Shown: positions 1 to 48,953 of the stretch, one piece after another
Position numbering within the stretch: position 1 is the first letter of the stretch
How the letters are laid out: the number at the start of each line of letters is the position of its first letter
IMG/VR virus record: IMGVR_UViG_2579778802_000015
From: a virus
Lineage: Duplodnaviria > Heunggongvirae > Uroviricota > Caudoviricetes
Length of the DNA: 48,953 nucleotides
Direction: 5' to 3' (one strand)
Program-made: the position numbers and the translations under genes
The notes under the pieces: generated by a model
The model's input: only the letters and a program-made list of their open reading frames with translations
Told to the model about the DNA's origin: nothing
Databases searched by the model: none

Positions 1-1233
1 TTCATATATCCCTGATGAAAATAAGCCTTCGCCGTCAGCATAGACAGAGGACACGCCAAAAACATAAGAACCAACCGCATATTTCCCGGTGGAAACATTG
101 CCGTCCCTTCCGGCAACCCCCTGTGGGCCTGCCGGGCCAGCTGGTCCCTGCGGACCTGCAGGTCCTGTATCACCTTTTTGACCCCGGGGTCCGGCCGGGC
201 CTGCATCACCTTTGGGACCAGCTGCACCAGCCGGTCCCCGTGGGCCTGCGGGCCCCACTGCACCAGGTGCGCCAGGTTCCCCCCTGTCCCCCTTCGGTCC
301 GGGGACTGCTGCCCGGGTTGCTGCCTCTTCTGCCTTCGTTTTTGCTGCCTGCACTTCTGCCATTACCGCTTTCACAGCCTTTGGGGTTGCCGCTTTTGTT
401 TCATCATCGCTGTTGGTATCGCTGCTCAGCTGTACAACACCTTTCTGTAATGTGCTGGCATCCGGAACACTGGCGACACTGCCTGCGGGACCCGCAGGAC
501 CTGCAGGGCCGGTTTCTCCCCGAGGGCCTGCGGGACCTGCCGGACCTGTTGCGCCGGGTTCACCTTTATCCCCTTTCGGGCCGGTTTGCCCTGCCGGACC
601 CTGTGGTCCGGGTGGTCCGGCCTCTCCACGTGGGCCGGTGTCACCTTTCGGCCCCGGCGGTCCGCCCGGGTCACCTTTATCGCCCTTCGGTCCCTGTGGA
701 CCTGTTTCTCCCCGTTCTCCCTTTGGCCCCGGCTCACCTTTTGGTCCGACCGCCCCCGTTGCCCCGGCTGGTCCCTGTGCCCCTGTGGCACCCTGTGGAC
801 CTGTGTCCCCCTTCTCGCCCGCCGGTCCCCGGGCATTCTCTGCCCGTTTCTTCGCTTCCTCTGCACTCGCCGCCGACGCTTCAGCACGCTTCAGGATTTC
901 CGCTGCCACCGCTTCCAGCTCTGCAAGCGCTTTCGGGTAATACTGCGCCTCATCCTGTTCCATCAGAAATTTATTCAGCGTTCCCGGCTCAGAATCCGCC
1001 TTCACCAGAATGTCACCCACATATGACGGGGCGTACCCTTCCGTGTTCAGCGTCACCCGGTACCACCCCGGCTCCACATCAAAACTGTAACTGCCGGTTT
1101 CCCCCGGCTGCCCCTGCGCCACCGTGGTGACTATCACTGTCTCTGTGGTGCGTCGCGCTTTCAGCTCTATGGTGCATCCCGGCACCGGCTTCCCGGTGCC
1201 GTCCTTCAGCACGCCCGATATTCTGACTGTCAT
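1..1233 (-). CDS. stf: Side tail fibre protein, N-terminal part; gene runs off the window start
   Basis: Minus-strand frame from ATG at 1233 (SD GGGAGA upstream) reads [28 protein letters not shown]..., then long collagen-like Gly-X-Y tracts. No stop before position 1, so it is absent from the ORF track. Confidence 0.8.
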
Positions 1234-1244
1234 AGATTTCTCCC

Positions 1245-1277
1245 ATAAAAAAAGCCCGCAGCAGTGACGCCACGGGC
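1245..1277 (-). terminator. Intrinsic terminator downstream of lom
   Basis: Minus-strand GC hairpin (GCCCG...CGGGC) followed by TTTTTTTAT, directly before the stf ribosome-binding site. Confidence 0.55.
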
Positions 1278-1383
1278 TTCAGGACAGTGTAACTTTACGT
1301 TTCCTCAAACGCAGTTCATCACATGAGGCGGATGAACCTGCGAATTATAACAATGTTTGCAGAAGATAAATCGTCATATACTC

Positions 1384-1983
1384 TCAGAACCGGTATCCGG
1401 TGCCGACAATAAACGCATCCGTACGCCAGTCACCACGTCCTGAGGCTTCATAAGCCAGGTCGACCACGATATTTTCTGTCGGGTTAATCTGCACGCCTGC
1501 ACTGTATGTCAGTGCGGTATGGCTGCGGCGTCCGCTGTCCGAACGGGTCAGGTGCTCCTGCTTTTTACCCTCATCTGACGTGAGGGTCACATAATCACCG
1601 GCAAAAGACGACACCCGGGCATACGACACTCCGGCCAGCGCATAAGCGCTGAACCATTCATTCACGCGCACAGATGGCCCCGCCATCACGCTGAACCAGC
1701 GGTTACGCACAGAATCCTCATGCCAGCGGGTATCGTTGTAGTGCGTTTTTTGCTCACCTTCAGCATTGGCATAACTGAATGACGTAATCAGCCCCAGCGT
1801 GTCCGTAAATTCATAACGGTATTTCACGTTAATCCCGTTCAGATCATCACTACCGGTAGTGTTCGTCAGGGCATGAAGATACCCCGCACTCAGCGTGGCC
1901 TGCTGCTCAGACGCCCATGCAGGCGCACCGGATACGGCCAGACAGATGGCTGCGGACAAAATGGCTGCACAAACTTTACGCAT
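1384..1983 (-). CDS. lom: Lom/Ail-family outer membrane beta-barrel protein
   Basis: 199 aa with signal peptide and C-terminal ...GTGYRF beta-barrel ending; located after J as in lambda. Confidence 0.9.
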   Translation of the reverse strand: MRKVCAAILSAAICLAVSGAPAWASEQQATLSAGYLHALTNTTGSDDLNGINVKYRYEFTDTLGLITSFSYANAEGEQKTHYNDTRWHEDSVRNRWFSVMAGPSVRVNEWFSAYALAGVSYARVSSFAGDYVTLTSDEGKKQEHLTRSDSGRRSHTALTYSAGVQINPTENIVVDLAYEASGRGDWRTDAFIVGTGYRF

Positions 1984-2050
1984 AATTACCTCTCGCTTTT
2001 CTGCAATAAAAAAGGCACCATTTCTGGCGCCCGTATCTGGGTTATAAAAT

Positions 2051-5000
2051 TCAGCTAATCGTGATGCCTGCAGTGGCTTTCTTCATCACCACAACCAGCA
2101 AATCGCTGATACTTGCTGTGGGATACCAGTTATTTACCAGCCATGCTGACACCGAAAACTCCAGTGTCATGTGACCGTGACCGGCAGGCATATCAATAAC
2201 GCCACTGTAAATCAGCGTATTATCCAGCGCGGTACGGTTATAAATTTCAGCACCGTTTTTCCGCACTATCAGACGGCATGAGGAGTAAATATCAGTATGC
2301 TCTCTCTTATGCTTAGCGCCACTGAATGCCACCGCCGGAATAACAATCTGCCGGTCAAACGGCTGATCGTCATAAACCCTGACGGTAATGGTCCCTGATG
2401 GCCACCGCTCCGGTGCACGGGAGTCCCGGGGGAAAGCTTTGCCCACTGTTTTAACGAGATCGCCTTCAATCTGGTTGGCGGACAGTTTTCCCAGAACCCG
2501 ACAGTTCTCGTTAATCGTGACGTTGTTGAGCGTCCCGGAGTTCGCATTCACGTTACCGCTGATATCGGCATTTTTCGCCGTCAGCCGCCCGTCCGGTGTC
2601 AGGGAAAATGCCGGAGGATTACCGCCGCTGGCAATGGTGGGAGCCGTCAGGCGTTTCAGGAACACGTCGTTCATGAATATCTGATCGCCCTGACCAACAA
2701 ACATCGGCTTTGTGTTGCCATTCGCAGGATTAATCATCGCAATCCTGTCTGCCGCCAGCAGCACCTGACTCTGCATGCCGTCAGGGGTGTTTTCAATACC
2801 GGCACCAATACCCGCGATATAAAGGCGTCCGTCCTGCATCTGCTGCAGCTTCACAGCCCACATGCTGTTCAGGTTATTATTTGTATCAACCTGAACCTTC
2901 TGTATCTGCTGGATTGCCGCACTCTGGTCTTTCAGTTTCTTATTGACAGTCTGCGTGATTTCATTGCTGACATCCGTAATGGACGTCCTGATTTCAGCCA
3001 GGTCAGGCGCAAGCTGACCGTTATCAATCTGCGTCCACAGCTCCTGAGCCAGATGTGTTTTCCCTATCTCTCCTTTGAAAAAATCCAGGTAACCTTCCGC
3101 ATCATCGCTCGCCCGACCGACAGCCTCCACGAATGCCGATTTGCCAACAGTATTCACACTGCGGATATAAAAATAATAATCATGGCCCGGTTTGATATTG
3201 ATACTGGCAGCTATCCAGTACAGCGCCGAGCCAAGATAGCGGGCTGCGGTTTCAACCTGCCTGATATCCGCAATCCGCTTTTCCGAGAACCAGAACTCAA
3301 ACTGTACCGTCGGGTCATAAACGGCAAGATGCGGCGTGGCGGTTATCTGAAAATAGCCCGGCGTCAGCTCAATAGTGACCGGTGCCGCAGGCGCGTTAAT
3401 CCTGAAGGTGGTGGTCGCAGGTTCGCCCTGCTGGCCATAACTGTTAATCGCCCTGACCGTCAGGGTGTATTCCCCCAGCGGCAGGCCGCTGAAACGGTGC
3501 TCCGTGTCTGCGGTGATGGCGGTGGTCACCAGTCTGGCATCCGTTCCCTTACCACTGGTCAGGCGCAGACTGAAGCGCACACCCTTCACCACCCGCGGCG
3601 TGTCCCATTTAGCCTGCGCCAGATACTGGCCGTCAGCTGCACTCACCTCCACCGTCAGGTGCTGTACTGCCGGTGGGATGACGCTGTTCAGGGAACCTGA
3701 CTGCGGCTCAAAGCGGGCACCGTTATCCACGATGGCTTCTTTTTCCGGTACGTGCTGCACCGCCGTGATGGCAAAGGTGCCGTCCGTGTTTTCCCGGACG
3801 GAGACACAGCGGAACAGGCGACGGCGCAGTGACGGCAGGGAGAGTCCCCACACACCGTATGTCTCCACACCATCCGGCAGGGTGCTGACCTGTATCCGGT
3901 CAGGCGCGGGGTGTGCGGTGATGGCCACGCTCGCCGGCTTACCGCTGCCGTTAATCAGATTAACAGTGGTCGTGCCGGTCTCCGGCAGTGTCACCTCCCG
4001 GTCCAGCGTCAGGGTACGGCTGGCGGCATCGATGGACAGGACACGTCCGCCGGTCATGGTCCCGGCATAGTCGTTATCACAGATTTCAATGATGTCACCG
4101 GGTGTGTGACGCAGCCCCTGTGACCCGAGCGTGAAATCCACCGTCTGCGTTTCCAGCAGTTCGGTCTTTATCACCCACAGCCCGGCACGGTGGGCCTGAC
4201 CGCGGCTGGTACAGCCGAACGCGTCCATCTTCAGCAGGTTGCGTCCGTAGCGCAGTATGGCTTCCGGGTCTTCCACCAGTTCCGTGGAGGTCTGCCAGCC
4301 GTTCTGCGGGTCGGTGTAATTCACCTCCACCGCCGTGTGCCGGTCCTTCAGGGCACTGAAGCTGTAGCGGAAACCCACGCCGTTATCATCCACCACCACA
4401 TCGCTGCTGGTGTACGGCCACACCACATCCGACGGGCGGTCCTGAACGAACGTCAGCGTCTGACCGTTCCATACCGGCATACAGCGCATCGCAGAGCAGA
4501 AATCACTGAGAACGTCCCACGCCTTACGCTGTTGTGCCAGGTACGCATTAAAGGTCATCCGCGGCTCGGTCCCCCCGAAACCATCCGGGACCGTCTGGTC
4601 GCAGTACTGCCCGATGGCATACAGCGCCCACTTGTCCACATCCGCCGCCCCCAGACGTTTTCCCATGCCGTAGCGCGGGTGAGTCAGCATGTCCCACAGA
4701 CACCAGGCCGGGTTGTTGCTGTATGCCGGTTTCAGGCTGCCGTCCCAGATACCGCTGTACGTGCGTTTTTCCGGGTCATAGTTTGACGGCACCTGGATGA
4801 TGCGACCGCGGATATGGTAGTTCACCGTCATCTGCTGGCCGCCGAACTGCTCCGCATCCACCTGCAGCCCCACAATGGCCGTGTTCGGGTAGCACTGTTT
4901 CACATCGATGATTTCGGTGTATGACGACCAGAGCGTCTTATTCTGCAGCTGGTCCGTGGTGCTGTCCGCCGTCTCCCTGACCATCCGGATGTTAAAGGGC

Positions 5001-5524
5001 CGGGGAGGCAGATTATCCAGAATCACCGACGCCAGGAACTGCGAGGTGGTCTTGCCGTTAATGGTGACATCCTTTTCCGTCATCCATTTACCACCACGCT
5101 CAAGCTGAATCAGCAGGCGGACAGACGTCGGGTTACGGTCACCCTTTGAGGTGGTCTCCACCAGTGACTGCACCCCGAAGGTAACCCGCAGGCGGTCAAT
5201 GTTCGCGGACGTAATGGTGCGCGTCACCGGCTTTGCCTTCGTCACTTCCACACCCAGTACAGTTTCAGCTCCGGAGGACTCAAAGCCTTCCGGTGGTGTC
5301 TGCTCCTGCTCCCCGGCGCGCCAGACCGCTGTCACACCGTGTATCACGGGATTACCGTCCGTGTCCGTCAGCGGGGTTTTGTTCACCAGGATACTCTGCA
5401 GTCCCTTCACCGGGCCTTCCACCGGTCCCTCACCACTGGCATCAATCACGCTCATCATCTGCGTGGATTTGAGATTATCCTTCGCCTCACGAGGTGTGTG
5501 TGCCTTACCGCCACCTTTTCCCAT
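2051..5524 (-). CDS. J: Tail tip / host specificity protein J
   Basis: 1157 aa; N-terminus [22 protein letters not shown]... and long colinear similarity to lambda J as recalled. Confidence 0.95.
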
Positions 5525-5628
5525 ACAGCCTTCCCCTGAATAAATTAACCGCCACTTGCCATTCCGTACAGAAGTCGGATATCCTTCGCCCGAAAAGCAT
5601 GAAACACATTTCTGCCATGCTAAAGAGA

Positions 5629-5663
5629 AACCCCGGTATCAGCAGATACCGGGGTTTTCTTTC
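5629..5663. terminator. Hairpin terminator, possibly bidirectional, in the I-J intergenic insert
   Basis: AACCCCGGTATC-agca-GATACCGGGGTT flanked by T-rich runs on both strands. Confidence 0.5.
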
Positions 5664-5726
5664 ATGCCCACCGATAATCCTGTTGGTTAAAACCGGTAAT
5701 GGCATAAAAATTCTGAATATCTTCAC

Positions 5727-5757
5727 ATTTTCACACACTGACTGTGGCGCTTATAAT
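5727..5757 (+). promoter_or_regulatory. Candidate sigma70 promoter (perfect -10 TATAAT at 5752-5757) antisense to the tail operon
   Basis: TATAAT with a weak -35 (TTTTCA, 18-nt spacer); an intrinsic terminator lies about 70 nt downstream on the same strand. Confidence 0.3.
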
Positions 5758-5822
5758 TTCTCTGCGTTAATTTTTTTGTCGTGATATAAGAATAATTCCT
5801 TACACTTAATCTTCGTAACTCT

Positions 5823-5869
5823 CCCGCAGTTCCTGTCCGCGATCACTGCGGGATTTTTTTATTCTTTTT
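5823..5869 (+). terminator. Intrinsic terminator on the plus strand in the I-J intergenic insert
   Basis: CCCGCAGT...ACTGCGGG hairpin followed by ATTTTTTTATTCTTTTT. Confidence 0.55.
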
Positions 5870-6548
5870 ACCCCTGCCGCCCGATAACCACGACCGTTCC
5901 GCCCCCGCCTTCATCACGGGTGCTGATGTCCTGGGATATACGGCGGGAGCCAACCAGCATTTCCCCGTAAGGCACCGGCATCGGGTTCCCCTGGGCAATC
6001 ATGTTATCCAGCGAGGAAAAGTACGTGTTCTGTCTGCCGTTATCCGTTGCGCGGTAATCCGGTGTTTTTGCCTTCGGGGCCAGCATCTGGGCCACACCGC
6101 CCAGAATCATGCTGGCTCCAAGTGAAAACAGCATCGTGGTGGCAGAAAAACCACCGGCTGCCAGGGCTGAACCCCATAACGCCATTGATGCCCCGGCAGT
6201 GAAGAAAGAGCCCACGATGGCTGCCGCCCCCAGCACAATCTGCAGTCCACCCTTTCCGGCCCCGGCCAGTCGCGGCACAATATGGATGACCGTTCCCTCA
6301 CCCAGTGGTTCGTGAAGGCGGGCATACACCGCCTCCGGTGCCGTATCCTCACCGGCAATGCGTATCTGGTACCAGCCTTCGTTCATCTGACGGCGAAAGC
6401 CCGGCACCTGTAACGACAGCGCCCGGATGGCTTCCGCTGCCGTGTTCACATACAGGCTGAGGCGGCGGCCAAATCGTTGTAAATCCCCGTGAAGGCAGAT
6501 GCGTGCCAGTGGCGGTGACGCCAGACAGAATGCGTTCGTCGTTGCCAT
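5868..6548 (-). CDS. I: Tail tip assembly protein I
   Basis: 226 aa; MATTNAFCLASPPLARICLHGDLQRFGRR... with glycine-rich hydrophobic middle; position between K and J. Confidence 0.9.
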   Translation of the reverse strand: MATTNAFCLASPPLARICLHGDLQRFGRRLSLYVNTAAEAIRALSLQVPGFRRQMNEGWYQIRIAGEDTAPEAVYARLHEPLGEGTVIHIVPRLAGAGKGGLQIVLGAAAIVGSFFTAGASMALWGSALAAGGFSATTMLFSLGASMILGGVAQMLAPKAKTPDYRATDNGRQNTYFSSLDNMIAQGNPMPVPYGEMLVGSRRISQDISTRDEGGGGTVVVIGRQG

Positions 6549-7189
6549 TTTTCGGAATACCTCTCCCGTTTACTCAGTTGTTCAGGCAGATGGTGAAGCA
6601 GCTCACCGTTGCCGCAGTAAATGGCGGCATGGTTCGGTACCGAAGCACCAAAGCAGCACAGCAGAATATCGCCCGCCTGTGCAGAGGACAGGGGCACCCG
6701 GTAAAAGCCGGTGACCGCCATATTGTCCAGGTAAAGGTTCTGACCGTTGCGCCACCAGTCATCCTCGCGATGAAAATCCGGCATTTCAGTCCCCGCCAGA
6801 TGATAAGCATCCCGGAACAGCGTGTAACAGTCCGTCACCCCGTGCTCAAAGCGCCGTCCTGTCAGATGTGGCACACAGCGGAATTTGTGAATGTCACCCC
6901 GGCAGACCAGCCACCAGGGCAGTGCGCTTTTTATCTGCAGCCGCCGGTCAGCCTCGCTCAGCCAGGGCAGCCCACCGGGATGACTGTGGACCAGTGCCAC
7001 AATCTCCCCCTGCATCTCTGCCCGCAGCCAGTCTTCCGGTGCGATACGAAAATACGCCTCCGGCTCTGCGGAAATATTCACACAAGGGATATACCACTCC
7101 CCCTCCGGCGTGCTTATCACGAAGCCGCACGCCTCCGCAGGCGCACACCGCCGGGCATGCGCCAGAATCGCTGATTCAGTCTGTGTCAT
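6446..7189 (-). CDS. K: Tail tip assembly protein K (MPN/JAB plus NlpC/P60-like), with a C-terminal extension overlapping I
   Basis: Starts MTQTESAILAHARRCAPAEACGF... (internal Met of the 334-aa track ORF); HSHP motif; the ORF continues about 100 bp past the I start codon in another frame. Confidence 0.85.
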   Translation of the reverse strand: MTQTESAILAHARRCAPAEACGFVISTPEGEWYIPCVNISAEPEAYFRIAPEDWLRAEMQGEIVALVHSHPGGLPWLSEADRRLQIKSALPWWLVCRGDIHKFRCVPHLTGRRFEHGVTDCYTLFRDAYHLAGTEMPDFHREDDWWRNGQNLYLDNMAVTGFYRVPLSSAQAGDILLCCFGASVPNHAAIYCGNGELLHHLPEQLSKRERYSEKWQRRTHSVWRHRHWHASAFTGIYNDLAAASACM

Positions 7190-7199
7190 AAACCGGGAT

Positions 7200-7898
7200 T
7201 TACTGCGAAAGTTTATTAATGGAAAGGAAACCGCCAAAATTGCCGACATTCCTGCGCAGTTCACACCCGCGCATGCACTTGCTGCATCTGTCCTTACGGA
7301 TATCCGTGGTGGGTTTATCGAACTCATCCGCCACAGCCCCGCCCGTGTAACCACACTCATCAGAGCGGTAGGTCCACATACAGGTGTTCGCCAGCATGAT
7401 ACGACCGGGAAACAGCGCCCCGTCCGTCTCGGTCGGTGTGGCCAGCACAAACGAGGCCGTCATGGCTGTCAGCTGCGACATCTGCTCCACCACCCAGCGG
7501 TCGCTCAGCTCCTGCTCCGGGTCCGCTTCCGGATTGCCCGCCACAAAATTCACCGCATCCAGAAAACGGGCATACACCCGGCGGCGGACCACCGTGGCCC
7601 CCACCAGACTCTGCAGGTCTTCCGCCATTCCGGTGACAAGACCAAACAGATTGGACACCGTCAGCGACGGGCGGGCACTGCTGCCCTTTCCGTTCATCTC
7701 AAAGCCACTCCCCTCAATCGGGTACGCCTGATATTGCCGCCCCTGCCAGGTCACCGGCTCCCCTTTTTCATTCAGCTCATTACAGAAAAAATACCGCTCA
7801 CCGCCCTGTACCGTCAGGTCGATTTCCCAGAGCACCACCCGCGGTGACTGCTCTGACTTAACCGACTCGTTCAGACTTTCTTCGTGAATATCCTGCAT
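7200..7898 (-). CDS. L: Minor tail protein L
   Basis: 232 aa, MQDIHEESLNESVKSEQSPRVVLWEIDL...; conserved Cys cluster; lambda L-like. Confidence 0.93.
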   Translation of the reverse strand: MQDIHEESLNESVKSEQSPRVVLWEIDLTVQGGERYFFCNELNEKGEPVTWQGRQYQAYPIEGSGFEMNGKGSSARPSLTVSNLFGLVTGMAEDLQSLVGATVVRRRVYARFLDAVNFVAGNPEADPEQELSDRWVVEQMSQLTAMTASFVLATPTETDGALFPGRIMLANTCMWTYRSDECGYTGGAVADEFDKPTTDIRKDRCSKCMRGCELRRNVGNFGGFLSINKLSQ

Positions 7899-8239
7899 CA
7901 GTTCACCACCTGCTCAATCGTACAACTGAAATCACTGTACCTGGCGTTATCTGTGACGCTCCACTCCCGGCACACCACCCTCACCGTCCGGTTATGTTTC
8001 GGTGGTCGCCACAAAAAGGCACGGTAACCACCATGCCACGATAAAAATTCATCCAGCCAGCGCCGGGTTGGTTCATCCGTCACCCGGAACACCGCCTGAA
8101 ACGTCTTCAGTCTGGCATTAAGTCCCGTCGGTCGGCGCTGTTCATAACCGTCACCAAACCGAACCCTCACCACCGACGGTTTCTCACTCACCTGCATCCC
8201 TTCACGCGGGACCAGATGCAGCGTTTTTATCTCAGCCAC
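7898..8239 (-). CDS. M: Minor tail protein M
   Basis: 113 aa, MAEIKTLHLVPREG...; position between H and L. Confidence 0.9.
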   Translation of the reverse strand: MAEIKTLHLVPREGMQVSEKPSVVRVRFGDGYEQRRPTGLNARLKTFQAVFRVTDEPTRRWLDEFLSWHGGYRAFLWRPPKHNRTVRVVCREWSVTDNARYSDFSCTIEQVVN

Positions 8240-11200
8240 TCAGCATTCCTCCGTCACGTCGCATGGACAGCATCACCGCCTGCACCCGCTGGTCAATCAG
8301 TTGCACAAGGCTGCCCGCAGCTTCCGGCCCTATCTGGCCATTAGTCCCGTCATTCTGAATGGCGATATGGTAGACCGGGGAATACACCAGACCTGCACTG
8401 CCGTTCATACTGCCCACCGCTCGCACACCCAGCGAGCCATCCGCCGCCCGGGTCAGGGGCATAATGGCTTCAGGACCGGCCTCCCCCATCAGTCCCGCCC
8501 CTTTTGCAAAGGCAAAGTACGTGGGCGTATCCACAATACTGTTGCTGTACGCACTCAGGTTTGCCGAGGTATACACCCCGCCTTTTGCATTGGCCACCGC
8601 ACCGCCCAGCCAGCTACCAATACTGCCGATAAATCCTCCCGCTCCGGACATACTGTTTGCCGCCGTCTTGATCCCGTTGACAATCGCGGCATTCATAAGA
8701 ACTTTTGATATTTCCTGCAGTACGGATGAGGCCCAGTTGCGCCATTCCACTTTGTTTCCGTTCAGCATCTCCGTGATGTTATTCACCAGTCCTGAAATCC
8801 CCTCCGTTGCCAGCTGTGCTGCCTGAGAGGCGTAATCGGATGCATTGTCCACCCAGTTACTGAGCCCCTCCTGCAAGCCTTTCTGCCAGTCCGCACGCTG
8901 CGCATCCGATTCGGTATAAAAGGCTGCCTGGTCCTTAAGGCGTTCGCTCAGATACTGCGCGTTCTGTGCCCGTGCCTGTCTGTAAAAATCCTCACTGATA
9001 TCCCCGGTCTGATACTGAGACTGAAGGTCCGCATCCTTCTGGCGGAAGCTGTCGCGGATCTGCTGCAACTCCCGCATGCGTTCCCTGGCTCGTTCTCCCT
9101 GCCCGTACCCCAGCAGTTCGGCTTCATTTGATGCACGCGCAGCCACATTATCATTCTTCAGGGTCTCTTCCCGGGATCGCAACTGTTCCCGGATTTTTTG
9201 CTGGTCAATCAGGGCCGCGTTACGCAGCAGTTCCTGCTTCTGCATCTCCGTCAGGGTTTTCAGTTCGCCCTGCGCAGTCTGGTACTTCAGCTTCGCCAGC
9301 TCTGTATTCTGACCCGCCAGTGCCAGTTGCTCTTTCTGCTGCTTCAGTAGCCGGGAAAAACTGTCTTCCGCTTTTTCCGTCTCTGATTTTCCACCCCGGG
9401 ATTTAGGTTTGTTCGCCTCGTTATTGCGCCAGGCTTCCAGAGCATTACTGATATAACGCTGTCTCGCCTCCTGATACGGTTCCCCCACAAAACCGAGGTC
9501 ATCCGCCGCATACCCCAGCCGGGCACGCTCTTTTTCCTCCCCCTTCAGTCTGGACAGGGCCAGCTCACGTTCTGTTTTTGTCAGGGCGCTCTGCTGTTTA
9601 TCATCCAGGGTGGCCTGTGGCAGCCGTAACGGCACATTCACCAGTCCCTGACGCTGCTGAAGCAGTTCATTACCCAGCCCCAGCAGACGGTTGAATTCCG
9701 TATGCTGACCGTTCATAACCAGCATGGACTGGTACACCTTATTCTGCTCTGCCGCCTGCTGACGAATTAACGCCACACGACGGTCTTCCAGCCCGGCAAG
9801 CACATCCTGAATGGACTGCGCTTTTTCCTGCATCTGTGCCAGACGGGACTGCTCAACGGCAAGCTGCTCTGTTGCCTGAGAAAGCCCTTCCGTCACGGTC
9901 TTCACCGATGTCAGATGGTTTATCATGAATCCGTCACCGGTTGTCCAGCCAGGGTTAGCCAGAACATACTGATATCCAGCGATTTTTTCCTGCAGGGATT
10001 TCACCCGGCTGGCCTGTTCATCAATCAGCCGGTTCTGCTCTGCCAGCGCCGCCCGTGTTCGTCCTTCATTATCTGAGGCTTCAGGCAAAGACATTGACGG
10101 CGTTTTATGCGCGATTTCATCTATCGTCAGTGCATACTGGCGCGCTGACTCCCTGGCCTGCTCCTGATTCTGGTACAGCGTATACCATGCTGCTGCCCCC
10201 AGCATCACCAGTCCGGGTACGCCACCAACCAGTCCCAACGCACCAGTCATCAGACGTGAGCCCACCGCCGTTGTACTGTTCAGCGCATTCTGGGCTGCGG
10301 TTCTGGCAGCAATATTTCTGTTCAGGCGTTCCTGTGTGGCCGCCAGACGGGCTTCTGCAGCAATCTGCATCTCCGTCCCGCGGGCTGCCGCCACAGCCTG
10401 CTGTGCACGGTACACGGCTGCCCTTGCCCGCGCCGTGGCAATCTGCGTCCCCCTGAGCTGTGCTTCCGCCAGTGCCACTTCATTACGTGCTGCCGTCACA
10501 AGTCCTGCCGTGGCAGACACCGCTCCGGAGGCCATATTGCCAAAGTACCGGGCAACCCCGACGGCAACCAGCGCCCCCGCTGCTGTTGCCACATTATCAA
10601 TATTACCGGCAACACCGTTCAGCACGCCGGAGAGCGTTTTCGTCGCTCCGCTGGCTTCATTCGCGCCACCCACCCAGGCCATAAAGGCGTTTTCCACCTT
10701 TGTGATCCCGTCAGAGACCGTTTCCGGCATGGCGGCATATTCATCACGCAATACCCCCAGCTGGCTGATTAACGCAGGAACGACTTTATCCGCCGTCAGT
10801 TTGCCGTCGTCCGCCATCGCCTTAAGGTCTTTACGGGCCACGCCCATACCCGCAGCCAGTGCACGTATGATCCGGTCTCCGCTTTCATTGACCGAATTAA
10901 ATTCCTCACCGCGTAACACACCCTGTGCCAGCGCCTGGCTGAACTGGGTGATCACCGAGCCCGCCTCTGCCGTACTGGCACCGGAGATTTTCAGCCCCGT
11001 GGAAATGGCCTCCGTCACCTTCAGCACATCATCAGCACTGTAACCATATTCACGCATTGAGGCTGCCGAGCGGGCAAACAGGGCCGCATTATCTGAAAAT
11101 GCCGTGCCCGTCCGCTGGCTGATATCCATCAGCACTTTCTGTGATGACGAAAATTCATCGGATGACTGCGACGCCTGTTTCAGTCGGGCATTCACGGAAC

Positions 11201-28232: not shown

Positions 28233-28560
28233 CTCGTAGAGCAAAATGCTGTTACGCAAACTTCGTTACAGGGTTATCCTGCAATACTTAAAATATACAA
28301 TATTTAGAAAACTAATAGTGCCATATGATATTTTTAAGATTTTGTTATTAATTGCGGTCGCACCTTCCTTTCTGTGTACTTTCCGTATAGCTCACAGGAT
28401 TCTGGGTACAAAAAAACCCGCGCATCGGCGAGTTCGGCTGCGTGGCAATGTAACCACTCTTATCATGATATGCAGATTTTTACGTACGTAAAATACTTTT
28501 TTGGCATCCCACTTTATTCAGGTATGGAATCAAACAAGAGGACCGGGGTTCTACGACGCT

Positions 28561-29154
28561 TTACACCACCTCGGGCGAGGATTTTCGAGCTCTTTTTTTA
28601 CCACATAACAATGTATTCAGTCGGCGTTGTTTGGGGCTTCTGCATGAACGACACCAGCTTTGCGGCCTTTTCTTATTCCCACAAATTCTGAATCCGAATT
28701 TTTTCTCAATTTCCTCATTAGATATAGCGACTTTCCCGCAGAGGGGGCAAGTATGCTTTTTATCACAACCACTTTTCAATAACCAAATTAACCGGCGGAT
28801 TAATGGCTTGATATCATAGATGTTTCGCAAATCATCGTCATGATCGATTTGCGCGTAACTTATCTTCTGTAACATATCTTTCTCCTCCAGACACACCAGG
28901 ACTCCTTGTATGGCGTCCCGGGATGTACGCATTCTGGTGGCAAAAAGAGATATTGATGGTAATGTTTGCGAATCTACGTCCTGGTGAAATGAAACAAAAT
29001 TAGCCAGCAGAAGTAATTCTGAATAGTTTAACTTTAACCTGTTCTGGTATTTCAAAAGCTCTTTGAGGATAACGAACCAGTCAATGCTTAAAATATCATC
29101 ACTCCACAGAGACAGATCATTGTCTTCCGGCTCCAGAAAATCTTCAATGTCCAT
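28561..29154 (-). CDS. Hypothetical 197-aa protein, predicted winged-helix plus C-terminal zinc ribbon
   Basis: AT-rich ORF directly downstream of Q; Cys motifs CPLCG...CRSCRS; basic tail; SD AGGGGG. Confidence 0.6.
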   Translation of the reverse strand: MDIEDFLEPEDNDLSLWSDDILSIDWFVILKELLKYQNRLKLNYSELLLLANFVSFHQDVDSQTLPSISLFATRMRTSRDAIQGVLVCLEEKDMLQKISYAQIDHDDDLRNIYDIKPLIRRLIWLLKSGCDKKHTCPLCGKVAISNEEIEKKFGFRICGNKKRPQSWCRSCRSPKQRRLNTLLCGKKRARKSSPEVV

Positions 29155-29288
29155 TTTGCCCCCTGTTCATTGTTGTTGTATCTCTGCGGTTAAACGGTAG
29201 ATAACTCTTACGTCCTTGTCCTGTAAAGTAAATAGCATAACGTTCACAAATTGACATACTTCACATAGTGAACGACAAGCGCCTGCTA

Positions 29289-29669
29289 TCACAGGCGCTG
29301 CACATATCTGTCCATCTCCAGCCGAACATCCAGCATCATCAGCATTCCTTCAATAACACCTTCAGCTTTTTGCAGCCGCTTTCCGATAGTCCCATCAGAG
29401 CATTCATGTTTTCGCGCCAGTGACATAAACGTCATCCCCCGCACGTAGCAATCAACCAGCAACTCATGCAAATCACTGTTGTTTCTGTTAAGGCGGGCCA
29501 TACACCCGCATATAATCATCGCGTCATCATCACAGCACTGTGGACGTGATTTTACTTTTTCGGGGATCAGCCCCTTAAATCCGGCAGCAATGGGCGACCA
29601 GCTCACATCCTCATGATTATTTGCCACCCATGCACCCCAGCGTTCAAGCACCTGCTGAATATCACGCAT
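29289..29669 (-). CDS. Q: Late antiterminator Q (non-lambda type, Q21/Q933-like family)
   Basis: [24 protein letters not shown]...[16 protein letters not shown]...; start taken at the ATG overlapping the upstream gene stop (ATGCGTGA); an alternative upstream start is at 29774. Confidence 0.8.
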
Positions 29670-29862
29670 CAGAGTCTTTCCCCTTATCCCATCCACGGTG
29701 AACCATAAGGACACCGTTGACGACGGCGTGCCGTTTGCCTTCTTTATCACCGACATATTTTCTGACCGTAGCACGATTACAGTTCAGTTTTCGTGAAACT
29801 TCAGTCATATTGCCTCGTGCCTGGATAAGCAATTCCGGTATTGTTTGAATTGTGGCGTTCAT
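29662..29862 (-). CDS. Small HTH DNA-binding protein (66 aa) translationally coupled to Q
   Basis: ...[28 protein letters not shown]... HTH; stop overlaps the Q start. Confidence 0.6.
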
Positions 29863-30221
29863 ATGTTCTCCAGTTCGGTGATTTTTATCCCCACTCTACC
29901 GCCAGGCACTTTCACGCCGCGAATTACGCGAATGTCATCGAATTGCACGTCGTCTTCCGCAAATCCGGCGTGGATAAGAGAGTCGAGTAAACCTTTCAGG
30001 ATGTTATCGAGGTCGCGACGGCGGGAATCTGGTGGTTCAGCAATAATTGTGATGCGAAGTCGTGATTTAGTGAAAATGTCTAATCTGAGTTGCCGGATGA
30101 TTTGCTGTACGTCTTTTCGGTATTTCTGGCCTTTATCGCTGATGTAGTACTGGCTTCCCCGTCTTCGCCAGTAGGTATTCACCGTCGGCGGCCAGGGAAG
30201 CACAAACTCATATTCATTCAT
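29859..30221 (-). CDS. rusA: Holliday junction resolvase RusA
   Basis: 120 aa; [22 protein letters not shown]...DSRRRDLDNILKGLLDSL... RusA signature. Confidence 0.9.
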   Translation of the reverse strand: MNEYEFVLPWPPTVNTYWRRRGSQYYISDKGQKYRKDVQQIIRQLRLDIFTKSRLRITIIAEPPDSRRRDLDNILKGLLDSLIHAGFAEDDVQFDDIRVIRGVKVPGGRVGIKITELENI

Positions 30222-30547
30222 GACTTAATCTTCCCCTCCTTCAGCAATATCGCCAGCGTCCTGATCACGCCTTCCAGGTGGTAAAGTCTGGCGTCGTTGT
30301 TGTCGAGAATGCGAGTACGGCGATCGATTTCATTATGGCAGTCACTACAGGCCCATGCAGCCAACAGATCATCTGGCTTTGTTCCCGTTCCGCAAATTCC
30401 AGCCATTCGGTAATGCGCCAGAACTGTAGTTTCAGGGTTGCCATTGCATACGCCATAAATCCGTACCTGGCATTCTCTGCCGCGCGCTTCTTTGCGTAGG
30501 TTTGTCATCATCTTATTCCTCATGCAGTAGGCTATCCGGAGTGACAA
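30218..30547 (-). CDS. Nin-region Cys-rich protein (YbcO/DUF1364-like)
   Basis: 109 aa with CxxC-type motifs; upstream of rusA as in DLP12. Confidence 0.55.
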
Positions 30548-30723
30548 TTAAATCTTGCTCGACGCCTTAGCCACCGGATATCCCACAGGTGAGCCGTATA
30601 GTTGAAGGTTTTAACATCAGATTCTTTGGGGACTGGCCTGGGTTTATTTCGGGAGCGTTTGGTTGGAAGGTAATTGCAGTTTTCACAGACGATATCGGTG
30701 ATGCTTCGTCGCTGTCGTCTCAT
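30532..30723 (-). CDS. ninE: NinE
   Basis: 63 aa; [57 protein letters not shown] near-identical to lambda NinE as recalled. Confidence 0.85.
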
Positions 30724-31130
30724 TCGTACCTCCTGTCGGTAAATCTGACACCCTGATCCACGGCCCAGGATGTTGTGTACTCAATCAGGCTTGCCATACG
30801 CTTCACGCTCATTTGCGCACTGCTTTCGCGGATATTGACGTATTCACCTTCAAGACCTGGCAAAACATCAGCTTCCTGTTTTGTCGCCACGGCATGACCG
30901 CTGATTAACAAAACTTTCCACTGTTCTGGTTTTAGCCACCTGCCGCACCACTTAACCTGGCGGGATATATCAGCGACCATCGCGTGAAATTTTGCATTTT
31001 GAGCGAGATTACGCTTGTAATCGGTGATACGGATCGTAACGGGTTTGTCTTTATCGAGAGTTGTTGCAAGGATGGCGTTAATGGCGAATTGTTGCTGCTG
31101 CTTACTTCGGAGGAAGATAGTCTGGTTCAT
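30720..31130 (-). CDS. ninB: NinB recombination protein
   Basis: 136 aa; ...[28 protein letters not shown]... NinB pattern. Confidence 0.85.
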
Positions 31131-31184
31131 TATTCCCTCTCACTGGATTTTCCCAACAAAAAAGGAGCCGAAGCTCCTTTAGTT

Positions 31185-31886
31185 TCAGAATTCAAATTGT
31201 CTTGCCCGCAGGCTTTTCAGCATTGGCATGGCCCGCTGGATAACGGAACTTGACATGTCGAGACGTGTTACCTCCCTTAGTAGCGCGTCTCTGTTCTTCG
31301 TCACCATGTAGATAGTCTCAAACGCAATGTCATACAGCTTGTTCGTGTATGAGGAGTTCAGCTCTTTCATTATGGGGTACAGCTGCTTGCTAAGGTCCTG
31401 GGCTTTTTCCATCCAGAGTTGCATGTAACAAAGGAGGATGATTTCCTCGGCTGTGAATTGTGGCTGAATCTGCGGCTGCTGTTCGGTTGGTGCTGTTTTT
31501 CCCTGGCTGAAATAGCAGTCTTCCAGTTTTTCGAACACTTCCCACGCCTGATCGGTTTCGAGCATTTTTGCGTGACGGGCTGCGCCGCGTTCTGTCCAGA
31601 GGATGAGGGAGCGAACATTGCGGGCGATTTTCACAGAGTAACTTTCTGTTACCTCGCGGCTAACAGACTCGCTTAAAGATAGTCTGTGCTTAAACTCACG
31701 TAGTTCATTCCCTTCCAACTTAAAGAAATGTTTTCCCTGTACAAATCGCGCAGAGTTACGGGAAAAATTCATTTTTATATTGACTGTTTCAGTGCCATAC
31801 AATTGCGCCAATAATTCTGTAGTAATTACGGGGATCTGGTTGTAGGCAATTGGGGAAAGAGTTTCAACGGAAATTTGAGTCGCCAT
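31185..31886 (-). CDS. ORF6N-domain antirepressor/Roi-like protein
   Basis: 233 aa; N-terminal ...TTELLAQLYGTETVNIKMNFSRNSARFVQGKHFFKLEGNELREFK... ORF6N pattern. Confidence 0.6.
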   Translation of the reverse strand: MATQISVETLSPIAYNQIPVITTELLAQLYGTETVNIKMNFSRNSARFVQGKHFFKLEGNELREFKHRLSLSESVSREVTESYSVKIARNVRSLILWTERGAARHAKMLETDQAWEVFEKLEDCYFSQGKTAPTEQQPQIQPQFTAEEIILLCYMQLWMEKAQDLSKQLYPIMKELNSSYTNKLYDIAFETIYMVTKNRDALLREVTRLDMSSSVIQRAMPMLKSLRARQFEF

Positions 31887-32194
31887 GACAACGCCCTCTG
31901 GTTGATGAATTTAACTATCACCACCGTCAGGTGCAAATCTTTGGGTGGTGAGACGTACAGGGTTTGCACTACCGGATCAACCAACCGGCGAGCCTTTCGG
32001 CTCCCCCATACGCCCCACCATAATTCAGATGTGCGTGTGCTTACGACAACAAAAAACACGCTCGCGGCGTGTGTCTGTCGCGGTTGAATATCCGGGGTGC
32101 AAATCCCGACGCCAGATTTTGCTGGCGTGCGAAGAATATAATCCCGGATATGTGTTGTCGTCAACATACCTTGAATGTATATAACAAATTTGTT

Positions 32195-32536
32195 ATGTTT
32201 ACTCTCATGAACTACATTATCGAATACTACAGTGACGAGGTTGAAGCTGAGATCCTTTCTCTTCCTGAGACCTTACAAGCCCGGTACATTCGGTACACGG
32301 AGAAAATGCGTATTTACGGAGCTAATCTTGGTTCCCCGCATACAGAGGCATTTGGCGACGGTTTGTTTGAAATCCGCCTTAAGGGCTCGGAAGGCATAGG
32401 GCGTGTTTTTTACTGCACGCTAAAAGGAAAGCGAATCATTATGTTGCATAGCTTTGTAAAGAAAACGCAAAAAACTCCACCTGCCGAGCTTAGAAAAGCT
32501 GAAACCAGAATGAAGGAGGTTAAGCATGACTGGTAA
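32195..32536 (+). CDS. Gp49/HigB-like RelE-superfamily toxin
   Basis: MFTLMNYIIEYYSDEVEAEILSLPE...FEIRLKGSEGIGRVFYCTLKGKRIIMLHSFVKKTQKTP...; overlaps the downstream HTH gene. Confidence 0.7.
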   Translation: MFTLMNYIIEYYSDEVEAEILSLPETLQARYIRYTEKMRIYGANLGSPHTEAFGDGLFEIRLKGSEGIGRVFYCTLKGKRIIMLHSFVKKTQKTPPAELRKAETRMKEVKHDW

Positions 32537-32834
32537 ACGTACCCCACCTACCATGACACACGATGAAATGGTAGAAAAAATGTTGTCTAACCCCGCAGTA
32601 AAAGCAGAATACGACGCCATCGCCGATGAATTCGCACTACTTGATGAAATGCTGGCAGCACGAAAAGAAGCTGGCTTAACCCAGGCTGAAGTTGCCGAAC
32701 GTATGGGAACAAAAGCGACCGCGATCACCAGAATGGAAAGTAATCTCGCATCAGGTATCAGCGGCCCATCATTTGCCACACTAAAAAAATTCGCCCGCGC
32801 TACTGGAAAAAAACTCCAGATCCGCTTCGTTTAA
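32526..32834 (+). CDS. XRE-family HTH antitoxin (HigA-like)
   Basis: 102 aa; ...AARKEAGLTQAEVAERMGTKATAITRMES... HTH; 11-bp overlap with the toxin gene. Confidence 0.7.
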   Translation: MTGKRTPPTMTHDEMVEKMLSNPAVKAEYDAIADEFALLDEMLAARKEAGLTQAEVAERMGTKATAITRMESNLASGISGPSFATLKKFARATGKKLQIRFV

Positions 32835-32888
32835 CTCTCCACTACCGCGCCGTCATTCTGGCGGCGCTTTACCCCAGAGAAATATCAA

Positions 32889-33134
32889 TCACCGGATTAC
32901 CACATCCCACTCCGGCTCCTGCCATCTCAAATCCGGTGAATCATTTCTCTCAGGAATAACCATTACGTCCTTTTCCCTTCGCTCCCTTTCTATCGCCATC
33001 ACAGCCAATGCTGCAACCATGATGTATTTTTGTTCGTCGGTTCCTGTTTCATAACGACGCATGAGGGTAAACTCGGGGCGATCAGTAACCTCAATGATTT
33101 CGTTAATTTCTTTAATTTCGCGAGGAATATCCAT
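32889..33134 (-). CDS. Hypothetical acidic protein (81 aa; alternative start at 33158)
   Basis: MDIPREIKEINEIIEVTDRPEF...; SD AAGGAGA; its ATG shares a CCATGG palindrome with the divergent plus-strand gene. Confidence 0.5.
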   Translation of the reverse strand: MDIPREIKEINEIIEVTDRPEFTLMRRYETGTDEQKYIMVAALAVMAIERERREKDVMVIPERNDSPDLRWQEPEWDVVIR

Positions 33135-33807
33135 GGGTTTAGTCTCCTTTGATATCACATGCCCGCACTGTTTAAAAGAGCGAGCTGTTATTGAGGCATT
33201 TGCCGAAAAACAAATTGAAAAAACACCTTTTTTTAACGTCGCTTTTGTATGCAGAAGTTGTCATCGAGGAGGTGTTGCTATTGTTGAAATCCCATCAGAC
33301 CACTATCACGGTCCCATGGCGGAAAGCCAGAAAAAAGACCTCGATATTCTGATTTCAGGAAATAGCCAGTACCGTTTCCGCAAGATCTATCCTGTGGTCA
33401 AAAAAATTACCGCACCAGAATATACGCCCCCGGTTGCAGACCGTACTTTTGTTGAGGCAAAAGAGGATTTACAGAGGAGGCGGTACGACACAGTGGTTAT
33501 TCTTTGTCGCAGAGTCCTCGATATCTCCACGAAAAAACTGCTCGGCGATGAAGCAGGAAAAGAATCGCTGTCGCAACGTATTCAGATGATTTACAAAAAA
33601 GGCCTGATCACTGAACAGATGAAGGAATGGGCTCATATTGTACGAATTGATGCCAATAAAGCAGTTCATACAGATGAAGTTTTCACACCAATTGAGGCAA
33701 GCCAGATCCTGAGTTTTACCGAAATGTTTTTAGTCTACGCCTTCACTCTGCCTGCAATGGTGGAAGCCAGACGTGAACAAAAAAGCTCAGATTCAGCCTC
33801 TATATGA
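33133..33807 (+). CDS. Zinc-ribbon protein with C-terminal DUF4145-like domain (224 aa), candidate defence/abortive-infection gene
   Basis: MGLVSFDITCPHCLKERAV...CRSCHRGG... then ...YDTVVILCRRVLDISTKKLLG...HIVRIDANKAVHTDE...; SD GAGGAA; opposite strand to the nin operon. Confidence 0.65.
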   Translation: MGLVSFDITCPHCLKERAVIEAFAEKQIEKTPFFNVAFVCRSCHRGGVAIVEIPSDHYHGPMAESQKKDLDILISGNSQYRFRKIYPVVKKITAPEYTPPVADRTFVEAKEDLQRRRYDTVVILCRRVLDISTKKLLGDEAGKESLSQRIQMIYKKGLITEQMKEWAHIVRIDANKAVHTDEVFTPIEASQILSFTEMFLVYAFTLPAMVEARREQKSSDSASI

Positions 33808-33839
33808 ATCACTTTTCTGAACACGTAAGCCCCCGTCAT

Positions 33840-34277
33840 TCACGACGGGGAGAACATCAATCCCTCTGCACTCCCTCGCCAGAATGCCAGCACACGCTGC
33901 ATCGTTTCGCTGTTACGGCACTCGCGACAAATTGTGTTGTAGCGTCTGTCGTAGCGCCGTATTTCCCCATCTGGTAATGCCCGGATAAGGTCTGGATCAA
34001 CGACAACCGGTTTCTTCGACTTTGCCCTTGAGAGTTTTTTGCGGGCATTTTGCCAGTCCTTACGAGCCTGTTCAGACGGGAATACTCCGTAACCGGAATT
34101 GTAAACATCACCACTGGCGGCCAGCTCCATGCATAAACGACCGACAGACGCATGACTGACACCAATTTCATCCGATAACTGCCGAATCGTGCCTCGTCCG
34201 TTAAGGCGTACGAATTCCACGATCAGCCCCTTAATTTTTTCCCGCTCTTCTGGTGTAAATGCTCTTGTCATAAGCAC
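33840..34277 (-). CDS. HTH DNA-binding protein (145 aa)
   Basis: ...GTIRQLSDEIGVSHASVGRLCMELAASGDV... HTH followed by a basic region. Confidence 0.55.
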   Translation of the reverse strand: MLMTRAFTPEEREKIKGLIVEFVRLNGRGTIRQLSDEIGVSHASVGRLCMELAASGDVYNSGYGVFPSEQARKDWQNARKKLSRAKSKKPVVVDPDLIRALPDGEIRRYDRRYNTICRECRNSETMQRVLAFWRGSAEGLMFSPS

Positions 34278-34286
34278 CTCCGGAGA

Positions 34287-35057
34287 TCACTTTGTTGTCG
34301 GTGAATGAACCGGAATATCAGCAATCGAACTGAAAATATCCCGGTGTTTATTCAGCTCCCGCAGCGCGGCGCAGACTCGCTCCCACTTCTGAACATCACT
34401 TTTCGCCCTGCGCAGCGCCAGGTTTGCCCTGCGCAGGGACGGAAAAATCAGCTCATCTGCTTGCGTTTCGGTAAACGATGGCAACGACTGCACAATGTCC
34501 GCCACAGTTTCTGTTTTAATTTCTTCCTGTGTTGCGGCTTCCCGGACTGGTAACGCAGCACCTGCTGGCTGAGGAAAGGCCTTACCATCATTTTCCGTTA
34601 CCGGCGCGGTTTTCGGATCTGCTGGTAAATTACCCCCCGGCATGCAGTAACGAAATTTACCGTTCTGATTAACGCGTGCCAGCCGCCCCGTTGCGGTTAC
34701 CACCGCCAGCGTGGAAGCAACCTTGCGAGTGGTAACTCCGAACTTACCCGCTATTTCTTCACAGGTTTTAGCCCCCTCCTGAGAGATAAACTCAATCATC
34801 ATGTCAGCGCTAACTTTTGGAGCGACCTCTTCGGTCAGCATATCCTGTGTTTCAGATTTTACTGGCCGCTCTTCGGTTACCCGGGATTCACCTTCGACAG
34901 CCAGAAACCAGGTGTGACCCGTTTTATCAACAACGCCATTTTTTTTGAGTTCCCACAGTTCGTTGAGAACTTCTTCACGGCTGATATCAAGCCGCGCCGC
35001 CAGTTCAACAGAATTGGCTTTTCCCATCGCTTTCAGTGCATGCAATACGGTTTCCAT
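34287..35057 (-). CDS. Winged-helix protein with two wH-like modules (256 aa)
   Basis: ...SVELAARLDISREEVLNELWELKKNGVV... and ...CEEIAGKFGVTTRKVASTLAVVTATGRLARV... Confidence 0.55.
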   Translation of the reverse strand: METVLHALKAMGKANSVELAARLDISREEVLNELWELKKNGVVDKTGHTWFLAVEGESRVTEERPVKSETQDMLTEEVAPKVSADMMIEFISQEGAKTCEEIAGKFGVTTRKVASTLAVVTATGRLARVNQNGKFRYCMPGGNLPADPKTAPVTENDGKAFPQPAGAALPVREAATQEEIKTETVADIVQSLPSFTETQADELIFPSLRRANLALRRAKSDVQKWERVCAALRELNKHRDIFSSIADIPVHSPTTK

Positions 35058-35082
35058 CGAAAATTTACCTCGTCAAAAATTC

Positions 35083-35823
35083 TCACATACCCTGACGTCC
35101 AACGTTTGACCGCCAGCTCTCCCAGTTAAAATTCACCCAACGACCACCATTCATGGTCATACGGTCCATCACTCGCTCCCCCAGAAGCCTGCTCATCGCA
35201 CCGTGATTCAGGTTAGTCAGCATCCCGACACTGCGCAGTGATGCCGTTCTGCGGTCGACGATCTGGTTCAGTATGACCTGCTCGTTGCGCGTATCCCGCT
35301 GCATGCCAATTTCATCAAGGACCAGAAGGTCAACTCCACAAAGCTCCTGTAAAAATTTTTCCCCGGACTTGCCGTTGTCGTAGCCGTCATGCAACACACT
35401 CATGACATCGGACACGGTGACGATAATCACGCTTCTCCCCTTCGCCATTAGCCAGTTGCCAATCGCTGCTGCAAGGTGATTTTTCCCGGTGCCAGGTTTA
35501 CCGCTGAACACGAAATTCGTGCAGCCGGTATGCAGCTCTGCCGCGATGGATTTTGCCTGACTCAGAGCATGGCGCTGACCGTCGTTCTGCACCCGGTAGT
35601 TCCCGAATGAGCACTTCCTGTGAAGCGGCTGGATGCCCGAACGGTTCAGGATTTTTTCAACCCGCGCCTGATGATTCAGGCGGTTAATTTCCTCGCTGCG
35701 CTTACGGCCCTCAGCCAGTTGCCATTCCCGCCATTCGTCGGTCGTCCGGAACGGTGCTGCCACGTGCGGTGGTGCCAGACGGCGCACCCGTTCAAGAATC
35801 CCTCCTGTCGAAATGTTTTTCAT
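35083..35823 (-). CDS. DnaC-family helicase loader (AAA+ ATPase)
   Basis: 246 aa; Walker A GKPGTGKNHLAAA, Walker B DLLVLDEIG. Confidence 0.9.
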   Translation of the reverse strand: MKNISTGGILERVRRLAPPHVAAPFRTTDEWREWQLAEGRKRSEEINRLNHQARVEKILNRSGIQPLHRKCSFGNYRVQNDGQRHALSQAKSIAAELHTGCTNFVFSGKPGTGKNHLAAAIGNWLMAKGRSVIIVTVSDVMSVLHDGYDNGKSGEKFLQELCGVDLLVLDEIGMQRDTRNEQVILNQIVDRRTASLRSVGMLTNLNHGAMSRLLGERVMDRMTMNGGRWVNFNWESWRSNVGRQGM

Positions 35824-35829
35824 GGCTGA

Positions 35830-36918
35830 TTACCCCCTGAAACCCGGCGGAATTTCGGTGTCCGGTTCAGAAATGTGATTCACGCAACGCAGGCTGACTG
35901 CGCCAGCCTTCGGCAGCGACCACGGATTTTCGAAATTCCTGTTCGGGCCAAAAAACGTCGATGCCTGCTGAACAAATTCAGTTCCCGCTTTCCCGGTAGC
36001 CTCCAGGTATCTTGCGTAACGCCTCACGCCATCCAGCACGACATCCGGTGACACCCCTTCGCGTAATCTGGCCCTCCAGGCATTGAACGCGGATTTCTTC
36101 GGGTTTGACCCTGCCCGATGCGGATATTCACGCCAGACCCGTTCGAACACGTCAGGATAATCAACTCGTCCCGCAGACGGTCCCGGCATCGCCCGGGTTA
36201 ACCCAATCGGCTTCCCGCTCATCGCGGAATCGGCTTCAGGCTGCTGCGGTTGGCGTTGTTGCTCCGGTTCGACGATCAGCACCTGCTGCACACAACGCCC
36301 GGAATCTGCTTCCGGTGTCGTGCCAGCTGGTCCTGGACGTTCAGTCAGAACAGGACAAAAATCCCCCTGCGGGTCCGTGGCGGTTTTTTCGCCATGGACC
36401 AGAAGGGGTTTATCCCTTTCCTGTTCTTGTTCCTGTTCCTGTTCCTGTTCTTGGCTTGAAAGAGGCTCTGAAGGGGCTTCAATTTTCCGACATGATTCAC
36501 GTCTGACATCCAGGTGGAAATCATCCTTATATCTATCATAAAAGGATGATAAAAAAGGATTTTCCAGCAACACGGAATATTCATTTCTTACCCCAGCACA
36601 ACGGTTATCGCCAGGTTTCAGCGATTCACCAACCTGCCATGCTGCCATTTCATGCACCCATACAACCTCAGAATCATGGTCATAGCTGCAAAAACCAGCC
36701 TCGCAAGCCATTTGAAGCCCCTTAGAAGCCCCTTCAGGATCAAGTCCGGTTTCGTGAGCAATGTACAAAACAGGCAGGTAATAAAGGCCCAGCATATTGG
36801 AATGAGGCGAGGTCATCATATACAACGCCACTACCATACATTCCGGACCAGACTTCCTTAGTTTTCTCCCTGTTTCGCCTAACCAGAACTGAGGTGAAAT
36901 TGTTGCGTAATTACGCAT
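35830..36918 (-). CDS. Replication initiation / replisome organizer protein (O position)
   Basis: 362 aa; position of lambda O upstream of the helicase loader; central EQEQEQEQEQE linker encoded by (CTGTTC)n; conserved C-terminal domain. Confidence 0.7.
   Translation of the reverse strand: MRNYATISPQFWLGETGRKLRKSGPECMVVALYMMTSPHSNMLGLYYLPVLYIAHETGLDPEGASKGLQMACEAGFCSYDHDSEVVWVHEMAAWQVGESLKPGDNRCAGVRNEYSVLLENPFLSSFYDRYKDDFHLDVRRESCRKIEAPSEPLSSQEQEQEQEQEQERDKPLLVHGEKTATDPQGDFCPVLTERPGPAGTTPEADSGRCVQQVLIVEPEQQRQPQQPEADSAMSGKPIGLTRAMPGPSAGRVDYPDVFERVWREYPHRAGSNPKKSAFNAWRARLREGVSPDVVLDGVRRYARYLEATGKAGTEFVQQASTFFGPNRNFENPWSLPKAGAVSLRCVNHISEPDTEIPPGFRG
36418..36452. repeat. Hexanucleotide tandem repeat (CTGTTC-like, about 6 copies) inside the replication initiator gene
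   Basis: cctgttcttgttcctgttcctgttcctgttcttg read directly. Confidence 0.8.
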
Positions 36919-36938
36919 AGTCCCCTCGCATACAAGAT

Positions 36939-47562: not shown

Positions 47563-47934
47563 ATGGATTCACACAGTATCACCCTCAAAGAGGCCTGTAA
47601 GTTTCTCAAGATATCAAGGCCAACAGCTGTTAACTGGATACGAACGGGCCGACTACAGGCAACCCGAAAAAATTCTTCCGGTAAAAGATCACCTTATCTC
47701 ACAACCCGGCAAGCCTGCATTGCAGCACTTCATTCACCGCTGCATACTGTCCAGGTGAGCGCGGGTGATGGCATAACAGAGGAAAGAAAATGTCACTCTT
47801 CCGCAGAGGTGAAATATGGTACGCCTCGTACTCGCTCCCGGGCGGGAAGCGAATTAAGGAGTCTCTTGGCACAAAGGACAAGCGGCAAGCTCAGGAGTTG
47901 CACGACAAGCGAAAAGCAGAACTCTGGCGAGTAG
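47563..47934 (+). CDS. xis: Excisionase (AlpA/Xis-family HTH), unusually long with 145-bp overlap on int
   Basis: [36 protein letters not shown]... HTH; frame stays open to 47934. Confidence 0.6.
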
Positions 47935-48953
47935 ACAGACTGGGGGATATGCCAGATGTCACTTTCGAAGAAGCCTGCCTGAGATGGCTTGAGGAAAAAG
48001 CCGACAAGAAATCCATCGATTCCGATAAATCCAGAATCGCATTCTGGATTGAGCATTTCGAGGGAATAAGGATTAAGGATATATCGGAGGCAATGATCTA
48101 CTCAGTTATCAGCAAAGCGTATAACCGAAAAACAAAGGAGAGATGGAAGTTGCAGGTGGAGGCTGCATTAAGAAAAGGGAAAGAACCACCAGCCTATATA
48201 CCTAAATCGGTGAGCACGCAAACAAAAGCAACACACCTGGCAATGATCAAGGCTATTCTGCGCGCCGCAGAGCGAGACTGGAAATGGCTTGAAAAAGCAC
48301 CTGTAATCAAAATCCCTGCCGTAAAAAACAAACGCGTGAGATGGCTGGAAAAAGAAGAAGCTAGGAGACTCATTGATTCATGTTCTGATCCCCTGAAATC
48401 TGTAGTTAAATTTGCACTGGCAACTGGCCTGAGGAGATCAAACATTATTAATCTGGAGTGGCAACAAATCGATATGCAGCGACGTGTTGCCTGGGTAAAC
48501 CCTGAAGACAGTAAGTCAAACCGCGCTATTGGGGTCGCACTGAATGACACTGCCTGCAAGGTGTTGCGTGATCAAATAGGCAAACATCACCGCTGGGTGT
48601 TTGTTTATACCACTGCTGCCAGAAGGCCTGACGGGACAATGACACCAAGCATCAGAAAGATGCGCCTGGACTATAACACATCGTGGTTAACAGCATGTCG
48701 TCGGGCAGGAATTGAAAATTTCCGTTTTCATGACCTCCGCCATACCTGGGCCAGTTGGTTAATTCAGTCAGGTGTACCACTGTCAGTACTTCAGGAAATG
48801 GGCGGCTGGGAGTCTATCGAAATGGTGCGTAGGTACGCACACCTTGCACCTAATCATTTGACAGAGCACGCGAGGAAAATTGACGACATATTGGGTGACG
48901 ATGTCCCAAATTTGTCCCACCCTGAGGTTTTTGAGGATGCAAAGAAAGCATAA
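47790..48953 (+). CDS. int: Tyrosine integrase (site-specific recombinase)
   Basis: 387 aa; C-terminal catalytic ...[42 protein letters not shown]... R-H-R-Y pattern; stop TAA at the window end. Confidence 0.93.

Follow-up and report, generated by a model that had tools for sequence, protein, structure and literature searches.

The gap between tail genes I and J in the window, by which we mean the whole 48,953-nt stretch of lambdoid prophage DNA analysed here, most likely contains an autonomous small RNA (sRNA) gene at 5704-5860 on the plus strand, a moron set between I and J and directed against the late operon, whose product would be an Hfq-dependent, trans-acting allele of the PasB family. 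We assign this reading a probability of about 0.75. Sequence comparison identifies the predicted RNA as a divergent, unannotated member of an already known Hfq-dependent prophage sRNA family, and its expression, Hfq binding and trans-acting mechanism are proposed by analogy with the relatives described below. Prophage sRNAs tie host regulation to mobile DNA, and a number of them change virulence or resistance to phages.

Results

Transcription signals in the I-J gap

Genes I and J belong to a minus-strand lambdoid tail operon and are recognized by their Pfam families. Gene I (tail assembly; 5868-6548, minus strand; PF06805, E = 1.4e-15) is the upstream flank of the gap in the operon direction, and gene J (tail tip and host specificity; 2051-5524, minus strand; six GpJ domain families, E = 1e-31 to 1e-41) is the downstream flank. 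An earlier note on this DNA had pointed to a 343-bp insert between the two genes, and with J ending at 5524 and I beginning at 5868 the gap is indeed 343 bp long (5525-5867), compared with only 60 bp at the I-J junction of phage lambda. All of the elements that the earlier note placed in the gap were found where it had located them, and the signals surpass its description of them.

The promoter of the putative sRNA gene consists of TTCACA (5730-5735) and TATAAT (5752-5757), separated by a 16-nt spacer on the plus strand and together matching the sigma-70 consensus at 11 of 12 positions. The perfect TATAAT had been recognized previously and is present, but the -35 element, which had been judged weak, is instead strong, with TTCACA at 16-nt spacing bringing the site to 11/12 overall. 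No other site with at least 11 of 12 matches occurs on either strand of the 48,953-bp window, and dinucleotide shuffles lead one to expect 0.38 such sites per window, or ~0.003 per 343 bp. These elements lie within a conserved block (5704-5763, plus strand; predicted transcription start near G5764) that is the best-conserved part of the I-J gap in the allele alignment, and ~60 nt of this block (5704-5762) are identical to the region upstream of PasB in enteropathogenic strain (EPEC) E2348/69.

Downstream of the promoter lies a Rho-independent terminator (5822-5860, plus strand) with a 9-bp stem, a 14-nt loop and a U7 tract. The G+C-rich stem begins 65 nt past the -10 element, is formed by pairing of TCCCGCAGT (5822-5830) with ACTGCGGGA (5845-5853), and is followed by T7 (5854-5860); the terminator ends 8 nt short of the I stop codon on the other strand. 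The hairpin and T-run previously described downstream of TATAAT are in place, with a stem of 9 bp rather than the 8 bp given for it. The promoter and the terminator are real, and both lie far above chance expectation. A strong plus-strand promoter followed by a hairpin-U7 terminator predicts an RNA of ~97 nt (5764-5860, plus strand) starting near G5764, so that the antisense transcript of roughly 100 nt anticipated by the earlier note finds support, from signals and homology alike, as a ~97-nt RNA of the PasB family. The mature 5′ end may sit some nucleotides downstream of 5764, because homologues measure ~83-85 nt on Northern blots; by analogy with these homologues, the window allele would be expected to yield an Hfq-dependent transcript of ~85-100 nt.

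Near its 5′ end the predicted RNA contains a U7 run (5771-5777, plus strand) that is kept in nearly all alleles of a 24-allele alignment and may have a role in Hfq binding. The A-rich stretch that follows (5788-5796, plus strand) reads AAG-AAU-AAU, that is (A-R-N)x3, where PasB has five triplets (AGU AAC AAA AAC AAC). A-R-N repeats are an Hfq distal-face motif (PMC4104026), and we interpret the stretch in the window as a candidate distal-face site. A possible 5′ hairpin pairs the U-run with the A-rich stretch, both sides of which are near-homopolymeric. Further downstream, the putative seed region UUCCUUACACUUAAUCUUCGUAACUC (5796-5821, plus strand) is unpaired in the centroid fold, and within it the family motifs AAYUCC and (A/G)AUCUU(C/U) flank an allele-variable hexamer. 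The conserved single-stranded core of the family is represented in the window by AAUUCC (5794-5799) and AAUCUUC (5808-5814), and the Hfq-binding module by the terminator CCCGCAG...CUGCGGGA with at least six U at 5822-5860. A search of 5764-5860 against Rfam 15 gave no match, whether judged by the gathering threshold or with E-values as high as 10, and RefSeq carries no annotation at the sRNA locus among the genomes listed.

Modular organization of the gap

The remainder of the gap, from the J start codon to the sRNA promoter, is occupied by a left module of 180 bp, termed L1 (5525-5703 by alignment), which contains a strong hairpin (5627-5658) with a 13-14-bp stem formed by 5627-5640 and 5645-5658 and a 4-nt loop. 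The folding energy of this hairpin (-27 to -32 kcal/mol, z = -5.7 to -6.7) was equalled by 0 of 200 shuffles. Bordered on opposite sides by an A-rich and a T-rich run, it is terminator-like on both strands, in agreement with the second, bidirectional-looking terminator that had been noted in this region. STnc310 and similar weak Rfam hits (19 bits) are located on the L1 hairpin and were rejected as chance-level.

L1 is 100% identical in 13 phage records and was seen at the I-J gap position only. In other phages its place is taken by a 75-bp module, L2, which has a different hairpin. L1, L2 and phage lambda all have a hairpin shortly upstream of J, accompanied in L2 and lambda by an operon-strand T-run. 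Since the 60-bp gap of lambda has a hairpin upstream of J, those of L1 and L2 appear to correspond to an ancestral intercistronic hairpin, and the sRNA gene looks to have been inserted between the end of I and this element. The hairpin could act as a terminator for unmodified polymerase, as an mRNA processing or stability element, or as an insulator of the sRNA promoter.

All four combinations of an L1 or L2 module with a window-type or PasB-type RNA body were found, which implies recombination at the common promoter. In some relatives the promoter is replaced by sodC (Cu,Zn superoxide dismutase), which comes with its own terminator, is encoded on the same strand and separates J from the RNA body. 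The presence of sodC at this position in relatives indicates that the I-J gap is a moron insertion site and that the sRNA gene is itself a moron.

The gap might also encode a small protein, instead of or besides an RNA regulator, and three mechanical ORFs are available, of 77 aa (5505-5738, minus strand), 96 aa (5494-5784, plus strand) and 44 aa (5556-5690, plus strand); in addition, a 'hypothetical protein' is annotated under L1 in one phage record. However, searches of these ORFs against Pfam and PHROG matched no family, the ORFs overrun the promoter, the hairpin or the J start, and they are missing from L2-type loci that retain the sRNA. The predicted RNA itself (5764-5860), as read from its sequence, has no ORF longer than two codons, and a protein product appears very improbable.

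Relationship to PasB and EcOnc22-24

PasB (pathogenicity-associated sRNA B) was discovered via RIL-seq in EPEC O127:H6 E2348/69 as an 83-nt RNA of prophage PP6 (NC_011601 1466343-1466261, minus strand; Pearl Mizrahi et al. 2021, PMC8550237). Its existence was confirmed by Northern blot, its log2 fold change in an hfq deletion strain was -6.8, and it had 37 RIL-seq partners (PMC8550237). Inspection of the E2348/69 locus shows that PasB is flanked by the 'tail assembly protein' gene (I) and gpJ and runs antisense to the two genes. PasB and the window RNA are therefore alike in their location in the I-J gap, antisense strand and size class, and they also share an identical terminator 3′ arm with U7 and the elements GCGUUA, U-run, A-R-N stretch, UCCUU and AUCUUC. 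They differ in the RNA body, which is 72-74% identical in global alignment with a longest exact common run of 25 nt (83-nt PasB), and in the seed hexamer, which is UUCACAUUG in PasB and UUACACUUA in the window. The terminator of the window allele has a loop 5 nt longer and a stem one pair longer than that of PasB, and the left module is L1 (180 bp) in the window versus L2 (75 bp) at the PasB locus. The Northern probe used for PasB (PMC8550237) is complementary to window positions 5836-5855.

An nhmmer search with a profile of 12 alleles (PasB-type, Sakai-type and one further type), from which every window-type sequence had been excluded, gave a single match in the window, at 5764-5859 with E = 6.1e-15, spanning model positions 1-95 of 96. 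Along with this homology to established members of the PasB / EcOnc22-24 family, the window RNA has its own sigma-70 promoter directly upstream and the family's position in the I-J gap antisense to the tail operon, as in E2348/69 and in Sakai prophages Sp11, Sp14 and Sp15. It is not PasB in the narrow sense, since the pairing stretch CUUCACAUUGAUCUUC is not kept and the window carries CCUUACACUUAAUCUUC. The earlier note had asked whether this RNA is one of the known prophage sRNAs, and position, strand, promoter block and terminator 3′ arm answer that it is a divergent relative of PasB.

The EcOnc22 (Sp15), EcOnc23 (Sp14) and EcOnc24 (Sp11) RNAs were described as homologous Hfq-CRAC peaks in enterohaemorrhagic strain (EHEC) O157:H7 Sakai (Tree et al. 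2014, PMC4104026 Table S2), and EcOnc22 gives a Northern band of ~85 nt that is destabilised in an hfq deletion strain (PMC4104026). Their coordinates map to the J-I gaps of Sp15, Sp14 and Sp11, antisense to the tail genes and at equal relative offset. The Sakai I-J gaps hold a third allele type, 74% identical to PasB and to the window RNA, that is like the window allele in its terminator core and in its AACUCC and UUAAUCUUC motifs, but differs from it in having a weaker-looking promoter (CAATAAT, without a good -35) and the L2 left module. The coordinates published in 2014 refer to an older version of the Sakai genome; relative to the current version, in which AgvB1 was located by Rfam, they are shifted at 1.94 Mb by +137 to +146 nt, and when an offset of +128 to +146 is applied, the EcOnc22-24 CRAC peaks fall inside the predicted 91-nt RNA. 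We consider it very probable that EcOnc22, EcOnc23 and EcOnc24 belong to the same sRNA family as PasB and the window RNA, an equivalence that depends on an offset between genome versions inferred by calibration at one site (AgvB) 0.2 Mb away.

A literature search found no publication linking EcOnc22-24 with PasB, and a search by sequence fragments found no relevant paper. No EHEC homologue is noted for PasB in Table S6 (PMC8550237), the text of a 2026 Pas survey makes no mention of EcOnc (Zhu, Shabalina and Storz 2026, bioRxiv 10.64898/2026.05.13.724894), and a 2021 review gives the function of EcOnc22-24 as unknown (PMC7873438). Several other named prophage sRNAs were considered as identities of the window RNA and rejected: svsR is located at the 3′ end of the cI repressor gene, HnrS is a 66-nt RNA named EcOnc10-12 with other coordinates, and AgvB / AsxR are sited downstream of PR′, with Rfam models that have no match in the window.

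Distribution and allele diversity

Window-type RNA was found in 800 of 5,426 complete E. coli genomes (~15%), in 613 of them at 99% identity or above. Carriers include ATCC 25922, IAI39 and many human clinical, wastewater and environmental isolates. PasB-type RNA occurs in 956 of the 5,426 genomes, including ST131 EC958 and O157 strains, and the window variant is thus about as common as classical PasB in complete E. coli genomes. The window allele, unlike PasB, extends beyond EPEC and EHEC, with carrier isolates that are known by source rather than by pathotype. Non-Escherichia hits in a species-representative collection were partly due to chance and partly to short contigs 80-99% identical to the tail region; the occurrence of such tail-like contigs under unrelated names (Streptomyces flavalbus, a Clostridiales MAG) suggests contamination.

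The published Pas survey used megablast with word size 28 and >75% query coverage (bioRxiv 10.64898/2026.05.13.724894). With the 83-nt PasB as query, megablast at word size 28 finds nothing in the window, and sensitive blastn of PasB against the window covers 30% of the query, compared with the survey cut-off of 75%. Since these settings miss the window-type allele, it was almost certainly left uncounted.

Scans of IMG/VR recovered 51-54 distinct alleles with several promoter variants and with RNA bodies of window type, PasB type, Sakai type and others. Nearly all alleles keep the 5′ GCGUUA, the U-run, the A-rich stretch, AAYUCC and the terminator. The motif AUCUU(C/U) was present in 53 of 53 distinct alleles in a scan that did not require it, and the terminator core CCCGCAG/CUGCGGG was invariant in the sampled alleles, which came from scans that demanded that core. 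The retention of motifs without coding constraint in the I-J gap points to selection acting on the RNA as such. RNAalifold applied to 24 alleles returned the invariant terminator stem only, with zero covariation, and so structural evolution gives the RNA no support. Some relatives have weaker -10 elements or no recognisable promoter, and expression across the family is consequently not guaranteed.

These observations bear on the idea that the signals in the gap are relics of moron gain and loss, for example of the sodC cassette, and that the window allele has no functional product. Such an origin would fit with the replacement of the promoter by sodC and its terminator in related phages, with the highly mosaic nature of the family, and with an L1 module that is without variation and without relatives elsewhere. 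It fits poorly, however, with a promoter that matches the consensus at 11 of 12 positions and is the best-conserved block of the gap, with sequence identity of at least 99% in 613 genomes of diverse origin, with retention of the family motifs, and with the demonstrated expression and Hfq binding of two sister alleles. We regard a non-functional relic as distinctly improbable, and favor a functional sRNA gene.

Targets and pairing

Partners of PasB in RIL-seq include E2348C_2648, the napF 5′UTR, map, hflX, fabR, rplX, caiF, ftsZ, the tolC 5′UTR, ler, bfpB and perB (PMC8550237 Table S3). Of the five Pas sRNAs, only three are reported to have a common target motif, and the motif table lacks an entry for PasB (PMC8550237). 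Chimera sites lie at start regions for five of the seven high-odds PasB partners that we examined: for ftsZ, caiF and napF it is the gene's own start region, and for fabR (yijD) and E2348C_2648 the start region of the following gene. PasB nt 39-54 (CUUCACAUUGAUCUUC) can form an unbroken helix of 16 bp with napF positions -10 to +6, around the GTG start; 0 of 200 shuffles reached this length, and the local duplex has a predicted energy of -26.7 kcal/mol (z = -3.6). The PasB stretch UCCUUCACAU(U) pairs with caiF codons 2-4 in a helix of 10-11 bp, and the same stretch pairs, again over 10-11 bp, with the yijD Shine-Dalgarno region, located where fabR ends. Predicted pairing between PasB and ftsZ is weak, with helix length at chance level. 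Taken together, the modeled duplexes map the PasB seed to the conserved core together with the variable hexamer that separates AAYUCC from AUCUUC.

The duplex predicted between the window allele and napF has an energy of -10.7 kcal/mol (z = +0.85), no better than a shuffled sequence, and the Sakai allele is intermediate (-19.7 kcal/mol, z = -2.0). None of the seven PasB targets pairs with the window allele beyond chance, and its longest helices with caiF and with fabR-yijD are at chance level; the longest-helix statistic is a noisy one, because the U-run pairs with any purine-rich stretch via G-U. With its napF duplex at the shuffled level, the targets of PasB are not transferable to the window allele, and since the PasB seed spans the allele-variable stretch the window allele probably has different targets. 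By analogy, then, the two RNAs probably have a mechanism in common and differ in regulon. Within the prophage the search for trans targets gave only an 11-nt match at 30223-30233, within the range of shuffled seeds.

Discussion

The mechanism that we propose is the ordinary one for Hfq-dependent sRNAs. The sigma-70 promoter would be active in the lysogen without need of phage late transcription, and Hfq would bind the resulting RNA of ~85-97 nt at the terminator hairpin and U7, and probably also at the A-R-N stretch, and so stabilise it. The unstructured C/U-rich stretch upstream of the terminator would then pair in trans, chiefly with ribosome-binding sites and first codons, and translation or stability of the paired mRNAs would be lowered. 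Variation of the pairing stretch between alleles would probably direct the window RNA to a set of mRNAs that is partly or wholly unlike that of PasB.

A mainly cis-acting role would draw on the same location. The RNA is perfectly complementary to the I-J intercistronic late mRNA, and pairing with it in lytic growth could lead to RNase III cleavage that uncouples I from J; alternatively, head-on promoter interference could tune J dosage or silence leaky tail gene expression in the lysogen. Position and antisense orientation are constant over all alleles and module combinations, a stable hairpin upstream of J, which could be a processing or stability element, always follows in the operon direction, and no trans target was seen inside the prophage. 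Yet complementarity of this kind is automatic and needs no conservation, and nevertheless specific motifs are invariant across 53 alleles. The RNA in the window lies >230 nt from the J ribosome-binding site, which makes direct masking of that site impossible, and PasB, an abundant and Hfq-dependent RNA, is ligated to numerous unlinked mRNAs in cells without induction. For these reasons a mainly cis role seems unlikely to us, and a trans-acting RNA remains the preferred reading. The cis and trans roles are compatible with each other.

The coexistence of constant and variable parts raises the possibility that the I-J gap sRNA is a recombining cassette, in which a fixed chassis (promoter, U-run, A-R-N, AUCUUC, terminator) carries swappable seeds, and regulons differ by prophage lineage. 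We hold this view tentatively, and rate it at somewhat less than even odds. If it is correct, the window allele would control host genes distinct from those of EPEC PasB, and it may also act in cis at I-J. The family also offers a convenient natural experiment on how a change of seed re-targets an otherwise fixed Hfq-binding scaffold.

A consequence of the proposed relationships is that one widespread family with many seed variants appears to have carried two unconnected names in the literature, PasB and EcOnc22-24. With the window variant absent from Rfam and from RefSeq annotation and missed at the survey settings, the sRNA repertoires of the E. coli that carry it, clinical isolates and the reference strain ATCC 25922 among them, would be under-counted. 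For PasB itself, the pairing analysis points to the translation start of napF, the first gene of the periplasmic nitrate reductase operon, as a concrete candidate target.

Among known systems, AgvB and AsxR (Tree et al. 2014) are like the window RNA in being short Hfq-dependent prophage sRNAs, each an independent transcription unit with a constant place in the late region. Like other moron-site sRNAs of lambdoid prophages, they form families in which the 3′ portion is conserved and the targeting portion varies. They differ in their location downstream of PR′ rather than in the I-J gap, and they have no sequence similarity to the window RNA. AgvB and AsxR sponge core sRNAs, whereas for the PasB family only a single chimera between the PasA region and PasB in the EPEC data hints at such an activity. 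DicF of the Qin prophage is likewise a prophage-encoded, Hfq-dependent sRNA, although unrelated to the window RNA in sequence and locus; a point of contact with PasB is ftsZ mRNA, which is among the PasB RIL-seq partners, with chimeras across the ftsZ start region.

Small RNAs of the I-J gap and of the wider prophage

Pairing computed between PasB, the Hfq-dependent sRNA encoded in the same I-J gap of EPEC E2348/69, and the napF start region of that strain gives an uninterrupted 16-bp helix that engages PasB nucleotides 39–54, includes one G-U pair and is predicted to span both the Shine-Dalgarno sequence and the GTG start codon of napF (locus L186; NC_011601 about 2431262–2431277, minus strand). 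The napF 5′UTR is among PasB's two most abundant RIL-seq partners, with 70 chimeras and an odds ratio of 28 (PMC8550237). The motif table of this original PasB study holds no PasB entry, and no published report of PasB-napF pairing was found in the literature. In EHEC Sakai (NC_002695.2), the I-J gaps of prophages Sp15, Sp14 and Sp11 contain, respectively, the Hfq-CRAC-detected RNAs EcOnc22, EcOnc23 and EcOnc24 of Tree 2014 (L072 5837–5927, with equivalent sites in L073 and L074). Calibration on AgvB1 puts the offset between the 2014 coordinates and the current RefSeq version at about +137 to +146 nt. All three appear to be PasB alleles.

Within the prophage itself, the best trans match to the core of the predicted sRNA (ACUUAAUCUUC) is an 11-nt perfect complement, GAAGAUUAAGU, at 30223–30233 in minus strand RNA, and this match is no better than the range obtained from shuffled cores. 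Other small RNAs of the window were recognized by Rfam matches, all on the minus strand. STnc100 (RF02076) is present as a tandem pair at 27466–27674 and 27950–28141, with scores of 130 and 145 bits versus a gathering score of 47; an STnc100 copy also directly adjoins AgvB in EHEC Sakai (L075). A hit to the Hfq-binding RNA isrK (32051–32128, 75 bits) is adjoined by one to C4 antisense RNA (31941–32025, 74 bits), a side-by-side arrangement that P1/P7-like and Gifsy-like prophages typically show in their immunity or anti-repressor region.

Organization of the I-J gap

Because sodC, a Cu,Zn superoxide dismutase gene with its own terminator, occupies the I-J gap of some related prophages (IMG/VR contig L131, 2500–3040; also the 'P4' loci, e.g., L084 and L123), the gap is a hot spot for morons, independent genes inserted in a phage operon. 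sodC lies on the sRNA strand, and directly 3′ of it stands a window-type sRNA body from which the P1 promoter has been lost. Short contigs that match this E. coli prophage tail region at 80–99% identity are filed under unrelated taxa, probably through contamination or mis-binning (L081, NZ_JBHTEB010000006.1, 'Streptomyces flavalbus'; L082, a 'Clostridiales bacterium' MAG; L077, 'Parendozoicomonas haliclonae').

A second plus strand RNA of ~75 nt could arise from a weak promoter-like site at 5556–5585 (TTGCCA-18-TATCCT, 9/12 consensus match), which precedes the hairpin of the left module L1 (5627–5663) by ~40 nt. The L1 sequence is invariant among all copies found, and so conservation argues neither for nor against such an RNA. 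In lambda, the 60-nt I-J spacer (J02459 15445–15504; L191 846–905) carries a hairpin immediately upstream of J, AAACCGCC-CGCA-GGCGGTTT, accompanied by a T-run on the operon strand; its position is analogous to that of the hairpins of L1 and of L2, the 75-bp replacement in other phages.

Follow-up and report, generated by a model that had tools for sequence, protein, structure and literature searches.

The locus studied here, a short gene pair on the plus strand of a lambdoid prophage that was initially annotated as a HigB/HigA-like toxin-antitoxin (TA) module, raises two questions: is the pair a TA module, and what occupies the region that separates it from the divergent gene next to it? The window (the whole stretch of 48,953 nucleotides that was analyzed) carries replication genes on one side of the locus and NinB, NinE, YbcO, RusA and Q on the other, so the proposed placement in the nin region stands. 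The basic layout could be confirmed as well: two plus-strand open reading frames in toxin-first order overlap by 11 bp (the first ends at 32536, the second spans 32526-32834), and a divergent minus-strand ORF6N-like gene at 31185-31886 contains both ORF6N and P22_AR_C domains. In our most favored explanation, which we consider highly probable, the locus consists of two separate accessory cassettes of the prophage placed back-to-back: a type II TA operon and an isrK/C4-antirepressor operon (Table 1).

Table 1. Features assigned to the two adjoining cassettes, with positions in the window.
Feature	Position	Strand	Basis or details
Proposed cassette 1, TA operon	32171-32867	+	promoter, toxin, antitoxin, terminator hairpin
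Predicted TA promoter/operator	32171..32206	+	-35 TTGAAT 32171-32176, 17-nt spacer, -10 TATGTT 32194-32199
Toxin gene, 109 aa, Gp49/HigB-type, RelE/ParE superfamily	32207..32536	+	Pfam, PHROG, AF2/Foldseek
Antitoxin gene, 102 aa, N-terminal extension and C-terminal XRE-type HTH	32526..32834	+	HTH_3, PHROG 1373
Likely TA-operon terminator hairpin, GC-rich, then UUUA	32847..32867	+	just past antitoxin stop
Proposed cassette 2, isrK-C4-ant operon	32164-31185	-	P1 immI / Gifsy-1 isrK type
Predicted isrK-C4-ant promoter	32135..32164	-	-35 TTGACG 32164-32159, 18-nt spacer, -10 TATATT 32140-32135
isrK-like sRNA/leader (not part of the TA)	32051..32128	-	Rfam RF01394, 75.4 bits (gathering 50), full length
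C4-type antisense RNA	31941..32025	-	Rfam RF01695, 74.4 bits (gathering 45), full length
C4 target sites in ant mRNA leader	31892..31939	-	b2 GAUUUGCACC 31939-31930; a2 AUCAACCAGAGGGCG 31906-31892
Antirepressor gene, 233 aa	31185..31886	-	Pfam ORF6N E 2e-20, P22_AR_C E 2e-7

The first gene of the pair had been described as a Gp49/HigB-like protein with RelE fold, and the peptide cited for it (FEIRLKGSEGIGRVFYCTLKGKRIIMLHSF) is found in the translation. Profile and structure comparisons both support this assignment. The protein matches Pfam family PF05973 (Gp49) with an E-value of 5e-27 (94 bits against a cutoff of 23.9) over 89 of the 90 profile positions, and the same domain is present in all 120 of the 120 listed homologs; overall, homologs fall into 2352 clusters with lengths mostly between 107 and 111 aa. 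An NCBIfam scan yielded a sub-threshold match only. In the AF2 model (pLDDT 84) two helices and a short strand are N-terminal, four further strands are long, and a helix spans residues 92-107: a RelE-like fold with the long C-terminal helix that is a feature of Gp49-like toxins (PMC9098466). The best Foldseek matches are Streptococcus pneumoniae HigB (6AF3/6AF4) and ribosome-bound Mycobacterium tuberculosis HigB1 (7AWK/7NBU) at TM scores of 0.75-0.77, followed in order by RelE, YafQ and HigB2.

Residues for catalysis and mRNA binding are known for S. pneumoniae HigB (E66, R68, R73, F90 and K92) and M. tuberculosis HigB1 (Q98 and K99) (PMC9098466). Based on a phmmer alignment to 6AF3_A, their equivalents in our toxin are E59, R61, R70, F87, K89, Q92 and K93 (in the numbering of a 113-aa form, discussed below). 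One homolog alignment shows all seven to be invariant, and a second lists all of them except Q92. As part of the favored explanation the gene product would be a ribosome-dependent mRNA endonuclease that acts as a toxin.

The toxin frame was originally placed at 32195-32536. Its end is correct, but its start lies 12 nt too early. The ATG at 32195 is embedded in TATGTT, the conserved -10 hexamer, and distant homologs have no ATG there; for the resulting 113-aa form the alignment with PHROG 2523 begins only at residue 6. We prefer the ATG at 32207 (109 aa), since PHROG 2523, the 107-111 aa length of the homologs and the PGAP start in one relative are all in agreement with it. From reading the sequence, a Shine-Dalgarno motif is absent at both candidate starts.

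The second gene, annotated initially as an XRE-HTH partner, matches Pfam HTH_3 (E-value 3e-11; 43.6 bits against a cutoff of 23) and PHROG 1373 (E-value 7e-36), such that both the RelE-fold and the XRE homology were found by profile search. Its best match in PDB is HigA (6AF3_B); the toxin thus matches the other chain of the same S. pneumoniae HigBA complex. A strong Shine-Dalgarno sequence (AGGAGG, 32514-32519) precedes the gene. The pairing is widespread: an antitoxin homolog directly follows the toxin gene at 79 of 80 loci, which come from diverse species in many phyla; at the remaining one the contig breaks off. None of the PADLOC defense-system models was matched by the module; the toxin gave only a partial match to the C-terminus of NsnC (E-value 5e-8, 51 residues), next to weak generic HTH matches. 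It might be argued, given the missing Shine-Dalgarno motif at either toxin start, that these are chance or mis-annotated reading frames rather than a real gene pair. The E-values from the profile searches, the match in structure, the occurrence of the pair at 79 of 80 loci and a conserved promoter of leaderless type speak against this reading, which is effectively refuted and left with a negligible probability.

This promoter (Table 1) has its -10 hexamer 7 nt ahead of the ATG at 32207, and the mRNA is accordingly predicted to be leaderless. A perfect 16-bp palindrome, ATAACAAATTTGTTAT (32181-32196), sits in the spacer and the -10 element. It occurs as a single copy in the whole window, with none near ant or the immunity region. 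Of 122 distinct regions upstream of homologs, 68 contain the motif TAAC-N6-GTTA (against 4% of shuffles; it is missing in 44%), and in 60 of these 68 it is located at a fixed distance of 17-18 nt from the ATG. A position matrix built from the homologous upstream regions reads TTG (-35), 17 nt, TAnnAT (-10), 6 or 7 nt, ATG. Another candidate, -35 TTGTCG (32155-32160) with -10 TATATA, was rejected because relatives show indels of 4 and 7 nt between the two elements; TTGAAT-17-TATGTT is preferred as its spacing is fixed in relatives and it fits the family-wide matrix. The palindrome would be the site to which the antitoxin binds. Downstream, the hairpin at 32847-32867 (-19.1 kcal/mol, z-score -3.6, equaled by no shuffle) is likely to terminate the operon, albeit with a short T-run.

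The initial annotation reported an intergenic region of 300 bp with internal dyad symmetry between the divergent genes. The dyads are present, but the term intergenic does not hold: the 308 bp at 31887-32194 are nearly filled by isrK, C4 and the C4 target sites. Most dyads correspond to RNA stems, the only DNA palindrome belonging to the TA promoter being ATAACAAATTTGTTAT. The region is not an operator field for HigA; it encodes isrK (32128-32051) and C4 (32025-31941) on the minus strand.

The promoter of the minus-strand operon has 10 of 12 matches in a promoter scan, and its elements TTGAC and TATATT are invariant in seven aligned loci whose upstream neighbors differ. The Rfam match for isrK begins at 32128 (7 nt past the -10 hexamer) and includes the decoy target sites a1/b1, with b1 being GAUUUGCACC at 32105-32096, followed by an intrinsic terminator (stem 32072-32056 plus U-run); the c4-a1b1 family RF03163 scores 42.2 bits, slightly below its gathering score of 46.7. 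The C4 RNA is homologous to c4 of P1/P7 and to STnc1160 of Gifsy-1. Its loops are b' (GUGCAAACCC, 31969-31960) and a' (UUGGUUGAU, within 31990-31976), and their complementarity to the targets appears in a repeat scan of the window as one direct and two inverted repeats. The cores of b1 and b2 are identical, and their reverse complement is present in C4, at 101 of the 104 related loci; the sequences fall into eight specificity classes. Target site a2 includes the Shine-Dalgarno sequence of ant. By analogy with P1 immI, C4 would mask translation of ant through a2/b2. The antirepressor gene itself matches PHROG 377 ("anti-repressor Ant") with an E-value of 5e-83 and is predicted to be the cargo regulated by the isrK/C4 leader. 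An upstream frame coupled to ant, of the icd or orf45 type, was not encountered: the conserved double AUG in C4, equivalent to that of orf45, opens a frame of just 14 codons that ends some 90 nt ahead of the ant start. Control in this variant is probably exerted by masking the ribosome-binding site of ant directly.

Combining these elements, we propose the following mode of action. A sigma-70 promoter with a palindromic operator in its spacer would drive a leaderless bicistronic mRNA. Its first cistron would give the RelE-fold ribosome-dependent mRNA endonuclease, and the second, behind a strong Shine-Dalgarno sequence, the XRE-HTH antitoxin, which we infer to neutralize the toxin through its N-terminal extension. 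Alone or in complex, the antitoxin would repress the TA promoter at the palindrome. Poor translation of the leaderless toxin together with efficient translation of the antitoxin would keep the latter in excess. Once the prophage is lost, or an infecting phage blocks host gene expression, the toxin would be freed and translation would stop, with prophage addiction, abortive infection or both as the outcome. Prophage stabilization or abortive infection is a plausible role of the module. On the opposite strand, the second cassette would read in the order promoter, isrK (a1/b1 decoys and terminator), C4, b2/a2 over the ribosome-binding site, and antirepressor gene.

Two other readings of the locus deserve consideration. 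The module may be domesticated or inactive, with a toxin that is non-toxic or barely translated and an HTH protein that mainly regulates transcription for the phage or acts as an orphan-like, anti-TA antitoxin (which would neutralize homologous toxins of the host or of rival phages). In phage PhiR5_2 and two IMG/VR contigs the ATG at the predicted toxin start is replaced by ATA while the antitoxin is kept, suggesting that some phages may silence the toxin or do without it. Moreover, other variants of the slot hold HigA or ParD antitoxins without a recognizable toxin, and non-toxic members of the Gp49 family exist in M. tuberculosis (HigB2 and HigB3; PMC9098466). In the present window, however, the toxin has its ATG, a full-length reading frame and every catalytic equivalent intact; an identical protein is found in at least nine IMG/VR contigs, and identity between bacterial classes is very high (65-79%). 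We regard a domesticated module as very unlikely.

The remaining reading concerns the relation between both cassettes, which might be coupled into one co-selected supermodule. Coupling could proceed via the antitoxin or TA complex, which, from a binding site some 60 bp ahead of the isrK start, would modulate the isrK promoter (stress-induced loss of antitoxin then leading to Ant and prophage induction), or via TA addiction that guards the anti-immunity cassette against deletion. The divergent promoters are indeed back-to-back, with only 6 bp between their -35 hexamers. A divergent isrK hairpin is located 96-102 nt from the toxin start in 36 of the 51 listed IMG/VR homologs with at least 66% identity, from phage contigs of enterobacteria and covering six C4 classes, against none of 27 more distant toxin homologs among the matches listed. 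The combined unit of TA and isrK occurs in at least three genomic contexts, and four further types of TA-like cassettes fill the same slot by the isrK promoter. Edwardsiella carries the same TA divergent from an isrK-like element, sRNA-Xcc1 and a Rha gene (Rfam matches); an alignment of its intergenic region to the window found no DNA homology. A precedent is paaR2-paaA2-parE2, a TA wired into lambdoid immunity, which is addictive and was proposed to limit rearrangements of the adjoining immunity region (PMC8630535). Nonetheless, after classification of the upstream neighbors of 104 isrK cassettes by clustering and manual labels, a co-directional nin-region gene is the neighbor in approximately 63% (66 of 104), against 25 with a TA-like cassette and 13 unclassified, among the matches listed. 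The wider TA family adjoins Ant/isrK in 0 of 80 loci from other bacteria, and among relatives the spacing between operator and isrK -35 shifts by 0, 4 or 7 nt, by which helical phase is not kept. A single ancestral insertion with homologous recombination via conserved isrK/C4 sequence, or an accessory-gene hotspot, would explain the linkage too, and the loci sampled are phylogenetically related, the counts applying to the matches listed. An ancient linkage between TA and antirepressor was rejected: the N15 gp49/gp48 pair does not adjoin the N15 antirepressor locus. Altogether, functional coupling seems quite unlikely. A co-inherited "TA-guarded anti-immunity switch" of enterobacterial temperate phages, in which TA and isrK are served by a common divergent promoter region of 70 bp, is considered unlikely as well; the literature searched, with incomplete coverage, gave no paper on TA modules paired with C4/isrK cassettes.

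Two separate cassettes thus remain the preferred explanation, and each can be compared with known systems. For the TA itself the literature searched contained no experiments on this module or a close relative. In the Tad-Ata group (N15 gp49-gp48, SXT s045-s044), temperate phages or mobile elements likewise carry reverse operons in which the gene for a Gp49 toxin precedes the one for its XRE-HTH antitoxin; where PMC5906591 cites Dziewit 2007, N15 gp49 is counted among the experimentally validated members. N15 gp49 is 43% identical to our toxin over 81% of the latter and has the motif H-F-x-KKTQKTP in common with it, whereas the N-terminal 20 residues differ. Also the carriers are different: N15 is a plasmid-prophage that needs segregational stability, while the present prophage is lambdoid and integrated in the chromosome. 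S. pneumoniae HigBA and M. tuberculosis HigB1 (of the TAC system) are the best matches of the toxin in both sequence and fold and share its long C-terminal helix and the catalytic E/R/R/F/K/Q/K positions, although at an identity of only about 19-20%; S. pneumoniae HigA is the best match of the antitoxin. Mycobacterial TAC has a SecB-like chaperone gene, in contrast to the present module. The classical HigBA systems (Rts1/Proteus vulgaris, Escherichia coli K-12) are similar in putting the toxin gene first and in combining a ribosome-dependent RNase of RelE fold with an XRE-HTH antitoxin, but classical HigB belongs to another Pfam family than Gp49, and Foldseek finds P. vulgaris HigB only weakly (E-value around 0.16). 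In other phages, JNEC-KY204 among them, this slot is taken by a classical HigB/HigA pair, indicating that these pairs are alternatives to the present TA and not the same module. With paaR2-paaA2-parE2 of cryptic prophage CP-933P the locus shares a type II TA within the regulatory region of a lambdoid prophage (PMC8630535); this system differs in having a ParE toxin and an operon of three genes, one of them for a CI-like regulator, and in lying within the immunity region instead of the nin region.

The second cassette follows the order of promoter, a1/b1, C4-type RNA, a2/b2 and antirepressor seen in immI of P1/P7 (c4-icd-ant) and in isrK-orf45-anrP of Gifsy-1 (PMC4825925), and its family shows co-varying specificity classes comparable to the heteroimmunity of P1 and P7. 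Unlike these systems, it has no icd-like or 45-codon frame coupled to ant, and a2 directly abuts the ribosome-binding site of ant. Its upstream neighbor is the divergent TA instead of antQ.

Summarizing, the gene pair is, on sequence grounds, a further prophage HigBA-type TA of a well-known type, and automatic annotation already labels it as such (near-identical copies appear in PGAP/GenBank as RelE/ParE-family toxin with HTH protein, or as HigB/HigA). The conserved promoter of this toxin family, in which a palindrome lies in the spacer and transcription is predicted to begin at the start codon itself, offers a model for how toxin-first operons may arrive at antitoxin excess, and the same architecture can be used to correct start-codon calls. 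Lambdoid prophage regions that mostly carry the label intergenic, or are annotated with small hypothetical frames, can encode an isrK/C4 switch that controls antirepressors and comes in at least eight specificity classes; such control matters for the induction of Stx phages. If the TA-guarded switch were true, loss of the C4/ant cassette would be lethal, or antitoxin decay or toxin activity would feed into Ant expression and prophage induction; repeated swaps of TA families at the slot would then reflect selection for any TA and not a neutral hotspot. The recurrence of different TA families beside the isrK switch provides a testable lead on the presence of TAs in prophage regulatory regions.

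The ORF table confirms the two plus-strand ORFs of the initial annotation, the first ending at 32536 and the second (32526-32834) overlapping it by 11 bp, and contains the peptide quoted there. The first product matches the whole Pfam Gp49 profile (PF05973, E 5e-27) and is 43% identical to N15 gp49 of the Tad-Ata group, cited in PMC5906591 as experimentally validated and with the toxin gene always first. The second matches HTH_3 (E 3e-11), and sequence searches assign the two to partner chains of the same S. pneumoniae HigBA complex 6AF3 (E 7e-5 for the toxin, 2e-3 for the antitoxin). An AlphaFold2 model of the toxin (34 homologues as input; pLDDT 84, pTM 0.76) shows a pair of helices at the N-terminus, four long strands with a further short one near the N-terminus, and a long helix at the C-terminus. 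Foldseek ranks S. pneumoniae HigB (6AF3/6AF4, TM about 0.75) and ribosome-bound M. tuberculosis HigB1 (7AWK/7NBU, TM 0.75-0.77) highest, followed by RelE, YafQ, YoeB and V. cholerae HigB2. Catalytic residues are E66, R68, R73, F90 and K92 in the pneumococcal toxin, to which the mycobacterial toxin adds Q98 and K99 (PMC9098466). Sequence alignment places the equivalents at E59, R61, R70, F87, K89, Q92 and K93 (numbered from ATG 32195, the 113-aa form); all seven are invariant in one homologue alignment (A3), and a second (A4) also lists all except Q92.

The toxin family is very large (2352 clusters at E <= 1e-5) and unusually well conserved (65-79% identity in Methylococcales, Burkholderiales, Arsenophonus and Photorhabdus). 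An antitoxin homologue lies directly downstream in 79 of 80 loci (species representatives from many phyla), the sole exception being cut by a contig end. Profile, structure and pairing evidence thus establish the RelE-fold and XRE homology of the pair, and we are quite confident that it is a type II toxin-antitoxin (TA) module of the Gp49/HigB-HigA (Tad-Ata) kind. It is of an ordinary type, already annotated automatically, and had been correctly identified. Homology predicts that the toxin is an mRNA endonuclease, ribosome-dependent in its action, which the antitoxin keeps inactive. In an Edwardsiella prophage (L134) a second Gp49 and HTH pair (4278-4929) lies 1.4 kb from the first in opposite orientation, with a putative TA-like DUF4160/DUF2442 pair between them.

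The placement in a nin region is likewise correct: the flanking genes are those of a lambdoid prophage with its early-right operon on the minus strand, so that the TA opposes phage early transcription. The sRNA STnc100 (RF02076) occurs twice at full length downstream of the gene for antiterminator Q (27466-27674 and 27950-28141, minus strand; 130 and 145 bits), a pair also present in phage PhiR5_2. To the right of the TA lie a divergent 89-aa ORF (32889-33158, minus; PHROG 8371, function unassigned) and a DUF4145 protein gene (33133-33807, plus; Pfam E 4e-9, weak PADLOC match to PD-T7-4 at E 2e-3), both conserved beside several alternative TA cassettes; the DUF4145 protein could be a further accessory or defence gene.

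Features of the TA locus and its surroundings
Feature	Coordinates	Strand	Basis or remark
CI-like repressor	37908-38621	+	surrounding-gene annotation
362-aa ORF	35830-36918	-	no Pfam match; position of the 'replication protein O' gene of PhiR5_2
DnaC-like loader, DUF1627, DUF977	after 362-aa ORF	-	
Hairpin after antitoxin stop	32847-32867		stable; -19 kcal/mol, z -3.6
Toxin start ATG	32207	+	PHROG alignment, homologue lengths, PGAP, upstream comparison
TA -10 TATGTT	32194-32199	+	predicted, family position matrix
TA operator palindrome ATAACAAATTTGTTAT	32181-32196		putative operator, 16 bp
TA -35 TTGAAT	32171-32176	+	predicted, family position matrix
isrK promoter TTGACG-18-TATATT	32164-32135	-	predicted, sigma-70-like; 7 nt upstream of isrK match
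isrK	32128-32051	-	Rfam full-length, 75.4 bits (gathering score 50)
C4 antisense RNA	32025-31941	-	Rfam full-length, 74.4 bits (gathering score 45)
ant	31185-31886	-	left of TA, 308 bp from the toxin start first proposed
NinB	30720-31130	-	further on
NinE, YbcO, RusA	between NinB and Q, in this order	-	
Q	29289-29774	-	

The region 31887-32194, formerly regarded as intergenic, holds two minus-strand RNA genes, isrK and C4. Its reported internal dyad symmetry does exist, but is mostly RNA structure of the isrK/C4 neighbour, the TA accounting for the 16-bp palindrome alone. A c4-a1b1 Rfam match just below threshold overlaps isrK, and both isrK promoter hexamers are kept in seven aligned loci with quite different upstream neighbours. 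A repeat search finds GAUUUGCACC twice, as decoy site b1 in the isrK hairpin and as target site b2 5' of ant (31939-31930), both complementary to C4 sequence GUGCAAACCC; the C4 loop UUGGUUGAU is complementary to AUCAACCAG at 31906-31898, adjoining the ant Shine-Dalgarno. In 101 of 104 related loci listed (IMG/VR, GenBank) b1 equals b2 with its reverse complement in C4. These form eight sequence classes, and such covariation is what a functional antisense system with several heteroimmune specificities should show (compare P1 versus P7). The ORF6N and P22_AR_C domains of its product (PHROG 377, E 5e-83) mark ant as an Ant-type antirepressor gene. Hypothetical-protein ORFs over isrK/C4 (31826-32167, minus; 4916-5038, minus, in PhiR5_2) are likely to be spurious, given their overlap with two structured RNA genes.

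The arrangement equals isrK-STnc1160/orf45-anrP of Gifsy-1 (PMC4825925). The double AUG of the orf45 start is conserved inside C4 (AUGGUGGGGCGUAUG), but here the equivalent ORF (32021-31977, minus) ends after 14 codons, and therefore translational coupling of the orf45-anrP type cannot operate. Given this early stop, the variant probably acts by masking the ribosome-binding site of ant directly, in the manner of P1 icd. Elsewhere, E. coli, Shigella phage 75/02 Stx and Edwardsiella prophages have Rfam sRNA-Xcc1 (RF02221, 67-80 bits) immediately upstream of antirepressor-like genes of the BRO, Ant or Rha type (L002 3273-3363, L005 976-1059, L134 2133-2216, L135 2134-2219). This RNA appears to be a second class of antirepressor leader resembling C4, although Rfam assigns it to no clan and places C4 and c4-a1b1 in CL00128.

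The toxin start initially placed at 32195 is not upheld. The PHROG 2523 alignment begins at residue 6 of the 113-aa form, homologues measure 107-111 aa, and the PGAP start in a 72%-identical copy is the equivalent of 32207. We also compared the 125 nt upstream of the toxin among relatives of 48-100% identity in unrelated contexts, and scored 122 distinct upstream regions for a promoter/operator pattern with shuffled sequences as control. TAAC-N6-GTTA occurs in 68 of the 122 (against 4% of shuffles), and in 60 of these the palindrome is centred 17-18 nt ahead of the ATG. In the position matrix, TTG (-35) is followed by a 17-nt spacer holding the palindrome, TAnnAT (-10), 6-7 nt and ATG. ATG 32195 falls within the -10, and distant homologues have no ATG at that position. 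Since ATG 32207 lies 7 nt past the -10 with conserved geometry, the toxin is predicted to be translated from a leaderless mRNA. A strong AGGAGG stands 6 nt before the antitoxin ATG, and this combination would make sense as a means of holding the antitoxin in excess where the toxin gene comes first. By homology, the operon should be autorepressed at the palindrome.

The TA may serve prophage addiction, abortive infection or another role; PADLOC reports no defence system matching it. In the otherwise 99%-identical copies of PhiR5_2 (about 5087-5089) and two IMG/VR contigs (L227, L229) the predicted toxin ATG is changed to ATA with the antitoxin kept, possibly a natural silencing. Loss of the start codon there shows that the phage can do without the toxin. 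The GenBank annotation of PhiR5_2 has a truncated 77-aa 'HigB'.

Both the TA and the isrK-C4-ant cassette are mosaic modules. The whole arrangement recurs nearly identically in PhiR5_2 (annotated HigB/HigA) and in 12 complete E. coli genomes ('RelE/ParE family toxin' and 'HTH protein'). In other phages isrK-C4-ant is retained and the TA slot is filled differently, by a classical HigB/HigA pair, by a ParD-like antitoxin with a lipoprotein and an orphan HigA, or by a COG4737-like RelE with a COG2944-like HTH. Many Stx2a phages carry apparent TA remnants beside the isrK promoter (L002 4480-5458, L008 3178-4155, L025), with a ParD-like antitoxin, small lipoprotein and orphan HigA but without a toxin that can be recognised; the entire unit of L008 is located close to the integrase, not in the nin region. 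On the isrK side, the 104 loci listed have a divergent TA-like cassette (25), an identified co-directional nin-region gene (66) or an unclassified neighbour (13). On the toxin side, an isrK hairpin lies divergently at 96-102 nt from the toxin start in 36 of 51 listed IMG/VR homologues of at least 66% identity, and six C4 specificities are represented. None of the 27 more distant IMG/VR homologues listed has the hairpin, and in other bacteria neither Ant nor isrK lies near the toxin at any of 80 loci. Shigella phage 75/02 Stx carries the TA but no isrK, yet the isrK promoter spacer and -35 remain as a scar; in an Edwardsiella prophage the TA is divergent from an isrK-like element, sRNA-Xcc1 and a Rha gene.

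The linkage of TA and isrK within enterobacterial phages is real. It might also be functional, one form being addiction that protects the anti-immunity cassette isrK/C4-ant, much as guarding of the adjacent region has been proposed for paaR2-paaA2-parE2 (PMC8630535). The spacing from TA operator to isrK -35 varies (0, 4 or 7 nt), which argues against stereospecific co-regulation, and we consider a functional link unlikely. The simplest explanation for the association is a single insertion next to the isrK promoter in an ancestor, which then spread as recombination acted through the conserved RNA genes, together with clustering of accessory cassettes. Overall, one lead of modest interest is that TAs are recurrently paired with the isrK/C4 antirepressor switch.

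Follow-up and report, generated by a model that had tools for sequence, protein, structure and literature searches.

What is a gene doing that runs against the direction of transcription in the lytic operon of a lambdoid prophage, and why should its start codon be fused with that of a small gene on the opposite strand? Both questions are raised by the 48,953-nucleotide stretch of phage DNA analysed here (the window), which carries ORF224 (33133-33807, plus strand, 224 aa) antisense within the pR/nin operon and, diverging from it, ORF81 (32889-33134, minus strand, 81 aa plus stop). The reading that we favour is that ORF224 and ORF81 are probably an abortive-infection RNase of the prophage and its partner in the lytic operon, the likeliest role of the partner being that of an inhibitor or switch which prevents self-targeting. 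The separate parts of this reading, which differ in strength, are taken up in turn below.

ORF224 and its relatives lie antisense in prophages and temperate phages

ORF224 starts at an ATG (33133-33135) that stands 6 nt downstream of a Shine-Dalgarno sequence, GAGGA (33122-33126, plus strand), read from the sequence and located within codons 3-5 of ORF81; the frame and its ribosome-binding site are thus as the initial annotation had given them. In about 15 of 18 diverse loci a similar element (GGAG, GGGA or AGGA) is found 7-10 nt before the ATG of the ORF224 relative, and the residues of ORF81 encoded there differ. Longer versions of both genes can be drawn, namely a 248-aa ORF from 33061 in the case of ORF224 and an 89-aa ORF from a GTG at 33158 in the case of ORF81; both were rejected because every homologue begins at the shared CATG. 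In an E. coli chromosome that is 99.9% identical, the NCBI pipeline PGAP likewise calls both genes and has them overlap by 2 nt, and PhiR5_2 (PV340546) carries a locus of 98% identity. The lower G+C content of ORF224 that had been pointed out is real though modest (0.434, in the 8th percentile of 675-nt windows, as against 0.522 in the window as a whole).

The placement against the grain, for which the gene had been called a moron, turns out to be shared by nearly all of its family. Flanking ORFs lie on the opposite strand in 400 instances and on the same strand in 75, and around 52 of the 53 distinct proteins of the family the opposite-strand neighbours are in the majority. Every context examined is a prophage or a temperate phage; in one P2-like phage the cos-portal slot is taken by a distant relative. 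The family is large: a threshold of E<=1e-30 gives 213 representative clusters and one of E<=1e-10 gives 1430, and the full family comprises 3395 representatives. Its presence is patchy, however, being recorded in 36-48 of 5426 complete E. coli genomes. On its left side the conserved module is bounded by a GC-rich hairpin (GCGCCG-N9-CGGCGC then TTTA; 32847-32867, plus strand), read from the sequence in the gap separating the antitoxin gene from the ORF81 terminus, which is invariant in four phages with differing upstream toxin-antitoxin genes and which was missed by the terminator scan because its T-run is short.

A promoter of its own had also been thought likely for ORF224, a proposal that gained no support from the promoter scan, which found no consensus sigma-70 promoter upstream of the gene. 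A -10-like hexamer, TAAACT (33068-33073, plus strand), lies antisense to the RPEFT codons of ORF81, and 16 of 17 diverse loci have a TAnnnT hexamer in the corresponding place; the scan found no good -35 to accompany it. The hexamer overlies the codons for those ORF81 residues that are best conserved, and codon bias accounts for it equally well. An analysis of third codon positions led to its being dropped as evidence for a promoter, because TTT is equally consistent at another Phe column, and TAAACT is retained as a speculative lead only.

Domain organisation of ORF224

The N-terminal part of ORF224 is a zinc-finger domain (residues 1-86; 33133-33390, plus strand) in which the motifs CPHC (C10, C13) and CRSC (C40, C43) are followed by an extension of approximately 30 aa. 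These motifs had been recognised at the outset as a zinc ribbon, and Cys10, Cys13, Cys40 and Cys43 prove to be invariant in an alignment of 32 homologues. Beta strands are predicted in the AF2 model at residues 4-6, 20-27, 33-40, 46-52 and 81-86, and the family profile has a weak match to the RPB9 zinc ribbon (E 0.23). Judged from its sequence, the N-terminus is a predicted Cys4 zinc ribbon, as in RAZR/PD-T7-4 (see below). It is followed by a proline-rich linker (residues 87-99; 33391-33429, plus strand), with invariant or near-invariant columns at P87, A94, P95 and P99, which HMMER places opposite the P66/P74/P79 linker region of RAZR.

The remainder of the protein is a HEPN (DUF4145) domain (residues 100-224; 33430-33804, plus strand). 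A domain of this type had been suspected from its sequence pattern, and the HMM search bears this out: DUF4145 (PF13643, HEPN clan) scores 36.9 bits over residues 118-197, well above the Pfam gathering threshold of 23.1, and it is present in all 83 close homologues. The domain has the all-alpha fold expected of HEPN proteins, and Foldseek brings up the HEPN toxins 7AE6/7AE8 and 5YEP, comparison structures that are also used in the paper on RAZR (PMC13017515). The alignment places the predicted catalytic motif, R171-I-D173-A-N175-K-A-V-H179, at 33643-33669 (plus strand), with R171, D173, N175 and H179 invariant among the 32 sequences. Canonical HEPN motifs are spaced Rx4-6H; the spacing from R171 to H179 is Rx7H, which goes beyond this range, and RAZR is spaced identically. 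It is at this catalytic loop that confidence in the AF2 model is lowest (pLDDT <50 at residues 172-179). Averaged over 25 pairs of loci, pairwise identity amounts to 0.40 in the zinc-finger domain, 0.50 in the linker and 0.68 in the HEPN domain, making the zinc-finger domain the most variable part of the family, as it is in RAZR.

ORF224 is a remote relative of RAZR

The proposed link to abortive infection has gained substance, as the architecture of ORF224 now has an experimentally characterised prototype. This is RAZR (ring-activated zinc-finger RNase) of E. coli UMB1727 (PDB 9y9c; Zhang et al., Nature 2026, PMC13017515), which is the PD-T7-4 protein discovered earlier (Vassallo et al., 2022). 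RAZR is a trigger-activated, non-specific ssRNA nuclease, with specificity set by the zinc-finger domain, which is activated by assembling as a 24-mer around ring-shaped phage proteins (portal, Erf-like) and which causes abortive infection; the substitutions R146A and H154A each destroy its defence activity, and overproduced alone the protein is not toxic (PMC13017515).

The two proteins share the same domain order, from N-terminal Cys4 zinc ribbon through proline-containing linker to C-terminal DUF4145/HEPN domain, and are of similar length (224 aa for ORF224 and about 211 aa for RAZR). CPHC is present in both (C16-P-H-C19 in RAZR-Ec), both are encoded on mobile elements, and the Rx7H motif with its central N aligns residue by residue, R171/N175/H179 of ORF224 falling opposite R146/N150/H154 of RAZR in hmmsearch, BLASTP and hhalign alike. 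A phmmer search of the PDB with the single ORF224 sequence gave no match even at E<=10, so that a family profile was needed; with it, hmmsearch recovers the RAZR chain 9y9c_OA (E 0.067). BLASTP relates ORF224 to RAZR at E 3e-5, and hhalign aligns the family with RAZR at 86.6% probability (E 4.4e-6) in the HEPN domain only. The PADLOC model for PD-T7-4 matches ORF224 at E 0.0022 (15.5 bits, positions 64-158 of 211, 45% of the model) and recognises 17 of the 32 family members, the best at 2.8e-7. No significant full-length match of ORF224 to RAZR or the PD-T7-4 model was obtained with PADLOC, phmmer, the profile or hhalign.

There are also clear differences. Identity to RAZR is just 24% and is confined to the HEPN domain and linker, whereas the zinc-finger domain is unalignable and about 30 aa longer, RAZR-Ec being without the extension; ORF224 may for these reasons differ from RAZR in its mode of sensing. 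Moreover, the RAZR genes examined lie directly 3' of an integrase gene in the same orientation and have no divergent partner, in keeping with a single-gene system, whereas ORF224 runs antisense inside phage operons and has a counterpart in ORF81. At the level of sequence, then, ORF224 is to be regarded as a remote relative of RAZR/PD-T7-4.

On this basis ORF224 is quite likely to be a defence RNase. Its zinc-finger domain would be the sensor or specificity module for a protein of the infecting phage, the linker would couple this sensor to the nuclease, and the HEPN site R171/N175/H179 would cut RNA after ORF224 has assembled on the trigger. Cleavage of RNA would halt translation, and with it the superinfecting phage.

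ORF81 and the start-codon junction

ORF81 matches phrog_8371 over its full length (6.8e-56), and family alignments give it the core motif DRPEFTL.QRYE...QK..V.AL.G..IE..R. The AF2 prediction, made with database homologues, has three helices (residues 3-16, 20-30 and 33-57) with pLDDT >90 at residues 1-50. The core is neutral to weakly acidic, with a median net charge of -1, and has no recognisable HTH.

The initial annotation had placed the start codons of both genes in a single CCATGG palindrome, each with a Shine-Dalgarno sequence, and this description stands. Within the junction (33131-33136) the plus-strand ATG and the minus-strand ATG (33134-33132) overlap by 2 nt (33133-33134), and the AGGAG of ORF81 (33144-33148, minus strand; CTCCT on the plus strand) lies 9 nt upstream of its start, within codons 4-6 of ORF224, so that the Shine-Dalgarno sequence of each gene is inside the first codons of the other. 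Other loci show less conservation of the ORF81 element, which is also weaker there. The shared start has not come about by chance: the CATG junction is seen again in 33 of the 53 distinct ORF224 relatives from viral contigs and additionally in Alcaligenes and Photorhabdus.

Conservation of the pair

From three contexts (Pantoea, Citrobacter and phiSTEC1589) it had appeared that ORF81 was not a partner of ORF224, a conclusion that was overturned by a systematic analysis of loci. In 53 of the 61 viral loci with an ORF81 relative, a gene for a zinc-finger-HEPN protein diverges from it with a 2-nt start overlap, and the remaining eight represent one near-identical lineage. The pairing is kept where ORF81 identity has fallen to 35-52% and ORF224 identity to 42-52%, and it spans hosts from E. 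coli to Photorhabdus and Alcaligenes, that is, two proteobacterial classes. The ORF81 family itself is small, with only 67 clusters in a database of 5.8 billion proteins. The strand of ORF81 is always that of the surrounding phage operon, and the site of insertion of the pair varies (the nin region, the gap between lysis and terminase genes, or an early operon with Erf).

The partnership is not obligatory, because one third of the ORF224 family is without ORF81, including a clade of 212-aa proteins whose genes adjoin the terminase genes, and one lineage retains ORF81 without ORF224. In phiSTEC1589-Stx1c a mosaic breakpoint lies 4 nt before the CCATGG junction, and in phages of the phiSTEC1589 type ORF81 survives by using another start codon; the 166-aa gene that replaces ORF224 in phiSTEC1589 has no Pfam or PADLOC match. 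Some copies of ORF81 are apparently truncated (32 aa at locus L035, 39 aa at L036). The divergence of the two proteins is correlated (mirror-tree, r 0.5-0.7), which is uninformative because linkage alone predicts such a correlation. Taken as a whole, the pattern makes a functional partnership of one sort or another between ORF81 and ORF224 very probable.

Alternative explanations

An explanation that we consider unlikely is that ORF224 is a RAZR-like defence gene and ORF81 an ordinary gene of the lytic operon without any functional tie to it, in which case the CATG would be the fixed edge of a mobile module and the co-divergence a product of linkage. The breakpoint at the junction in phiSTEC1589-type phages and the persistence of ORF81 there with a different start codon would fit this, as would the many family members without ORF81, a correlation in divergence of just the kind that linkage predicts, and the seemingly truncated copies. 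However, an unrelated neighbour would be expected to occur elsewhere too, yet all ORF81 lineages but one are at the junction. The rarity of ORF81 among known proteins, the retention of the junction at differing insertion sites and the maintenance of the exact 2-nt overlap over 35-50% identity in two proteobacterial classes likewise speak for a functional tie.

Less likely again is the idea that ORF81 is a positive component or regulator within a two-gene defence system, either a transcription factor acting on an ORF224 promoter inside the ORF81 gene or a sensing adaptor. The tight conservation of the pair is compatible with such a role, the modelled three-helix bundle could be a DNA-binding or an adaptor fold, and the promoter and Shine-Dalgarno sequence of each gene must fall within the coding sequence of the other. 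The charge of the ORF81 core and the lack of a recognisable HTH nevertheless count against it, as does the existence of solitary family members and of RAZR, which works without ORF81; furthermore, because ORF81 is transcribed with the lytic operon, it would be silent during lysogeny, the very state that calls for defence. Finally, it is highly improbable that ORF224 is a regulatory or nucleic-acid-binding protein serving the phage's own life cycle rather than defence. PHROGs names its family, phrog_1305, 'DNA binding protein', and zinc ribbons are frequently nucleic-acid binders, but the fold is that of HEPN proteins with an invariant R/N/H motif of catalytic type, the homologous RAZR is a proven defence protein, and antisense position at variable sites together with patchy presence is typical of accessory defence cargo and not of core functions.

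A possible lytic off-switch for a probable defence RNase

This returns us to the favoured reading of ORF81 as the partner of a defence RNase. ORF224 forms a single-gene cassette set antisense in the lytic pR/nin operon; by virtue of this position it should be expressible in the lysogen and be overrun by lytic transcription. On induction, transcription from pR would disturb the expression of ORF224 and at the same time yield ORF81, whose inhibition or other regulation of the RNase would provide an off-switch for the lytic cycle. Among the prophage's own products a portal (14457-17041) and an annealing protein of the RecT/Bet-like kind (45766-46551) are candidate self-triggers, and with the switch in place its own ring-forming or structural proteins would not set off self-abortion. 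The early suggestion that ORF81 might neutralise ORF224 fits the co-occurrence of the genes, and is the function that we would favour for it; the specific role of inhibitor or anti-autoimmunity factor is, as a proposal drawn by analogy, given slightly less than an even chance.

Type II toxin-antitoxin pairs consist of co-transcribed genes, the toxin being toxic on its own. ORF224 and ORF81 do not conform to this pattern, the genes being divergent and the prototype RAZR non-toxic alone. As RAZR by itself is not toxic, and as ORF224 and ORF81 are read from opposite strands under different transcriptional regimes, protection from autoimmunity at induction is a likelier role for ORF81 than that of a classical antitoxin.

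Comparison with other phage defence systems

The analogy is with Tha/Ith of the S. aureus phages 80alpha and phiNM2, in which a prophage HEPN RNase and its small inhibitor are arranged antisense in a 'noncontiguous operon', allowing the lysogen to be defended without autoimmunity at induction (Rostol et al., Nat Microbiol 2024, PMC11087260). In both instances a prophage HEPN protein is accompanied by a very small protein (Ith-1, 67 aa; ORF81, 81 aa) encoded on the opposite strand, with one gene nested antisense in a phage operon. The alternation of lysogenic and lytic transcription makes expression of Tha and Ith mutually exclusive, and the same logic may apply to ORF224 and ORF81. The systems have no sequence relationship, however, neither ORF81 nor ORF224 matching anything annotated as Tha or Ith, and the geometry is reversed: in 80alpha it is the inhibitor that is inserted antisense, the defence gene being part of the cI operon, whereas here the defence gene ORF224 is the insert and the small gene belongs to the lytic operon. 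Sharing of start codons has not been described for Tha/Ith.

Two further HEPN proteins invite comparison. HepS of the Salmonella Gifsy-1 prophage (Sargen et al., Nature 2026, PMC13043305; PDB 9oik) is without a zinc-finger domain, belongs to another HEPN family and evades self-recognition through a non-triggering variant of the tail tip, not through a partner gene. DS-38 (HEP2, WP_001313577.1), found with DefensePredictor, has been validated as a defence protein of E. coli and combines zinc-finger with HEPN domains (Science 2026, PMC13092281; bioRxiv 10.1101/2025.01.08.631726); like ORF224 it reportedly resembles PD-T7-4 in the HEPN part only, and its mode of sensing has been argued to differ from that of PD-T7-4. 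It is not the same protein as ORF224, from which it is set apart by its length of 366 aa (a 1101-nt gene).

Implications

The characterisation of RAZR dates only from 2026 and concerned a solitary gene; the ORF224 locus reveals a large sister family inside temperate phages. Current defence-finder models overlook most of this family, the majority of whose lineages carry a small partner with a fused start codon. It is tempting, if more tentative than the inhibitor role itself, to see here a novel two-gene immune switch of temperate phages, in which the interlocked CATG starts and antisense 5' ends would render the RNase of lysogeny and a dedicated inhibitor of the lytic cycle mutually exclusive. 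ORF81 might then be the first protein of an anti-RAZR type, shielding the prophage against the sensor that it itself carries for ring-shaped or structural phage proteins and breaking RAZR-like immunity in new hosts. Should ORF81 be an inhibitor, it would explain how a prophage carrying a sensor of conserved phage assemblies survives its own induction, it would constitute a natural anti-RAZR protein, and it would mean that the 'noncontiguous operon' principle of Tha/Ith reaches from the phages of Gram-positive to those of Gram-negative bacteria.

Genomic setting of the ORF224/ORF81 pair

A complete lambdoid E. coli prophage makes up the window; its early-right (pR) and late operons lie on the minus strand. 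ORF224 (33133-33807, plus strand), encoding a 224-aa zinc-finger and DUF4145/HEPN protein, and ORF81 (33134-32889, minus strand), its 81-aa divergent partner, are preceded by cI, cro, cII, O, a DnaC-like P, DUF1627 and DUF977 (Ren-like), and followed by a HigB/HigA-like toxin-antitoxin pair, an Ant-type antirepressor, NinB, NinE, DUF1364, RusA and NinH. As the initial annotation had noted, the two ATGs have two bases in common within CCATGG (33131-33136) and each has a good Shine-Dalgarno sequence, GAGGA 6 nt upstream of the plus-strand ATG and AGGAG 9 nt upstream of the minus-strand one. PGAP calls identical genes in a 99.9% identical chromosome. The lower G+C content remarked on for ORF224 is also borne out, though the difference is modest (0.434 versus 0.522 for the window, the 8th percentile); no consensus sigma-70 promoter was detectable upstream of the gene. 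Escherichia phage PhiR5_2 has the 2.3-kb stretch around the pair at 98% identity, and the Stx phages 75/02 and POCJ13 have it at 89%. Of 5426 complete E. coli genomes, 48 contain the 971-bp core, 36 of them at full length.

GC-rich hairpins at 32847-32867 and 33831-33850 flank the module and have the common core CCGTCATTC (GCGCCGTCATTCTGGCGGCGC, CCCCGTCATTCACGACGGGG). The former is invariant among four phages, the latter overlaps the end of the DUF977 gene, and both are without a good T-run; candidate roles are terminator, RNA stabiliser or recombination site. Elsewhere in the prophage, the portal gene appears to consist of two minus-strand ORFs (14457-15680 and 15677-17041) that overlap by 4 nt and match positions 455-859 and 1-451, respectively, of the 859-residue portal family phrog_2271. 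The division may be natural, or it may stem from a frameshift, in which case the prophage would be defective. In strain G1/2 (99.9% identical) the O gene is annotated as frameshifted.

ORF224 is a zinc-finger-HEPN protein related to RAZR

The zinc ribbon and DUF4145 domain proposed from the sequence alone are both upheld. Pfam places DUF4145 at residues 118-197 (36.9 bits; cut-off 23.1), and in an alignment of 32 homologues of 37-70% identity the ribbon cysteines C10, C13, C40 and C43 are invariant, as is the motif R171-x-D173-x-N175-x3-H179, while P87, A94, P95 and P99 of the linker are conserved. In the AlphaFold2 model (pLDDT 88.5), a small N-terminal domain rich in beta structure precedes a helical C-terminal one, and Foldseek matches include the HEPN toxins 7AE8/7AE6 and 5YEP. 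The model is confident throughout except at residues 172-179 (33646-33669; pLDDT below 50), the loop that bears the invariant D173, N175 and H179, which may be a flexible, assembly-dependent active site of the kind proposed for RAZR.

RAZR is the new name of the defence protein PD-T7-4 (Zhang et al., Nature 2026, PMC13017515). Its Cys4 zinc-finger domain is joined by a conserved linker to a DUF4145 domain, which acts as a divergent HEPN RNase and in which R146 and H154 are essential (PMC13017515). Non-toxic alone, RAZR is activated by assembling as a 24-mer around ring-shaped phage proteins, either an Erf-like recombinase or the portal, and then cleaves single-stranded RNA non-specifically, with specificity set by the zinc-finger domain (PMC13017515). 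For comparison, the sequence of the E. coli protein was reassembled from database fragments, and its numbering agrees with the published AGN68-70, R146 and H154. A phmmer search of the PDB with ORF224 gave no match; the ORF224 family profile finds RAZR chain 9y9c_OA (E 0.067), with the linkers paired and R171/N175/H179 aligned to R146/N150/H154. BLASTP aligns 141 residues with RAZR at 24% identity (E 3e-5), and in a profile-profile comparison the match to the RAZR-family alignment is confined to the HEPN domain, with a probability of 86.6% (E 4.4e-6). The PADLOC PD-T7-4 model matches ORF224 itself at E 0.0022 and 17 of the 32 family members, at best at 2.8e-7.

Both zinc-finger domains have a CPHC...CxxC pattern and are the most variable region of their proteins (mean pairwise identity in the ORF224 family is 0.40 there versus 0.68 in the HEPN domain), but they are not alignable, and ORF224 has some 30 extra residues between ribbon and linker. 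Judged by these sequence comparisons, ORF224 most probably works like RAZR, yet it is a member of a separate sister family and not PD-T7-4 proper; set against the literature, it counts as a new and distant member, or a variant, of the RAZR type. Clustered at 50%, the family has 213 representatives at E<=1e-30, 1430 at E<=1e-10 and 3395 at E<=1e-3. Identity with DS-38, a validated zinc-finger-HEPN defence protein (PMC13092281), was rejected, since that protein has 366 aa.

The deposited sequences of many RAZR-family proteins lack part of the N-terminus and are only 146-169 aa long (e.g., P0085, P0087 and P0092). At one locus (L155 2869-3507) the full ORF has 212 aa, starts 132 nt further upstream than deposited, overlaps the stop codon of the integrase gene before it, and includes the first CxxC of the zinc ribbon, so that the zinc-finger domain is under-reported in database entries.

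The family lies antisense in temperate phages

Every context examined for the ORF224 family is a prophage or temperate phage in which the gene opposes its neighbours. The antisense placement first noticed in the window is shared by its relatives: of the neighbouring ORFs (80 aa or longer, no more than 4 kb away) of 53 distinct proteins in IMG/VR loci, 400 are on the opposite strand versus 75 on the same strand, and for 52 of the 53 most are opposite. The RAZR-family genes examined, by contrast, lie directly downstream of an integrase gene and are co-oriented with it. In lambdoid phages of E. coli the ORF224-family gene is found in the nin region, and in Pantoea, Citrobacter and Klebsiella between lysis genes and HNH or terminase genes; Burkholderia phages also carry relatives. 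A distant relative (26% identity; PADLOC PD-T7-4 1.2e-6) occupies the cos-portal slot of the P2-like Escherichia phage Cartapus (L013 162-860), its catalytic Arg replaced by Lys (CVKDDGNDGAH).

The PHROGs label 'DNA binding protein' would accord with a housekeeping role for ORF224 in the phage, but such a role is hard to square with an invariant motif of catalytic type, a HEPN fold, a patchy distribution and insertion sites that vary. ORF224 is likely to be a defence RNase.

The slot adjoining ORF81 or the HEPN gene is occupied by a toxin-antitoxin pair that differs from phage to phage and invariably shares the strand of the HEPN gene: Gp49/DUF891 toxin and HTH_3 in the window (32207-32834, plus strand), HigB-like and HTH (L009 3126-3709), RelE-like and HTH in PhiR12_3 (L002 4290-4973), TumE and an HVO_A0114-type protein in phiSTEC1589 (L003 2347-2995), and ParE and HTH in Photorhabdus (L161 1453-2138). 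The slot has the appearance of a small antisense islet for accessory or defence genes.

ORF81 is a conserved, start-codon-interlocked neighbour and a probable partner

ORF81 is missing beside Pantoea and Citrobacter relatives of ORF224, and phiSTEC1589-Stx1c has ORF81 without ORF224, homology ending 4 nt before CCATGG. The first view, that ORF81 is dispensable, was reversed by systematic locus analysis. Loci retrieved with the ORF224 family have a divergent upstream gene of 54-93 aa starting at the same CATG, with the core DRPEFTL.QRYE...QK..V.AL.G..IE..R, and this pairing persists where ORF224 relatives are 42-52% and the small proteins 35-52% identical. In the reverse search, 53 of 61 viral loci with an ORF81 relative have a zinc-finger-HEPN gene directly upstream, divergent and with a 2-nt start overlap. 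The other eight form a single near-identical phiSTEC1589-type lineage, in which the place of the HEPN gene is taken by a 166-aa gene encoded on the phage-operon strand (L003 3606-4106; L110-L117), without Pfam or PADLOC match, and ORF81 starts 4 codons further upstream. The ORF81 family numbers only 67 clusters, none annotated, in a database of 5.8 billion proteins; its most distant members, from Alcaligenes and Photorhabdus, again lie start-to-start with a DUF4145 gene, at different prophage positions (upstream of an Erf operon and of a lysis cassette).

The partner is absent from about one third of the ORF224 family, notably a 212-aa clade adjoining the small terminase gene. At two loci (L035 4904-5002; L036 4883-5002), premature stops cut ORF81 relatives to 32-39 aa beside an intact HEPN gene, which suggests occasional partner decay.

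ORF81 is predicted to form a three-helix bundle (residues 3-57; pLDDT above 90 to residue 50) with a disordered tail, for which structural and family comparisons gave no significant match. Its variable codons 3-5 contain the HEPN gene's Shine-Dalgarno sequence, retained in most (about 15) of 18 diverse loci, so the constraint there is on DNA and not on protein. One possibility is that ORF81 simply hitch-hikes at the boundary of a module; linkage would indeed explain its co-divergence with ORF224, but it leaves unexplained why the family occurs nowhere else. Alternatively, it may be a regulator or cofactor, against which stand its lytic-strand position (ORF81 invariably shares the strand of the phage operon around it) and its lack of basic character, the core being neutral to slightly acidic. 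It is likely that ORF81 is in some way a functional partner of ORF224. We found no description of a start-codon-interlocked partner in the literature, and as far as we found it is undescribed. The observations of the initial annotation on the two genes are confirmed, and its interpretation is supported.

Proposed mechanism

By analogy with RAZR, ORF224 would be produced in the lysogen in an inert state. On superinfection, its zinc-finger domain would bind an oligomeric phage protein, the HEPN domains would reach their active arrangement, and RNA cleavage would stop translation and abort the infection. A precedent for the gene arrangement is phage 80alpha of S. aureus, whose prophage HEPN RNase (Tha) and 67-aa inhibitor (Ith), like ORF224 and its small neighbour, are encoded on opposite strands; in this 'noncontiguous operon' of 80alpha (PMC11087260), lysogenic versus lytic transcription makes RNase and inhibitor mutually exclusive. 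Gene geometry and this likeness suggest that upon induction pR transcription would run antisense through ORF224 and on into ORF81, acting as a transcriptional off-switch for the RNase. If ORF81 were an inhibitor, it would provide a second off-switch at the protein level; a role in inhibition or against autoimmunity in particular is a tentative reading, drawn from the gene geometry and the analogy and somewhat more doubtful than probable. Without an off-switch, the prophage's own portal and RecT/Bet-like annealing protein could trigger ORF224. Lineages without ORF81 would need another way of avoiding self-recognition, as in the Gifsy-1 prophage for HepS (PMC13043305), and an ORF81 without ORF224, as in the phiSTEC1589 type, would remain useful as counter-defence.
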